In this document: in pieces, positions 1-64,000 of the stretch
Layout of the letters: each line of letters begins with the position of its first letter
Position numbering within the stretch: the first letter of the stretch is position 1
NCBI GenBank assembly: GCA_963828255.1
Contig: CAWHDZ010000011.1
Location: 1-64,000, forward strand
Direction of reading: 5' to 3'
Length of the DNA: 64,000 bases
Source of the DNA: an uncultured delta proteobacterium
Lineage (GTDB): Bacteria > Myxococcota > Myxococcia > Myxococcales > Anaeromyxobacteraceae
The notes under the pieces: generated by a model
Databases searched by the model: none
Seen by the model: only the letters and a program-made list of their open reading frames with translations
Told to the model about the DNA's origin: nothing
Position numbers and translations under genes: made by a program

Positions 1-2
1 GC

Positions 3-2313
3 CTAACGCCCTCCGCCGTGCCCTCCTCCTCCGCCGCGAGACGGGGCAGGGGCCCGGCCGGGTGGGGCCGCCCGTGACGGAGGAGGGCCTGCCCGGGACG
101 GAGGGGCGGCGCTCCGCTGCCTGGCGGCCGCGTCCCGCCCCAGCCCGGCGGGCGCGCTCGGGTAGGAGGGGCGGGTGGCCGGACGCGCCGACTGCTGCGG
201 AGCCGGGCGGGTCATCGGCTGCTGCGCCTGCGACGGGCGCGAGCGTCGGCTGCTGCTTCCACCCCTGCGAGGTGTTGCGGTCCCACGAGCCGCCGTCGTT
301 CTTCCGGTACACGTTGCCCTTCCTGTCGGCGTAGACGTTGTTGGGCCGGTTGGCGGGACGGGGCGCGGGCCGGGTCGACACCGGCGCGACCCGGTCCACG
401 TTGCGGGCCCTGTTCTCGGGACGGGCGTAGATGTTGTTGCTCCATCCGCCGCCCTGCCCGGAGGGTCGAGGAGGGGGAGGGCGGGCTCCACCCCCGACGG
501 GCGGACGGCCGCCGGGAGGCGGGGGGCGATACCCGTGTCCCGGGTACGGAGGACGGTACCCGGGAGGCGGCCGGTACCAACCCCCCGGGTAAGGGGGCGG
601 AAACGGGCGGTAGCCCGGTGGGCCCCACCATCCCGGGCCGTAGGACGGACCGAAGCGCATGCCCGAGTAGAAGAAGGGGGAACCGTAGCCGTACCCGAAG
701 CCGAAGCCGACCCAGGGGTTGAAGACCACGTTGAAGCCGTAGGTCACGGGGCGCGGGTAGTACACGCTGGGTCCGATGTACGGCGGATAGGAGAAGCCCG
801 TGCCGTACACCACGGTGCCGTAATACGGGTACATCCCGGTGTAGCCCGGCAGGTAGCCGACGTACACCGTCTCCGGGGTGGACTGGTACACGTACACGTA
901 CCGCGTGTTGTAGACCGGCGCGCTGGGCGGGACCTGGTCGATGTCGGGCGGGCGCTTGTCACTGACGGTCCAGGGGCCCCGGGGAGTCGGCGCCACGTAC
1001 CAGACCGCCTGCTCGCAGGCCCAGTACATCCCCGCGTCCCGGATGACCGAGGTGGGTGTGTTCACGGCGAAGGCCAGCGGGGTGCCCTCGATCGACTTGA
1101 AGCGAGGTTCGCCGTCGTAGGTCACCTGGAACTGCTGGTCACGCCTCACCGCGGTGGTCTGGGGGATCTGGCTGTCGGCCAGCGCGTCGTTGGCCTCCTC
1201 GGTGCCGGACACGAAGGTTCGGACCTGGCCCACCGGGGAGTCGGGGGGGAGGTTCGAGAACCCGCCGGGAAGCTGGTCGGGCCGGACGAAGGTCCAGGGC
1301 CCGGAGAGCGACTTCGACCGGAACCAGCGCCCGGAGGCCAGCACGTAGGTCTCGCCGGTGGGAACGTGGACCAGCACGTCGCGCTGGGTGTTCTCGGCGT
1401 AGAGCAGGTCGGCGTCGTCGCCGACCGGGACGTACCGGGGCGGTCCGTCGAAGACGAAGAGCTCGGTCGGCTCCGTGGCGACGAGCACCGCCGGCGGGGC
1501 AGTGGGCTCCTCGATCTCCCGCTCGGCGTCCTTCAGGGCCGTGTCGTCGCCGGCCCTGTCGGCGGGGGGCGGATGGGCGTCGAAGAACTGCTTCACCGCG
1601 GGTGACGGTGCGGCGACGGGGGCGAAGGGGCCGGTGGCGGCCTGCGCCTCGTACCAGAACGTGCCGCCGGAGAGGTACCAGCGGCGTGTCGCCGGGTCCT
1701 CCACCACGAACATGGGGGTGTTGACCACGCGCCGGAGGGAGGAGCCCGGGATGGGCTGCTCGACGGGCTTGCCGGCGTAGAGGAGCAGCACCGCCGGAAC
1801 GTTGGAGAAGCGCATCTTCGGCGGAGTGGACCGGAGCCCCTCCGAGGAGCGCTTCTCGGCCTGGGAGACCGCCAGGCTGGCCTGGATGGCGTCGAGCCCC
1901 ACCGTGAGATCCCACCTCGGTACCTCGGCCTCCAGGATGGTGGCCAGCTGCCGCTCCTCCTCCCTGGTGATGTTCGGGAAGCGGACCCTGTCCACCCGGA
2001 TGGTCTCCACCGTGGCGGTCCGGGCGTCGCGGTCGATCGAGGAGGTGGTGGTGAACCAGAGGACGCCGAAGACCGGGGCGCCTCCCTTCTCCGACCAGGA
2101 GACGGCGCTGCGCCCGGCCATGGTCACGCCCTCGAACTTCTCGACCTGGGGCTGGAAGATCTCCAGGACCCCGGCGCCGATCTGGAGGGTGCGGGGCCAG
2201 TCTCCCGGGAAGCCCTCCTCCTGGCTCGCGTCGGGTGGCGGCGGCGGAGGCGCCTGGGCGAAGGCCTGGATCGCGGAGGCGAGGAGGAGTGCTGCCAGTG
2301 CGGCCTTGCGCAT
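3..2313 (-). CDS. Large secreted protein of the type usually annotated 'carbohydrate-binding family V/XII'; apparent frameshift near 243 in the low-complexity C-terminal tail
   Basis: ATG at 2313 gives the signal peptide MRKAALAALLLASAIQAFAQ, then WPRTLQ..IFQPQVEKF, TPPKMRFSN and NNVYADRKGNVYR, all in one frame. It is missing from the ORF track because that frame has no stop before the window edge. The natural-looking tail (..RDAAARQRS..GGGGGHGGGR*) is in another frame ending at TAG 3-5. Confidence 0.75.
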   Translation of the reverse strand, partial: MRKAALAALLLASAIQAFAQAPPPPPPDASQEEGFPGDWPRTLQIGAGVLEIFQPQVEKFEGVTMAGRSAVSWSEKGGAPVFGVLWFTTTSSIDRDARTATVETIRVDRVRFPNITREEERQLATILEAEVPRWDLTVGLDAIQASLAVSQAEKRSSEGLRSTPPKMRFSNVPAVLLLYAGKPVEQPIPGSSLRRVVNTPMFVVEDPATRRWYLSGGTFWYEAQAATGPFAPVAAPSPAVKQFFDAHPPPADRAGDDTALKDAEREIEEPTAPPAVLVATEPTELFVFDGPPRYVPVGDDADLLYAENTQRDVLVHVPTGETYVLASGRWFRSKSLSGPWTFVRPDQLPGGFSNLPPDSPVGQVRTFVSGTEEANDALADSQIPQTTAVRRDQQFQVTYDGEPRFKSIEGTPLAFAVNTPTSVIRDAGMYWACEQAVWYVAPTPRGPWTVSDKRPPDIDQVPPSAPVYNTRYVYVYQSTPETVYVGYLPGYTGMYPYYGTVVYGTGFSYPPYIGPSVYYPRPVTYGFNVVFNPWVGFGFGYGYGSPFFYSGMRFGPSYGPGWWGPPGYRPFPPPYPGGWYRPPPGYRPPYPGHGYRPPPPGGRPPVGGGARPPPPRPSGQGGGWSNNIYARPENRARNVDRVAPVSTRPAPRPANRPNNVYADRKGNVYRKNDGGSWDRNTSQGWKQQPTLAPVAGAAADDPPGSAAVGASGHPPLLPERARRAGAGRGRQAAERRPSVPGRPSSVTGGPTRPGPCPVSRRRRRARRRAL

Positions 2314-2364
2314 CGGGAAAGTGTATCGCCGGGGAAGTGGGCCGACGATTGCCATTCGGACGCG

Positions 2365-2961
2365 TCAGCCGCCCCGTTTCTTCTTGGCCTTCCTGGGGGG
2401 TGCGGGAGCAGGCTCGCCGGCGACCCGGAACGGCGCGACCAGGGGCTCGAAGGTGCGCCCGTCATCCGATATCACCAGCCGGTTCTCCAGACCCTCGAGC
2501 CGGAGGACGTGGCGGCTTCCGGGAGGGAGCGGCTCGAGCGGGACCAGGGTGAACCGGGAGGTCGTCCCGACCTCGGCGTCGGCGCTCGACGGAACCATGG
2601 CGTCGCGTGCGTCGAGGAGCACCAGGCGCGCGCCGCGGGCGGCGAAGGGAAGGCGGACCTCGAAGGTGGAGCCGGGGTCCACCAGGGGCGGCGCGGAGCC
2701 GGCGCCCTGGAGCGGCATCGCCGTGACGCCGAAGCGTGCCTCGACCGCGGTGACGGGAAGGCCCTGGGGCGGGAGCGGAATGGCCGGCTCGGCCGGCGCG
2801 GCTGGACCGCTGCCTGCGGCGGGTGCGCTGGGTGCGGCGGCGGGGGGCGTCGCCGTGCTGGTCTGTGGGCTCGGCCTCGTGCAGCCGGAAATCAGGAGCC
2901 CAAGCAGGCCAGCCAGAGTCCGATAATGTATATTATGTAAACTGAGACCGGGGACGGTCAT
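2365..2961 (-). CDS. Lipoprotein with Pro/Ala linker and Ig-like beta-sandwich domain
   Basis: Lipobox LISG-C after a hydrophobic stretch. ATG at 2961 overlaps the merR-type stop as ATGA. High GC3 codon use after the N-terminus. Confidence 0.7.
   Translation of the reverse strand: MTVPGLSLHNIHYRTLAGLLGLLISGCTRPSPQTSTATPPAAAPSAPAAGSGPAAPAEPAIPLPPQGLPVTAVEARFGVTAMPLQGAGSAPPLVDPGSTFEVRLPFAARGARLVLLDARDAMVPSSADAEVGTTSRFTLVPLEPLPPGSRHVLRLEGLENRLVISDDGRTFEPLVAPFRVAGEPAPAPPRKAKKKRGG
2916..2943 (+). other. dif: dif site (XerCD chromosome dimer resolution)
   Basis: GAGTCCGATAA-TGTATA-TTATGTAAACT in 11-6-11 layout. The 16-nt core ATAATGTATATTATGT is identical to E. coli dif. Strongly AT-rich island in a GC-rich genome. 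Confidence 0.93.
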
Positions 2962-3503
2962 GCGTGCGAACGGCTCGCCTCTTCGACGTCCCGCGGGGGC
3001 TGGTTGGCCGCCCCCGACGAGCGCGCGAGGTGCACTCCCCCGCACTCACCGGTTCGGGCCAGGACCCGGACGATGCGCGGTGAGCCGTCGCGGGAAGCCA
3101 CCGTGCACGGGCACGGGACGGTGGAAGGATCGGAGACCTCCTCCGCCACCGACGAGAGCGCCTGCCGCATCTCCGCCTCGAGCCGGCGGAGCCGCTCGAT
3201 GCGGTTGCGGGCCTGGGCCACATGGGCTGGAAGCCGGTCGCGGAGCAGCTTCCGGAACTCGACGGCGTTGCGGCACCCTGCCCGCATCGCCAGCATGGCC
3301 CGGATATCGGGGATGGACAGGCCGAGCTCGCGGAAGTCGAGGATGAGCTGGAGCTGCTCGAGCGTCGCCCGGTCGTACCGGCGGTGGCCACCCTCGCTCA
3401 CGGCGATGGGGTGCAGGAGCCCCTGCTCCTCGTAGAAACGCACCGTGCGGACGGTCTCTCCCGTCGCCCGGGCCAGGTCTCCAGAGGTGAACACGCGCTC
3501 CAT
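2958..3503 (-). CDS. MerR family transcriptional regulator with C-terminal cysteines
   Basis: MERVFTSGDLARATGETVRTVRFYEEQGLL..GGHRRY..FRELGLSIPDIR HTH signature. Cys residues in AGCRN, PCPC and GECG. Confidence 0.9.
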   Translation of the reverse strand: MERVFTSGDLARATGETVRTVRFYEEQGLLHPIAVSEGGHRRYDRATLEQLQLILDFRELGLSIPDIRAMLAMRAGCRNAVEFRKLLRDRLPAHVAQARNRIERLRRLEAEMRQALSSVAEEVSDPSTVPCPCTVASRDGSPRIVRVLARTGECGGVHLARSSGAANQPPRDVEEASRSHA

Positions 3504-3567
3504 GCAGGATTTGCTAATGGCGCGGTGGTCTGGATGCAACGATCGTTGACGCCCGCTGGCGTCGCGG

Positions 3568-4713
3568 TCAGCCCTGGGAGAGCAGGTGCCGGGCGATGAC
3601 CATCCGCTGGATCTCGCTGGTTCCCTCGTAGATGGTCTGGACCCGGGCGTCCCGGAAGAGCCGCTCCACCGGGAACTCGCCGATGTACCCATACCCTCCG
3701 TGAATCTGAACGGCCCTGGACACGGCCACCTGCGCCGCCTCGCTGGCGAAGAGCTTGGCCATGGCCGCCTCCTGGCCGAAGGGCTGGCCGGCCTCCTTGA
3801 GCGCGGCGGCGCGCAGGGCCATGAGCCGGGAGGCGTCGTGGGCCGTGCGCATGTCGGCGATGGCGAAGGCCACCGCCTGGAACGCCGCGATGGGCTGCCC
3901 GAAGGCCTTCCGCTCCCGGGCGTAGCGGGCCGAGGCGTCGAGCGCGGCACGGATGGTCCCGGTGGCCTGGGAGGCGATGCCGATGCGCCCCCCGTCGAGC
4001 GCCGCCAGCGCCACCCGGAGGCCGTGGCCGACCTGCCCCAGCACCGCCGACGCCGGGATCGCGCAGTCCTCGAAGGTGAGCGAGACGGTGCTCGAGGAGC
4101 GGATGCCCATCTTCTCCTCGAGGCGCCCCACCACGAGGCCCGGCGTCCCGCCCTCGACGAGGAAGGCGGTGATGCCGCGGTTCCCGGCCCCCACGTCGGT
4201 GCGGGCCCAGACGATGATCACCCCGGCCCGATCGCCGCTGGTGATCCACTGCTTCGTTCCGTTCAGGACGAAGCGGTCTCCCCGGAGGTCGGCCCGGGTG
4301 GTCATCGAGTTGGGGTCGCTGCCGGCCTGTGGCTCGGAGAGGCCGAACGACCCGGCCAGCCACTCCCCGGAGGCGAGGAGCGGCAGGCAGCGGCCCTTCT
4401 GGTCGTCGGTGCCGAACCGGGCGATGGTCTCGCCCACCATGTTGGTGACCGCCATGGTCACGGCGAGCGAGCAGTCGGCCCGCGCCACCTCCATCACGGC
4501 CATGGCGTAGGCCACCGCTCCCGCCTCCGAGCCCCCGAAGGCGGAGGGGACGTTCACCGCGAGGAGGCCCAGCTGGCCGAGCTCGCGCACCAGCCCCTCC
4601 GGGAAGCGTCCGGTGCGGTCTGCCGCGGCGGCGGCGGGCTCGGCGCGCTCGGTGGCGAACGTGCGGGCCGCAGCCGCGACGGCCTGCTGGACCTCGGTCC
4701 CGTCGAAGTCCAA
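3568..4713 (-). CDS. Acyl-CoA dehydrogenase
   Basis: FGLSEPQAGSD, LNGTKQWIT, GGRIGIASQA and QIHGGYGY..IYEGTSEIQR motifs. Confidence 0.95.
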   Translation of the reverse strand: MDFDGTEVQQAVAAAARTFATERAEPAAAAADRTGRFPEGLVRELGQLGLLAVNVPSAFGGSEAGAVAYAMAVMEVARADCSLAVTMAVTNMVGETIARFGTDDQKGRCLPLLASGEWLAGSFGLSEPQAGSDPNSMTTRADLRGDRFVLNGTKQWITSGDRAGVIIVWARTDVGAGNRGITAFLVEGGTPGLVVGRLEEKMGIRSSSTVSLTFEDCAIPASAVLGQVGHGLRVALAALDGGRIGIASQATGTIRAALDASARYARERKAFGQPIAAFQAVAFAIADMRTAHDASRLMALRAAALKEAGQPFGQEAAMAKLFASEAAQVAVSRAVQIHGGYGYIGEFPVERLFRDARVQTIYEGTSEIQRMVIARHLLSQG

Positions 4714-4717
4714 CGGG

Positions 4718-5860
4718 CTAGCCCCTGAGGACGCTCGAGGCGATCACCAGCCGCTGGATCTCGCTCGTCCCCTCGTAGATCGCGGTGATGCGGCTGTCGC
4801 GCCAGTGGCGCTCCACGTCGTACTCCTTCACGTAGCCGTACCCGCCGTGAACCTGGATGGCCTTGGAGGTGACCCGCTCGCACATCTCCGACGCGTAGAG
4901 CTTGGCCATGGCGCTCTCCGCGCTGTGGCGCACACCCCGGTCCTTGAGCCAGGCGGCCCGCCACACCAGCAGCCGGGCGGCGTCGATCTCGGTGGCCATG
5001 TCGGCCAGCATGAACTGGATGGCCTGGAACTGGGTGATGGGCTGGCCGAAGGCCTTGCGCTCCCTGGCGTAGGCCACCGCCTCCTCGTAGGCCGCCTGGG
5101 CGATTCCCAGCGCCTGGGCGGCGATGCCGATCCGGCCGCCGTCGAGGGTCTGCATGGCCACCTTGAACCCCTCCCCCTCCCCGCCCAGCCGGAAGCGCTC
5201 GGGCAGGACCACGTCCTCGAAGAAGAGGGTGCAGGAGCCCGAGGCCCGGATGCCCACCTTCTCGTCCGGCTTGCCGCGGGTGAAGCCCTTCACCGATCCG
5301 GGAACCAGGAAGGCGCTCACCCCCTTGGACCCCTTCGAGCGGTCGGTCACCGCGAAGACCAGGACCACGTCCGCCTGCGGTCCGTTGGTGATGAAGTTCT
5401 TGGTGCCGTTCAGGACGTACTCGTTTCCCTTCTTCTCGGCGACGGTGCGCATCTCGGCCGCGTCGGATCCGCTGGTGGGCTCGGTGAGGGCGAAGGCTCC
5501 CAGCCGCTCCCCGCGGGCGAAGGGGATCAGGAAGTCGAGCTTCTGGTCGGGGGTGCCGAACTTGTAGACCGGATCGCAGTAGAGGGAGTTGTTGACGCTC
5601 AGGATCACGCCGGTGCCGGCGCAGCCGCGCGAGATCTCCTCCATGGCCACCGCGTAGCTGACGTTGTCCATGCCGGCGCCGCCCAGCTCGGTGGGGATGG
5701 CGACCCCGAGGAGCCCCATGTCGGCGAGCTTCCTCACCGCGTCGGCCGGGAACTGGTGGGCCACGTCCCAGCGCCGGGCGTTGGGGCGGAGCTCGGAGTC
5801 GGCGAACTGCCTGCAGAGCTCCCGGACCTGGCGCTGCTCGTCGTTGAGCTGGGTGTCCAT
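4718..5860 (-). CDS. Acyl-CoA dehydrogenase (short-chain/butyryl-CoA type)
   Basis: FALTEPTSGSD, LNGTKNFITNG and QVHGGYGY..IYEGTSEIQR motifs. Confidence 0.95.
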   Translation of the reverse strand: MDTQLNDEQRQVRELCRQFADSELRPNARRWDVAHQFPADAVRKLADMGLLGVAIPTELGGAGMDNVSYAVAMEEISRGCAGTGVILSVNNSLYCDPVYKFGTPDQKLDFLIPFARGERLGAFALTEPTSGSDAAEMRTVAEKKGNEYVLNGTKNFITNGPQADVVLVFAVTDRSKGSKGVSAFLVPGSVKGFTRGKPDEKVGIRASGSCTLFFEDVVLPERFRLGGEGEGFKVAMQTLDGGRIGIAAQALGIAQAAYEEAVAYARERKAFGQPITQFQAIQFMLADMATEIDAARLLVWRAAWLKDRGVRHSAESAMAKLYASEMCERVTSKAIQVHGGYGYVKEYDVERHWRDSRITAIYEGTSEIQRLVIASSVLRG

Positions 5861-5876
5861 CGATCTCCCCTCCCGG

Positions 5877-6662
5877 TCAGGCGCCCTGGAACCGGGCGGG
5901 GCGCTTCTCGACGAATGCCTGCAACCCTTCCTTCCCGTCGGCCGTCCCGAAGAGCATGCCGAAGGCGACCGCCTCCATCTCCTGCCCGGCGGCGAGCTGC
6001 GGCTGGGCCGTGGCCCGGAGGATGCGCCTGGCGGCCGCGATGGCCCCCGGCCCCCTGGACCCGATCTTGCGGGCCTGGGACAGCGCGTACTCCAGGAGCT
6101 TCTCCGGAGGCAGCACCTCGAGGGCGAGCCCCCAGGCCCTGGCGGTTGCCGCGTCGGCCATGTCGCCGGTGAGGATCATCTCCATGGCGCGGGCCGGACC
6201 GACCCGGCGCTGCAGCCGCTGGGTGCCTCCGAAGGCGGGGATGATCCCCAGGTTGACCTCGGGCTGGCCGAAGCGGGCCTTCTCGCTCGCGTAGACGAGA
6301 TCGCAGGCCATGGCCAGCTCGCACCCGCCGCCCAGCGCGAAGCCGTTCACGGCGGCGATGGTGGGGATGGAGAGCGCCTCCAGCCGCTCGAAGGTCCGCT
6401 GCCCGGCCTCGGCGAAGCGCCGGGCCTCGAGCGGGGTCAGCTTCGCCATCTCGGCGATGTCGGCGCCGGCCACGAAGGCCTTCTCGCCACCGCCGGTGAG
6501 GATGAGGGCCCGGAGCGTCCGATCGGCCTCCACCTCGGAGAGCATCTCGCCGAGCTCCCGCACGGTCCTGGTGTCGAGGGCGTTGAGCGCCTTGGGCCGG
6601 TTCATCGTGGCGATGCCGACCCCGTCCTCGATCCGCCACAGGATGTTCTCGAGCTGCATCAC
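5877..6662 (-). CDS. crt: Enoyl-CoA hydratase (crotonase)
   Basis: NRPKALNAL, AFVAGADI, GFALGGGCELA, FGQPEVNLG. Confidence 0.92.
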   Translation of the reverse strand: MMQLENILWRIEDGVGIATMNRPKALNALDTRTVRELGEMLSEVEADRTLRALILTGGGEKAFVAGADIAEMAKLTPLEARRFAEAGQRTFERLEALSIPTIAAVNGFALGGGCELAMACDLVYASEKARFGQPEVNLGIIPAFGGTQRLQRRVGPARAMEMILTGDMADAATARAWGLALEVLPPEKLLEYALSQARKIGSRGPGAIAAARRILRATAQPQLAAGQEMEAVAFGMLFGTADGKEGLQAFVEKRPARFQGA

Positions 6663-6687
6663 GTTCTCCCTCCGCCCCGTGGGCGGC

Positions 6688-7542
6688 TCAGGCGTACTTG
6701 TGGAATCCGCGACCCGACTTCCGGCCGAGCCAGCCCGCCGCCACGTACTGCCGCAGGAGGGCGGCCGGGCGGTACTTGTCCTCGCCGAGTTCCCGGTGAA
6801 GGACGTCGGCGATGAAGAGGCAGGTGTCGAGGCCGATGAAGTCGGCCAGGGTGAGCGGCCCCATGGGGTGGTTCAGGCCCAACTTCACACCGGTGTCGAT
6901 GTCCTCCGGCGTGGCCAGCCCCTCCTGGAGGGCGAAGCAGGCCTCGTTGATGAGCGGGATGAGGACGCGGTTCACGATGAACCCGGGGACGTCCTTCGAG
7001 GTCACGGTGGTCTTGCCGAAGGTCTTCGTGGCCAGGTCCACCACGGTGGTCCAGGTCCCGTCGCTGGTCTGCAGGCCGCGGATGATCTCGATGAGCTGCA
7101 TCACAGGCGGCGGGTTCATGAAGTGCATGCCGATGAACTGGCCGGGACGCTTCGTCGCGGCGGCCAGCTGGGTGATGGAGATGGAGCTGGTGTTGGAGGC
7201 CAGGATGGCGTGGGGCGGGAGCAGCGCGTCGAGCCTCCGGAGGAGCTCCACCTTGGGCTCCACCCTCTCGACGATGGCCTCGATGGCCAGGTCGGATCCG
7301 GCTGCGGCGTCCACCGCGTCGGCCGGGTGGATCCGGTCGAGGATCCCCTGTCGCGCCTCGGCGGTGATCTTCCCCTTCTCGACGAGCTTCTGGAGGGATG
7401 CGCCCAGCTTGCCGTGGGCTTTCACCGCCAGTCCGGGGACGGCGTCGAGGAGCGTGACGGTGAGGCCGGATTGCGCCGCAACCTGGGCGATGCCGCTGCC
7501 CATCTGCCCTGCGCCGACGACTGCGATGCGCTGGATCGCCAT
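6688..7542 (-). CDS. hbd: 3-hydroxybutyryl-CoA dehydrogenase
   Basis: VVGAGQMGSGIA Rossmann fold, ASNTSSISI, GMHFMNP, HPMGPL. Start at MAIQRI after a GGAG RBS. Confidence 0.93.
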   Translation of the reverse strand: MAIQRIAVVGAGQMGSGIAQVAAQSGLTVTLLDAVPGLAVKAHGKLGASLQKLVEKGKITAEARQGILDRIHPADAVDAAAGSDLAIEAIVERVEPKVELLRRLDALLPPHAILASNTSSISITQLAAATKRPGQFIGMHFMNPPPVMQLIEIIRGLQTSDGTWTTVVDLATKTFGKTTVTSKDVPGFIVNRVLIPLINEACFALQEGLATPEDIDTGVKLGLNHPMGPLTLADFIGLDTCLFIADVLHRELGEDKYRPAALLRQYVAAGWLGRKSGRGFHKYA

Positions 7543-7595
7543 GGACACTCCTGGAAAGAGGGACGGTCCGTGATACGGAGAATCCGGCCGACTTG

Positions 7596-7958
7596 TCAAT
7601 CGGCGCGTGGAGCCCGATCGCCGATGGCGAGGACGATGGGACCGCCTTCCGAGATCACGATGGGGAGCACGCTCCTCCGGACCGGGCCGCTCGCGCCCGT
7701 GACCCTCACCTCGACATGGTAGGAGCCGTCCGGGAGCTTCACCTCCTGGACGACCTGGCGCGGGGCGCCGCCGGGGAACCGGAACGCGGTCCGGCGCAGG
7801 GCGCCCTCCCCGCCGCGCACCTCGACCTCGAGGGCCCGGACGTCGGCCGCCTCGCCGAGGTCGTACACGAGCGTCACGCTCCTGGGCGCGGCGCGGAGGA
7901 AGAAGAGTCCGATCGCCGCGAAGCCCAGCAGCAGGAGGAGGCGCAGTGCGCCCTTCAC
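7596..7958 (-). CDS. Small exported or membrane-anchored hypothetical protein
   Basis: GTG start overlaps the upstream stop (GTGA). N-terminal hydrophobic helix LRLLLLLGFAAIGLFFL followed by a beta-rich domain. Confidence 0.65.
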   Translation of the reverse strand: MKGALRLLLLLGFAAIGLFFLRAAPRSVTLVYDLGEAADVRALEVEVRGGEGALRRTAFRFPGGAPRQVVQEVKLPDGSYHVEVRVTGASGPVRRSVLPIVISEGGPIVLAIGDRAPRAD

Positions 7959-8389
7959 TCCCCGGCGTCCCCTTCGCCGGCGGGCCTGGCCCGGCGCTTC
8001 ACCTTCACCTTCACGGGAGGGGTGGGCTCGCCGTCGGAGGCCTTGAGCCGCATCTCGGCGTGGATCTCCACGGTCATGTTCTCCACCGACTTGAGGATCT
8101 CCTTGCGGAAGGTCTCCGAGTCGAGGAGACGGCGCAGTTCCTGGCCGAGGACCCGGAGGACCTCGTCCTTGGCGCCGGAGGCCTGCGAGACCAGGTAGGT
8201 GGCCAGGTCCTTGGGGAGCTTCCACTCCCGGGCCACCTTGCGCGCCCCTTCCTCGGTGAGGAAGAGCGCCCCCACCCCGGTGAGCACGGCCTTGCGAACC
8301 ACGTCGGCCACGAAGCCGACGGTTCCGGGTCCTTCTCCGGTCGGGTCGGGCTGGGAGGCGGGGTCGTCGGGGATGTCCGGGTCGGCCAT
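7955..8389 (-). CDS. Hypothetical protein with a phasin (PhaI/PhaF)-like amphipathic N-terminus
   Basis: VVRKAVLTGVGALFLTEEGARKV motif, good codon bias, operonic position. Confidence 0.6.
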   Translation of the reverse strand: MADPDIPDDPASQPDPTGEGPGTVGFVADVVRKAVLTGVGALFLTEEGARKVAREWKLPKDLATYLVSQASGAKDEVLRVLGQELRRLLDSETFRKEILKSVENMTVEIHAEMRLKASDGEPTPPVKVKVKRRARPAGEGDAGE

Positions 8390-8406
8390 GGGGGAAGCCT
8401 ACCCCA

Positions 8407-9492
8407 TCAGGCCCGTGGCTGGGCCCCGATGACCGGAAGGCGCGGCGCCTTCATGACCTGGACGCTGATGGCGGCCGCCACCTGCCCCGCCATGGCCTGG
8501 AAGGCCCGGGCCTGGGGCCCGTCGGGGAGGGCCTCGACCACCGGGACCCCGGCGTCCCCGCCCTGACGGACGGCCAGGTCGAGCGGGATCTCCCCCAGGA
8601 AGCGCATGCCCATTCGCTCGGCCGCGGCTCGGGCCCCGCCGTGGTCGAAGATGGGGGTCTCCTGCCGGCAGTGGGGGCAGACGAAGGTGGACATGTTCTC
8701 GACGATGCCCAGGACCGGGATGCCCACCTTGTCGAACATGAGCTTGGCCCGGATCACGTCGGCGAGCGCCATGTCCTGCGGGGTGGACACCAGCACCACG
8801 CCGGCCGCCTTCACGTTCTGTGCGAGGGTGAGCGGGACGTCGCCCGTCCCCGGGGGCAGGTCGAGGAGCAGGTAGTCGAGCTCGCCCCAGTTCACGTCGC
8901 GCATGAGCTGGAGGAGCGCCCCGGTGACCATGGGGCCGCGCCAGATCATGGCCTGGTCGGGGTCGACGAGGAAGCCGATGGACATGAGCTTGAGGCCGTG
9001 GGCCTCGATGGGGTCGAGCCGGTTGCCGCCGACCGTGTTCGGGCGCTCGGTGACCCCGGTGAGCAGCGGCAGCGACGGCCCGTAGATGTCGGCGTCGAGG
9101 ACGCCCACCTTCGCGCCTGCCCGGGCCAGGGACATGGCCAGGTTGATGGTCACCGTTGACTTTCCGACCCCACCCTTGCCGGCCCCCACGAGGACGATGT
9201 TCTTCACGCCCGGGGTCATGGAGGACTGGGCCACGCCGGGAGCGGAGCGGACCCGGGCCGAGAAGCGGAGCTCCACGCGCGTCGCGCCGGCGCCCCGCAG
9301 GGCGGCCTCGACGTCCCTGGCGATCGTGTCCTTGAGGGGGCAGGCCGGAGTGGTCAGCTCCACCTCGAGGGACGCGGCGTCCCCCTCCACCTTGAGGTCC
9401 TTCACCATCCCCAGCCCCACCAGATCCCGGTGGAGCTCGGGGTCCATCACCTTGCGAAGTGCCGCCATCGCGCCGTCGAGCGTCAGTCCCAT
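8407..9492 (-). CDS. mrp: Mrp/ApbC/NBP35 Fe-S cluster carrier ATPase
   Basis: DPELHRDLV..LTTPACP domain, GKGGVGKST, DADIYGPS, WRGPM, DLPPGTGD, ENMS..CPHC. Confidence 0.95.
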   Translation of the reverse strand: MGLTLDGAMAALRKVMDPELHRDLVGLGMVKDLKVEGDAASLEVELTTPACPLKDTIARDVEAALRGAGATRVELRFSARVRSAPGVAQSSMTPGVKNIVLVGAGKGGVGKSTVTINLAMSLARAGAKVGVLDADIYGPSLPLLTGVTERPNTVGGNRLDPIEAHGLKLMSIGFLVDPDQAMIWRGPMVTGALLQLMRDVNWGELDYLLLDLPPGTGDVPLTLAQNVKAAGVVLVSTPQDMALADVIRAKLMFDKVGIPVLGIVENMSTFVCPHCRQETPIFDHGGARAAAERMGMRFLGEIPLDLAVRQGGDAGVPVVEALPDGPQARAFQAMAGQVAAAISVQVMKAPRLPVIGAQPRA

Positions 9493-9531
9493 CGTGGCGG
9501 GGCTATAGCGGGACGCCCCCGCCGTGGCAAG

Positions 9532-10479
9532 ATGGCCTTCGTGCTGCGCGTGCTTCGGCTCGAGGGGGAGGCGGTCAGGAACGGAGGGCGGGAGCTCGCC
9601 GCGCCGGGGAGCCCGATCTGGGTGGACTGCTCGCCCGAACCGGAGAACCTCGACTGGCTCGCCTCCCGGTTCGGCTTCCACCCTCTCGCGCTGGAGGACG
9701 CGGCCCACGCCGACCAGCGCTCCAAGTTCGAGGACTACCCGGGGACCGACTTCATCGTGCTCCACCGGCTGGCGAGCCATCCCGCCGGTGAGGACGTCGC
9801 CGACCAGGAACTGCACGCCTTCCTCACCGCCGACGCGCTGGTCACCGTTCACGTGGACCGGATCGTCGAGCTCGACGCCGTCTTCGACCGGGTGATGGGC
9901 GACCGGGCCGTCCTGGGGCGCGGCCCCGACTTCGTCCTCTACCTGGTCTACGACGCCATCACCGACGCGCACTTCCACATCGCCGACGAGCTCTCCGACG
10001 AGGTCGAGGTGCTGAACGAGGAGGTTCTCGAGAACCCCCGGGAACGCGAGATGGTCGGCCGCATCGCCGCGCTCCGTCACCGGCTGGCGCACCTGCGCCG
10101 CCGGCTGGCGCCGCAGCGGGAGGTGCTGGCCGCGCTCTCCCGCCCCGGGCAGTCCGTGGTCCGCGAGCGGGCGGTCTTCTACTTCCGCGACGTGCAGGAC
10201 CACGTCGTGCGCATCACCGAGCAGCTCGACGTGTCGCGCGACCTGGCCTCGCAGACCATGGAGATCTACCTCTCCACGGTGAACAACCGGATCTCCTCGG
10301 TCATGGCCCGCATGGCGCTCGTGTCCACCATCTTCCTGCCGCTCACCTTCATCACCAGCGTCTTCGGGATGAACCTGCCCGGGACCGACCGGCTCGTCGG
10401 CTGGTGGCTGGTGGGCGCGACGACGCTCGTCCTGCCTCCCGCGATGTTCCTGCTCTTCAAGAGGCGGGGCTGGTTCTAG
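9532..10479 (+). CDS. corA: CorA family Mg2+/Co2+ transporter
   Basis: FGFHPLALEDA, YFRDVQDH, IFLPLTFITSVFGMN, two C-terminal TM helices. Confidence 0.92.
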   Translation: MAFVLRVLRLEGEAVRNGGRELAAPGSPIWVDCSPEPENLDWLASRFGFHPLALEDAAHADQRSKFEDYPGTDFIVLHRLASHPAGEDVADQELHAFLTADALVTVHVDRIVELDAVFDRVMGDRAVLGRGPDFVLYLVYDAITDAHFHIADELSDEVEVLNEEVLENPREREMVGRIAALRHRLAHLRRRLAPQREVLAALSRPGQSVVRERAVFYFRDVQDHVVRITEQLDVSRDLASQTMEIYLSTVNNRISSVMARMALVSTIFLPLTFITSVFGMNLPGTDRLVGWWLVGATTLVLPPAMFLLFKRRGWF

Positions 10480-11569
10480 CGTTCCGCGGCGCCGGCCGGA
10501 CCGTCACGGTGCCCTCCCCGCCCTCGGCTCCCGCCACCTCGACGTCCACCGGCAGGAACCGCCTGACCACCTCGGCGTTGGTGAGCAGGTGGCGGGTGAT
10601 GTCACTTACAGTGAAAGTGGTGGCGAGGTCCACGGCGGCCGGCCGGGGCACCCTCCCCGCCGCGACGAGCGCGGCAGGCACGAGGAGCTGGTCGGCGAGG
10701 TGGCGGTCCACCGCGCCATGCCCGTCGAGGAACCTGGAAAATCCCGACACGGCCGCGTCGGCGGTCCGATCGGGCTCCCTCCCGCCCTCGCTCGTGGCGG
10801 AGTGTCCGGAGCGGACCCGCTCGAAGCGCGCCACCACCAGGAGGTGGCTCCCGCGGGACGGGCCGCCCGGCATGGGAACGGCCCGTGGCTGGCAGGAGAC
10901 CCCCGCCTCGCGCATCCGGCGCTCCGCGCGGTCGGCCTGCCGCTCGCCCACCGAAAAATCCACCCCCGACACGAGGGACAACACGTCCGCCTCGAGGAGA
11001 GTGCCCCGGTGCCGGAGGTCGAGCGGGGGCATGGCGCGGGCTGGCTGCACGGAGGCGCCGAACTCCCCACCCCCTTCCGGGTAGAACCCGGCCCGCTGGA
11101 GCGTGAGCTCGCACGGGAACCCCAGCCGGGCGACCGCCGGCGCCCAGACGAGCGCCAGGTAGTGGAAGGATGGGCTGTGGTCCTGGTGGGTGCCGCCGAG
11201 GAGGGAGACCTGGGTCGGGGTCCCGGCCAGGGCGAGCGGCCAGCAAAGGGTCTGGAAGAGGAGCGGGGCCGAGCCGGCCGTCCCGATGTCGAACCGCCAG
11301 GACGGCTTCGGCGCAACCGCCCGAGGTTCCATGGAAATCTCGGACGAGCCCACCGAGTCTCCGGCCAGGCTTCCACCGCAGATGGCCGCGGTGGCGCGCG
11401 CCGCGGCGAGGTGCTGCGGGCGGAGGCCGGGCTTCATGCGGCCGTGCCGGATCCGGGAGATGCGGAAGGGATGGCCCGTAACGGCCGAGAGGCTGAGCGC
11501 GGTCCGGAGGATCTGGCCGCCTCCCTCACCCATCCCGCCGTCGAGCTCGATGGGGTCCCGGGGGTCCAC
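10457..11569 (-). CDS. rtcA: RNA 3'-terminal phosphate cyclase
   Basis: IELDGGMGEGGGQILRTALSLS, KPGLRPQHL, GFYPEGGG, HLADQL, TRHLLTN. Confidence 0.95.
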   Translation of the reverse strand: MDPRDPIELDGGMGEGGGQILRTALSLSAVTGHPFRISRIRHGRMKPGLRPQHLAAARATAAICGGSLAGDSVGSSEISMEPRAVAPKPSWRFDIGTAGSAPLLFQTLCWPLALAGTPTQVSLLGGTHQDHSPSFHYLALVWAPAVARLGFPCELTLQRAGFYPEGGGEFGASVQPARAMPPLDLRHRGTLLEADVLSLVSGVDFSVGERQADRAERRMREAGVSCQPRAVPMPGGPSRGSHLLVVARFERVRSGHSATSEGGREPDRTADAAVSGFSRFLDGHGAVDRHLADQLLVPAALVAAGRVPRPAAVDLATTFTVSDITRHLLTNAEVVRRFLPVDVEVAGAEGGEGTVTVRPAPRNARTSPAS

Positions 11570-11621
11570 GTCCGGCCATCTAGAACCCGGTGGCGCCTCC
11601 CGTCAAGGCGCCTGATCTCGC

Positions 11622-11647
11622 TGAAATAGACCGTTCCCCCGGCCGTA
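11622..11647 (+). promoter_or_regulatory. ECF (SigW-type) promoter upstream of the ECF sigma operon
   Basis: TGAAAT-N16-CGTA versus the B. subtilis SigW consensus TGAAAC-N16-CGTA, directly before the sigma gene. Confidence 0.75.
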
Positions 11648-11656
11648 GGGGTTTGC

Positions 11657-12316
11657 ATGGTTGCAGCCCACGCACTCCCGGGGATAGGTTCCCGCCTCTC
11701 CTGGCCCACGACGAAGCAGGTCGAACGGTTCCTCTTGGCGCCCCCATCCCACGATGCAAGCCTCGCCCTCTCCGCGGCCGCCGGCGACCGCCGGGCCTTC
11801 GCTCGGCTCGTCGAGGAGAACAAGCGGTCGGTCTACGGCCTGTGCCTCCGCCTTCTATCCGACCCGGAGGAGGCCCGTGACGCCGCCCAGGAGTCCTTCA
11901 CGCGCGCCTACGCCTCGCTGGAGAGCTACGACCTCGAGCAGGCCTTCGCTCCCTGGGTCCTCCGCATCGCCCGCAACCACTGCCTCGACATGCTCCGCCG
12001 CCGCATCCCGGCGCGCGCCCGGGTCGAGCTCGACGCCGTCGACGAGGACGGGCCTCCGCACGAGCTCCCCGACACCACGTCCGAGCGGGCCGACGACGCC
12101 ATCGAGAAGGCCCAGGTGCGGGAGGCGCTGGAGCGCGCCGTGGCCGCGCTGCCTCCCAACTACCGCGAGGTGGTGCACCTCTTCCACGTCGAGCAGCTCT
12201 CCTACAAGGAGATCGCCTCCACCATGGGCGTCCCCCTCGGAACCGTGATGACGTGGCTGCACCGGGCCCGCGCCCAGCTCAGGAACCTGCTCGAAGGACA
12301 GGAGGTCTCGCCGTGA
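11657..12316 (+). CDS. ECF RNA polymerase sigma factor (SigW/RpoE-like)
   Basis: GDRRAFARLV, EARDAAQESF, WVLRIARNHCLD, LSYKEIA..GTVMTWLHRAR. Start could alternatively be TTG at 11735. Confidence 0.93.
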   Translation: MVAAHALPGIGSRLSWPTTKQVERFLLAPPSHDASLALSAAAGDRRAFARLVEENKRSVYGLCLRLLSDPEEARDAAQESFTRAYASLESYDLEQAFAPWVLRIARNHCLDMLRRRIPARARVELDAVDEDGPPHELPDTTSERADDAIEKAQVREALERAVAALPPNYREVVHLFHVEQLSYKEIASTMGVPLGTVMTWLHRARAQLRNLLEGQEVSP

Positions 12317-12831
12317 TCGACCACCGTCACCTCACCGACGACGAGGCCCAGCTTCACCTCGAGTCCGGCCTGTCCGCGCCGGAGGGCGCCCGGGTGGAGA
12401 CCCACCTGGCCGGGTGCCCGTCCTGCCGTGCGCTCGTGTCGTCCTTCCAGGCCCTCTCCGAGGCGCTCACGTCGATGCCGGTCGCCGAGCCCCCCGCCGA
12501 CTTCACCGCCGTCGTCATGGCCCGCATCGACGAGCGCGAGCTCGCGCGGGCCAGCGAGCGCCGGGCCACCCTGGCCGTCCTCGGGGCGGTGGCCGTCTCG
12601 CTGGTGGTGGCGCTGGCGTTCGCCGGCCAGGCCGCCTGGGCCCCGGCGCTCTCCGCGGTCTCCACCGGGGCGGTGAAGGCCCTCTACGCCTTCCGCATCA
12701 CCTCCGACGTCGTCTCGCCGCTCATCTCGGCGCTGCGCCTCCAGATCATCGTGGTGGCCGCGGCCGTCGGCATCCCGCTCACCCTCGCACTCTCCCGCCT
12801 GGCGGCTCCTCGCCAAGGCCAGGCCGCCTGA
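12313..12831 (+). CDS. Membrane zinc-binding anti-sigma factor (zf-HC2/ZAS)
   Basis: HLAGCPSC (HxxxCxxC) motif, PPADFTAVVMARI, then two TM helices. GTGA overlap with the sigma gene. Confidence 0.9.
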   Translation: MIDHRHLTDDEAQLHLESGLSAPEGARVETHLAGCPSCRALVSSFQALSEALTSMPVAEPPADFTAVVMARIDERELARASERRATLAVLGAVAVSLVVALAFAGQAAWAPALSAVSTGAVKALYAFRITSDVVSPLISALRLQIIVVAAAVGIPLTLALSRLAAPRQGQAA

Positions 12832-12844
12832 CCCGGGACACGCC

Positions 12845-14560
12845 ATGCTCTCCGCACTCCTCCTCGCCTTCGCCCTCGCCGCCCCTCCGGGCCTTCCGGC
12901 TCCGCCCCCGCCGCCCGCGCCGCCCGCGCCGCGCGCCTTCGCCACCCCGGGCCGCGACGCGCGTCTCCAGGGAGACTGGCCGGAGAAGCCAAACCCGGCC
13001 AGGGTCACCCTCCGGGACGGCAAGATCAGCGTGGACAAGGCGCTCCGGAAGATCGCCGACAGCGCTGGCTGGAGCATGGTCGCCAACACCGGTCGGGCCG
13101 GCGACCGGTTGCTCGTCCTCGACCTGCGCGACGTCCCGGTGGAGGACGCGCTCGTGGCCGTCCTCGAGGGCACGCCCCTCTCCGCCATCCGGCGTGGCGA
13201 CACCATCACCGTGGCTCCGCGTGCCACGCGCGTGGCCGAGACGCCCGTTCTCTCCGGGTTCGAGACCCCCTCTGGAAAGAAGGTCACTGCGAACTTCACG
13301 GATGCCCCGGTGGACAAGGCGCTGCGGCAGATCGCCGAGGCAGCCGGGTGGTCCATCGTGCTCCCCCCCGGCCTCCGCGGCGCCGTGAACGCGAACTTCC
13401 GGGCCAGCCCGGCGGAGGACGCCCTGAAGGCGGTCCTCTCCCAGGCCGGACTGTCCGCGGCCCGGGACGGCGCCATCGTGACCGTGACCCGCGAGTCGGG
13501 TCCCCGGGTGATCGTCCGGGGCGACAAGCGCCGCATCGTCTTCGACGGCGACGGCGAGGTGCTCACGGATGACATTCGCGGCATCGCCGAGGAGGCGCGC
13601 CAGGCCGCCGCCGAGGCCATGCGGGACGCCCAGAGCGACGTGCAGGTGGAGCAGCACGCCGGCGGCGCCGAGGACGGCGAGAAGGGCGGGCGTGACAAGG
13701 TGGTCACCGGCGACGTGACGATCGGACCCGGCGAGCGCTGGAGGGACGTGGTCGCGCTGCGCGGCAACGTGCGCATGGGCGCCGGGTCGTCGGCCCGGCA
13801 GGTCACGGCCGTGCTGGGATCGGTGGAACTCGAGCCCGGCGCCACGGTGGACCGCGAGGTGGTCGCCGTGGGTGGAAACGTCCACGTCGCTTCCGGGGCG
13901 CACGTCGGCGCAGACGTGGTGAGCGTCGGAGGCGAGGTGTCCATCGATCAGGGCGGTGTCGTGGAGGGGCAGGAGGTGTCGGTGAGCGTTCCGGGATTCG
14001 CCGGGCTCCTCGGCCTCGCCTCTCCCAGTCCCGCCACCTCCAAGGGGATCTCGGCTGGCCTCCAGATCGGCCAGGCGATCGCCAAGTTCGTGGTCTTCTT
14101 CCTCCTCGCCCTGCTGCTGCGGGCCGTCGCCCCGGCCCGGCTCGACCGGGTGACCGCGAGCCTCACCCGGGCGCCGTTCCGCGACGTGCTGTACGGCCTG
14201 CTCGGAACCATCGCCATGCCGGTGCTGACGGTCCTCCTGGCGGTCACGATCGTCGGGATCCTGCTCATCCCGGTCCAGGTCATCGCGATCATCATCGCCG
14301 CCATCCTCGGCTACACGGCGCTGGCGCTCCTCATCGGCCGGGCCATCCCCATCGGCGAGCGAAGGGCCGACGGGGTCATCCAGCTCGCCATCGGGACCGG
14401 GATCGTGGTGCTCGTGAGCGAGATCCCGTTCGTGGGCGTTCTCGCGATGCTGTCGGCCTGGCTGCTCGTCTTCGGGGCCGTGCTCCGGTCCCGCGGCGGG
14501 CAGCCCTCCCCGATCGCGCCCATCCCCACCGCCCCCGTCGCACCGAGCCCGGGAACTTGA
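12845..14560 (+). CDS. Membrane protein: signal peptide, two STN-like domains, bactofilin-like beta-helix repeats, multi-pass TM domain
   Basis: Duplicated unit VDKALRKIADSAGWSMV / VDKALRQIAEAAGWSIV. Repeats DVVALRGNV, QVTAVLGSV, EVVAVGGNV, DVVSVGGEV. About five hydrophobic helices at the C-terminus. Confidence 0.8.
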   Translation: MLSALLLAFALAAPPGLPAPPPPPAPPAPRAFATPGRDARLQGDWPEKPNPARVTLRDGKISVDKALRKIADSAGWSMVANTGRAGDRLLVLDLRDVPVEDALVAVLEGTPLSAIRRGDTITVAPRATRVAETPVLSGFETPSGKKVTANFTDAPVDKALRQIAEAAGWSIVLPPGLRGAVNANFRASPAEDALKAVLSQAGLSAARDGAIVTVTRESGPRVIVRGDKRRIVFDGDGEVLTDDIRGIAEEARQAAAEAMRDAQSDVQVEQHAGGAEDGEKGGRDKVVTGDVTIGPGERWRDVVALRGNVRMGAGSSARQVTAVLGSVELEPGATVDREVVAVGGNVHVASGAHVGADVVSVGGEVSIDQGGVVEGQEVSVSVPGFAGLLGLASPSPATSKGISAGLQIGQAIAKFVVFFLLALLLRAVAPARLDRVTASLTRAPFRDVLYGLLGTIAMPVLTVLLAVTIVGILLIPVQVIAIIIAAILGYTALALLIGRAIPIGERRADGVIQLAIGTGIVVLVSEIPFVGVLAMLSAWLLVFGAVLRSRGGQPSPIAPIPTAPVAPSPGT

Positions 14561-14630
14561 GCCGGTCCCCCGCAGGCTGCACCCCCGGGGGGTTCTTGAG
14601 CAAACGGCCTTTCGGTGGGGTACTGCCGGG

Positions 14631-15233
14631 ATGAACCTCTGCCGACTCGCAGCTCTCGCCGCGTCCTCCGCCGTCCTGGCCTGCGCCACGCCGTCCGGGG
14701 CGCCCGTGCCGGTGACCACCCCCGCGGTCGGGGAGACCAGGCCGCCGGGCTTCGAGGCCACCGGGGAGGTCTTCTTCGACGCGCAGGGCTCGGGCACGAG
14801 CGTGGCCTTCAGCGACTTCCGCATGGTCGGACCGCGGGTGAACATGACCCGGGCCGACGACGGCAGCTGGCGCGGCAACGTGGGCGACAGGGACATGATC
14901 CTGAAGGTCCAGCCGGGGCGCATCAGCGGCGACGGGGTGGACCTCTACGTGGTGAAGAAGCCGGGGACGGTCCCGGCCGTGAGCATCCAGGGCATGTACT
15001 TCCAGCGCCAGGTCTGGCTCACGCTGAAGGCCGGCGAGATCCAGGGCACCACCGACGGCGGGAGATGCTCCTTCGACTTGAACCCCGCCAAGGCTCCCGG
15101 CTACTGGAGCGGAGGCGTCGGCTGCGGCGGAAACATCCGGATGGGAACGCTGCAACTGACCGGTTCCGCAGCCAACCTGGGCGAGCCGCCCATGCCCCAG
15201 CTCGTGCTGGCCTTGATCGCCGTCCTCCCCTGA
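14631..15233 (+). CDS. Hypothetical lipoprotein
   Basis: Lipobox AVLA-C, beta-rich body, good codon bias. Confidence 0.75.
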   Translation: MNLCRLAALAASSAVLACATPSGAPVPVTTPAVGETRPPGFEATGEVFFDAQGSGTSVAFSDFRMVGPRVNMTRADDGSWRGNVGDRDMILKVQPGRISGDGVDLYVVKKPGTVPAVSIQGMYFQRQVWLTLKAGEIQGTTDGGRCSFDLNPAKAPGYWSGGVGCGGNIRMGTLQLTGSAANLGEPPMPQLVLALIAVLP

Positions 15234-15252
15234 CGCACGCCGTCGGTGGTCG

Positions 15253-17181
15253 TCAAGGCTTCCGGGGCACCCGCACCGGAAGCCGCGCCAGCGCCTCGCG
15301 CGCCGCGCGCCGTACCTCGGCGTCGTAGTCGGAGCGGAGCGCCTCCAGCCTCGGCGACGCCGGCTCGTACCGGAGCCGGCCGACCGCGCGGGCCGCCGCC
15401 GCGCGAACCGTGGGCCGGTCGGAGAGGAGCTCCGCCGAGAGCGCCTCCCCCGCGTCCACCGACCCGAGCGCCGCGAGCCCCTCCACGATCTCGAGGCTGC
15501 CGATCGCCCCATCCCCCTGGAGGGCGGCGAGCAGGACGGGGACACCGGCCGGTGCTCCCAGCCGCCCGATGGCGCTCGCCGCCGCCGGGGCCAGGGCCCC
15601 GCCGAGGAGCGGCGAGAGGAGCGGCAGCGACGACGGGGCCCCGGTGGCGCCGAGGGCCTGGACGATGGCCTCGACCTCCCCGGGATCTCCCGATCGGCTG
15701 GTGAGCGCCGCGGCGAGAGGCGCGACCGCGGCATCCCCGAGTTGCCCGAGCCCGAGATAGGCGGCCCGACGGACATCCGGGTCCGGGTCCGCCGACAGGA
15801 GCGCGAGCGCCGCGGCCGTCCCCCTCTGCCGCGCGGCGGAGAGCGCCCGGCACGCGGCCACGCGCAGGCGGGGGTCGGTCTCGCTCCCGAGCCTGGCCGC
15901 GATCGAACCGGACTTCTCCGGCGCGAGCCTGGCCAGGGCCACGGCGATCTCGGCCTGCTCCTCGACGTCGGAGGGCTTCAGCGCGGCGAGGCGCCGCTGC
16001 AGGGCGGGGACGGCCGGCGGGAACGGAGCGACCCCCAGGGCACGCGCGGCCGAGCTGCGAACGGCGCCGTCGGTGCTGCCGGAGAGCAGCACGACCGCCT
16101 TCTCGGCGGGCGCCCGGAGCCTGTCGGGCGGGAGGCGGAGGGCGCCGAGAGCGGCGAGCCCCGCGATGGCCTCGTCCCCTCCCCGGCCGATCCTCTGCAC
16201 GAGGGGGCGCTCGGGGCAGTCGGCGGCCCTGTCGCGCGCCGCGGCCGCGGCGGCGCCGGTGACGGCCGGGTCCATTGCGCGGACCGCGACCTCGCACAGG
16301 GCCACGCCCACCGCGGGTGCGGGAGGAAAGCCGTCGAGTGCGGCCACCGCGCTCGCAGCGAGCCGCGACGGCGCGCGGCTCCCCAGGTCGGCGAGGGAAC
16401 CCGCCGCCTGCGCATCGCCGATCCGACCGAGAGCCCAGGCCGCTGCCTCCGAGACCGAGGCCGGCCGGCCGAAGAGCGCCGTCTCCAGCGGCGCGACGGC
16501 GGTGCGGTCCCCGGCCATGCCCAGGCCGTGCGCGGCTGCCGCTGCGAGAAGGGGGGGCGACGCCTCGTCCTCGAGCAGCTCGACGAGGAGCTTGACCGCA
16601 TCCGCGCGGCCGCTCCGGCCCAGTTCCTCGGCCGCCCCGGCCCGCGCAGTGGGGGAGCCGCCCCGGAGCTCCCGCGCGTTCTGCTCCCAGAGCTGGCGGG
16701 CCTCCACCTCGACCGCCTCGCGCAGGGAGGTCCCGAGGGCGTGGAGGGCGGAGGCGATGGCGAGGCGCGTCCGGGAATCGGCGCGTCCGTAGGCCTGCGC
16801 CAGGGCGCGCCCGGCCCGCTCGTTCATCTCGGCCGCGAGCCGGGCGTCGGGGCCGCCGCCGCCGGGGCGCAGGGTGGCGAGGGCGTGGGCCGCAGCGGAC
16901 ATCACCCCCGGGTCGGTGTCCGCGAGCATCGCCGAGAGGGCCTCGAGCGACCGGGCGCCTCCCCGGGCGCCCAGGGCCGCCGCCGCGGCGGCGCGAACCC
17001 GCGGATGCGGATCCTGCTGGGCGACGAGAAGCGCGGCGAGCTCCGAGGCGTCCCGCGGGTCGGTCAGCCGCGCGACCGCGGCTGCGCGCCTGGCCGGATT
17101 GGCCGAGGAGAGATTGGCCTGGCCCCCGGGCCGGCAGGCCAGGATCGCCGTCGCGAGGACCGCGGCGGCGAGACGCTTCAC
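15253..17181 (-). CDS. HEAT-repeat lipoprotein
   Basis: GTG start MKRLAAAVLATAILA-C overlapping the rluB stop. Repeated DPxxxVRxAAAxALG units. Confidence 0.85.
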   Translation of the reverse strand: MKRLAAAVLATAILACRPGGQANLSSANPARRAAAVARLTDPRDASELAALLVAQQDPHPRVRAAAAAALGARGGARSLEALSAMLADTDPGVMSAAAHALATLRPGGGGPDARLAAEMNERAGRALAQAYGRADSRTRLAIASALHALGTSLREAVEVEARQLWEQNARELRGGSPTARAGAAEELGRSGRADAVKLLVELLEDEASPPLLAAAAAHGLGMAGDRTAVAPLETALFGRPASVSEAAAWALGRIGDAQAAGSLADLGSRAPSRLAASAVAALDGFPPAPAVGVALCEVAVRAMDPAVTGAAAAAARDRAADCPERPLVQRIGRGGDEAIAGLAALGALRLPPDRLRAPAEKAVVLLSGSTDGAVRSSAARALGVAPFPPAVPALQRRLAALKPSDVEEQAEIAVALARLAPEKSGSIAARLGSETDPRLRVAACRALSAARQRGTAAALALLSADPDPDVRRAAYLGLGQLGDAAVAPLAAALTSRSGDPGEVEAIVQALGATGAPSSLPLLSPLLGGALAPAAASAIGRLGAPAGVPVLLAALQGDGAIGSLEIVEGLAALGSVDAGEALSAELLSDRPTVRAAAARAVGRLRYEPASPRLEALRSDYDAEVRRAAREALARLPVRVPRKP

Positions 17182-18119
17182 CGCTTCGAGCCTCGCCCGC
17201 CGGGGCGGCCGCGCCCGCCCGTCCCCGCTGGCCCGCGGGGGGTGGGCCTCTGCCGGCGCGACGCCGATTCGCGGGCCGGCCGTGCCTCCCGCTCCGGCTT
17301 CGGTTCGCGCACCGGGCGCGGCTCGGGGGCGCCGTGGCCGTGCCGGCGCGCCGCGCGCGGAAGCGGGATGGGCGTGGCGTCGCCAGGCTTCGCCTTGGAC
17401 AGCCCCGCCGACCTGCGCAGCGTCTCGACCTCCTCGGGACGGAGGTCGCGGGAGTGGCCGGGCCGGAGGCCGGCCACGCTCACCCCGCCGAACTCGGGGC
17501 GGAAGAGGCGCAGGACGTCGAGGCCGACCGACTCGCAGAGCCGCTTCACCAGGTGGCGGCGCCCCTCCCCGACCACCACCCGGATCCAGGAGTTCTTCTC
17601 GACCCGCTCGTGGAAGGCGGCCTCGAGGGCCTGGGCGGGGCCGTCCTCGAGCCGGACGCCGGCCAGCATGCGGTCGAGGGAGCCGTGCGGGGGATCGCCC
17701 TTCACCTTGACCAGGTAGGTGCGGCGGTGGCCGTAGCGGGGGTGGGCGAGCCGGTTGGCCAGGTCGCCGTCGGTGGTGAAGAGCAGCGCCCCCTCGGCGT
17801 CCCAGTCGAGCCTCCCGACCGGGAAGACCCGCTCCTTCACGGCGCCGAGGTACTGGGCCACGGTGGGGCGCCCCTGGGGATCGGAGAGCGTGGTCACGCA
17901 CCCGGGTGGCTTGTAGAGGAGGAGGTAGCGGGCCCGGGACTGGATCTCGATGGGCTGGCCGTCCACCACCACCAGGTCCTTGCCCGGATCGACACGGGTG
18001 CCCATCTCGGTCACCACCTTGCCGTTCACCGAGACCCGCCCGGCGGCGACGAGCTCCTCGGCCTTGCGGCGGGAGGCGACCCCGGCTCCCGCCAGGAACT
18101 TCTGCAGGCGCTCGCTCAA
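17178..18119 (-). CDS. rluB: 23S rRNA pseudouridine synthase (RluB/RsuA family)
   Basis: ERLQKFLAGAGVASRRKAE S4 domain, YKPPG, VGRLD. TTG start overlaps the scpB stop. Confidence 0.9.
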   Translation of the reverse strand: MSERLQKFLAGAGVASRRKAEELVAAGRVSVNGKVVTEMGTRVDPGKDLVVVDGQPIEIQSRARYLLLYKPPGCVTTLSDPQGRPTVAQYLGAVKERVFPVGRLDWDAEGALLFTTDGDLANRLAHPRYGHRRTYLVKVKGDPPHGSLDRMLAGVRLEDGPAQALEAAFHERVEKNSWIRVVVGEGRRHLVKRLCESVGLDVLRLFRPEFGGVSVAGLRPGHSRDLRPEEVETLRRSAGLSKAKPGDATPIPLPRAARRHGHGAPEPRPVREPKPEREARPARESASRRQRPTPRGPAGTGGRGRPGGRGSKR

Positions 18120-19057
18120 GGCTCCCCTTCCTTGCCGCCCTCTGCGGCCGGCTGCTCGGGGTCGAGGACCGACTTGACCGAGCGCGAGCTCACGTCGGCG
18201 CGGTCGATGGCCCGCTCCAGCTCCTCGAGGGCCTGGTCCCCCTCCTCGCGCCCCTTCTCGAGTGCCGCGCGAAGGTTCGGGTCGGCCAGCTCGGCCACCA
18301 GTCCCTGGAGGCTGGGCGCCTCGGCGGGCGCCTCCTTCTCGACAATCTCCCGGTGCTCCTCGGAGAGCTCGTGGAACTCGCGCAGCGTGGGCAGGGAAGC
18401 CAGATCCTTGAGGGCGAAGAACTCCAGGAACTCGCGGGTCGTCCCGTAGAGGATGGGGCGGCCCGGCTCCTCCTTCTTCCCGAGGATCTTGAGCAGGCGA
18501 CGCTCGAGCAGCGCCTTCATGACCGCGCCCGAGTCCACTCCCCGGATCTCCTCGACCTCGGGACGGGTGACCGGCTGCCGGTAGGCCACGATGGCGAGGG
18601 TCTCGAGCGCGGCGCGGGTGAGGCGCTGCGGCTTCACCCGGAGGAAACGGCGGGCGAAGTCGGAGGTGTCGGGCGAGGTGCGGAGCTGCCACCCTCCGGC
18701 CACCTCGTGGAGCACGATCCCGGAGACTCCCTCGCGGAAGGTCCCGGAGATCTCGTCGAGGGCCTTGCGCACGCGGGCCGGGTCGAGCCCGGTCGCCGCC
18801 CGGACCTCCTCCACGGTGAGGGGCTTCTCGGAGAGGAAGAGGAGGGCCTCGACCACGGCGCGGGCCCGTTCCGGGGAGAGCTTGCGCGCCTGCGCGGCGA
18901 GCTTCTCGAACGGCTCCTCCGGCTCGGCGCCGCCCTCCGGGACCTCGATGGCGGCCGGCTCCAGCTCGTCGAGGGAGGGATCGGCCTTGGCCTCCTCGGC
19001 GGCCTGCAGGGCCTGCAGTTCCTCGGTGCTGGGGCCGGGCCCCTGGTTCTCGCTCAT
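18116..19057 (-). CDS. scpB: SMC-Scp complex subunit ScpB
   Basis: VEALLFLS, AALETLAIVAYRQPVTR, IRGVDS, GRPILYGTT. Confidence 0.95.
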   Translation of the reverse strand: MSENQGPGPSTEELQALQAAEEAKADPSLDELEPAAIEVPEGGAEPEEPFEKLAAQARKLSPERARAVVEALLFLSEKPLTVEEVRAATGLDPARVRKALDEISGTFREGVSGIVLHEVAGGWQLRTSPDTSDFARRFLRVKPQRLTRAALETLAIVAYRQPVTRPEVEEIRGVDSGAVMKALLERRLLKILGKKEEPGRPILYGTTREFLEFFALKDLASLPTLREFHELSEEHREIVEKEAPAEAPSLQGLVAELADPNLRAALEKGREEGDQALEELERAIDRADVSSRSVKSVLDPEQPAAEGGKEGEP

Positions 19058-19923
19058 CGGTACTCCTCCAGCCCTTCCGTTCCCGGGATGCCGTCGCCCA
19101 GGGTCTCGCGCGCCTCGACCAGGATCTCCCCGCCTGCCCCGTCCGCGCCCGGCGGCGCCTGGACCACGCGCAGGAGCCGGAGCTTGGCCATCTCCAGGAT
19201 CGCCAGGAAGGCGGAGATCAGGGCGGACCGGCCGCTCCCGCCCGCCGCCAGCAGCAGCTCGACGAAGGAGACCCGGCGCCGCAGGCGGAGGACCTCGGCC
19301 ACCCGGCTGATGGCGTCGGTGATGGAGAGCCGGTCGGCCTCCACCTCGATGCGTGACTCGGGCTTCAAGTTGGCGAGCGCCTTGTCGAGGGCCTCGATGA
19401 GCTGGAAGACCGAGACCTCCGCCAGGCCGTCCGGGCCGTCGGGTTGCGGCAACCGCGCCGCCCGTGCACGGCGGGTGAACACGTTCCGGTCCAGGATGTC
19501 GTGGCGCCCCAGCTCCTCCGCGGCGGCCCGGTACTTCTGGTACTCGAGCAGGCGGCGCACCAGCTCGGCGCGCGGATCGCCCCGCTCCTCGGCGGGGCCG
19601 CCGTCCTCGGCCACCTCGGTCCGCGGCAGGAGGAGCTTCGACTTCACCAGCATGAGCTGGGCCGCCATCTGGAGGAAGTCGCCGGCGACGTCGATGTCCA
19701 TCTCCTGCATGGTCTTCAGCGCGGCCAGGTAGGCCTCGGTGATCCGGGCGATGGGGATGTCGAAGACGTCGACCTGGTGCTCCTGCACCAGGTGGAGCAG
19801 CAGGTCGAGCGGCCCCTCGAAGGGAGGCTCGCCCGGGCGCGCCGGCGGCAAGGTGAACCGGAACGCCTGGGGCGCCGGCCCGTCGCCCGCGGAGGGGCCC
19901 GGGATGGCCGGATCGACGTTCAC
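19054..19923 (-). CDS. scpA: Segregation and condensation protein ScpA
   Basis: FEGPLDLLLHL, DIPIARITEAY, KSKLLLP, FLAILEM. Confidence 0.95.
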   Translation of the reverse strand: MNVDPAIPGPSAGDGPAPQAFRFTLPPARPGEPPFEGPLDLLLHLVQEHQVDVFDIPIARITEAYLAALKTMQEMDIDVAGDFLQMAAQLMLVKSKLLLPRTEVAEDGGPAEERGDPRAELVRRLLEYQKYRAAAEELGRHDILDRNVFTRRARAARLPQPDGPDGLAEVSVFQLIEALDKALANLKPESRIEVEADRLSITDAISRVAEVLRLRRRVSFVELLLAAGGSGRSALISAFLAILEMAKLRLLRVVQAPPGADGAGGEILVEARETLGDGIPGTEGLEEYR

Positions 19924-20927
19924 CTGGAGTTCTGGTCCAGGTGCATCGCGGTGCGGACGTGCTCCATGGTGCGGGCCGCCTCGGCGCGGGCCCGGGCGGT
20001 CCCGTCGCGCACCACGTCCCGCACGTAGTCGGGCCGGGCGAGCAGCTTCTCGCGCGCCTCGCGGAGCCGCTCCTGGTCGGGGACGAGACGCTCGAGCAGC
20101 TTCTTCTTGCAGTCCACGCAGCCGATCCCGGCGGTGCGGCAGTTCTCGTCCACCCAGCCGATGGTCTCGGGGGTGCTGTAGATGCGGTGCAGGTAGAAGA
20201 CGCCGCACACCTCCGGGTTCCCGGGGTCCTTGCGCAGCTTGCGGGCCGGGTCGGTCACCGCCCCCATGATCTTCTTGGTGGTGGTCTCGGCCCCCTCACC
20301 CAGCTCGATGGCGTTCCCGTAGCTCTTCGACATCTTGCGCCCGTCGATGCCGACCACCTTGGCGGCCTCGGTGAGGAGCGGCTTGGGCTCGGGGAAGACC
20401 TCGCCGTAGTGGAAGTTGAACTTTCGGGCGATCTCCCGGGTCAGCTCGAGGTGCGTGACCTGGTCGGCGCCCACCGGGACCATGGTGGCCTTGTAGAGGA
20501 TGATGTCGGCGGCCATGAGGACCGGGTAGCCCAGGAAGCCGTAGAGCGACAGGTCGCGGTCGGTGATCTGCTCGCGCATCTCCTTGTAGGACGGGGAGCG
20601 CTCCAGCCAGCCGATGGGGGTGATCATGCCGAGGAGCAGGAAGAGTTCGGCGTGCTCCTTCACCTGGCTCTGGACGAAGAGGACCGTCCTGGCCGGATCG
20701 ATCCCGGCGGCCAGGAAGTCGACGAACATCTCGAACTCGGCCAGCTTCAGCTTGTCGGTCTCGTGGTAGCTCGTGGTCAGCGCGTGCCAGTCGGCGCTGA
20801 AGAAGTGGGCCCGGGTGGTCTCCTGGAGCTTGACCCAGTTGGCGATGGCGCCGTGCAGGTGGCCGATGTGCAGCCGGCCGGTGGGGCGCATGCCGGAGAC
20901 GACGATGGGGAGCGTGGGGTCGGTCAT
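19920..20927 (-). CDS. trpS: Tryptophan--tRNA ligase
   Basis: SGMRPTGRLHIGH, YPVLMAADI, KMSKS. Confidence 0.97.
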   Translation of the reverse strand: MTDPTLPIVVSGMRPTGRLHIGHLHGAIANWVKLQETTRAHFFSADWHALTTSYHETDKLKLAEFEMFVDFLAAGIDPARTVLFVQSQVKEHAELFLLLGMITPIGWLERSPSYKEMREQITDRDLSLYGFLGYPVLMAADIILYKATMVPVGADQVTHLELTREIARKFNFHYGEVFPEPKPLLTEAAKVVGIDGRKMSKSYGNAIELGEGAETTTKKIMGAVTDPARKLRKDPGNPEVCGVFYLHRIYSTPETIGWVDENCRTAGIGCVDCKKKLLERLVPDQERLREAREKLLARPDYVRDVVRDGTARARAEAARTMEHVRTAMHLDQNSR

Positions 20928-20948
20928 GGGGAAGCGGCTCGAGGGCGG

Positions 20949-21602
20949 CTAGACGAGGGCCCGGAAGATGGAGTTCAGCATGGCGCCGAATGGGCGCATC
21001 ACGAGGCCGAGCAGGGGTCGCCCCACGAACACCAGGGCCAGCAGGATGAAGAACCCGTAGCGAGAGAAGGCCTCCCACTGCGGACGCAGGCGGGCGGGGA
21101 TGAACGCCTCCACGACCCGGCTGCCGTCGAGCGGGGGAATGGGGAGCAGGTTGAAGACCGCCAGGCCGATGTTCATCCCGATGGTGGTCTGGAACAGCGG
21201 CAGGAGGAACGCCTGTCCCTCGAAGGCGCCCGGCGAGAAGCGCACGGTCAGGGCGAAGGCCACGGTGGTGGCCACGGCGAGCGCCATGTTGGCAAGTGGT
21301 CCGGCCAGCGCGGTCCACATCATTCCCCTGCCCATGTTGATGCCCCGCCGGAACCGGGCCGGGTTCACCGGGACCGGCTTGGCCCAGCCGAAGGGCACTC
21401 CCATGATGGGAAGGAGGACGCTCCCGACCGGGTCGGCGTGGACGAGGGGGTTCAGCGTGTACCGTCCGGCCCGCTCGGCGGTGTCGTCCCCCAGTCGCCG
21501 CGCGCTCCAGGCGTGGGCGAACTCGTGGATGGTCAGGGAGAGCAGCAGGATCGGGAAGACGACCAGCGCGTTCTGGACGATCTGGTCGAGCGAGGGAAAC
21601 AA
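20949..21602 (-). CDS. Site-2 protease (peptidase M50)
   Basis: HEFAH, TLNPL, FGWAKPVPV, NLLPIPPLDG. TTG start after GGAG. Confidence 0.92.
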   Translation of the reverse strand: MFPSLDQIVQNALVVFPILLLSLTIHEFAHAWSARRLGDDTAERAGRYTLNPLVHADPVGSVLLPIMGVPFGWAKPVPVNPARFRRGINMGRGMMWTALAGPLANMALAVATTVAFALTVRFSPGAFEGQAFLLPLFQTTIGMNIGLAVFNLLPIPPLDGSRVVEAFIPARLRPQWEAFSRYGFFILLALVFVGRPLLGLVMRPFGAMLNSIFRALV

Positions 21603-21679
21603 TGGATATCTCCAGGGGAAAGGACGGTTGAGTAGCACCGGGAGGTCGGCCGGTCAACGAGACCGGCCGACCTCCGCTT

Positions 21680-22609
21680 TCAGGCCCGCGGGTGGTGCCG
21701 GGAGTGCAGCCGGCGGGCCTGGGTCCGGTCCACGTGGGTGTAGATCTCGGTGGTCGAGACGTCGGCGTGGCCGAGCATGGCCTGGACCGCGCGCAGGTCG
21801 GCGCCCCCCTCGAGCAGGTGGGTGGCGAAGCTGTGCCGGAGCTTGTGCGGGGAGACGCGGCGGGTGATCCCGGCGGCGCGGGCGTAGCGGCCGAGCAGCT
21901 TCCAGAACCCCTGGCGGGTCATCCGGCGCCCGAGCGGCGTGACGAAGAGGTCGCGGCTGCGGCGCAGGCGCAGCACCCGCTCCCGGGGACCGGCGAGCCA
22001 GGCGCGCAGGGCGTCGGCGGCGGGGGCGCCCACCGGGACGAGCCGCTCCTTGTTCCCCTTCCCCCGGGCCAGCAGGACCCGGGACTCGAGGTCCACCTGA
22101 TTCACCTCGAGCGTGACGAGCTCGGAGACCCGCAGGCCGGTGGCGTAGAGCAGCTCGAGCATGGCCCGGTCGCGGATCCCGGCCGGTCCGCGCGCCTGGC
22201 GCGGCGCGGCCAGCAGCCGGTCCACCTCGTCGCGGGAGAGAAGCTGGGGGAGCTTGCGTGTGCGGCGGGGGGCGTCCACCTCGTCGGTGGGATTGGCCCG
22301 GGCCACCCGCTCGGAGAGGAGCAGGCGGTGCAGGCCGCGGATGGCCGAGAGCGCCCGGGCCTGGCTGCGCGGGGCGATGCCTTCCCTGGCCAGCGCGCCC
22401 AGGTGCGCCTGGACGTCCTGGCGGGAGACCTCGTCCCAGGATCTCCGCCCCGTCGCCGACAGGAAATCCATGTACCGGCGCACGTCCCGGCCGTAGGACT
22501 CGACCGAGTTCCTGGCCAGACCCTTCTCGACGCGCAGGTGGGCGAGGAAGAGGTCGAGCGCCGGGGTGAGCGGTCCCCCCTCGGCGCCCGGGGGCTCGCG
22601 GCGGGCCAT
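21680..22609 (-). CDS. xerD: Site-specific tyrosine recombinase XerD
   Basis: [61 protein letters not shown]. Confidence 0.95.
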
Positions 22610-23223
22610 CAGAGGTCCGAGGCGTCGCCCTTGCCGGCGCGCACCACCACCGGCACGGGGCCGGTGAGGTTCACGACGGTGGACGGCTCGTTGGGACGGT
22701 AGCCGCCGTCGAGTACGAGCTCGAGCCCGTGCCCGAGGCGGTCGCGGACGTCCCGGGCGTCGATGAGCACCTCGCCGTCGGGGGTGGCAGCGGAGGTGGA
22801 GACGACCGGGTGGGCGAGCTTCCTGACGATCTCGAGCGCGACCGGGCTGGCCGGGAGGCGGACGCCGACGGTCTTCTGCCGGCGCAGGGCCAGGTCGGGG
22901 ACGAGCCGCGTGGCCGGCAGGATGAAGGTGAAGGGGCCCGGCGTCTTGCGGCGCAGGACCCGGAAGGAGGCGTTGTCGAGCATGGCGTAGCGCGCCACCT
23001 CGGCCAGGTCGGAGCAGATGAAGGAGAGCTCGTGGGCGTGGGGCAGCGCCTTGAGCTGGTAGATGCGCTCGATGGCCCGCTTGTCGAAGAGGTCGCAGGC
23101 GATGGCGTAATAGGTGTCGGTGGGGAACGCGACGAGGCCGCCGGAGGCGAGCACGCTCACCGCCTTCTCCACCACCCGCGGCTGCGGGTGCTCCGCGTCG
23201 ATGCTCCAGATGGTCGCCGTCAT
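22609..23223 (-). CDS. YciO/Sua5/YrdC family protein (threonylcarbamoyl-AMP synthase fold)
   Basis: [35 protein letters not shown]. Confidence 0.9.
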
Positions 23224-23265
23224 CGGAAGGGCCCTGGCCGGAGGTTACCAGGGAGGGCGCGCCGG

Positions 23266-26025
23266 TCAATTGCGCGTCAGGGCCTGGGTGACCGCGTCGG
23301 CGATCCGCTTCGCCTCGGCCCCCTCGACGCGGCGCCCGTCCCGGTTGCGAACGTAGAAAGCGTCGGCGGCCCGGTGCCCCTCGGTGGTGATGCGGGCCAG
23401 ATCCACGGTGAGTCCCAGGTCGAAGAAGGTGCGCGACAGCGTGTGCAGGAGCCCAACCCGGTCGGCGGTGAAGACGTCCACGACGCTGTGGTGACGGGAG
23501 CTGTCGTTGTCGATGACCACCTTGGTGGCGACCCGCGGCAGCGGCCGGGCCGGGAGCGGCGAGGCCTTGAGCCGCCGGGTCATGAGCTCCTCGAGGTCCA
23601 CCTTGTCGACCAGGACGCCCTGGAGATCGGCCCGGGCGGCGCGCCAGCGGACCGGGTCGATGGCGCCCCCCTCCGGGCCGCGCAACTCGAAGAGGTCGAG
23701 GGCCTGCCCGGCGATCCATCCCAGCGCCGGGTCCACCGGCGTGGAGAAGACCTCGGCGTGCTGGATGTCGATGCGGTGGGCGGCCAGCACCCCGGCCACG
23801 AGCGCGAGCAGTCCGGCCCGATCGGCGGCGGTGAGTGCCAGTTCTGAATGGCCCAGCGACGGACGGTGGCGGACCACCGCGGCCAGCGGTCTCTGGCGCC
23901 CCATCGCGAGGAGGCGCAGGTGGCGCGGCGCCTGCGCCGGAAGCTCGGTCAGGAAGTAACGGGCCGGCATGGCGGCGACGAAGCGCTCACGCTCCTCCGC
24001 GGACACCCCGCGCGCCGCGAGCGCGGAGGCGACGGCGGCCCGGCCGCTGGCCTCGTGCGTTCCCGGGATGGGTCGCCCAGCCCGCTCCCCGCCCGCTGCG
24101 AGCAGGCTCCGGGTCTTCTCGTAGAGCTCGCGCAGCAGCCTCCCCTTCCAGTCGGTCCAGGTCTTCGGGCCCACCGTGGCGATGTCCGCGTAGGTCAGGA
24201 GATAGAGCTTGTCGAGCCGGTCGGCAGTCCCCACCTCCTCGGCGAAGGAGTGGATGAGGTCGGGGTCGGAGAGGTCGCGCCGCTGCGCGATGTTGGCCAT
24301 GCGGAGGTGCTTCGCCACCAGCCACTCGACGTCGGCCGCCTCGTCCGGGTCGATGCCCATCCGGACGCAGGCAGCGGCGGCGATCTCCGCGCCGCGCGTC
24401 GAGTGGTCCTTCCCCGACCCCTTTCCGATGTCGTGGAAGAGCGTGCCCAGGTAGAGGCCGAGCGGGTGGGTGAGCCCCTGCATCAGGCCGGTGAGCCCCT
24501 CGATCTGCAGGTCGCCATTGCGGAGCGCGAGCAGTCTCCGCACCGCGAACAGGCTGTGAACGTCCACGGTGTACACGTGGTAGAGGTCGATCTGGCGCCG
24601 CGCCGTGACCCGGGCGAACTCCGGGATCACCCGCTCCAGCACCCCGACCTCGTGCATGACCTGGAGGAAGCGGCCGCGCGTCCCGGGCCGGGTGAAGAGA
24701 GCGAGCAGTTCCTGGTTCAGCTCCGGGTCCGCGGCCGCCTCGGCGGGGAACTCGGAGGCCGCCTGGGCGGCCAGGTCGCGCGCGAAGGGGTAGAGGTCGA
24801 GCCCCTCCCGGTCGGCGACGGCGAAGAGACGGACCAGCGCGGCCGGGGATCGGCGCAGGACGTCCCGGTCGGCCACGGTGAGCCTGCCCCGGAACACCTT
24901 GAACTCACCGCCCGGGACGGGGCGCGCGTCCGGGGCCAGGCTGCTGGTCTCGGCGCCCTTGCGGGAGGCCAGCGCGTCGGCGCGGCGCCAGGGCTTGGCC
25001 CGGGAGGGCTCGAGGCAGCGGTCCACCAGCGCGTCGCTGGCCACGAGGATGGTCTTCGCAGCCAGGTAGTAGTGGCGCATGAAGTCCTCGACCGCCGCGT
25101 CACCCTCCCCGTAGCCCATGAAGGCGGCGAGCTGCGGCTGCAGGTCGAAGGTGATCTGGTCGGTCTTGCGACCGGTCAGGTAGTGGAGGTGGTTGCGGAT
25201 CCGCCAGACGAAGTCTCGGGCGCGGCGCAGCTCCCGCACCTCCTGCTCGGGGAGGAGCGCCCGGGAGAGGAGGTCGGTGATGCCGGCCACCTTGAAGCGG
25301 GCACGGGCCGCCCACAGCCCCATCTGGAGATCGCGGAGGCCGCCCTCCGACTGCTTGAGGTTGGGCTCGAGGAGGTAGATCGAGTCGCCGAACTTCTCGC
25401 GCCGCTCCCGCGCCTCCCGGGTCTTGTCGGCGATGAAGGCGTCCACCTTGGCCTGGGAGAGACCGTGGAGCTGGTCGCGCTCCAGCTCCTGGAAGAGCGC
25501 CCGGTCGCCGTGGAGCTGGCGCAGGTCGAGGAGCGCCGTGCGCGCGGTGTGATCGGAGGCGGCCAGCTCGTCGCAGGCGTGGATGTCGCGGATTCCGTAC
25601 CCGACCTCGAGCCGCAGGTCCCACAGCGCGTAGAGGAACTTCTCGCTGGCCTCCTTCACGTACGGTCCGGGCTCCCGCTTCTCGTGGAGGACCAGGAGGT
25701 CCAGGTCGCTGTAGGGGGCGAGCTCGCGTCGGCCGTATCCCCCCAGCGCCACGAGGGCCACGGGCGTGGGGGGCCGGCTGGCCGCCGCCGAGGCGAGGGA
25801 GCGCTCCCAGATGGCGGCGACGATCCGGTCCATCGCCGCGCTGAGCAGGCGGACCACGGTCCGGCCGCTCCCGCCGGCCAGGTGGACCGCCTCGACGTAG
25901 CCCCGCAGGGCGTTGAAGTCGGCCCGGACGTCGCCGGTGAGCGGCGGCATCGCCTCGAGGCGCGACTCGAACTCGTAGGGGGCGGCCCTGGGAAGCTTGG
26001 CGAAGGATGCGTCCTGGACCAGCAT
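23266..26025 (-). CDS. glnD: [Protein-PII] uridylyltransferase
   Basis: ALGGYGRRELAPYSDLDL, LEPNLKQSEGGLRD, YHVYTVDVH, HDIGKG, two C-terminal ACT domains. Confidence 0.96.
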   Translation of the reverse strand: MLVQDASFAKLPRAAPYEFESRLEAMPPLTGDVRADFNALRGYVEAVHLAGGSGRTVVRLLSAAMDRIVAAIWERSLASAAASRPPTPVALVALGGYGRRELAPYSDLDLLVLHEKREPGPYVKEASEKFLYALWDLRLEVGYGIRDIHACDELAASDHTARTALLDLRQLHGDRALFQELERDQLHGLSQAKVDAFIADKTREARERREKFGDSIYLLEPNLKQSEGGLRDLQMGLWAARARFKVAGITDLLSRALLPEQEVRELRRARDFVWRIRNHLHYLTGRKTDQITFDLQPQLAAFMGYGEGDAAVEDFMRHYYLAAKTILVASDALVDRCLEPSRAKPWRRADALASRKGAETSSLAPDARPVPGGEFKVFRGRLTVADRDVLRRSPAALVRLFAVADREGLDLYPFARDLAAQAASEFPAEAAADPELNQELLALFTRPGTRGRFLQVMHEVGVLERVIPEFARVTARRQIDLYHVYTVDVHSLFAVRRLLALRNGDLQIEGLTGLMQGLTHPLGLYLGTLFHDIGKGSGKDHSTRGAEIAAAACVRMGIDPDEAADVEWLVAKHLRMANIAQRRDLSDPDLIHSFAEEVGTADRLDKLYLLTYADIATVGPKTWTDWKGRLLRELYEKTRSLLAAGGERAGRPIPGTHEASGRAAVASALAARGVSAEERERFVAAMPARYFLTELPAQAPRHLRLLAMGRQRPLAAVVRHRPSLGHSELALTAADRAGLLALVAGVLAAHRIDIQHAEVFSTPVDPALGWIAGQALDLFELRGPEGGAIDPVRWRAARADLQGVLVDKVDLEELMTRRLKASPLPARPLPRVATKVVIDNDSSRHHSVVDVFTADRVGLLHTLSRTFFDLGLTVDLARITTEGHRAADAFYVRNRDGRRVEGAEAKRIADAVTQALTRN

Positions 26026-26048
26026 GGGGGGTTGCTATAGCTCGCCCG

Positions 26049-27845
26049 TCAGCGGGCCGCCACGTGGCTCCTTCCGGCGAAGTCCACGATGGCCCGGGCC
26101 ACTCCGTCGGCCACCAGCTGCTGGTAGGCGGGGCTGGCGAGCCGCTGCTCCTCGGCGCGGTTGGAGATGAAGGCGGTCTCGACCAGGACGGCCGGCATCC
26201 GGGCCCCGAGCAGGACGTAGAAGAGCGCGCTCTTCACCCCGCGGTCGCGCACCGGCCCCTGGGCCTGCCGGGTGCGGGCCGTGATCTCCTTCTGCACCTG
26301 CCGGGCCAGGGTCCTCGACGCGCCCGCGCTCGAAGTCGAGTTCAGGTCGGTGAGGATCCGCGTGACGTCGCCGGGGGACTCCTCCAGGTCCATCGTCCCG
26401 TTCTCGCGCGCGGCCAGCCGGCGGGCGTACCGGTCGTCGGTGACGTTCAGGAAGTAGGTCTCCACCCCGCTCCGGTCCCGGCGGGGGTTGGCGTTGGTGT
26501 GGAGCGACACGAAGAGGTCGCCGCGGGCCAGGTTGGCGATGGCGGTGCGCTCCTCGAGCTTGAGGTAGCGGTCGTCGGTCCGGGTGAGCGTGACCTCGAA
26601 CCCGCTGGCGCGGAGCCGTGCGGCGAGCTTCTTCGCCATGGCCAGGGTCACGTCCTTCTCGCGCACGCCGCGGGGCCCGATGGCGCCCGTGTCGTGCCCG
26701 CCGTGGCCGGCGTCCACGATGATCCGGCGGATGGGCCTGTCGGCCGCCTCGGAATCCTCGTCCTCCCCGGGCGGGCGCGGCAACGCCCTGGCGACGGCCT
26801 CCTTCCGGGCCTCCTCCACGCCCAGGTCCACGATGAGCCGGGGGGGGTCACCCAGCGTGAAGACCTGGTAGGCGTCCTTCCCCTTCAGGTCGAGGACCAC
26901 ACGGACGGTGTCGGGGCCGTGCTGGGCGGTGCGGACGCGGTGCAGGAGCGTGTCGGCCACGGTGCGATCCCGGCCCGGTCCGTCGAGCACCGCGGGGCGC
27001 AGGTCGAGCGCGAGCCGCCTGGGTTGATTGGCGGTGGCCGGCAGTTCCTGTTTCTCGAAGGCGACCGGCTGGGACAGGTAGACCGCGACGCGGGTGTAGT
27101 CGGGGCTGGTCCAGGAGTTGATCTCGGTGACGTGCGCCGGGGCCCCGGTGGGGCGCTCGGGCCCCTTCTCCGCCGCCGGCACCGCCTGGGCGTCCGCCAC
27201 GGCATCCTCGAGCACCGGGTCGGTCGATTCCTCCTCCTCGGCGGCCGGCGCCGGGAGGGGCATCGGGGAGGGCATCGGGGAGGGAAGCGGGGCGGCGGGC
27301 GGATCGGGCCGGCGGGCCGGAGGCGCGCCGGGCGACGGGGGGGCCTTCCGGGTCGCCTTGGCGACGGGCGACGGCTCGTCCCCGGCCTCGCGCCGGATCG
27401 CGGCGGCCAGCGACGCACCCTGCGACGCCCCGGCCTTCGAGGCGCGTGCGGCCAGCCGGAGGGCGGCCACGCGGTCCGACTCCACCGCCGAGAACCGGTA
27501 GAGCGCGTAGCGGGCGCGGGCGGCGTCGAGGAGCGCGGGGCCGGTGTCAGGGCCGCGCGCGGCCCGCTCCAGCGCCGAGATGGCCCTCTCCCAGTTGTGG
27601 CGGTACCGGCGGCTGGCGGGGCTCTTCTTCACCGCGGCAAGCTCGGCCCGGGCCTTCTGCAGCGCCGGGGAGGCCTGCCGGGGGGGCCCGGCCTCCCGCG
27701 GCCGGGAGGCGGCCTGCGCCTGGCGGGTGGTGCGGCCGGACGCCCTGGAGGTGCTCTTCCCGGCCGCGTCCACGGGCAGGAGGAGCGCGAACGCCAGGGC
27801 GAGGGCGGTGGAGGTGACCCGTTTCCTGTGGCCGGATGGGGGCAT
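26049..27845 (-). CDS. N-acetylmuramoyl-L-alanine amidase with AMIN domain
   Basis: IIVDAGHGGHDTGA, EKDVTL, FVSLHTN, AVLVETAFISN. Signal peptide and Pro-rich linker. Confidence 0.93.
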   Translation of the reverse strand: MPPSGHRKRVTSTALALAFALLLPVDAAGKSTSRASGRTTRQAQAASRPREAGPPRQASPALQKARAELAAVKKSPASRRYRHNWERAISALERAARGPDTGPALLDAARARYALYRFSAVESDRVAALRLAARASKAGASQGASLAAAIRREAGDEPSPVAKATRKAPPSPGAPPARRPDPPAAPLPSPMPSPMPLPAPAAEEEESTDPVLEDAVADAQAVPAAEKGPERPTGAPAHVTEINSWTSPDYTRVAVYLSQPVAFEKQELPATANQPRRLALDLRPAVLDGPGRDRTVADTLLHRVRTAQHGPDTVRVVLDLKGKDAYQVFTLGDPPRLIVDLGVEEARKEAVARALPRPPGEDEDSEAADRPIRRIIVDAGHGGHDTGAIGPRGVREKDVTLAMAKKLAARLRASGFEVTLTRTDDRYLKLEERTAIANLARGDLFVSLHTNANPRRDRSGVETYFLNVTDDRYARRLAARENGTMDLEESPGDVTRILTDLNSTSSAGASRTLARQVQKEITARTRQAQGPVRDRGVKSALFYVLLGARMPAVLVETAFISNRAEEQRLASPAYQQLVADGVARAIVDFAGRSHVAAR

Positions 27846-27925
27846 CGGACGAAACCACCCTACGCCCGGTGATATCGCGATCCAGTTTTCGGTATGATCC
27901 GGTCCCCAGCAAACGGAGGTTCGCC

Positions 27926-28591
27926 ATGGCCATGGAGAAGCGGGTCGGAGTCATCCTCGCGGGAAGCGGCTACCTCGACGGTTCGGAGATCCAGGAGGCG
28001 ACGCTCACCCTCCTCTTCCTCGACAAGCGCGGCGCGAAGGTCACGGCCATGGCGCCCGACGTCCGGCAGATGCACGTCGTCGACCACGTCAAGGGCGAGG
28101 CGGCCGGGAGCGAGACGCGCAACGTCCTCCACGAGGCGGCCCGCATCACCCGCGGCGCCATCGTGGACGTGAAGACGGTGAAGGCCGAGGACCTCGACGC
28201 CCTGATCATCCCGGGCGGCTACGGCGCCGCGAAGAACCTGTGCACCTTCGCGACCGAGGGGGTGAAGCTCCAGGTGAATCCCGACGTGGAGCGGCTGGTC
28301 CGGGACATGGCTGCGGCAGGGAAGCCGCTCGGCTTCGTCTGCATCGCCCCGGTGATCGCCGCCAAGGTGCTCGGCGCGAAGAAGGTCAAGCTCACCATCG
28401 GCAACGACCCGGCGACGGCGGCGGCGCTGAACGCGCTCGGAGCCGTCCACGTGGACACCCCGGTGGAGCAGATCGTGGTGGACGAGAAGAACCGGGTGGT
28501 CTCCACGCCCGCCTACATGCTGGGCCCCACCATCGCCCCCGTCGCGGCCGGCATCGAGCGGCTGGTGGGGGCGGTGCTCGAGATGGCCTGA
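27926..28591 (+). CDS. elbB: Glyoxalase ElbB (DJ-1/PfpI superfamily)
   Basis: GSGYLDGSEIQE, EAARITRG, PGGYGAAKNL, CIAP, STPAYM. GGAGG RBS. Confidence 0.93.
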   Translation: MAMEKRVGVILAGSGYLDGSEIQEATLTLLFLDKRGAKVTAMAPDVRQMHVVDHVKGEAAGSETRNVLHEAARITRGAIVDVKTVKAEDLDALIIPGGYGAAKNLCTFATEGVKLQVNPDVERLVRDMAAAGKPLGFVCIAPVIAAKVLGAKKVKLTIGNDPATAAALNALGAVHVDTPVEQIVVDEKNRVVSTPAYMLGPTIAPVAAGIERLVGAVLEMA

Positions 28592-28599
28592 TTCTCGCG

Positions 28600-28613
28600 T
28601 TGACGGCGGTCAA
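28600..28613. promoter_or_regulatory. Putative CRP/FNR-family binding site
   Basis: Perfect TTGAC-GGCG-GTCAA palindrome upstream of the cytochrome c7 gene. Confidence 0.55.
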
Positions 28614-28745
28614 TGCGCGATGGCCCTGGTGGGTCCATCCTGCCCCGACCGTGAATCTCGGCGGACGAGTTTCGTCCCTTGATCAACCAACGATTCCTTC
28701 CGGACCAACCCTCCGGCGGGAACGCCAACTAGAAGGGGGAGTTCC

Positions 28746-29042
28746 GTGAAGAAGATCCTCAGCGCAGTCCTCGCCGTCGCCTTCATCGCCGTTGCCTCGA
28801 ACACCGTCGCCGCCCCGCCGCCCGCCGAGGTCGTCCTCAAGGGCGCGACGCAGCCGGCCGTCACGTTCGACCACAAGAAGCACCAGGGCCAGGGCTGCAA
28901 GAAGTGCCACGGGGAAGGCGCTCCCGCGAAGATCGACCTCACCAACAAGGACAAGGCCCACGCCCTCTGCATCGACTGCCACAAGGAGAAGGCCAAGGGC
29001 CCGGTGGATGCCAAGGCCTGCACTGCCTGCCACAAGAAGTAG
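28746..29042 (+). CDS. Periplasmic triheme cytochrome c7 (PpcA family)
   Basis: Signal peptide, VTFDHKKH, three CxxCH motifs (CKKCH, CIDCH, CTACH), lysine-rich. Confidence 0.92.
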   Translation: MKKILSAVLAVAFIAVASNTVAAPPPAEVVLKGATQPAVTFDHKKHQGQGCKKCHGEGAPAKIDLTNKDKAHALCIDCHKEKAKGPVDAKACTACHKK

Positions 29043-29068
29043 CCGAGATCTCCAGATCGCATCGACGG

Positions 29069-29098
29069 GGGGCCGGGAGACCGGCCCCTCGCCTTTTT
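29069..29098 (+). terminator. Intrinsic terminator after the cytochrome c7 gene
   Basis: GGGGCCGG-GAGA-CCGGCCCC stem followed closely by TTTTT. Confidence 0.75.
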
Positions 29099-29120
29099 CA
29101 CGGGTCGTGCGGGGTGGAGG

Positions 29121-31760
29121 CTACTCGAGCCTTCGCTTCATGTCGGCGAGCAGGTTGAGCGCGTCGAGGGGAGTGAGCCTGTCGAGGACCAGGTCGCGCA
29201 GCTCGGCCCGCATCCGCTCGAGACGGGGGTCGGGCGACGCGAAGAGTCCGAGCTGATCGACGGGCCCGCGCTCCCTCCGCCGTGCGCCCCGGGTCAGCGC
29301 CGCGTGCCCTGCCTCGTCCACCTCGAGCGACTCCAGATTTCGCAGGATCTCCCGGGCGCGGACCAGCACCTCGGCGGGGAGCCCGGCCAGCTTGGCGACC
29401 TCGATGCCGTAGCTGCGCGATGCGCCGCCGGACACCAGCTTGCGCAGGAACACCACCCGGTCTCCCACCTCGCGCACCGCCACGGTGAGGTTTCGCACCC
29501 GGGGGCGCTCGCGCGCCAGGTCCTGGAGCTCGTGGTAGTGGGTGGCGAAGAGCGTCCGGCAGCCGGTCCGGTCGTGGATCCGCTCGGCGACCGCCCAGGC
29601 GATCGAGAGACCGTCGAAGGTCGAGGTGCCCCTCCCGATCTCGTCGAGGATCACGAGCGAGCGCCGGGTGGCGTTGTGGAGGATGGAGGCGGTCTCGGTC
29701 ATCTCCACCATGAAGGTGGAACGTCCGCGGGCCAGGTCGTCGGAGGCTCCCACGCGCGTGAAGATCCGGTCCACCACGCCGACGCGCGCGCTCTCGGCGG
29801 GCACGAAGCCGCCGGCCTGGGCCATGAGCACGAGGAGCGCCGCCTGGCGCATGACCGTGCTCTTGCCCGCCATGTTGGGGCCGGTGATGACGAGCAGCTG
29901 TGCCCCCTCCGGGTCGGCGCTGGAGGAGGTGGAGACGTCGTTGGGGACGAAGCCGCCCGAGTCGGCCGGCAGCATCGCCTCGACCACCGGGTGGCGCCCC
30001 CCGACGATCTCGAGGGACTCGGAGAGGTCCAGGACCGGCCGCCGGTACCCGCGCTCGGCGGCGACCCGCGCGAGCGAGAGGACGGCGTCGGCGGTGGCGA
30101 GGGCCGACGCGGCCCCCCGCAGCTTCCCGGCCTCCGCGACCACCCTGCCCCGCAGATCCTCGAAGATCCGCTCCTCGAGGGCGACCCGCTTCTCCTCGGC
30201 CCCGAGCACCCGCTCCTCGAGGTCCTTCAGCTCGGGGGTGACGAAGCGCTCGCCTCCCACGGTGGTCTGGCGCCGGTGGTAGTCCTCCGGGACCAGGTGG
30301 AGGTTGGGCCTCGTCACCTCGATGTAGTATCCGAAGACCCGGTTGTAGCGGACCTTGAGCGACGCGATCCCGGTGCGCTGCCGCTCCCGGACCTCGAGGG
30401 ATGCGATGACCCCCTTGCCGTTCTCGGAGAGCTCGACCACCCGGTCGAGCTCCTCCGACCAGCCGCGCCGGATCATCCCGCCCTCGGCGGTGGTGGTGGG
30501 GGGCTCGTCGGCGACGGCCCGCTCGAGGGTGGCGGCGAGATCCTCGAGGCCGCGCAGGGAGCGTCCGGTCGCGCCCAGGAGCCCGGCGCCGGCGCCCTCG
30601 AGGAGATCGGCCAGCGGCGGCAGGGCCGAGAGCGATCCGGCCAGCCCTCTCAGGTCCCGGGCGTTGCCCTGGCGGAGCGCCAGGCGGGAGAGCAGCCGCT
30701 CCACGTCGGACACCGGCCGGAGCGCCTCGACCAGCCGCTCGCGCAGCACCGCCGCCGAGGCCAGCGCCTCGACCCCGTCGAGCCGCGCGTCGATGGCGGC
30801 CACGTCGGTGAGCGGGTAGCGCAGCCACTCCGCGAGCCTCCGGCCTCCGGCGCCGGTGACCGTGCGGTCGAGCAGCCCCAGGAGCGAGCCCTTGCGCTTG
30901 CCGCCCAGGAGGGTGCGCTCGACCTCCAGGTTGGCGCGCGTGCTCTCGTCGAGGAGCAGCACGTCATCGGTGGGGAGCAGCGCGATCCGGTCCACGTGGC
31001 GGGGCTCGGCCCGCTGGGTCTCGGACAGGTAGTGAAGAGCCCCGCTGGCGGCGGAGACGGCGCGGGGCAGGTGGCCCACGCCGAAGCCGTCGAGCCCGGC
31101 CACGCCCAGGTGCCGGGAGAGCTTCTCGGTGGCGCGCTGGAACGCGGAGTCGTCCACCGCGGCGACCGGGACCCCCACGGCGCGCGCGATCTCCAGGGCG
31201 CGCGGGAGGGTCGCCTCCGAGCGGGGCAGGAGCAGCTCCCTGACCCCCGCCTTGCGGAGCTCCTCGCCGAGCCGCACGTCGGTCTCCACCTCGCCGCAGC
31301 GCAGCTCGCCGGTGGTGGCGTCGAGGAGCGCCAGGCCTCCCCCGGCGCCCGCCGGGTCGAGCGAGACCGCCCCGAGGAAGCTCGACTCGCGCGGGTCGAG
31401 GGTCTGCTCGTCGAGGATCGTCCCCGGGGTGATGACCCGGGTCACCTCCCGCTTCACGATCCCACCCTTCCCCGGGGGCTCCACCTGGTCGCAGATGGCC
31501 ACCTTGAAACCCCGCTCGAGGAGCTTCGCGACGTATCCGCGGGCGGCGTGGTACGGCACCCCGCACATGGGGATCTTGCCGTCCCCCTTGGCGCGCGAGG
31601 TGAGGGTGATCTGGAGCGCCTCGGCGGCCTGGACGGCATCCTCGGCGAACATCTCGTAGAAGTCGCCCAGCCGGAAGAAGAGGATGGCGTCCGGATACCT
31701 CGACTTCACCTCGAGGTACTGGCGCATCATGGGGGTCGCCGGCTGTGCGATCTCGGCCAC
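29121..31760 (-). CDS. mutS: DNA mismatch repair protein MutS
   Basis: TPMMRQY, FFRLGDFYEMF, TGPNMAGKST, STFMVEM, DEIGRGTST, SYGIEVAKLAG. Confidence 0.98.
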   Translation of the reverse strand: MAEIAQPATPMMRQYLEVKSRYPDAILFFRLGDFYEMFAEDAVQAAEALQITLTSRAKGDGKIPMCGVPYHAARGYVAKLLERGFKVAICDQVEPPGKGGIVKREVTRVITPGTILDEQTLDPRESSFLGAVSLDPAGAGGGLALLDATTGELRCGEVETDVRLGEELRKAGVRELLLPRSEATLPRALEIARAVGVPVAAVDDSAFQRATEKLSRHLGVAGLDGFGVGHLPRAVSAASGALHYLSETQRAEPRHVDRIALLPTDDVLLLDESTRANLEVERTLLGGKRKGSLLGLLDRTVTGAGGRRLAEWLRYPLTDVAAIDARLDGVEALASAAVLRERLVEALRPVSDVERLLSRLALRQGNARDLRGLAGSLSALPPLADLLEGAGAGLLGATGRSLRGLEDLAATLERAVADEPPTTTAEGGMIRRGWSEELDRVVELSENGKGVIASLEVRERQRTGIASLKVRYNRVFGYYIEVTRPNLHLVPEDYHRRQTTVGGERFVTPELKDLEERVLGAEEKRVALEERIFEDLRGRVVAEAGKLRGAASALATADAVLSLARVAAERGYRRPVLDLSESLEIVGGRHPVVEAMLPADSGGFVPNDVSTSSSADPEGAQLLVITGPNMAGKSTVMRQAALLVLMAQAGGFVPAESARVGVVDRIFTRVGASDDLARGRSTFMVEMTETASILHNATRRSLVILDEIGRGTSTFDGLSIAWAVAERIHDRTGCRTLFATHYHELQDLARERPRVRNLTVAVREVGDRVVFLRKLVSGGASRSYGIEVAKLAGLPAEVLVRAREILRNLESLEVDEAGHAALTRGARRRERGPVDQLGLFASPDPRLERMRAELRDLVLDRLTPLDALNLLADMKRRLE

Positions 31761-31832
31761 GGGGAGCTTCTAGCACGCCGGTCCGCCGCCGTGGCGGTTG
31801 CGGGGTCGGGGGATGCGCTCTAGCATCGCCGG

Positions 31833-33545
31833 GTGCTTCGCGAGGCCATCCACGACCTGAACCGCCTCCGCGAGGTCTCCTCGGTCATCGCGCGCCACGG
31901 CTTCGGGGCCTACCTCGAGCGGGTGCGGCTCGGTTCCGCGGCCCCCCGTCCCGCGCCTGCGCCGGGCTCGAAGCCCTCCCCTCCTCCGTCCGACGGCCGC
32001 AACGCGGCCCGCTTCCGGCAGATGCTCGTGGACCTGGGGCCCACCTACGTGAAGCTGGGTCAGCTGCTCTCCAGCCGCCCCGACATCCTCCCGCCCCCAT
32101 GGATCGTGGAGCTCTCCGTCCTTCAGGACGCCTGCGAGCCCGTGCCCGTCGCCGCCATCCGGCGACAGATCGAGCTCGGCCTCGGCCGCCCGGCGGACGA
32201 GATCTTCGCCTGGATGGACCCGGTCCCGGCGGCCAGCGCATCCATCGCCCAGGTCCACCGCGCGCGCACCCACGACGGCGTGGAGGTCGCGGTCAAGGTG
32301 CAGCGCCCCGGCGTCCGCGAGCAGTTCGAGGCCGACCTGGGCCTCCTGCAGTACGTGGCCCGGCTCCTCGAGGCCCTGGTGGAGGAGACGGGCATCTACA
32401 CCCCGACGGACATCCTCCACGAGTTCGACCGGGCCATCCACGAGGAGCTCGACTTCGCCAACGAGGCCCGCAACGCCCGGGACATGGCCGAGGCCTCCCG
32501 TGGGCTGCCCTTCGTCGTCATCCCCGGGGTGCACGCCTCCCTCTCCTGCGCGACCGTCCTCACCCTCGACTTCGTCGAGGGGCTCAAGGTGACCGACATC
32601 GAGGGGCGCGAGGGGTACGACCCGAAGAAGGTGGCGAGGAACATCATCGAGGCCACCTTCCGCCAGCTCTTCGGCGGCGGGATCTTCCATGGCGACCCGC
32701 ACCCCGGGAACATCCTGGTCCTCCCGGAGAACCGGATCGCCTTCCTCGACTTCGGCCTGGTCGGACGCATCGCCCGCCCCATGCAGGAATCGCTGGTCAC
32801 GCTCCTCGTGGCCGTGGCGCTCCGCGACCCCGAGACGGTGGCGCGGATCCTCTACCGCATCGGCGTCCCCGAGGCCCACACCTCCATCAGCACCCTGCGG
32901 GACGACATCTCCGCCATCCTCGATCGGTACCTGGGGCTCAAGCTCGACCAGATCCGTTCCTCCACGCTCCTCACCGACATGCTCGATCTGGCGGTGCGCC
33001 ACAAGATCAAGGTTCCCCGGGAGTACGCGCTTCTCGGCAAGGCCTCGGTGACCGTGGAGGGGCTCATCCGCGGGCTCTATCCGGAGCTGGACGTGATGGA
33101 GGTTGGGCTGCCCTACGCGAAGGAGATGCTCTTCTCGCGGTTCCAGTCGGGCGACGCGTCCGGCGCGCTGCTCAAGTCGATGCTGAAGCTCCAGGGGCTG
33201 GCCGAGGACGTCCCCGCCCAGCTCACCCAGATCCTCTCCGACCTGGAGGGCGGCAAGTTCCGCGTTCACGTCCGCTCGGAGTCGATCGACCGGGTCGCCG
33301 ACAACGTGCGCTCGCTGGGGCTCACCGTGTTCCTGGGGCTGCTCGCCAGCGCGCTGGCACTGGGCGGCCTCTTCGTGGTGGCCCGGCAGCTGGCCGGCTC
33401 GCAGGCCATCCTCCTGCTGGGGTTCTCGGCCCTGCTGCTGGCCGGGTTCCTCTTCGGCGCGTCGCTCACCGTCTACTGGCTGGGCGGCCGGATCCCCAAG
33501 CTCTCGCTGCGCAAGCTCATCCACCGGGTCTCGCGCCCGGACTGA
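31833..33545 (+). CDS. ABC1/UbiB (AarF) family atypical kinase
   Basis: [40 protein letters not shown], two C-terminal TM helices. Confidence 0.93.
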
Positions 33546-34441
33546 GGGGAGAGCGCGAGGACCCCCAGCGCCGAGAGGCGCCAGAGCTCCGCCCCGGCGG
33601 ACACCAGCGCGGCCAGGGCGGCGAGCAGCATCTCCGGGAAGAGGAGGAGCATCCTCGGGCCACCACGGGCGATGCTCCCGAAGGCGCCGAGGACCCCCTG
33701 GGCGGAGCCGGCGGCCAGGCCCGCCGCCAGCCACACCGCCAGGACCACGGCGACGCAGGCCGCCGGACGCGACAGGAAGGCCAGCGCACCCCGGCGCAGC
33801 GCCTGACCCGCCGGCTCGCCGGCCAGGGCGGCGCGCGCCACCGCCACGTCGCCCAGAGCCGACAGGGAGGCCGCCAGGAAGGCTGCGCCGGCCAGCGAGA
33901 GCGCGGCCACGAAGGCCGCCGCGCCGGGAGCCCCCCTCCCCTGGATTCGCGCGCCCACCGCAATGACTCCTAGTGAAACGAGACCGACCATCGCCTTGCC
34001 CGCGAGGTCGAGGAGGAGCGCCACCACCGCCACCGGGAGGACCCGGTGGAAGCGCCAGGCGGCACCCTGCGCGAACCCCGGCGGCTCGCCGCGGGCCCCG
34101 GACAGGCGCCAGGCCACGAGCGGAGCCGCGCCCGCCACCCAGGCCACCCGGACGGCGCCCCAGAGGAGGACCCCTGCGAGCCAGAGCCCCAGGGCGATGG
34201 AGAGGAACCGGGGAGACGCCCAGGCCTGGAGAACCGCGCCCAGGGCCGCTGCCGGCCCCCCGCCCCGGTGGAGGGCTTCCCGGGCGGCCATAGAGGAGAC
34301 GGCCCCGACGAAGGCGACGGCGGGGAGAGCCAGGGCGCCCCTGACCACGGTCACCCCCATCCCCAGGACTGCCACCCAGGACTCCCCGGCGACTGCCCGG
34401 AACCCTGCGCCGAGCGCGCTTGCCACCGTTGGTGCCTGCAC
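33473..34441 (-). CDS. Hypothetical integral membrane protein
   Basis: About six hydrophobic segments from GTG 34441 ([14 protein letters not shown]). Divergent from lexA. Confidence 0.7.
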
Positions 34442-34517
34442 GCGAAGGACCGTACGCGCCCTCCCATCCCGCGGCAAGGCCGGGAGGGAACGGAAGTTGC
34501 GTCTGAACGTCCGACGG

Positions 34518-34534
34518 GTATACTTGCGTTCAGG
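34518..34534 (+). promoter_or_regulatory. LexA (SOS) box, Myxococcus type
   Basis: GTATACTTGCGTTCAGG matches 15/17 positions of the M. xanthus consensus CTRHAMRYBYGTTCAGS and abuts the lexA RBS. An inverted half-site CTGAAC lies at 34503-34508. Confidence 0.8.
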
Positions 34535-34546
34535 AGGGTGGACGCC

Positions 34547-35236
34547 ATGGAAGGCCTGACCGATCGACAGCTCGAGGTGCTGCGCTTCATCGCCCGCCAG
34601 ATCGAGGAGCAGGGCTACCCGCCCACCATCCGGGAGATCGGCGAGGCGCTGGAGATCCGCTCCACCAACGGCGTGAACGACCACCTGAAGGCGCTCGAGC
34701 GCAAGGGCTTCCTCACGCGCGACCCGGTGAAGTCCCGGGCGCTCATCCCCACCCCCAGGGCCCGCGAGGCGCTGTCCGGGCGCGGCTCCGGGGCCCAGGT
34801 CATCTCCCTGGCCGCCCGCTCGGCAGCGAAGCAGGCCTCCCGCCTGGTTGACGTCCCCATCGTCGGCCGCGTCGCCGCCGGCCAGCCCATCCTGGCCGAG
34901 GAGCGCATCGAGGACACCGTCCAGGTCGACTCCTTCTTCCTGGGCGCGGGGCGCAAGGTCTACGGCCTCCGGGTCCAGGGCGACTCGATGATCGGCGACG
35001 GCATCCTTCCCGGCGACTACATCTTCGTCCGCAAGCAGCTGAACGCCGACGACGGCGACATCGTGGTGGCCATGATCGACGACGAGGCCACCGTGAAGCG
35101 GGTCTACTTCGAGGGCGACCGCATCCGGTTCCAGCCCTCCAACCCGCGCATGGCCCCCATCTACGTCCGCGAATCCGACTTCCGCAGCACCATGATCCTC
35201 GGCGTCGTCGTCGGTATCTACCGCCGCCTGCAGTAG
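34547..35236 (+). CDS. lexA: SOS transcriptional repressor LexA
   Basis: [26 protein letters not shown] cleavage site, GDSM, ATVKR. Confidence 0.97.
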
Positions 35237-35267
35237 CGCTTTCCGCGGGCTCGCCACCCGCGCGTCA

Positions 35268-36524
35268 TCACCCGCGCGTCTTCGCCTGCCTCACGTACCG
35301 GTCGAGGTCCTCGCGGTCGATGAGCGAGAGGATCTCCACGGTGTTCTGCCGCTCTGCGCGCCGGTAGATGAGCCGGACGTCGGTGGCCACCCGCACACGG
35401 TAATAGCCCGGCAGCCCTTCCAGCGGGATGGCCCGCAGGCTGGGGTGGCGGTGGTCCTGGGCGAGCAGGTGGGCCTGCTTGAAGGCGGCCCGCAGGATCC
35501 TCCGGTCCCAGCCCTCGATGGAGTCGTAGAACTCCCGCGTGTAGACCGGCATGAGCCAGGTCTCGGGGTCGCTCCCCTCCGCCTCCTCCGGTGCGGCTGG
35601 CCCGGGCTCCGGCGCCGGCCGCGGGGCACGCTCGGCCCTGGCCCGCGTGAGCTCGGTCTCGAGTTCCTGCTCCCGCTCCCTGGACCGCGTGAGGCGCGCC
35701 TCCAGCGCGCCGAGCTTGCCCCCCAGGTCGCGGAGCTCGGCGCGCGCACGGTGGGCGTCCTGCGCCGCGTCCGACGCGCGCAGCGCATCCGCCTCGCCGC
35801 GCGCGCGGGTCGCCTCCTGCCGTGCGGCGGCCTCGGCATCCTGGGCCCGCGCCAACTCCTCGACCGCCCGGGACTCCCGCGCACGGGCCTCGCGCAGCGC
35901 GCCCTGGAGCTTCTCCCGCTGCTCCTCGCCCCTGAGGCGGACCTCCTCGGCGCGGGCCTCGCCCGCCCTCTCGGCCTCCTGCAGCCGCGCCTCCATCCGG
36001 GCGAGCTCGCCGACCAGTGCGACGACCTGCGCGGCCGGATCGTCCGCGTCCTCGCCGTCACGGGCCGGAGGGCGGGCGCCTTCCTTGCCGGAACCGAAGT
36101 AGTGGACCGCCAGCTCGTCGAGGAACGGGAGGGCGGTGGCTCGGATCTCGGCCCTGCGGTCGGAGAGCACCCTCCAGAGCGAAAGGGCGAGCGCGGCGTC
36201 CCCGCCCCCCACGTCGAGCAGGTCGTCGGCGTCCTCGATCCCCAGCACGGTTCGCGGGAACGGGGGGCGCTCGAAGGCCTTCGTGAGTGCGTCCAGCACC
36301 GACCGGGCGGAGGTCGGGTTGGCGCGGATCTCGTCGGCGATGACGTCGCACCGCTCCACGTCGCCGAGGGAGCCGGTGCGGAAGCCGGGGATGGAGAGCT
36401 TCCGCTCCTTGACGATGGCGCGGGTCTCCTCCGGCGTGAGCGCCACGAAGAGGAAGACCGAGAGCTGGTCGCGGGACAGCCCCTCGAGCGGCGCGTCCAG
36501 GATCTGGAGCTTGCCCTTCGCCAT
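35268..36524 (-). CDS. Coiled-coil protein with C-terminal RelE/ParE-like domain
   Basis: Long E/R/A heptad region, then PVYTREFYDS..HPSLR..PLEG..GYYRVRVATDVRLIY, a RelE-fold pattern. Confidence 0.75.
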   Translation of the reverse strand: MAKGKLQILDAPLEGLSRDQLSVFLFVALTPEETRAIVKERKLSIPGFRTGSLGDVERCDVIADEIRANPTSARSVLDALTKAFERPPFPRTVLGIEDADDLLDVGGGDAALALSLWRVLSDRRAEIRATALPFLDELAVHYFGSGKEGARPPARDGEDADDPAAQVVALVGELARMEARLQEAERAGEARAEEVRLRGEEQREKLQGALREARARESRAVEELARAQDAEAAARQEATRARGEADALRASDAAQDAHRARAELRDLGGKLGALEARLTRSREREQELETELTRARAERAPRPAPEPGPAAPEEAEGSDPETWLMPVYTREFYDSIEGWDRRILRAAFKQAHLLAQDHRHPSLRAIPLEGLPGYYRVRVATDVRLIYRRAERQNTVEILSLIDREDLDRYVRQAKTRG

Positions 36525-36536
36525 GCCCGGCCGCCT

Positions 36537-37373
36537 CTAGCCCCGCGAGGCGACGACGGGCTGGACCGACCGGATGCCGCCGCGGTCCACCTCGTAGACG
36601 AAACCGCGTGCGCGGCGGACCGGCTCCTCGGCGACGCGCGACGCCGACCCGGCGCAGAGGATCGGGGTGGGCCCGGCGGCGCCCGGGATGTCGACGCGGA
36701 AGGCGCAGTGGCGGTGTCCGTGCAGCACGCCGGCGATCCGGACGTCGGCCACCATGCGAATGATCTTGTCGGCGTCCTGGAGCGGCGTCCGGGCCACCAG
36801 CGCGTCGGACGGGATCCGCTCGCGGGGGAGGACCAGGTGGTGGTGGAGCGCGAGGAGCACCGCCCGCCCCTCCTTCACGTGCTCCCGGACCAGCTCGCGG
36901 CAGGCCTGGAGCTGCGCCGAGCCCAGGAGCCCGGCCGTGTCGTGCGGGCTCTCCCCGAACTGGGCGCTGTCGAGGGCGATGATGGCGACCTCGGGAGCGG
37001 GAAGGACCGCGAACGGGTACGAGGGCTCGGGGCGCCGCATGCCCCGGCCATCGGGCCCGATCATCCGGAGGAACCGGGCCGTCTTCACCGATTCGGCCGT
37101 CCAGAGGTCGTGGTTGCCGGGGACGACGGTGAGCTTGCCGGCGTCGGCCCACCTGCGCAGGAGCTTCCCTGCCCGCTCGAACTCGCTCGCCTCGGAGGAG
37201 AGCGTGAGGTCGCCGGTCACCACCAGGTGGTCCACTCCCGCCGCCTCGAGGTCGTCGAGGACGCGCTGGGCGAGCCGGGCCGAGTGCCGGTCGCAGTCCC
37301 TGGGAAGGTAGCCGTTGCGCGGATATCGTCCGCGGTCGGAGAGATGCAGGTCGGAGACGTGGCCGAGGCGCAA
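36537..37373 (-). CDS. Calcineurin-like metallophosphoesterase (CpdA/Icc-like)
   Basis: HVSDLH, VTGDLT, VPGNHD, LHHH, LHGHRH motifs. Confidence 0.92.
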
Positions 37374-37501
37374 GCTGGCGGGATGCTATCGGCAGGGGGC
37401 GGAAGCGTCAAACGGCACCGCGGCGGCTTGACCCCCCCCTTTCCTGTCTTAGATCGACCATCATGGTCCCGTCGGATACCCTGGGTGCGAAGGAGTACGC
37501 C

Positions 37502-39970
37502 ATGTCGGAAAAGAAGAAGGAGGGTGCTGGCGCCCAGGTCGCCCCCGCGATGGGGCCACCGGCCCTCATCAACAAGGAGGACATCCCGCAGGTCCTCCCC
37601 ATCCTGCCCCTGCGCAACTCGGTCTTCTTCCCTGGAGGCGTGCTTCCACTCGCCGTGGGGCGGCAGAAGACCATCGCGCTCATCAAGGACGCCGTCCGCG
37701 ACGAGCAGGTCATCGGGGTCGTCACCCAGCGCCGCGCCGAGGAGGAAGACCCGGGCGCCGCCGACCTCTACACCGTCGGTACCGTGGCCCGCATCGTGAA
37801 GCTCCTCAAGATGGGGGAGGACAACTACTCCCTCGTGGTCCAGGGGCTCGCCCGGGTCCGGATCCTCGACCTGGTCCAGGAGACGCCCTACCTCAAGGCG
37901 CGCGTCGAGCCGGTGGAGGACAAGACCTCTGTGGACGAGGTCGAGGTCGAGGCCCTGGCCATCAACTTGAAGAAGCTGGCCCGCGAGGTGATCGAGCTCA
38001 TGCCGGAGCTGCCCACGGCGGCCACCGAGCTGGTGGACTCGATCACCCACCCCGGCCACCTCGCCGACCTCATCGCCGCCAACGTGGACGTCCCCATCGA
38101 GGAGAAGCAGCAGGTCCTCGAGACGGTGGACCTCAAGGCGCGCATGAAGCTCGTGCTCGAGCTGCTCAACCGCAAGCGGGAGATCCTCAAGCTCTCCAAC
38201 AAGATCGACAGCGCCGTGAAGGGCGAGATGTCGAAGACCCAGCGCGAGTACTACCTGCGCCAGCAGCTCAAGGCCATCAAGGAGGAGCTTGGCGAGCTGG
38301 GCGAGGAGGAGGAGGAGCTCGACGAGCTGGGCGAGCGGCTCAAGAAGGCCGGCCTCCCCCCCGATGTCGAGAAGGTCGCCAACAAGGAGCTCAACCGGTT
38401 GAAGGCCATCCCAACGGCCAGCTCCGAGCACGCCGTGGCCCGCACCTACCTCGACTGGATCGCCGACCTTCCCTGGTCCAAGCGCACCGAGGACAACCTC
38501 GACATCGAGAACGCGCGCCAGATCCTCGACGCCGATCACTACGGCCTCGACAAGATCAAGAAGCGCATCCTCGAGTACCTGGCGGTGCGCAAGCTGAAGA
38601 ACGACATGCGCGGCCCCATCCTCTGCTTCGTCGGGCCTCCCGGCGTGGGCAAGACCTCGCTCGGCCAGTCCATCGCCCGGGCCACCGGCCGCAAGTTCGT
38701 CCGCCTGAGCCTGGGCGGCGTGCGCGACGAGGCGGAGATCCGCGGCCACCGCCGCACCTATGTCGGCGCGCTGCCCGGCCGGATCATCCAGTCCATGAAG
38801 AAGGCGGGGGCGAACAACCCCACCATGATGCTCGACGAGATCGACAAGCTCGGCGCCGACTTCCGCGGCGACCCCAGCGCGGCGCTCCTCGAGGTGCTCG
38901 ATCCGGAGCAGAACTTCAGCTTCTCCGACCACTACCTCGACGTGGCCTTCGACCTCTCCAAGGTGATGTTCATCGCCACGGCGAACCTGCTCGACCCCAT
39001 CCCGTCGCCGCTCCGCGACCGAATGGAGATCCTCGAGCTGCCCGGCTACACCTTCGAGGAGAAGGTGCACATCGCCCAGCAGCACCTCGTGCCCAAGCAG
39101 CTGAAGGAGCACGGCCTCTCACCCGACGCGATCGAGTTCTCCGAGAAGGCGCTCATCAAGATCATCATGGCCTACACCCGGGAGGCCGGAGTCCGGAACC
39201 TCGAGCGGCGCATCGCCGACGTGGCGCGCGCCATCGCGGTCGAGGTGGCGGGGGGGAAGGTCCCTCCCGGCGCCCGGCGCTCCATCGAGGAGCTGGACCT
39301 CGCCGACATGCTCGGGCCGGAGAAGTTCTACAACGAGACGGCCGAGCGGACCGAGGTGGCCGGCGTGGCCACCGGTCTCGCCTGGACCGCGGCGGGCGGT
39401 GACCTGCTCTTCATCGAGGCCACCCGCATGCCGGGCAAGGGGTCGCTCACCCTCACCGGCCAGCTCGGCGACGTCATGAAGGAGTCGGCCCAGGCGGCGC
39501 TCTCCTACCTCCGCTCCAAGGCCGATCACCTGGGCATTCCCAGCAACTTCCTCGAGAAGACCGACATCCACATCCACTTCCCGGCCGGCGCCATCCCCAA
39601 GGACGGCCCCAGCGCCGGCGTGACCATCCTCACGGCGCTGGTGTCGCTGCTCACCGGGATCCGCGTCCGATCCGACGTGGCCATGACGGGCGAGGCCACG
39701 CTCCGCGGCCTCGTCCTCCCGGTCGGCGGCATCAAGGAGAAGGTCCTGGCCGCACACCGGGCGGGGATCAAGCGGGTCATCATGCCGGCCCGGAACGAGA
39801 AGGACCTGGTGGACGTCCCGGAGCAGGCCCGCAAGGAGCTCGAGTTCGTCTTCGCCACCCACATGGACGACGTCCTCGGCGCGGCCCTCGAGGAAAATCC
39901 GGTGGGCCGGAAGGTGCCGACGCCCCCTCCCCCGGAGGGTGGCGCCAAGCCCCCGGAAGTCCGCGCCTGA
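37502..39970 (+). CDS. lon: ATP-dependent Lon protease (LonD/BsgA type)
   Basis: [25 protein letters not shown]-terminus as in myxobacterial Lon[24 protein letters not shown]. Confidence 0.97.
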
Positions 39971-40074
39971 CCGGCGGGGGAAAGGACCGCCGCCCGGTGG
40001 CTCCTCCCCCGACATCCGTGTCATAGTGATCGGCGATCGATCGGACCGCCGTGTCGCGGTCCGGAGGGGGTGGA

Positions 40075-41895
40075 TTGATTCGCCGGATCGACCGCTACGA
40101 ACTCCTCGAACAGGTGGGAACCGGTGGAATGTCGGTCGTCTACCGTGGTCGCGACACGTCGCTCGACCGCGAGGTCGCGATCAAGGTGCTCCATCCCCAC
40201 CTCGCCACCAGGCCGGAGTCGCGAGCGCGGTTCTCCCGGGAGGCCAGGGCCGTGGCCCGCCTCTCCCACCCGGGCATCGTGGAGATCTACGACTACTCCG
40301 GGGACGAGAACCAGGAGAGCTGGCTCGTCACCGAGTTCGTCCGCGGCAGGACGCTTCGCGCCTTCGCCGACGATGGAGGGATCCCGCTGCCCGAGTGCGG
40401 TGCGCTCGTCGGGCTCGCACTCTCCGACGCGCTCGCGCACGCGCACGCGGCCGGGGTCATCCACCGGGATCTGAAGCCCGAGAACGTGATGGTCGCCGAG
40501 TTCGGAGGGCGACCGGCGGTGAAGCTCGCCGACTTCGGGATCGCCCGCATCCTCTCGCAGGACGACCGGATGACCATGACCGGCGCGATGGTCGGATCGC
40601 CCAACCACATGGCGCCCGAGGTGGTGGACGGGAAGGAGGCCGACGAGCGGTCGGACGTCTTCTCCCTGGGCACCATCCTCTACTGGCTCTGCACCGGGCG
40701 GCTGCCCTTCGAGGCGCCCAATCCCAGCGCCACGCTGCACCGGCTGGTCACCGGCGACTTCCCCGATCCACGTTCGGTGAACAGGGCCCTCGGCGAGCCC
40801 CTGGCCCGGCTCATCGCCTCCTGCCTGGAGCTCGACCCGGCAGCCCGCCCCGCCGGCGCCGCCCAGGTCCGCGATGCGCTGGCCGCCATCCTGCGGGACG
40901 ACGGCATCGACCGACCCGACGAGACCCTGACGGCATTCCTGGCCGATCGCCGGGGAACCGCCGAGGCGCTCCGCCCCCGCATCGTCGCGGCGCGCCTCCG
41001 GCGCGGGGAGGAACACCTGGCGCGCGGCGAGGTGGCGCTCGCCCTCGGCTCCTTCGACGGGGTCCTGGCCATCGAGCCCCGCCATCCCGCCGTGCTCGCG
41101 CGGCTCGCCGAGGTGGCGCGGTCCGACCGGCGAAGGCGCTTGCTGCGCCGGGGCGCGGTGGGCCTGGGAGTGCTCGTCGTGGCGGTGCTGGCCGTGATGG
41201 GGATCGCGCGCATCCCGGAGTCCGTCCCCGTGGCCGCCGGCGGGCCAGCCCCCGCCCTCACGGCGCAGCCGGGTCCCGCCGCCGCGGCGCCAGCGGTCCA
41301 GCCCGAGGCCCGGCCCGTGGCCGAACCCGCGGTCGGCGCCTCCGCGACCGCTCCGGTCGCACTGGCCCCGGCGCGCGTCCCGGTCGACCCTTCCCGGCCG
41401 GCGCCCGCCCGCAAGGGGCCCGCCCCCGTCAGCTTCACGGTGCACGTGCGCCCCTACGCCCAGCGCGCCCTCCTCGACGGCGTCGAGGTGGCCGCCGACG
41501 AGCAACGGGTGGTCTTCTCGCTCACGCCGGGAGGGCACCGGCTCCGCATCGAGCACCCCTGCTGCGAGCCGTACGATCGCGAGATCGACGCCGCCTCGGC
41601 CCAGCGGCTCGGCGAGCTCAAGGTCCCCCTGGTGCCGCGCCCGGCGACCCTGCGCATCGGCGGGGAGCCGACCACCCGCGTCTACCTGGACGGAAGGTTC
41701 CTGGGTTCGGCCGGCGACTCGCAGCGCGAGCCCTTCCGGATCCGGATGCCCTCCGACGGACCGAACCCCTACGAGGGTGAGGTCGGCCTGCGCCTCGAGG
41801 CCCCCGGGGGGCGGGCCACCAGCGCCACGGTGCGCTTGCGCGCCGGACAGGAGATCTCCGTCCCCGCCGTCCTGACACAGGATCCGCCCCGATGA
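40075..41895 (+). CDS. Membrane Ser/Thr protein kinase (Hanks type) with TPR-like linker and extracytoplasmic PEGA-like domains
   Basis: GTGGMSVVY, VAIK, HRDLKPEN, DFG, MAPE, and TM helix GAVGLGVLVVAVLAVMGI. TTG start after GGAGG. Confidence 0.93.
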   Translation: MIRRIDRYELLEQVGTGGMSVVYRGRDTSLDREVAIKVLHPHLATRPESRARFSREARAVARLSHPGIVEIYDYSGDENQESWLVTEFVRGRTLRAFADDGGIPLPECGALVGLALSDALAHAHAAGVIHRDLKPENVMVAEFGGRPAVKLADFGIARILSQDDRMTMTGAMVGSPNHMAPEVVDGKEADERSDVFSLGTILYWLCTGRLPFEAPNPSATLHRLVTGDFPDPRSVNRALGEPLARLIASCLELDPAARPAGAAQVRDALAAILRDDGIDRPDETLTAFLADRRGTAEALRPRIVAARLRRGEEHLARGEVALALGSFDGVLAIEPRHPAVLARLAEVARSDRRRRLLRRGAVGLGVLVVAVLAVMGIARIPESVPVAAGGPAPALTAQPGPAAAAPAVQPEARPVAEPAVGASATAPVALAPARVPVDPSRPAPARKGPAPVSFTVHVRPYAQRALLDGVEVAADEQRVVFSLTPGGHRLRIEHPCCEPYDREIDAASAQRLGELKVPLVPRPATLRIGGEPTTRVYLDGRFLGSAGDSQREPFRIRMPSDGPNPYEGEVGLRLEAPGGRATSATVRLRAGQEISVPAVLTQDPPR

Positions 41896-42734
41896 TCGCC
41901 CTCCTCCTCGTCCTGACGCTCGCCACCCCCGAGGCCGACGTGAAGCGCGCGCGCGACCGCTACGAGTTCGGGGCCTACGCCGACGCCGCCGGGGCGGCCC
42001 GGGAGATCCTGTCGCGCAGCACGGCGCTCCCCGAGCCCGTCGCGCTCGAGGCCTGGCGCATCCTGGGGCTCGCCGAGTACCAGCTCGGTGACCTGCCGGC
42101 CGCCCGCGACGCCTTCATCCACCTGCTCTCGATCGACCCCGATCAGACGCTCGACCCGTTCCTCGTCCCGCCGCCCATCGTGGAGTTCTTCGACAAGGTC
42201 CGGGCCGACGCGGAGCCGGAGCTGGCGCCGCTCCGGGAACGGAAGCGGCTGCTGGAGGAGCAGGGGCGGCTCGCGGAGGAGGCGAGGCGCAGGCTCCTCG
42301 CCGAGGAGGCGATCCGCTCCGGACCGCCATCGAAGGTCATCCTGGTGGAGGAGCACGTCTACATGCTCAACTTCCTGCCCTTCGGCGTCGGGCAGTTCCA
42401 GAACGGGGACACCACGAAGGGCATCGTCATCGCGGTGTCGCAGGTGGTGCTAGGCGCCATCAACCTGGGAGCGATCCTGGCGCACAACGCCATCGCCGAC
42501 GACCCCTCGCGCCGATGCCTGGTGAGCACCCCCACCAACTGCAGCAACCCGCCCATCCCCGACTCCGACCGGGCGCTGCTGCAGAACATCGACATCGTGA
42601 AGTACGTCTCCGCCGGCCTCTTCTGGGGGGTCTACGCCTACGGCGTGGTGGACTCGCTCGCCAACTTCGTCCCCCGCATCGAGACCGAGATCACCCCGGG
42701 GCGCACGGCTGTGAAGCTCTCGTGGGACTTCTAG
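41892..42734 (+). CDS. Exported TPR-containing protein with C-terminal membrane segments
   Basis: Signal peptide, TPR-like AWRILGLAEYQLGDLPAARDAF, NFLPFGVGQFQNG motif. ATGA overlap with the kinase gene. Confidence 0.8.
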   Translation: MIALLLVLTLATPEADVKRARDRYEFGAYADAAGAAREILSRSTALPEPVALEAWRILGLAEYQLGDLPAARDAFIHLLSIDPDQTLDPFLVPPPIVEFFDKVRADAEPELAPLRERKRLLEEQGRLAEEARRRLLAEEAIRSGPPSKVILVEEHVYMLNFLPFGVGQFQNGDTTKGIVIAVSQVVLGAINLGAILAHNAIADDPSRRCLVSTPTNCSNPPIPDSDRALLQNIDIVKYVSAGLFWGVYAYGVVDSLANFVPRIETEITPGRTAVKLSWDF

Positions 42735-42744
42735 GGGGGCGCCC

Positions 42745-44565
42745 GTGGCGGTACTGATCCTGAAGGACGGCGAAGGCGCCCCCCGGTCGGTCCGGCTCAC
42801 CCGCCGGATCAGCACCGTGGGACGGGACCCCGAAAGCGACCTGCACATCGACGACCCGGCGCTGCCTCCGACCGCGTTCCACGTCCTCGCCGATGGCGAC
42901 GCCTTCACCGTCGCAGCCCACGGCGGCTGCGAGCTGACGGTGAACGGGCGGCGCCGCACGACCTGCCGCCTGGCGGCCGGCGACGTCCTGCGCGCGGGGA
43001 GCCACGAGCTGGTCTTCTCCCCGCTCCCCCCGCCGCCCGCCCCGGCCGGACCGGCCGGACCGACGGTCCGGGAGGAGCCGCTCGTCCGCTTCTCCCGCCG
43101 GCTGCTCGAGGCCGGCTCGCTCGAGAGCCTTCTCGACGCCCTCCTCGACGCGCTCCTCGAGGTGACCCGCGCCGACAAGGGCTTCGTGATCGAGCTCTCC
43201 GACGGGAGGCCGGAGGTGCGTGCCTCCCGGAACGTCGCCCCGGTAAGCGTCGAGGACGCGGTCTCCCGCGTCTCCGACTCCATCCTCCAGAGGGTCCTCT
43301 CCACCCGCCGTCCGCTGGTGGTGGCCGACGCCCTCCACGACGCGGAGTGGTCGAGCTCCGCGTCGGTCGTGGACCTGCGGCTCCAGTCGGTGATGTGCGC
43401 GCCCCTCGTGGCCCGCGGGGAGATCTTCGGCGCCATCTACCTGGGCAACGACAGCGTCCGGAACCTCTTCGACGAGCGCTCCCTCGAGACCCTCACCGTC
43501 TTCTCGTCGCAGGCCTCGCTGCTCCTCCAGAACGCCCTCCTCCTCCGGGACCTCCGCCGCGAGAACGAGGCGCTCCGCGAGGCCATCGAGAGCCGGCGCT
43601 ACGGCGAGCTCCTGGGCGCCGGGCCGAGCATGCGCGAGGTCTACCGGCGCATCGAGAAGGTGGCGCCCACCGACGTCACCGTGCTCATCCAGGGGGAGAC
43701 CGGGACCGGGAAGGAGCTGGTGGCCCGGGAGATCCACCGGCGCTCCCCGCGCGGAGTGGGGCCGTTCGTGGCCGTGAACTGCGCGGCCATCCCCGAGGGG
43801 TTGCTGGAGTCCGAGCTCTTCGGCCACGTGAAGGGGGCCTTCACCGGCGCCGTGGCCAGCCGCGCCGGCCGCTTCCAGGCCGCCTCGGGCGGCACGCTCT
43901 TCCTCGACGAGATCGGGGAGATGCCGCCCTCGCTCCAGGTGAAGCTCCTGCGGGCCATCCAGGAGCGGGTCGTGCAGCGGGTCGGCGAGTCCCGCGGTGA
44001 GCCGGTGGACATCCGGGTGCTGGCAGCCACCAACCGGAACCTGGAGGACGAGGTCCGGTCCGGACGCTTCCGCGAGGATCTCTACTACCGCCTCCACGTC
44101 GTCACCATCGACCTGCCTCCTCTCCGGGAGCGCGGAGACGACGTCACGGTCCTGGCCCGCTGGTTCCTGCAGCGCTACGCGGACGAGTTCGATTCGCGAG
44201 CCCGCGGGTTCGCGCCCGGCGCGCTCGCCGCGCTGCGGCGGTACCCCTGGCCCGGCAACATCCGCGAGCTCGAGAACCGCGTGAAGAAGGCGGCCGTGCT
44301 GGCCGACGGCCCGCTGGTGACCGGCGAGGACCTCGACCTGGGCCAGGAGGGTCTCGAATCCACCCTGCCGCTGGCCGACGCGATCGAGGAGTTCCGGAAG
44401 CGCTACATCAGCGAGACGCTGGAGCGAAACGGCGGCAACCGCACCAAGACGGCGAAGGACCTCGACGTGGACCCACGCACCATCTTCCGCCACCTCGAGA
44501 AGCTCGAGTCGGAGCGGCGCGGCGGCCCTTTGCCGCCCGGAACGAAGACCGGAGGGGAACCTTGA
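42745..44565 (+). CDS. Sigma-54 enhancer-binding protein (FHA-like, GAF, AAA+, Fis-type HTH)
   Basis: GETGTGKE, ESELFGHVKGAFTGA, LFLDEIGE, FREDLYYRL, WPGNIRELEN, GGNRTKTA. Confidence 0.95.
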   Translation: MAVLILKDGEGAPRSVRLTRRISTVGRDPESDLHIDDPALPPTAFHVLADGDAFTVAAHGGCELTVNGRRRTTCRLAAGDVLRAGSHELVFSPLPPPPAPAGPAGPTVREEPLVRFSRRLLEAGSLESLLDALLDALLEVTRADKGFVIELSDGRPEVRASRNVAPVSVEDAVSRVSDSILQRVLSTRRPLVVADALHDAEWSSSASVVDLRLQSVMCAPLVARGEIFGAIYLGNDSVRNLFDERSLETLTVFSSQASLLLQNALLLRDLRRENEALREAIESRRYGELLGAGPSMREVYRRIEKVAPTDVTVLIQGETGTGKELVAREIHRRSPRGVGPFVAVNCAAIPEGLLESELFGHVKGAFTGAVASRAGRFQAASGGTLFLDEIGEMPPSLQVKLLRAIQERVVQRVGESRGEPVDIRVLAATNRNLEDEVRSGRFREDLYYRLHVVTIDLPPLRERGDDVTVLARWFLQRYADEFDSRARGFAPGALAALRRYPWPGNIRELENRVKKAAVLADGPLVTGEDLDLGQEGLESTLPLADAIEEFRKRYISETLERNGGNRTKTAKDLDVDPRTIFRHLEKLESERRGGPLPPGTKTGGEP

Positions 44566-45155
44566 ACCGCGCAGCCTCCCGTGTCGGCGCCCTCTTGCTC
44601 GCCACCCTGGCCGGGGGAGCGGTGCTGGGGGGGTGCCCCATCCCGCAGCCCCTCCCCGGCGTCGGTTCCATCGACGGCGGCCTGCCCATCACGCCCCCGC
44701 GCGTCCTGACGACGAGCGCGGAGCCGGGGCTCGCCATGACCGACTACCGGACGGCGGCGTCGGCGACGCCCTGCCCGCCCGGGTCGATCTTCGAGGTGTC
44801 GGCCACGGTGATCGACGAGAACAGCGAGGAGCCGGTGGAGGTCCGATGGTTCGTGGACTACGACCCGGACAACCAGCTGCAGCGCACCCCGCTCCAGATC
44901 GAGACCTTGCCGCCGCCCGCCGATCCCCAGCAGTTCCGGCGCTTCCCGAGCCCCTTCCCCTTCTCGCCCTGGGACTTCGATCGGCCCACCGAGCGCGTCC
45001 ACGTGGTCGAGTTGACGGTCTCGAACGGCTTCTTGCCCGTCGGCGCGGTCGTCCCGCCCGGGGACCTTCCCAACCGGACCGCCGCACCCGGCTACGAGGT
45101 GCAGATCTTCCGCTGGATCTTCCAGCCGTCGGCCACGGGCGGGTGCGGACCATAG
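44562..45155 (+). CDS. Hypothetical lipoprotein
   Basis: Lipobox VLGG-C, VRWFVDYD motif. TTGA overlap with the activator gene. Confidence 0.75.
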   Translation: MNRAASRVGALLLATLAGGAVLGGCPIPQPLPGVGSIDGGLPITPPRVLTTSAEPGLAMTDYRTAASATPCPPGSIFEVSATVIDENSEEPVEVRWFVDYDPDNQLQRTPLQIETLPPPADPQQFRRFPSPFPFSPWDFDRPTERVHVVELTVSNGFLPVGAVVPPGDLPNRTAAPGYEVQIFRWIFQPSATGGCGP

Positions 45156-45171
45156 GGCCCGCGCCTCCAGG

Positions 45172-45705
45172 CTATCGGGTGGGGTGGGCCGCCTCGCGGG
45201 CGTGGGACATGGCCTCGGCCGCGGCGCGGGCCAGGTCGCCGTTCTCGTCGGCGAAGCGGTTCACCTGGGCGGTATAGGCGCGGTGGAGCGCCAGCATGGC
45301 GTCGCGTGCCGCCGCCATGTCGGCCCGCTCCACGGCCCATTCACCCTTGGTCAAGTCGAGCCGGCAGCGGTCGGAGAGATCCTCCACCCGCTCCTCCCAG
45401 CGCGGCGCCCACTCGCGCCAGGCGGCCAGCGGCATGGGCCCCTCGAAGTTGGTGCCCATGGCCCAGGCGCGCTGGTTCTGCTCCACGTACAGGGCATCCA
45501 GGTCGTCCATGCAGACCCGGAGCGTCGCCCGGGTCGGGATGGCGGTCTTCGACGCCGGAGGGGCACGGCGCTCCCGCCCGCGGAGCGTCTTCACCACGCT
45601 CACCGCAAAGAAGCCGACCGCGATGGCGATGGCCAGGAAGTAGAGGATCCACGCGGCCATGCGATACGGCCGGAGCTTCGGGTCGCGCGTTGCCACGGCG
45701 CGCAA
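45172..45705 (-). CDS. Hypothetical membrane-anchored helical protein
   Basis: Single N-terminal TM helix (AAWILYFLAIAIAVGFFAV) followed by a helical domain. Confidence 0.7.
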   Translation of the reverse strand: MRAVATRDPKLRPYRMAAWILYFLAIAIAVGFFAVSVVKTLRGRERRAPPASKTAIPTRATLRVCMDDLDALYVEQNQRAWAMGTNFEGPMPLAAWREWAPRWEERVEDLSDRCRLDLTKGEWAVERADMAAARDAMLALHRAYTAQVNRFADENGDLARAAAEAMSHAREAAHPTR

Positions 45706-45736
45706 TTTGCCATCAGCGCCCCCGCGGAGTCCAGCG

Positions 45737-45770
45737 TTTCAAACGTGAAATGTTAAGATTCATTAATGAA
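45737..45770. promoter_or_regulatory. Tandem palindromic upstream activator sequences
   Basis: TTCA-AACG-TGAA (45738-45749) and TTCA-TTAA-TGAA (45759-45770), 21 bp apart. Confidence 0.7.
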
Positions 45771-45845
45771 ATTGGAATGTGACCCGACGCGGTCTCCTTT
45801 GGGGGTCCCGCATCGTGATTTCAGGGTGTTGGCCGGTGTCATGTA

Positions 45846-45862
45846 TTGGCCCCTACCTTGCT
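45846..45862 (+). promoter_or_regulatory. Sigma-54 (-24/-12) promoter
   Basis: TTGGCCCCTACCTTGCT with exact GG-N10-GC spacing and TTGC -12 element. Predicted start site about 45873. Confidence 0.8.
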
Positions 45863-45872
45863 AAATAAGCAA

Positions 45873-46019
45873 TTCGAAGCGCTGCGGGCCAGTGTAGGCA
45901 TCTCCCCCCCCGCATCCTGTGCCGGTCATGCGGCGCTTCGGCAACACGGGAGGAGGCTTCCGGTCGGGACAACGCGTCCGACATCCAGCAGCCGGCCGGA
46001 AGCCCGCCCACTCCCCTCC
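45873..46019 (+). ncRNA. Putative sigma-54-dependent small RNA
   Basis: Long hairpin 45875-45940 with a C-rich loop, a second 13-bp stem (45955-45967 with 45992-46004), and no credible ORF before the convergent mutL stop. Confidence 0.6.
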
Positions 46020-46020
46020 G

Positions 46021-47814
46021 TCAGCGCCGTCCTACCCGCCGCTCCAGCTCGGCCAGCGGCAGTTCCACGACCACCGGCCGGCCGTGTGGACACCTGGCCT
46101 TGAAGTCGATGGCGTCGAGCCCGTCGAGCAGGGCGCGGGCCTCCTCCCGGGTGAGGTCCTGGTTGGCGCGTACGGCGGCGTGGCAGGCCATGGTGGCGAG
46201 CAGACCGTCGAGGGCCTCGCCGACCGCGCTTCCCCGCCCCGCCTCCTCGACCTGCTCGGCCAGGTCGGTGAGGAGCGGACCCATGGCCGCCCCGCCGAGG
46301 AGCGCCGGTGCGCTCTTCACCGCGAAGGCGTCCCCGCCGAAGGGCTCGACTTCCAGGCCGACCGTCGCCAGGTCCCCCACGGCCCCCTCGACCATCCGCG
46401 CGGCCGAGGGCGTCAGCGTGACCACCGGAGGAACCAGGAAGGGCTGCACCTCGAGCTGGCGGTGGCGGAGCGCTTCCCGGAGGCGGTGGAAGAGGAGCCG
46501 CTCGTGGCTGGCGTGCTGGTCGATGACCACCAGCGCACCCCCGGGCGCCTCGCAGACCAGGTAGGTCCGGACGTGCTGGCCGACGTAGCGCATCGAGCCG
46601 AAGTAGCCGGCCGGCTGCGCGGGCGTCGGCCCGGGCGAGGAGGCGTGGGCTGCGCCAGGACCGGGACCGGCCGGAGCGGGAAACGGAAGCATGTCCCGCG
46701 ACCGCTCCGCCGTCCGCTCCCGGGCTGCCGCCAGGACGCCGGCGATGTCGTCCACGTCCGGCTCGGCGGCCACCGGGGCTGGAGGGAGGGCGCCATCGCC
46801 CCCGTGGTGGAGCCAGGGCGACGGGCGGAGCGCCTCGCTCACCGCGTGGTGGACGGCGTCGCTGGCGGCCCGCGCGTCCTGGAAGCGCACCTCGAGCTTC
46901 TGGGGGTGGACGTTCACGTCGACCCGGTCGAGCGGAAGCTCGAGGAAGAGGACGCCGGCCGGCTGCCGGCCAGCCGGGAGGGACCCGGCGTAGGCGCGCA
47001 GGACGCCGTAGGCCAGCGCCCGGTCGCGGATGAAGCGGCCGTTCACGAAGAGGTAGAGGCCGCGCGCCGTGGCCGCGGAGTGGTCGGGGGAGGTGACCAC
47101 CCCGTGGACGCGCACGTCTCCCCGGGCGGCGTCCACCCGCACGAGCCTGCGGGCCGCCTCCCGCCCCAGCGCGATGGCCGCCCGCTCCTCGGGAGAGGCG
47201 CCCGCCGCGGTGGCGATGGCCGCGCGCCCACCCGAACGGAGCGTGAACCCGACGTCGGGCCGGGCCAGCGCCACGCGGACCACCGCCTCGCTGGCGTGGC
47301 CGGACTCGGCCGGCGCCGACTTCATGAACTTCCGGCGGGCCGGGGTGTTGAAGAAGAGGTCGCGGACCTCGACCGTGGTGCCGCGCGCCCGCGCCACTTC
47401 CTCGACCGCCTCGACGCGCCCCCCCTCGAGCGCGATGCGCGTACCCACCACCGCGCCAGCGGGCCCTTCCGGACAGGTGTCGATGCGCATCCGGCAGACC
47501 GACGCGATCGCCGGGATGGCCTCGCCCCGGAAGCCCATGGTGGCGATGGAGGCGAGGCCGCCCGCGTCGCGGAGCTTGGAGGTGGCGTGGCGCTCCAGCG
47601 AGAGCAGGGCGTCCTCGCGCTCCATCCCCGACCCGTCGTCGGTGACCCGAACCAGGGTGAGCCCGCCGTCCTCCAGGTCCACCTGGATCGACCGGGCCCC
47701 CGCGTCGAGGGCGTTCTCGAGCAACTCCTTCACCACCGACGCCGGGCGCTCGACCACCTCACCGGCGGCGATCTGGTTCACGAGCCCGGGCGGGAGCACC
47801 TGGATGCGCGTCAC
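46021..47814 (-). CDS. mutL: DNA mismatch repair protein MutL
   Basis: [41 protein letters not shown] endonuclease motifs. Confidence 0.98.
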
Positions 47815-47879
47815 GCCTCCGTCGTACCACGCCGATCCGACCGTTTGACGGGGGCACCCTTCCCCTGTACGAAACCGGG

Positions 47880-48977
47880 ATGGCATCGAGGAAGCGGAAG
47901 CCCGCCCGCGCGGCCCAGCCCCGGCGTCCGGTCCTCGGAAACGATCCGTTCGAGCGGGGCGCGGCGGAGCGCCCGTCCACGCCCGACCCCGTTCCAGCGC
48001 CTCCTCCTGCCGCGGCCCGTCCCCCCGCGCCGCCCCGGGACGCGCCCCCGGAGCCGCCGCTGGGCGACGGCGAGGCCCGGCTCGCCGAGGTGGCTCGCTC
48101 GACCGGCGCCGCCGCCTATACCGAGGAGCTGCGCGAGCTGCTCGTCCGGCTGCGTCCGGCCCTGCGTGACGCGCTCGCGCCGCTGGCGGCGCTCGCCACC
48201 CTGCTCGGGTCCCCGGCCCGGCTCGACGAGCACGGCATGGACCCCGACCTGCTGGTCCGGGGGCGCGCGGTCCTCGACTTCTTCCTCGGGTCCTGGTGGC
48301 GCGTGGACGTCCACGGCGCCGACCTCTTGCCCGACGAGCCCTTCGTGCTGGTGGCGAACCACGGAGGAACGGTCCACTGGGACGCGGCCGTGCTCCGGAC
48401 CACGCTGGCGCGCCAGGTCACCCCGCGGGAGCTGCGTCCGCTGCTCGACCCGCGCGCACTCCAGGCCCCCCTGGTCGGCCCGTTCCTGGTCCGGATGGGC
48501 GCGGCGCCGCTGAGGGCCGACGTGGCGCTCTCGCTCCTCGACCGCGGCTCGAGCATCTGCCTCTTCCCGGAGGGACCGCGCGAGGAGCCTCGCCCCTGGG
48601 CGGACCGCTACCGGGTGACCCGCTTCGGACGCGGCGGTTTCGCCCGCATCGCCGCACTGGCGCGGGCGCCCATCGTCCCCTGCGCCATCGTGGGGAGCGA
48701 GGAGGCGGCGGCGCCCTTCGACCGCCGGGGGTGGATGGCCGAGTCGCTCCACCTGCCCCTGCTCGCGCTGGCCCCGCCGCTGCCGCTGGCCGGGCTGCTC
48801 TCCTGGCTCCCGCTGCCCTCCCGGTGGTCGATCCGGTTCGGCCAGCCCGTCGCTCCGCCCCCGCCCGAGCGGGCCGAGGACGCGGTGGCGGTCGCAGCCG
48901 CGGGAGAGCGGGTGCGCGCCGAGCTACAGCGCATGCTCGACGCCGACCTCGCGTCCCGCCGCTCCGTCTTCCTTTGA
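47880..48977 (+). CDS. Lysophospholipid acyltransferase family protein
   Basis: [35 protein letters not shown]. Confidence 0.9.
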
Positions 48978-49835
48978 TCCGACCGGCGTGGGGAGCCGGC
49001 CGGCGCGCACGTGGGGCGGAGGGGTGCGCAGGTCCCACACCAGGCCGGTGGCGGAGAGCACCCGGAGCGCCAGGTAGGAGATGTCGAGCTCCCACCAGAA
49101 CCAGCCCTGGTTGGCGGTGCTGGCGTAGAAGTGGTGGTTGTTGTGCCACCCTTCACCGAAGGTGAGGAGCGCGAGGACGGGGTTGTTGCGCGAGTCGTCG
49201 CCGGTGGGGTAGCGGCGCGAACCGAGGACGTGCGCCACCGAGTTGATCGAGAAGGTGACGTGCCAGGCCACCACCACCGGCACGAAGAAGCCCCAGAGCA
49301 GGGCCGGGAGACCGCCCGCGGCGACGAGGGCCAGGGCGAACGCCAGGGGCACCAGCATCCCGAACCGATCGAGGAAGACCAGCTCCGGGTAGCGGGCCAG
49401 GTCCTTCACCCGGTCGGCGCGGGTCCGGTCGTAGCGGGCCGAGAGGATCCAACCGACGTGGCTCCACCAGAAGCCCCGCTGGACCGGGCTGTGCACGTCC
49501 TTCTCCCCGTCGGAGTAGCGGTGGTGGTCCCGGTGGTGCGCGGCCCACCAGAGGACGCCCTTCTGGACCGAGAGCGTTCCGAGCAGGGCGAGGACGAGCT
49601 GGAAGGCACGGCCGGTCTTGAAGGCGCGGTGGGAGAAGTAGCGGTGGAAGCCGGCGGTGATGCCGAACATGCAGACCGAGTAGACCGCCAGTGCGAGTCC
49701 GGCCAGCCGCCAGGTGGGCGGGACGAGGAACGGGGCGGCCAGCGCGACCGCGTGCACGAGGAGGAAGGGGATCGACTTCACCCACTGGGGGCGGTCGAGG
49801 TCCACGTCTGCGGGGACTTCGGGTGCCTGGGTCAC
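48924..49835 (-). CDS. Acyl-CoA (delta-9 type) fatty acid desaturase
   Basis: His boxes HRYFSH, HRDHH and GEGWHNNHH, plus WWSHVGW. Confidence 0.94.
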   Translation of the reverse strand: MTQAPEVPADVDLDRPQWVKSIPFLLVHAVALAAPFLVPPTWRLAGLALAVYSVCMFGITAGFHRYFSHRAFKTGRAFQLVLALLGTLSVQKGVLWWAAHHRDHHRYSDGEKDVHSPVQRGFWWSHVGWILSARYDRTRADRVKDLARYPELVFLDRFGMLVPLAFALALVAAGGLPALLWGFFVPVVVAWHVTFSINSVAHVLGSRRYPTGDDSRNNPVLALLTFGEGWHNNHHFYASTANQGWFWWELDISYLALRVLSATGLVWDLRTPPPHVRAGRLPTPVGSKEDGAAGREVGVEHAL

Positions 49836-49957
49836 CCCCCCTTCCTAGGCCACGCGTGTCACCACACCGTCACGGTGGATGGGAGCCAACGCGCCCCTTC
49901 CCGAGCCAGCGCCTTTGGGCTATCTTCCACGCTCCCCTGGCCCGAGGTTCTCCCGAG

Positions 49958-50185
49958 ATGGCGCGTGCTTACATCGGCAACACCCCCTGCGAGGTCACGA
50001 TCGACAAGGACCTCGGGGACAGCTGGGCAGTCACCGTGGTCCCCCCGGCGGCGCTTCCCATCCCCGGCGCCAGGGCGCTCTCTCCGCTCGTGGTGAAGCT
50101 CCAGGGCGACGACCGGGAGAAGTGCCTGGCCGGCGGCCTCGAGATCCTCCAGAAGGCCGGGAAGATCGACCGCTTCGACGTCTAG
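49958..50185 (+). CDS. Small hypothetical protein (75 aa)
   Basis: MARAYIGNTPCEVTIDKDLG..AGKIDRFDV with strong GC3 bias; fills the gap between flanking genes. Confidence 0.7.
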   Translation: MARAYIGNTPCEVTIDKDLGDSWAVTVVPPAALPIPGARALSPLVVKLQGDDREKCLAGGLEILQKAGKIDRFDV

Positions 50186-50937
50186 GGGGAAAGCCCCTCC
50201 GAGCGGACCAGCGCATCCGGCGCGACGGCGGCCAATATGGCCCCAGACGCCTCCTGCACCGCGGCGGCGTCCCTTCCCTCCACGGTGACGCGGACCCGGT
50301 GGTCGGCGCCGTCGAAGCGCGGGTAGCTGCCGATCTCGACGCACGGGTGCGCCTCCGCCACGGCGGAGAGCGGAGCCGCCAGCAGGTCCTCCCCCCAGGA
50401 GAAGTACAGGCTCACCAGGTGGTAGGGCGCTCCGCCCAATAGGTGGGCCACGCGGTCGAACTGGTGGCGCAGGAAGGACGGCACCCCCGGCAGCATCACC
50501 ACCCGGGAGACCACCAGCGTGGGGAACTCCTGGTCGCCGAGCAGCTCGGTTCCCTCGGGCAGGTCGGCCATGCGCAGGGCGGCGGCGGGGAGCACCGCGC
50601 CGGAGTGGTGCCGCGCGTGCATCTCCCGCAGGACCCGCTCCATGCCCGGGTGGCGCACCAGCGGAACCGAAAGGGCCCGGGCCACCGCGGGCAACGTCAC
50701 GTCGTCGTGGGTGGGGCCCACTCCACCGCAGGTGAAGGTCCAGCCGACCCTGCGCCGGTCCAGCAGGAGGGCCTCGACGATGGCGTCGATCCGATCGGGC
50801 ACCACGTGGATGGCGGCGAGCTCGACGCCGAGCTCGTGGAGCCTGCGCGCCAGGAACGGACCGTTCTCGTCCCGCACCTTGGCGGACAGCACCTCGCTGC
50901 CGACGATCACCACCGCCGCCGCGGCGCCGGCGCTCAC
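50182..50937 (-). CDS. Molybdopterin-binding domain / CinA-N family protein
   Basis: IVGSEVLSAKVRDEN, GGVGPTHDDVT, LPGVP, IGSYP. Confidence 0.88.
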   Translation of the reverse strand: MSAGAAAAVVIVGSEVLSAKVRDENGPFLARRLHELGVELAAIHVVPDRIDAIVEALLLDRRRVGWTFTCGGVGPTHDDVTLPAVARALSVPLVRHPGMERVLREMHARHHSGAVLPAAALRMADLPEGTELLGDQEFPTLVVSRVVMLPGVPSFLRHQFDRVAHLLGGAPYHLVSLYFSWGEDLLAAPLSAVAEAHPCVEIGSYPRFDGADHRVRVTVEGRDAAAVQEASGAILAAVAPDALVRSEGLSP

Positions 50938-51569
50938 GTCGGCACGTTTCCCACCGCGCCCGCCACCTCCTCGGCGACCCGGTCCACCGGCTTCTCCCCG
51001 GAAAGGACGGCGATCCGCTCGCCGGACTCGACCAGGCGGGTGAGCGCCCTCCCGTAGGCGCGGTGCACGCGCCGCTGGAACTCCGGGACCTCGAAGATCT
51101 CGCGCTCGGCCGTGGCGGCGTAGCGGCGCCGCAGGGCCACGGCCGGCCGGACCCGCAGGAAGACGGTCAGGTCGGGGGCGGGAGCCTTTCCGTTGATGGC
51201 GGCAACCCAGGCGGCGTCGCCGGTGGCCACCGCCTGGTAGGCCAGGCTGGAGAGGACGTAGCGGTCCGAGACCACGTCCACCCCGTCCTCCAGGCGCGGA
51301 CGGATCTCGCTCTCCCAGTGGTCGAGCCGGTCGGCCGCGAAGAGGAGCGCCAGCGCCCCCGGGTCGAAGCCGCCGCCGCCGGCTCCGCGGAGACGCCCGG
51401 AGAGCACGTGACGGATCGAGGCTCCCACCGGCCCGCGGGAGGGCTCGGCGGTGAGGTGGACCCGGCGTCCCCGGGAGGAGAGCCAGGCCTGGAGGCGGGC
51501 GGCCTGCGTCGTGGTCCCGGCCCCGTCGAGCCCCTCGAGCACCAGGAACCGTCCGCGCCGCCGGCTCAC
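50934..51569 (-). CDS. tmk: Thymidylate kinase
   Basis: FLVLEGLDGAGTTTQ, LLFAADR, SDRYVLSSLAYQ. Confidence 0.93.
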   Translation of the reverse strand: MSRRRGRFLVLEGLDGAGTTTQAARLQAWLSSRGRRVHLTAEPSRGPVGASIRHVLSGRLRGAGGGGFDPGALALLFAADRLDHWESEIRPRLEDGVDVVSDRYVLSSLAYQAVATGDAAWVAAINGKAPAPDLTVFLRVRPAVALRRRYAATAEREIFEVPEFQRRVHRAYGRALTRLVESGERIAVLSGEKPVDRVAEEVAGAVGNVPT

Positions 51570-51946
51570 GCGTCGATCCCCAGGCGGGCGCGGATCGCGC
51601 GAAGCCGCGCGAAATCGGCGTCCTCCACCTGCATGGCGCGGCGGGCCCGCAGGAATGCGGCCACCGCGAAGACGGCCAGGAAGAGGGCCAGGCCGAGCGC
51701 GGCCAGGAAGAGGAGCGGATAACGCCCGGGAGGACGGACCGGCCGCAGTCCCCATCCCCAACGGTCCCAGGCGAACTTGACGGTGAGTCCCGCCGCCATC
51801 ACCAGGCCGAAGGACGCATAGGCACCCTTGCGGACGTCGTCGATGGAATGGCGGGTGGCCACCCTGCCGGCCAGGACGTCGTGCTCGGCCCGGAGGGCGG
51901 CTTCCTCGGTGGAGGACGGGACCTCCCGGGTGTCGCCCGGCGCCAC
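51566..51946 (-). CDS. Hypothetical two-TM membrane protein
   Basis: Two hydrophobic helices; operonic between thrC and tmk. Confidence 0.7.
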   Translation of the reverse strand: MAPGDTREVPSSTEEAALRAEHDVLAGRVATRHSIDDVRKGAYASFGLVMAAGLTVKFAWDRWGWGLRPVRPPGRYPLLFLAALGLALFLAVFAVAAFLRARRAMQVEDADFARLRAIRARLGIDA

Positions 51947-51949
51947 CGC

Positions 51950-53314
51950 TCAGCTCTCCCCGAAGCGGGCCGCGACGGCTTCCTGCACCGCCGCGAGCGT
52001 GGCCGCGAGTTTCACCGGAGGATTGCGCAGCGCGGGGCGCAGGCCGGGGATGGTCCCCTCGTGGTACCCGACCTTGAAGTCGGAGAACTTGAGGCCGTGG
52101 GCCGTGGAGATGACCACCACCCGTTCCTGGGGCTTCACCACTCCGCGCGCCGCCAGCTTCTCGAGCGCCGCGAGCGCCACCCCGGTGTGCGGGCAGGCGA
52201 AGGCGCCCGAGAGGTCGGCCCGCGCCGCCGCGTCGGCCAGTTCCTGCTCGCTGGCCTGCTCGACCAGCCCGTCGAGCGCCTGGATGGCGCGCAACGCGCG
52301 CTTCGCCGAGACCGGGGCGCCGATCTGGATGGCGCTGGCCAGGGTGGTCCGGGCCTGGATGGCCTCGACCCGGACGTCCGGATCGGCCCGCCCCGCCCGC
52401 TCGACCGCCCGGTACAGCGGGTTGGCGTTCTCGGCCTGGGCGACGACGAGGCGCGGGAGGCGGTCGAGGAGCCCGAGCTCCTTCATGAGGAGGAAGCCCT
52501 TGCCGAGGGCGCCGGCGTTCCCCAGGTTGCCCCCGGGGATGATCACCCAGTCGGGCGCGGACCAGCCGAGCTGCTGGGCCACCTCGACCGCGACCGTCTT
52601 CTGCCCCTCGATGCGCAGCGAGTTCATCGAGTTCGCCAGGTAGATGTCCGGCGTGAGGGAGAGTTCCTGGACCACCCGCATGCAGCCGTCGAAGTCGGTG
52701 TCGAGCTCGAGGACCAGCGCACCGTTCGAGACGGGCTGGATGAGCTGGGCGGTGGAGATCTTGCCGCGCGGGAGGAGCACGACCGAGGGGATGCCGGAGG
52801 CGGCGCAGTAGGCCGCCAGGGCGGCGCTGGTGTCCCCGGTGGAGGCGCAGGCCACGGCGCGGATGGGCACGCCGCGGGCGCGCATCTCCTTCACCGCGGA
52901 GACGAGCACCGTCATGCCCAGGTCCTTGAACGACCCGGTGTGGGTGACGCCGCACTCCTTCAGCCAGACGTCGCGGAGCCCGATCTCCCGGGCATAGCGG
53001 TCGAGGCGCAAGAGCGGCGTGCCCCCCTCGTACATCGAGACCACGTTCTCGACGGCGAGCTGCGGGTAGACCCACTCCTTCTTTCCCCACACCCCCGAAC
53101 CAAGCGGCCAGGCGCCCCCGCGAAAACGCCCCTCGAAGAGCGCCTTCCAGTCGGCCGCGGGGACCGCGCGGAGGGCGTCGAGGTCGTGCTCCACCTCGAG
53201 GAGCCCCTGGCAGCGCGGGCAGCGGTAGACGACCTCGGTGAGGGGGGCGCGAAAGGCGCAGCCCTCGGCGCAGCGGAACCACGCGGAGAAGTCGGGTTTG
53301 GTGGATGGGGTCAT
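51950..53314 (-). CDS. thrC: Threonine synthase
   Basis: HTGSFKDLG, CASTGDTSA, NSMNSLRIEGQKT, PGGNLGN, STAHGLKF. Confidence 0.95.
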   Translation of the reverse strand: MTPSTKPDFSAWFRCAEGCAFRAPLTEVVYRCPRCQGLLEVEHDLDALRAVPAADWKALFEGRFRGGAWPLGSGVWGKKEWVYPQLAVENVVSMYEGGTPLLRLDRYAREIGLRDVWLKECGVTHTGSFKDLGMTVLVSAVKEMRARGVPIRAVACASTGDTSAALAAYCAASGIPSVVLLPRGKISTAQLIQPVSNGALVLELDTDFDGCMRVVQELSLTPDIYLANSMNSLRIEGQKTVAVEVAQQLGWSAPDWVIIPGGNLGNAGALGKGFLLMKELGLLDRLPRLVVAQAENANPLYRAVERAGRADPDVRVEAIQARTTLASAIQIGAPVSAKRALRAIQALDGLVEQASEQELADAAARADLSGAFACPHTGVALAALEKLAARGVVKPQERVVVISTAHGLKFSDFKVGYHEGTIPGLRPALRNPPVKLAATLAAVQEAVAARFGES

Positions 53315-53373
53315 GGCGGCGGGCGGATCAATCTGCCGAAGGTCGTCGGGGATGGCAAGGGTGGCGCGGCGGG

Positions 53374-53847
53374 TCAGCGGGAGACCCGGGCGCCGCAGCC
53401 CGGACAGGACGGTCCCGTCACCGGGGTGGAGCAATCGCTGCAGAGCCTGACCTCGAGGGGAGGAGCCGCCCCACCGCCTGGAGCGGTCGGCAACCGCATC
53501 CCGCAGTGGCCGCAGAAGGCCTCCCCGGGGGGGGCCGGGTTCTGGCAGTAGCGGCAGGTCGCCACCGGCTCCGGTCCGGGCATCGGGTCGTCCGGGATCC
53601 CCTCGGCGTCGGTGGGCATGAAGTCTTCCATCGCCTCCACCACCACCTGGACGGGGTCCTGGGTGGTCGCCTCGAGCTCGGGAAATCGTTCCGCTTCGGC
53701 CGATGCCGGCGGGAGCATCGTCGCCTCAAGCCCCTCGAGCGGCTCGACCGGGACCGGCGTCCGTTCCCCCACCGGAAATGGATGGCCGCAGAGATCGCAG
53801 GCTTCCCCGGCGGGCTGGACGTTCTCGCACAGCGCGCAGGCGGGCAT
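53374..53847 (-). CDS. Multi zinc-ribbon hypothetical protein
   Basis: Six CxxC motifs (CALC, CDLC, CRYC, CGHC, CSDC, CPGC) with an acidic linker. Confidence 0.75.
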   Translation of the reverse strand: MPACALCENVQPAGEACDLCGHPFPVGERTPVPVEPLEGLEATMLPPASAEAERFPELEATTQDPVQVVVEAMEDFMPTDAEGIPDDPMPGPEPVATCRYCQNPAPPGEAFCGHCGMRLPTAPGGGAAPPLEVRLCSDCSTPVTGPSCPGCGARVSR

Positions 53848-53884
53848 GCCGGGATGATACCAGCGCCGGAGGGCGGTGGGGCAG

Positions 53885-56395
<2,511 letters not shown>

Positions 56396-56412
56396 CCCCC
56401 TCCCGTGCCTGC

Positions 56413-56919
56413 CTACTCCGGTTCGGAGGAGACCTGCTCCTCGACGAACTCGACGCTTCCGATCTCGTACTCCCGCTCCCCGCCGGGAGCGCGGACCCGG
56501 ACCACGTCCCCCTCGACCCTGCCGATGAGGGCGCGGGCGATGGGGCTGGTGACGCTGATCCTGCCCTGCTTCAGATCGGCCTCCAGCTCACCGACGATCC
56601 GGTACTGGACCTCGTCACCCGACTGGCTGTCGGTGAGGTGGACGGTGGCTCCGAAGACCACCCGGTCGCCGGAGAGCTTCGAGACGTCGATCACGTCGGC
56701 GGTGGCGATCCAGTGCTCCACCTGGGTGATGCGCCCCTCCACGTGCGACTGCTTCTCCTTGGCGGCGTGGTACTCGGCGTTCTCGGAGAGGTCGCCGTGG
56801 GCGCGGGCCTCGGCGATCTCCCGCACGATGCGCTGGCGCTCCACTCCCTTGAGCCGCTTCAGCTCCTGCTTCAGCTTGACGAGGCCGGAAGGGGTCATCG
56901 GCATGCGATCGCTGGGCAT
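56413..56919 (-). CDS. greA: Transcription elongation factor GreA
   Basis: ARAHGDLSENAEYHAAKE, ISVTSPIARALIG. Confidence 0.97.
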   Translation of the reverse strand: MPSDRMPMTPSGLVKLKQELKRLKGVERQRIVREIAEARAHGDLSENAEYHAAKEKQSHVEGRITQVEHWIATADVIDVSKLSGDRVVFGATVHLTDSQSGDEVQYRIVGELEADLKQGRISVTSPIARALIGRVEGDVVRVRAPGGEREYEIGSVEFVEEQVSSEPE

Positions 56920-56926
56920 CCTCGTG

Positions 56927-60172
<3,246 letters not shown>

Positions 60173-60218
60173 CGGGGGCGGACCCTAACATGGGGGCGGC
60201 CCCCGGCGGGAGACCGCG

Positions 60219-61418
60219 CTACTCCAGGCTCTTCACCATCTCGGCGATGCGGTCCACGCCCTTGTCGATCTGGTCGAGCCCGATGGCGAAGGAGAGGCGC
60301 AGGTAGCCGGGCGCTCCGAAGGCCGAACCGGGGACCACGGCCACCTTGTGGTGGTCGAGCAGATGGGCGACGAACTTCTCGTCGGTCCCGATGGGCTCGG
60401 CCTGTCCGGGGATCTTCTTGCCGAGGAGGTTGCCGACGTAGGGGAAGGCGTAGAAGGCGCCTCCCGGGTCGAAGCAGGTGACGCCGGGGATGGCGTTGAG
60501 GCGCTTCACGATGTGCTGGCGCCGCTCGTCGAAGACCTTCCGCATGGCCTCCACCTCGGCGTCGAGGGGGAGCGTGAGCGCGCCGAGCGCCGCCTTCTGG
60601 GCGATGGAGTTGGGGTTGGACGTGGAGTTGTCCTGGAGCTTCTGCATTGCGCTGATGAGCGCCTGCGGCCCGGCCGTCCAGCCGATGCGCCAGCCGGTCA
60701 TGGCGTAGGTCTTGGAGACGCCGTTCACCAGCACCACCTGGGGGTGGAGGGTGGGGTCGACGGTGAGGACGTTCTCGAACCGCCCCTTGTAGACGAGACG
60801 GTCGTAGATGTCGTCGGTGACGACGAGGATGTCCTTGCCCTTCACCTCGTCGATGACGTTGCGCAGCGTGGCGCGCCCGAACACCGCCCCGGTGGGGTTG
60901 GAGGGGCTGTTCACGATGACCGCGCGGGTCTTCGGGCCGATGGCCTTCTTGATGGCCTCGTGGCTGGGCTCGAAGCCATCCTCGTGCCGGGTCGGGACGA
61001 TGACGGGGACGCCGTCGGCCAGCCGGACCATGTCGGCGTAGCTCACCCAGTACGGCGCGAAGATGACCACCTCGTCGCCGGGGTTGAGGAGCGCCTGGAA
61101 GAGGTTGTACAGGGCGTGCTTGCCTCCGCAGGAGACCAGCACCTCGGTGGCCTTGTAGGCGATGCCGTGCTCCTGGGCGATGCGCTTGGCGATGGCCTCG
61201 CGCAGCTCCGGGATGCCGTTCGTCGGGGTGTACTTGGTGAACCCGGCGTCGATGGCGGCGATGGCCGCCTGCTTGATGGCCTTGGGCGTGTCGAAGTCGG
61301 GCTCGCCGGCTCCGAAGCCGACCACGTCGATGCCCTTGGCCTTCAGCTCCTTCGCCTTGGCCGTGATGGCCAGGGTGGGGGACGGTTTCACAGCGTCGAG
61401 CCGCTTGGCGAGTCTCAT
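60219..61418 (-). CDS. aspC: PLP-dependent aminotransferase class I (aspartate aminotransferase)
   Basis: GEPDFDTP, NSPSNPTG, DDIY, SKTYAMTGWRIG. Confidence 0.92.
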   Translation of the reverse strand: MRLAKRLDAVKPSPTLAITAKAKELKAKGIDVVGFGAGEPDFDTPKAIKQAAIAAIDAGFTKYTPTNGIPELREAIAKRIAQEHGIAYKATEVLVSCGGKHALYNLFQALLNPGDEVVIFAPYWVSYADMVRLADGVPVIVPTRHEDGFEPSHEAIKKAIGPKTRAVIVNSPSNPTGAVFGRATLRNVIDEVKGKDILVVTDDIYDRLVYKGRFENVLTVDPTLHPQVVLVNGVSKTYAMTGWRIGWTAGPQALISAMQKLQDNSTSNPNSIAQKAALGALTLPLDAEVEAMRKVFDERRQHIVKRLNAIPGVTCFDPGGAFYAFPYVGNLLGKKIPGQAEPIGTDEKFVAHLLDHHKVAVVPGSAFGAPGYLRLSFAIGLDQIDKGVDRIAEMVKSLE

Positions 61419-61478
61419 CCTCGTGTTCTCCTGGGGCGAAGGGGGAGCGCGAATGGGGCGGAGCAGGATACCAACTCT

Positions 61479-61964
61479 CTACCGGGGCGGGAACTTCTTG
61501 CGCAGCCCCTCGGACACGATGGCCGGGACGAGGCCGGAGACGTCGCCCCCGTAGCTCGCCACCTCCCGGACCAGGCTGCCGGTCACGTAGAAGTAGTCCT
61601 GGCCGGTCATGACGAAGACCGACTCGAAATCGGGGTCGAGCTTGGAGTTCATGTTGGCCAGCTGGAACTCGTACTCGAAGTCGGAGACGGCCCGGAGCCC
61701 GCGCAGGACCGTGTGGATCTTGCGCTTCTTGGCGTAGTCCACGAGCAGGGTCTCGAAGTGGTCCACCTCGACCCGGGGGTCGGCGCCGACGGATGCGCGG
61801 ATGAACTGCTTGCGCTCCTCGAGTGTGAAGAGCGCCTTCTTCGAGGCGTTGTTGGCCACCGCCACCACCAGGCCGTCGAAGATCTTGAGCCCGCGCTGGA
61901 TGAGCGACAGGTGGCCGTTGGTGAGGGGATCGAAGGAGCCGGGGTAGATGGCGAGCCGGGGCAT
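61479..61964 (-). CDS. coaD: Phosphopantetheine adenylyltransferase
   Basis: [26 protein letters not shown]. Confidence 0.96.
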
Positions 61965-61980
61965 CGCGGCGGAGTATCCC

Positions 61981-62517
61981 CTACTCCCTGCGATAGATCG
62001 AGATTCCCGTGTCGCCGTAGGCGCGCCGGTCCTCGAGGACGAGCCCGCCCACCCGGTCGGGTGGCGGGGAGCGCCGGTCGTGCTCGGCCACCACCCCCGC
62101 CCCGGGACGCAGCACCCGGTCGAGGGAGGCCAGCGCCGCGCCGGGCCCCTCGGAGTACGGGGGATCGACGAAGGCCAGGTCGAAGCCGGCGGACGGCAGC
62201 GCCGGGAGGGCGTCGGCGACCCTTCGCCGGAGCACCGTGACCCGGGTCGAGAAGCCGCAGGTCGCCGCGTTCCGGGCGATGACCTCGGCCGCGCCCGGGG
62301 AGGAATCGATGCAGGTCGCATCGGCGCATCCCCGGGAGAGGGCCTCGAGGGCCAGGGCCCCGGTCCCGGCGTAGAGGTCGAGCACCCTTCCCCCGTCGAA
62401 GAACTGCCCGAGCACGTTGAAGACGGCGCCGCGGACCTTGTCGCTGGTGGGCCGGGTGGCGTCCCCGGCGGGAATCGCCAGGCGTCGCCCGCGCGCCGTC
62501 CCGGCCACGATCCGCAC
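61981..62517 (-). CDS. rsmD: 16S rRNA (guanine966-N2)-methyltransferase
   Basis: [33 protein letters not shown]. Confidence 0.95.
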
Positions 62518-62521
62518 CGCA

Positions 62522-63514
62522 CTAGCTCCCCGCCGCGTGGGGCGCGCAGCGGTGCTCCGGGGCGTGGCCGTGGGCGTCCACGTCGTCGTAGAGGTGGGCG
62601 TAGCCGGCCGACTCGATCTGGATGGTGGTGTGGTCGATGGCGAACCGCTCCCGCAGCCGGCCCTTCACGTCGTCGAGGATGGCGTCGTTCCGCCCCAGGT
62701 CCCCCTCCGCCACCACCACGTGGGCCGAGAGGGCGTGGTGGCCGCTCGAGATGGTCCAGACGTGCAGGTCGTGGACCGCGAGGACGCCCGCGACCTCGCC
62801 CATGGCGCCGCACACCTCGTCGATGGCGAGGTGACGCGGCACGGCCTCCATGAGGATGTCGGCGATCTCGAGCGAGAGGCGCAGCGCGCCCCAGAGGATG
62901 AGGAGCGAGATGCAGAGCGAGAGCACCGGGTCGATGAAGGTCCAGGAGGGCTCGAGCCACATGGCCGCGGCGCCGGCCAGGACCACCACCGAGGAGACCG
63001 CGTCCCCCAGCACGTGCAGGAAGGCCGAGCGGGCGTTCAGGCTGTGGTCGGAGTGGAGCCAGCGCAGGACCACCAGGTTGGCCAGGAGCCCGACCGCGGC
63101 AACGGCGGCCATGACGCCGAGTTGGATCCGATCGCCGGGGTGGCGCAGCCGGTCCACGGCCTCCCAGACGATCCAGGCGGTCAGGACCACCAGCGCCGCC
63201 ACGTTGGCCTGGGCGGCCAGCACCTCGGCGCGCCGGAAGCCGAAGGTGCGCTTCTCGTCGGCGGGGCGGGAGGCGAAGCGGACCGCGAGCAGGGCCAGCC
63301 CCAGCGCCGCCACGTCGGTGAGCATGTGACCTGCGTCGGAGACGAGCGCCAGCGACCCGGAGAGGAGCCCTCCCACCGCCTCGGCGACCATGATGCCGGC
63401 GGTGACGACGAGCGAGAGCAGGAGCCGCCGCGCGCTCCGGGCCGTGGACGCACCGTGGGCTCCGGCTGCGTGGTCGTGGTCGTGATCGGAAGAATGGTCG
63501 TGGGCGTGCGCCAT
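62522..63514 (-). CDS. Cation diffusion facilitator Zn/Co/Cd exporter (CzcD/ZitB-like)
   Basis: His-rich N-terminus, [34 protein letters not shown]. Confidence 0.94.
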
Positions 63515-63571
63515 GGTGCTTGGCGCAGTCTAATCCAGTCGTCTAGCATCGGCACCGCCACCGAGCACGCA

Positions 63572-64000
63572 TTGACCCGAGCCGCCCGAATCCTCGCCTT
63601 CGTCCTCGCCCTCGCCCCGGGGCTGGCCTCCGGCCAGTACGACCCGTCGTTGCGCTGGAGCACGCTCGAGACGCCCCACTTCCGCGTCCACCACTCCGAG
63701 GGGGCGGAGGCGCTGGCCCAGCGCACGGCCGGAGCGCTGGAGCGGGCGCGCGAGCTGCTGGCGCCGTACTTCCCGGCGCTTCCCACCGGCCGGACCGAGG
63801 TGGTGCTTGCCGACGACACCGACGAGGCCAACGGCCTCGCCACGATCTTCCCCTACGACGCCATTCGACTGGTGGCGACGCCGCCGGACTCGCTCTCCGA
63901 CCTGAACGACTTCGCCGACTGGCTCCTCTCCCTGGCCGCCCATGAATACGTGCACATCGTCCAGATGAACGTCCGCGGCGGCGTCCCGGCCGCGGTGGAC
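63572..64000 (+). CDS. Exported protein with zincin-like HExxH domain, 3' truncated by the window edge
   Basis: TTG start and signal peptide, then YDPSLRWSTLETPHFRVH..DDTDEANGLA..LAAHEYVHIVQ. The frame stays open to the window end. Confidence 0.75.
   Translation, partial: MTRAARILAFVLALAPGLASGQYDPSLRWSTLETPHFRVHHSEGAEALAQRTAGALERARELLAPYFPALPTGRTEVVLADDTDEANGLATIFPYDAIRLVATPPDSLSDLNDFADWLLSLAAHEYVHIVQMNVRGGVPAAVD

Follow-up and report, generated by a model that had tools for sequence, protein, structure and literature searches.

We have found a chromosomal dif site that lies in frame inside an ORF for a predicted lipoprotein in the genome of an uncultured member of the Anaeromyxobacteraceae (G000). 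The ORF is likely translated from an ATG at position 2961 of the window (the whole 64,000-nt stretch of DNA that was analysed), in which case the same bases would act as a recombination site and as codons 7–16 of the gene. We put the probability of this reading, drawn from the sequence and its comparison among relatives, at about 0.8. The features concerned are collected in Table 1.

Table 1. Positions of the features discussed, counted from the first letter of the window.
Feature	Position	Strand	Remarks
Lipoprotein ORF, 198 aa	2365..2961	-	Predicted signal peptide 1-26, putative lipobox Cys27, Pro/Ala linker, Ig-like beta-sandwich (about 68-185), basic tail
h-region and putative lipobox, codons 16-27	2881..2916	-	Immediately next to dif, the spacing being 39 nt shorter than the commonest
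Chromosomal dif (likely)	2916..2943	+	XerC arm 2916-2926, centre 2927-2932, XerD arm 2933-2943
Sigma-70-like match	2932..2961	-	-35-like hexamer at the ATG, 18-nt spacer, -10-like hexamer inside dif; probably incidental
ATGA overlap	2958..2961	-	merR stop and proposed lipoprotein start; its first A is the third base of the rare Ala codon GCA
MerR-family regulator	2958..3503	-	Pfam MerR_1, E 2.9e-20; conserved on the XerD-arm side of dif
xerD	21683..22552	-	TIGR02225, 354.5 bits, over cut-off; 19 kb from dif

The dif site and the replication terminus

The 28-mer GAGTCCGATAATGTATATTATGTAAACT at 2916–2943 has the 11-6-11 layout of dif, with two 11-bp arms, a 6-bp centre and an inner inverted repeat. 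It is the single match in the 4.31-Mb, 40-contig genome when up to 6 mismatches are allowed over the 22 arm positions, and its core, ATAA-N6-TTAT, has no second occurrence in the genome. Genomes of the same genus each contain exactly one dif (13/13); the family dif pattern matches 83 of 92 genomes, and a reversed control pattern gave zero matches. Aligned to the published dif of Myxococcus xanthus (PMC2731167, Table 1), the XerD arm is identical at 11 of 11 positions and the XerC arm at 9 of 11. This is likely the chromosomal dif, the predicted target of XerCD in chromosome dimer resolution. The original prediction had placed a 28-bp dif in codons 7–16 of a lipoprotein ORF, and this was borne out by layout, uniqueness and frame.

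The site is 2.9 kb from the end of its contig (C11) in a genome of 40 contigs. Because GC skew within the window was too noisy to locate the terminus, the KOPS motif GGGNAGGG was taken as terminus marker, with forward/reverse counts made for 100 kb on each side of the orthologous dif in two relatives. The counts were 50/3 on the left and 6/39 on the right in G013, and 27/4 and 4/35 in G009; in both, the switch falls within the 20-kb bin that contains dif. For G000 itself the count to the right of dif on C11 is 29/115, and contig C24, which adjoins dif on the left by synteny with G013 and G009, gives 10/1. A KOPS change-point scan of G000 revealed no strong rival convergence; above a 2dLL of 8 there were only C34 (4/0, then 25/65; 2dLL 9.8) and a divergent switch on C10. 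A better dif at the true terminus, which would have spoken against the site considered here, was not found, the match being unique and the scan showing no strong competitor.

Components of the machinery are encoded in the same genome. Besides xerD, there is a xerC-like gene on C12 (best match 329.5 bits, just below the cut-off of 335.15) and an ftsK gene on C30 with an FtsK gamma domain over cut-off. We also observed two full-length dnaA matches with near-equal scores (C6:31055-32356 and C10:17877-19178); the assembly lists 6.6% contamination.

The reading frame through dif

On the minus strand, the candidate ATG (2961–2959) overlaps the merR stop, dif spans codons 7–15 and the first base of codon 16, and codon 27 (2883–2881) is the Cys of a putative lipobox (Sec/SPII), preceded by an 11-residue hydrophobic core. 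The distance from the end of dif to this Cys is 32 nt in G000 versus 71 nt in most relatives. Between dif and Cys there is no ATG or GTG, as had been claimed, and no TTG. The sole near-cognate codon that would give a signal of at least 11 residues is CTG at codon 16; the resulting signal would have 11 residues and no charge, and the codon has no Shine-Dalgarno match. No Shine-Dalgarno sequence was found at the usual distance before ATG 2961. An in-frame GTG at 3045, inside merR, was considered as a start and rejected; it is not conserved, an in-frame stop standing two codons ahead of the ATG in G011, L076 and L086. The start proposed from the ATGA overlap, 2961, is the best candidate, a prediction backed by the relatives described below. 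Charge in an n-region read from 2961 would come from His9, His12 and Arg14, all encoded by dif; read from CTG16 there would be none. Arg14, encoded by the XerC arm, is the only Arg or Lys before the hydrophobic core in G000; both arm variants are common in the family, so that selection on it is not evident.

The codons that dif imposes are rare, as the original prediction had stated. In a reference set made of the final 150 codons from each of 3,219 coding-like ORFs of G000, TTA makes <0.05% of Leu codons, ATA 0.4% of Ile, AGT 0.9% of Ser and ACT 1.3%, with TAT at 3.8%, AAT at 5.2% and CAT at 5.6%; all but one of the nine full dif codons are rare in this genome. A tRNA-Leu(TAA) gene is present. 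RNA contigs from four metatranscriptome runs, compared with positions 2200–4800, gave near-identical pieces on parts of merR in three runs; no piece among those listed spans dif with 31 bases on each side, and the contigs speak to neither start nor expression. Downstream of the lipoprotein, at 1–2355 on the minus strand, lies the gene of a large Pro-rich protein whose N-terminus resembles a signal and which has no Pfam match; at the DNA level this region is similar to regions on C23 and C3.

An upstream ATG in the dif frame, 6 (or 10) codons before dif, is present in 10 of 14 genomes of the genus, and in nine of these ten the frame runs open across dif as far as the lipobox and Ig domain. The exception, G004, has the ATG, with the lipobox one base off frame and the gene in three pieces amid five intact neighbours; this break fits either gene decay or a sequencing error, and the close relative L117 is intact. 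The dif site is therefore inside the lipoprotein ORF in 9–10 of the 14 genomes. In the four ATG-less ones, the gene moved away or started after dif. Another gene, which from its sequence we take to be a sigma-54-type regulator, stands between dif and the lipoprotein in G001, where the lipoprotein GTG overlaps the stop of that gene. A convergent gene follows dif in G007, whose lipoprotein lies elsewhere with its own ATG. The G012 lipoprotein starts after dif in another frame, its spacer also being longer by a multiple of three (21 nt) without read-through, and that of G008 has its own ATG, a TGA in the XerD arm of the dif variant ending merR. We noted that merR of G008 (L006/L195) had lost its own stop, so that dif overlaps the end of merR instead. 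Start codon, frame and stop-free dif variant are kept together and lost together across the genus.

Searching metagenomes with a pattern for dif alone gave 87 stretches, 14 of them from this locus. Among these 14, several of which are near-duplicates, 11 have the ATG and an in-frame lipobox, one ends 18 nt after dif, and the remaining two have no ATG and another gene after dif, like G007. The ORF of L102 stops 84 codons after dif and has no Ig-domain match. The convergent gene that replaces the lipoprotein beside dif in G007 (L005), L095 and L135 ends with a CxxCH-type motif, and we presume from the motif that it likely encodes a c-type cytochrome. A comparison of homologous proteins found the dif peptide close to the N-terminus in 22 of 70 database homologues, the G000 protein included, in most of them at residue 7, the Cys being residue 40; because gene callers chose those starts, the figure speaks for an open frame rather than for translation. 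P0004–P0006, 73–81% identical to the protein studied here, are, as protein sequences, called with starts after the dif position.

Some dif variants bring a stop into this frame (G008, G014, G026, G033 and G051), and in each of these genomes the gene has a start beyond dif; G026 has an upstream GTG, but a stop inside dif follows. None of the 10 adjacent loci without an upstream start codon (G008, G012, G014, G026, G028, G033, G041, G048, G051 and G078) is open through dif. The lipoprotein frame relative to the dif frame is mixed among these loci, and where the two coincide a stop intervenes. Outside the genus dif is intergenic and usually parted from the gene by insertions on the lipoprotein side. 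In G034 (another genus; L025/L204), a TTG overlaps the merR stop six codons before an open dif frame and the lipobox is one base off; if this shift is a sequencing error, a second genus has the same arrangement, and if it is real, the gene lacks a start.

Length changes within the genus keep the frame. The observed dif-to-Cys spacings of 32, 44, 71, 74, 77 and 92 nt all belong to one frame, and the ATG-to-dif distance is 18 or 30 nt, the 12-nt gains having arisen in three ways (G009/L110, L128/L138 and L111). Five of the length changes are beyond explanation by a downstream start, with a chance of about (1/3)^5 = 0.004, a figure to be read with the relatives being non-independent observations. 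Neither a canonical nor a near-cognate start stands between dif and the hydrophobic core in G009; the only candidates there are a CTG in G000 and L124 and a CTG or ATC in L128, which would give uncharged signals of 11–12 residues. The 39-nt deletion of the G000 lineage is known from this assembly and from P0003, which shares the short form; a separate 27-nt loss removed the native n-region in L128/L138/P0035. The claim that the n-region is written by dif accordingly holds for G000, P0003 and L128/L138/P0035, where deletions took the native n-region, and fails for most relatives, in which dif lies in an extension ahead of a K/R-containing n-region with Cys at residue 40.

The stop/start overlap of the merR–lipoprotein pair appears, from its codons, to be under selection. 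GCA makes up 3.2% of Ala codons in gene bodies of this genome, and the ATG requires it as the terminal Ala codon of merR. Five neighbouring genes have 150 conserved Ala columns, and GCA is kept in at least 90% of sequences in only three of these columns, the merR-terminal codon included; the other two are codons 7 and 11 near the start of the 3-hydroxyacyl-CoA dehydrogenase gene (window 6688–7542). GCA has become GCC in G001, G007, G012, L095 and L135, where the upstream ATG is no longer needed. In L111 the duplicated inner copy, off the merR stop, became CTG, and the copy at the new merR stop is still ATG. As the last Ala codon GCA occurs in 36 of 118 overlap-type gene ends versus 15 of 172 others. 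L124 retains the ATG although merR is gone, and in G009/L110 a merR deletion put the old merR start in frame with the lipoprotein; since the ATG outlives merR in these cases, coupling to merR is not the sole way in which it can be used. The shortened merR of L102 still overlaps its stop with the lipoprotein start.

Origin of the arrangement and alternative readings

A single clade of ATG-bearing genomes was rejected (AU p 1.5e-5; at least 2 changes; ML tree). The tree was rebuilt without one acyl-CoA dehydrogenase (absent in G006, with a paralogue in the column), and the AU test was run without G033 and G028. Because the trees nest ATG-less genomes inside ATG-bearing ones, the ATG-less states are read as losses.

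In the wider order, dif is intergenic, about 60–260 nt ahead of the gene's own start. In the genus ancestor, the last merR codon and the stop would have formed an in-frame ATGA six codons before dif, at which translation likely re-initiated, the start thereby shifting upstream across dif. The old start, five or six codons after dif, may then have decayed, so that the gene came to depend on reading through dif and dif became part of a cleaved N-terminal extension. A further loss of 39 nt would have taken the native n-region in the G000 lineage. The cost is likely low: the peptide would be removed by cleavage at Cys27, most sequences are tolerated in an n-region, and tRNAs exist for the rare codons. 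Any element that integrates at dif would be expected to separate the start from the gene body, and the lineage would then need a new start, such as G001 and G007 have.

The dif site could instead belong to a 5′ UTR, with translation starting after it at a near-cognate codon or GTG and the upstream ATG and open frame surviving as relics; we consider this improbable. Five or six codons after dif there is CTG in G002, G003, G013 and L145, GTG in L102 and ATG in L111, from which well-formed signals of 19–20 residues would result, positively charged in all but L145, and gene callers picked such starts for P0004–P0006 and P0012. GC3 around dif is low (0.53 for ATG-to-dif codons and 0.69 for post-dif codons of relatives; 0.90 for codons 2–6 of 209 coupled G000 genes), and an intergenic dif is the rule in the surveys (PMC2731167, PMC3025954). 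However, the position is not kept as a start, being CTG, ACG, GCG, GCC or GGA in most relatives and GTG or ATG in few; G009 has no candidate at all, and G000 only the short uncharged one. Starts after dif also leave unexplained the 12-nt in-frame gains, the retention of GCA and its loss where another start exists. A post-dif codon may serve as a second start in some relatives. A different account of the fixed 18-nt spacing dispenses with translation and makes the hexamer at the ATG a −35 and that inside dif a −10 of a promoter. It draws on a sigma-70-like match of 9/12, the one such match in 1.8 kb (shuffles 0.0 ± 0.1), and on the recurrence of the spacing in most genus members, G034 and G026, yet it is very unlikely, given that the TGA of the hexamer is the merR stop and that A or C at the first hexamer position score alike, which leaves the ATG/CTG covariation unexplained. 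Furthermore, the match drops to 2/6 in G009, L110, L128 and L138, all of which keep the frame, and mostly reaches 1–3/6 in other genera, and a transcript from inside dif would have no usable start in G000.

The 39-nt deletion might also have killed expression or export, the ORF of the G000 lineage being a decaying relic. The eight rare codons, with the nearly unused TTA among them, and the short hydrophobic core would fit such decay, and G004 and L102 show that the gene can break; still, we rate it as highly improbable. The ORF is intact, and the domain dN/dS, by simple counting, is 0.23–0.50 against nine relatives and 0.38 against the sister G010; by these sequence comparisons the lipoprotein gene is under purifying selection. 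P0003 shares the deletion, yet retains 121 of 131 residues of the domain and 24 of 27 of the signal, compared with 26 of 40 of the linker. Finally, a homologue is found in 86 of 92 family genomes, essentially in single copy. In sum, the comparative evidence favours dual coding of dif and the signal peptide. Weighing against it are the off-frame lipoboxes of G004 and G034, the longer spacer of G012, the early end of the L102 ORF, the missing Shine-Dalgarno sequence, the low GC3 and the candidate starts after dif in relatives.

The product is most likely a lipid-anchored envelope protein with an Ig-like domain, as predicted from sequence and model. AlphaFold gives an Ig-like beta-sandwich (pLDDT 93), whose nearest fold is an alpha-amylase N-domain (Z 10.4), followed by CopC-like domains (VIA Z 9.8) with an rmsd of 2.5–3.2 A over 93–99 residues at 11–21% identity and a Foldseek E of 6e-4 to 5icu. 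Pfam and PDB sequence searches assigned no family; the profile of Pfam Big_5 (PF13205), with which the fold agrees, matched 2 of 50 members, at a best E of 0.014. The lipobox Cys is conserved in full-length homologues. No His or Met is among their invariant or nearly invariant columns, and these are the residues that bind copper in CopC; because neither is conserved, a CopC copper chaperone was rejected and the protein was not filed as CopC.

On shared contigs, the gene lies on the XerC-arm side of dif and points away from it in 13/13 genus genomes and 40 of 41 others. Across the 54 genomes with both on one contig, it is at most 41 kb from dif on the XerC side in 53, with G019 having the gene on the other side. 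Beyond the family, several Myxococcales have the lipoprotein gene directly after dif. The Ig-like lipoprotein may have a function linked to the terminus.

Insertions at dif and comparison with known sites

The dif and the gene are within 1 kb of each other in 12 of 13 genus genomes and adjacent in 6 of 41 genomes outside the genus. The distance from dif end to gene end is 1.2–41 kb in 34 of 40 genomes outside the genus versus 1 of 13 inside. G027 (L232) has, 12.6 kb from dif towards the lipoprotein, a repeat of the dif centre and XerC arm together with a degenerate XerD arm; the 12.6-kb insert, with 15 ORFs and only weak SLT and beta-helix matches, is, to judge by this repeat, likely an element integrated by Xer. 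A dif remnant beside the displaced gene was clear in one (G027) and weak in one (G100) of 25 loci examined, with no dif-arm remnant found in G001 or G018; most inserts in relatives have no recognisable remnant. Several dif-like sites per genome were seen in other genomes, with 17 in G039, six in G083 and several in G111, G071 and G088, the last having two identical sites 26 kb apart; such multiplicity suggests Xer-using mobile modules.

Artificial in-frame lacZ–dif fusions in Vibrio cholerae, as described in PMC9226527 and bioRxiv 10.64898/2026.06.12.731946, leave the gene active and dimer resolution working; the reporters are blue and turn white on integration at dif (PMC9226527). By analogy with this colour change, and with the G027 insert lying on the lipoprotein side, integration at dif would split the gene from its start, as had been proposed. 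The companion suggestion, that XerCD occupancy throttles transcription, found no support, and the activity of the fusions would, by the same analogy, speak against it. An in-gene dif might guard an integration hotspot, keeping the dif of the genus clean, and XerCD/FtsK at division may gate expression. We regard this idea as doubtful and offer it as a hypothesis, because the related genomes are non-independent and most inserts lack a remnant.

If the reading is true, one stretch of 28 bases acts both in recombination and as protein code, a combination that is rare in bacteria, and the genus is a natural experiment on a dif captured by a gene. The case would show how a gene can take in a strictly constrained chromosome site by way of a stop/start overlap, the cleaved signal peptide being a tolerant host. 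Transcription through dif and XerCD/FtsK, and the restriction of mobile elements by an in-gene dif, become testable in a natural setting. Methods that confine dif searches to non-coding DNA, or gene callers that skip AT-rich starts, would mis-call such a locus.

The dif sites of M. xanthus and A. dehalogenans were reported by Carnoy and Roten 2009 (PMC2731167). In Table S1 of that paper the A. dehalogenans dif has a MerR gene at 158 bp, and the M. xanthus dif a putative lipoprotein at 102 bp. The site described here shares the 28-bp layout and the neighbours; both published sites are intergenic, whereas here dif is inside the lipoprotein ORF. Sites inside a CDS have been counted before, with 6 of 161 in PMC2731167 and about 6% in Kono et al. 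2011 (PMC3025954); the hosts are mostly hypothetical proteins and phage ORFs, with one transporter, and the sections consulted give no frame-translation test. Those are per-genome annotation counts, in contrast to the genus-wide, frame-keeping arrangement with paired loss of the start and a signal peptide as host. In the literature covered, which represents subscription journals thinly and in which the site list of Kono et al. may hold comparable cases, we found no natural lineage-wide in-gene dif with evolutionary support and none in a signal peptide. The lacZ–dif reporters likewise have dif in frame in a translated gene; they are artificial and placed in an enzyme, whereas the present case, read from sequence, is natural, heritable and in a signal peptide. 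The integrative elements of the IMEX type (CTX, TLC), as treated in PMC9226527, leave a remnant on one side of dif, new dif sites arising on one side of the integrated element; the G027 insert does likewise, 12.6 kb off, whereas the dif of G000 has no integrated element. As to the product, the protein shares the common beta-sandwich of CopC, SbsC and Big_5-type Ig-like domains, and differs from them in its predicted lipid anchoring through a Pro/Ala linker and in its low sequence identity.

Follow-up and report, generated by a model that had tools for sequence, protein, structure and literature searches.

We identified a predicted small RNA gene between the genes for a conserved hypothetical membrane protein and MutL in an uncultured member of the family Anaeromyxobacteraceae. 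The gene lies within a 64,000-nucleotide stretch of genomic DNA (the window, in whose coordinates all positions are given). The explanation that we consider likely as a whole is that this gene is a relocated duplicate of pxr, that its promoter is activated by the PxrK/PxrR kinase–regulator pair, and that its RNA pairs through a C-run loop with ribosome-binding regions. Pxr is the best-studied myxobacterial small RNA, and the mapping of its targets and mechanism is just beginning. A one-hairpin relative that has been relocated yet apparently remains PxrR-controlled would push back the origin of the system and name the PxrR enhancer motif. It would thereby also extend the Pxr system to a family for which the open literature (titles, opening parts of abstracts and passages, with subscription papers outside this scope) describes neither the RNA nor a pxr homolog.

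Organization of the locus

The gap between the two flanking genes holds an enhancer pair, a sigma-54 promoter and two hairpins. The features are as follows.

42745..44565, + strand: FHA-like/GAF/sigma-54 activator gene, 1.2 kb upstream of the RNA unit
45172..45705, - strand: divergent conserved hypothetical membrane protein gene, left flank and synteny anchor, found in 82 of 92 family genomes
45737..45750, no strand: enhancer site 1, palindrome TTTCA-N4-TGAAA, predicted PxrR-binding site
45759..45770, no strand: enhancer site 2, TTCA-N4-TGAA, predicted PxrR-binding site
45819..45831, + strand: IHF-like 13-mer matching 8 of 9 consensus positions, weakly supported
45847..45861, + strand: sigma-54 -24/-12 promoter TGGC-N7-TTGC, predicted +1 at about 45873
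45874..45941, + strand: hairpin 1, conserved core of the predicted RNA and putative counterpart of Pxr stem-loop 1 (from covariation and an RNA-only model)
45899..45915, + strand: open loop with a C8 run (45904-45911), predicted anti-Shine-Dalgarno seed
45955..46004, + strand: hairpin 2, a 13-bp stem (arms 45955-45967 and 45992-46004), likely a 3' stabilising or terminating stem
46021..47886, - strand: mutL, convergent right flank, with its stop at 46021

A preliminary description of this DNA had proposed twin palindromes 21 bp apart upstream of a GG-N10-GC promoter, and both elements were found where it had placed them. The TTCA-N4-TGAA sites that begin at 45738 and 45759 are the only two in the 64-kb window, and as an exact tandem pair they are unique in the 4.3-Mb genome (six single sites overall). 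The window unit is also the sole tandem enhancer in this genome with a sigma-54 promoter after it (two tandem pairs found). The promoter sequence itself, TGGC-N7-TTGC, has no other occurrence in the window, and an rpoN gene is present in the genome.

The left-flank protein is 177 aa long, though probably shorter with a start near 45661, carries an N-terminal hydrophobic segment and matched no Pfam family. The region at 37463-45155 holds an array of genes for a lon protease, a Ser/Thr kinase, a TPR protein, the FHA-like/GAF sigma-54 activator and a putative lipoprotein (the lon label comes from a translation judged by eye and the kinase, TPR and activator labels from a domain search). This gene run may constitute a kinase-to-FHA signalling unit.

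Conservation at the mutL site

Using the left-flank protein as an anchor, we examined 50 mutL-site loci of the Anaeromyxobacteraceae, including the window's own. In 36 of these, a sigma-54 promoter is followed by a 60-70 nt hairpin that contains a C6-C9 run 37-43 nt past the -12 box, the presence of the C run having been one selection criterion. One further locus holds a degenerate copy, and mutL lacks the module in the remaining 13, two of which are cut by contig ends. Within the genus, BLAST located the complete module at the equivalent position in 8 of 13 genomes; in the window's own genome it revealed no second copy. No copy was found at the mutL sites of five genomes from three other families (f6, f2 and f5) or behind mutL in the three Myxococcaceae-type genomes that were checked.

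The enhancer pair was no part of the selection criteria and is nonetheless retained in all 36 copies, with site 1 at -107 to -113 and site 2 at -87 to -94 from the promoter GG. Across these copies the two palindromes take the form T(T/G)C(A/G)-N4-(T/C)G(A/C)A. The GGC and TTG of the promoter are invariant in the 36 aligned copies, which had been chosen by that motif. The preliminary description had read the region as a canonical arrangement of upstream activating sites, IHF site and -24/-12 promoter. The enhancer, promoter and spacing of that layout are conserved; the IHF-like site, whose best consensus match averages 6.7 of 9 positions over the 36 copies against 6.0 in shuffles (at least 8 in 8 of 36), is the weakest part of the module.

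Two other features of these loci deserve mention. The mutL-site copies of genus g8 (L050-L059) are far more diverged than their pxrR-site counterparts in these genomes, suggesting an altered target set; they retain the enhancer, promoter, C loop and hairpin 2. In a pattern search, 18 of the 50 loci (L040-L042, L045-L053, L056-L060 and L069) were found to contain, between the left-flank gene and the enhancer, a conserved opposite-strand ORF that encodes about 50 residues and has a separate sigma-54-like promoter roughly 15-30 nt upstream. This ORF is absent from the window and remains in G074, a genome in which pxrKR and the RNA are lost, and is therefore probably driven by another activator.

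Structure of the predicted RNA

The long hairpin at +1 and the 13-bp stem after it, both anticipated in the preliminary description, were recovered at 45874-45941 and 45955-46004. The fold strength of the single sequence alone is modest: on the + strand, z scores were -2.19 for hairpin 1 (equalled by 5 of 200 shuffles), -2.36 for hairpin 2 (6 of 200) and -1.71 for the whole 148 nt (12 of 200), and the - strand gave 0.00 and -0.45. Comparative data lift the structure clearly above chance. On a MAFFT alignment, 12 of 18 hairpin 1 pairs show two-sided changes, a covariation score reached by none of 500 shuffles, and 78% of cells are paired compared with 42-56% in slid controls. On a model-fitted alignment, which leans towards structure, all 18 pairs show such changes. 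RNAalifold recovers just 8 basal pairs from the MAFFT alignment because the inner stems misalign. A promoter-free model (R3), built from 25 of the 36 RNA bodies with the diverged g8 and g10 copies left out, scores the window's hairpin 1 at 67.4 bits on the + strand and 17.5 bits on the - strand.

For hairpin 2, an alignment of 25 copies picked for possessing it has 95.7% of cells paired and two-sided changes at 8 of 13 pairs. Counts of G-U versus A-C cells (24:2 in hairpin 2; 88:33 in hairpin 1 over all copies and 43:23 at the mutL site) favour the + strand for both stems. The covariation of hairpin 2 and its G-U excess thus indicate that this stem belongs to the RNA rather than being a mutL terminator.

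The conserved core of the RNA family is the first hairpin of about 65-70 nt. In many genera this hairpin ends straight in a U-tract, and in several the second stem is absent. In the window's genus, hairpin 1 lacks a U-tract and is followed by hairpin 2. This arrangement and the + strand covariation of hairpin 2 make the previously suggested length of about 145 nt plausible for the window's genus. The comparison of mutL-downstream regions that had been recommended as a check found the promoter and hairpin 1 conserved in 36 of 50 loci, with both stems covarying. Together with the conserved enhancer and spacing and the presence of rpoN, this supports the original proposal of a sigma-54-controlled non-coding RNA, and we assign a high likelihood to the predicted small RNA gene being real.

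Relationship to Pxr

Pxr has been portrayed as a recent gatekeeper of fruiting-body development that is always found beside pxrR, in passages of two papers (PMC5568312, PMC5684412), and one of these passages places all examined pxr homologs between nla19 and an NADH dehydrogenase gene (PMC5568312). A passage elsewhere describes its processing from a long to a short form with an RNase D step (PMC10217877). The preliminary description had cited Pxr only as a precedent from a different gene context and had called for a search with the Pxr model. That search gave no match at the locus: an Rfam scan of 45400-46400 returned no Pxr match at E values up to 10, and four chance matches, none near its cut-off, were discarded. 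On the window's own genome, RF01812 gave two weak matches in coding regions away from the window copy (best 24.7 bits), compared with 110-135 bits on four control genomes and a gathering score of 80 bits.

The window RNA is not canonical Pxr. It does not reach the 80-bit gathering score of RF01812. Pxr lies between pxrR/nla19 and an NADH dehydrogenase gene, whereas the window copy sits behind mutL, unlinked to pxrR. Pxr consists of three stem-loops (SL1-SL2-SL3) and the window RNA of one long hairpin of about 28 bp with an optional second stem, which by inspection bears no likeness to SL3. The hosts also differ, being Myxococcus xanthus and relatives for Pxr and, for the window RNA, the Anaeromyxobacteraceae, a family not known to form fruiting bodies.

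Beyond these differences, the two RNAs have a good deal in common. Both have an upstream sigma-54 promoter, a twin palindromic enhancer at the same distance, and a 5' hairpin that starts with GAAG and carries a C7-8 loop. The same palindrome pair stands at -108/-109 and -89/-90 in the promoters of all four true pxr loci that we inspected, the motif at these loci being our own reading without a published source. True pxr genes (fetched with RF01812) sit behind the orthologous regulator, in the same place as a second copy of the window RNA found in other genomes of the family, so that the position characteristic of Pxr is occupied there by a paralog. Tandem duplicates occur in some relatives, as a passage on Pxr reports for Cystobacter (PMC5568312).

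We used two further models to place the RNA. R1, which comprises the promoter and hairpin 1 and was built from mutL-site copies alone, gives a single match in the window's own genome, matches in 73 of 92 family genomes and, across the order, matches in 71 of 151 genomes with none among the 44 of family f6 (genome scale). Its matches include copies directly behind pxrR orthologs and facing nuoN, with scores of up to 56 bits, and it aligns in register with all four true pxr loci at weak scores of 27.6-30.2 bits. The promoter-free R3 likewise recognizes pxrR-site copies (27.9-36.7 bits, against a best off-target score of 19.4 bits in the window). R3 gives no significant match to Myxococcaceae-type Pxr (L115 scores 16.2 bits with an E value of 0.5, and L116-L118 do not appear among its matches) and reaches at best 21.8 bits on the tandem Pxr copies of G189; it also misses the diverged g8 and g10 mutL-site copies, both of which lie outside its training set. 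A phylum search with R2 matched 34 of 43 f6 genomes, and these matches were set aside as evidence because the R2 training set included four Pxr rows.

Pxr SL1 and the window's hairpin 1 are alike in the design of loop and basal stem, and the sequence link between them runs through the pxrR-site paralog. In an ungapped comparison over 31 positions, one such copy (L126) shares 25 with the Pxr SL1 core; the best chance match on either strand of the window's own genome shares 22. The window copy agrees with this bridging copy at 20 of 31 positions and with the Pxr core itself at 16 of 31. There are thus two good links, from window copy to pxrR-site copy and from there to Pxr, and a weak direct comparison. 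Taking enhancer, paralog and model together, we regard common descent of the window RNA and Pxr as quite likely, and the window RNA is probably a relocated Pxr paralog. The earlier view of Pxr as a mere precedent was right about the gene context and fell short of what appears to be a closer tie, given the enhancer, the bridging paralog and the co-loss with PxrR described below.

At one diverged pxrR-site copy (L237 in G014), the enhancer, promoter and C7 loop are intact; it was detected by motif and reported by neither model at genome scale. At six loci (L100, L101, L112, L114, L126 and L244), a small conserved ORF that by eye resembles a lone receiver domain begins immediately behind the pxrR-site copy's U-tract.

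Co-occurrence with PxrK/PxrR

The window's own genome encodes, on a separate contig (C27), a PAS-GAF histidine kinase and a REC-AAA-HTH regulator beside nuoN. The regulator is 61% identical to the one upstream of a true pxr. The M. xanthus PxrK/PxrR pair is MXAN_1077/1078 (Nla19/SpdR). Only 2 nt separate pxrR from nuoN in the window's genome, and the classical pxr site is therefore empty there; among eight genus-mates, the end of pxrR could be located in 7, and neither enhancer nor promoter was found at this site in any of these.

We compared the presence of RNA and regulator in 54 family genomes with a completeness of 90% or more and a contamination of no more than 5%, a set that leaves out the window's own genome (6.6% contamination). 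Both are present in 46 genomes and both absent in 6, with one genome having PxrR only and one the RNA only. The RNA is thus absent from 6 of 7 genomes without PxrR versus 1 of 47 with it. A model match was obtained in 47 of the 54 genomes, and a PxrR ortholog in 47 (46 plus G082, where it is cut by a contig end). The PxrR-only genome (G005) is a fragmented assembly in which the left-flank gene is missing too, and the RNA-only genome (G100) has no PxrR match and retains a degenerate copy.

In five of the six double-negative genomes, pxrKR is cleanly absent: another gene abuts nuoN, the best activator match is at most 51% identical, the best R2 score is 21.6 bits, and the mutL site lacks the module. 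In the sixth (G068), the module is missing at mutL by pattern. The double losses are spread over three genera and are not fully independent, and the models miss diverged copies (such as that of G014), so the Fisher p of 2e-6 overstates the co-loss. Genomic co-loss supports a putative dependence of the RNA on PxrK/PxrR. Seven genomes (G028, G090, G076, G105, G108, G024 and G032) have an empty mutL site and retain the pxrR-site copy; that one or the other copy is kept while PxrR is kept fits duplicates under one regulator.

The sites of pxrKR loss can be seen directly at L145-L149 (G003, G002, G011, G111 and G074), where pxrK-pxrR is gone and the upstream gene directly abuts nuoN. From its translation this gene is presumably selB-like, or Hsp33-like in G074.

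Proposed mechanism and alternative explanations

PxrK/PxrR, encoded on C27 next to nuoN, would act in trans on the window promoter. Phosphorylated PxrR would bind the twin palindromes, possibly aided by IHF, and activate sigma-54 polymerase. The resulting RNA would expose its C run and pair with G-rich ribosome-binding regions without Hfq, for which no gene was found in the window's own genome, and such pairing would likely repress translation of the bound mRNAs. By analogy with Pxr, we find it reasonably probable that the RNA pairs with mRNA in this way. RNAIII and RsaE of Staphylococcus aureus are C-rich-loop anti-Shine-Dalgarno RNAs in which an unpaired C-rich loop seeds on G-rich ribosome-binding sites, the principle proposed here; they belong to a different phylum, have a different promoter type, and no homology to the window RNA was found. 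For Pxr itself, mutation or deletion of the SL1 loop abolishes function and leaves accumulation unaffected, according to a passage in PMC5684412. MXnc1, a candidate small RNA of M. xanthus, is likewise described in a preprint (10.1101/2025.09.11.675593) as intergenic and as pairing near Shine-Dalgarno sequences without Hfq.

The same gene under the same PxrR control could instead act as a decoy or sponge, its C-run loop binding a protein or another RNA, an alternative that is improbable but the best of those we weighed. Duplex ranking over 3560 start regions, as predicted by a rough in-house gene caller, gave no outlier and no specific target. Pairing at or below -22 kcal/mol occurs in 133 of these regions; the controls gave 92 (coding interior) and 85 (antisense). 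The G-richness of Shine-Dalgarno sequences alone explains this slight surplus, and a pure C run has poor specificity in a genome of 71% GC. A passage on SL1 leaves target pairing and chaperone binding both open (PMC5684412). Against a decoy, a figure legend in the TRIC-seq preprint (Fig. 6e of 10.1101/2025.09.11.675593) places Pxr contacts near the Shine-Dalgarno sequences of several mRNAs, and G6+ runs in the window's own genome are most frequent within the last 10 nt ahead of predicted starts (46 versus 12-26 in other upstream bins). A G7 run before nuoM was rejected as a target: it consists of glycine codons ending the upstream gene and is kept in genomes without the RNA (19 of 20 loci matched).

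We consider it still less probable that the window RNA is a C-loop RNA that evolved independently, is similar to Pxr in appearance only, and depends on a different activator, for instance the FHA-GAF protein encoded 1.2 kb upstream. The low direct identity to Pxr, the different locus, the proximity of an activator gene, and the C-loop RNAs that occur without this enhancer beside another activator (see below) would all fit such an origin. However, the enhancer and its spacing are the same as at pxr promoters, and the RNA-only model links the window RNA to the pxrR-site copies. The FHA-GAF activator is also kept in G002, G003, G011 and G074, all of which lack the module, whereas pxrKR is lost with the module; it is thus disfavoured as the driver of the promoter.

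The remaining reading, in which no trans-acting RNA exists and the hairpins terminate mutL or form an antisense element, or a short peptide is translated from the transcript, is very improbable and largely refuted: the mutL end lies 16 nt from hairpin 2 and an ATG occurs in the 3' arm of the window's hairpin 1, but the strand counts and covariation favour a + strand RNA, any ATG is present in just 11 of 36 copies with no common frame, the promoter-hairpin unit also occurs away from mutL (including tandem arrays with a promoter each), and mutL stands without it in 13 of 50 loci (two cut by contig ends).

Returning to the relocated, PxrR-activated duplicate, expression was probed by a read search with L126, the pxrR-site copy of a relative, in place of the window copy, and it gave assembled contigs only. 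It concerned four RNA runs. In runs X7 and X4, short contigs with other flanks hold the hairpin body (2499-2566 and 2440-2567, respectively), and X2 reaches the promoter as well, so that a DNA origin is possible.

Wider distribution and history

The order has copies in further families as well, and some of these are arranged in tandem, each with a promoter. The likely history would begin with a one-hairpin ancestral RNA behind pxrR, which would have been duplicated with its whole control region behind mutL in the Anaeromyxobacteraceae; subsequent losses would have removed either copy, or both along with pxrKR. We lean towards the view that Pxr, instead of having arisen recently for fruiting, is a derived representative of an old and mobile RNA family with a single hairpin and a C loop. 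Members of this family would be the main, or even the only, output of PxrK/PxrR throughout the order and outside it. If so, the window would show the gene relocating together with its enhancer and taking the place of the original copy, the PxrR binding site would be defined, and a minimal 65-nt Pxr would be at hand for finding ancestral targets. The family would offer natural pairs of genomes with and without the RNA, and the pre-developmental role of Pxr and its active seed would become directly testable questions.

Outside the class, the AT-rich genome G209 (L212, on G209:C128) holds kinase, regulator, enhancer pair, promoter and hairpin in the classical order, with a regulator that is 68% identical; either an old origin or horizontal transfer could account for this unit.

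Tandem arrays of two to five promoter-plus-hairpin units were observed at L130 (G057), L217 (G189), L129 (G051), L218 (G038) and L210 (G215), and the three tandem copies in G189 are identical across the modelled part. At four other loci (L206, L207, L213 and L215), paired C-loop hairpins stand behind a sigma-54 promoter and divergent from a different activator, which is 41-46% identical to PxrR; the palindrome pair is absent. These hairpins possibly represent a separate family, and their occurrence beside another activator without the enhancer suggests that the design can arise or spread separately.
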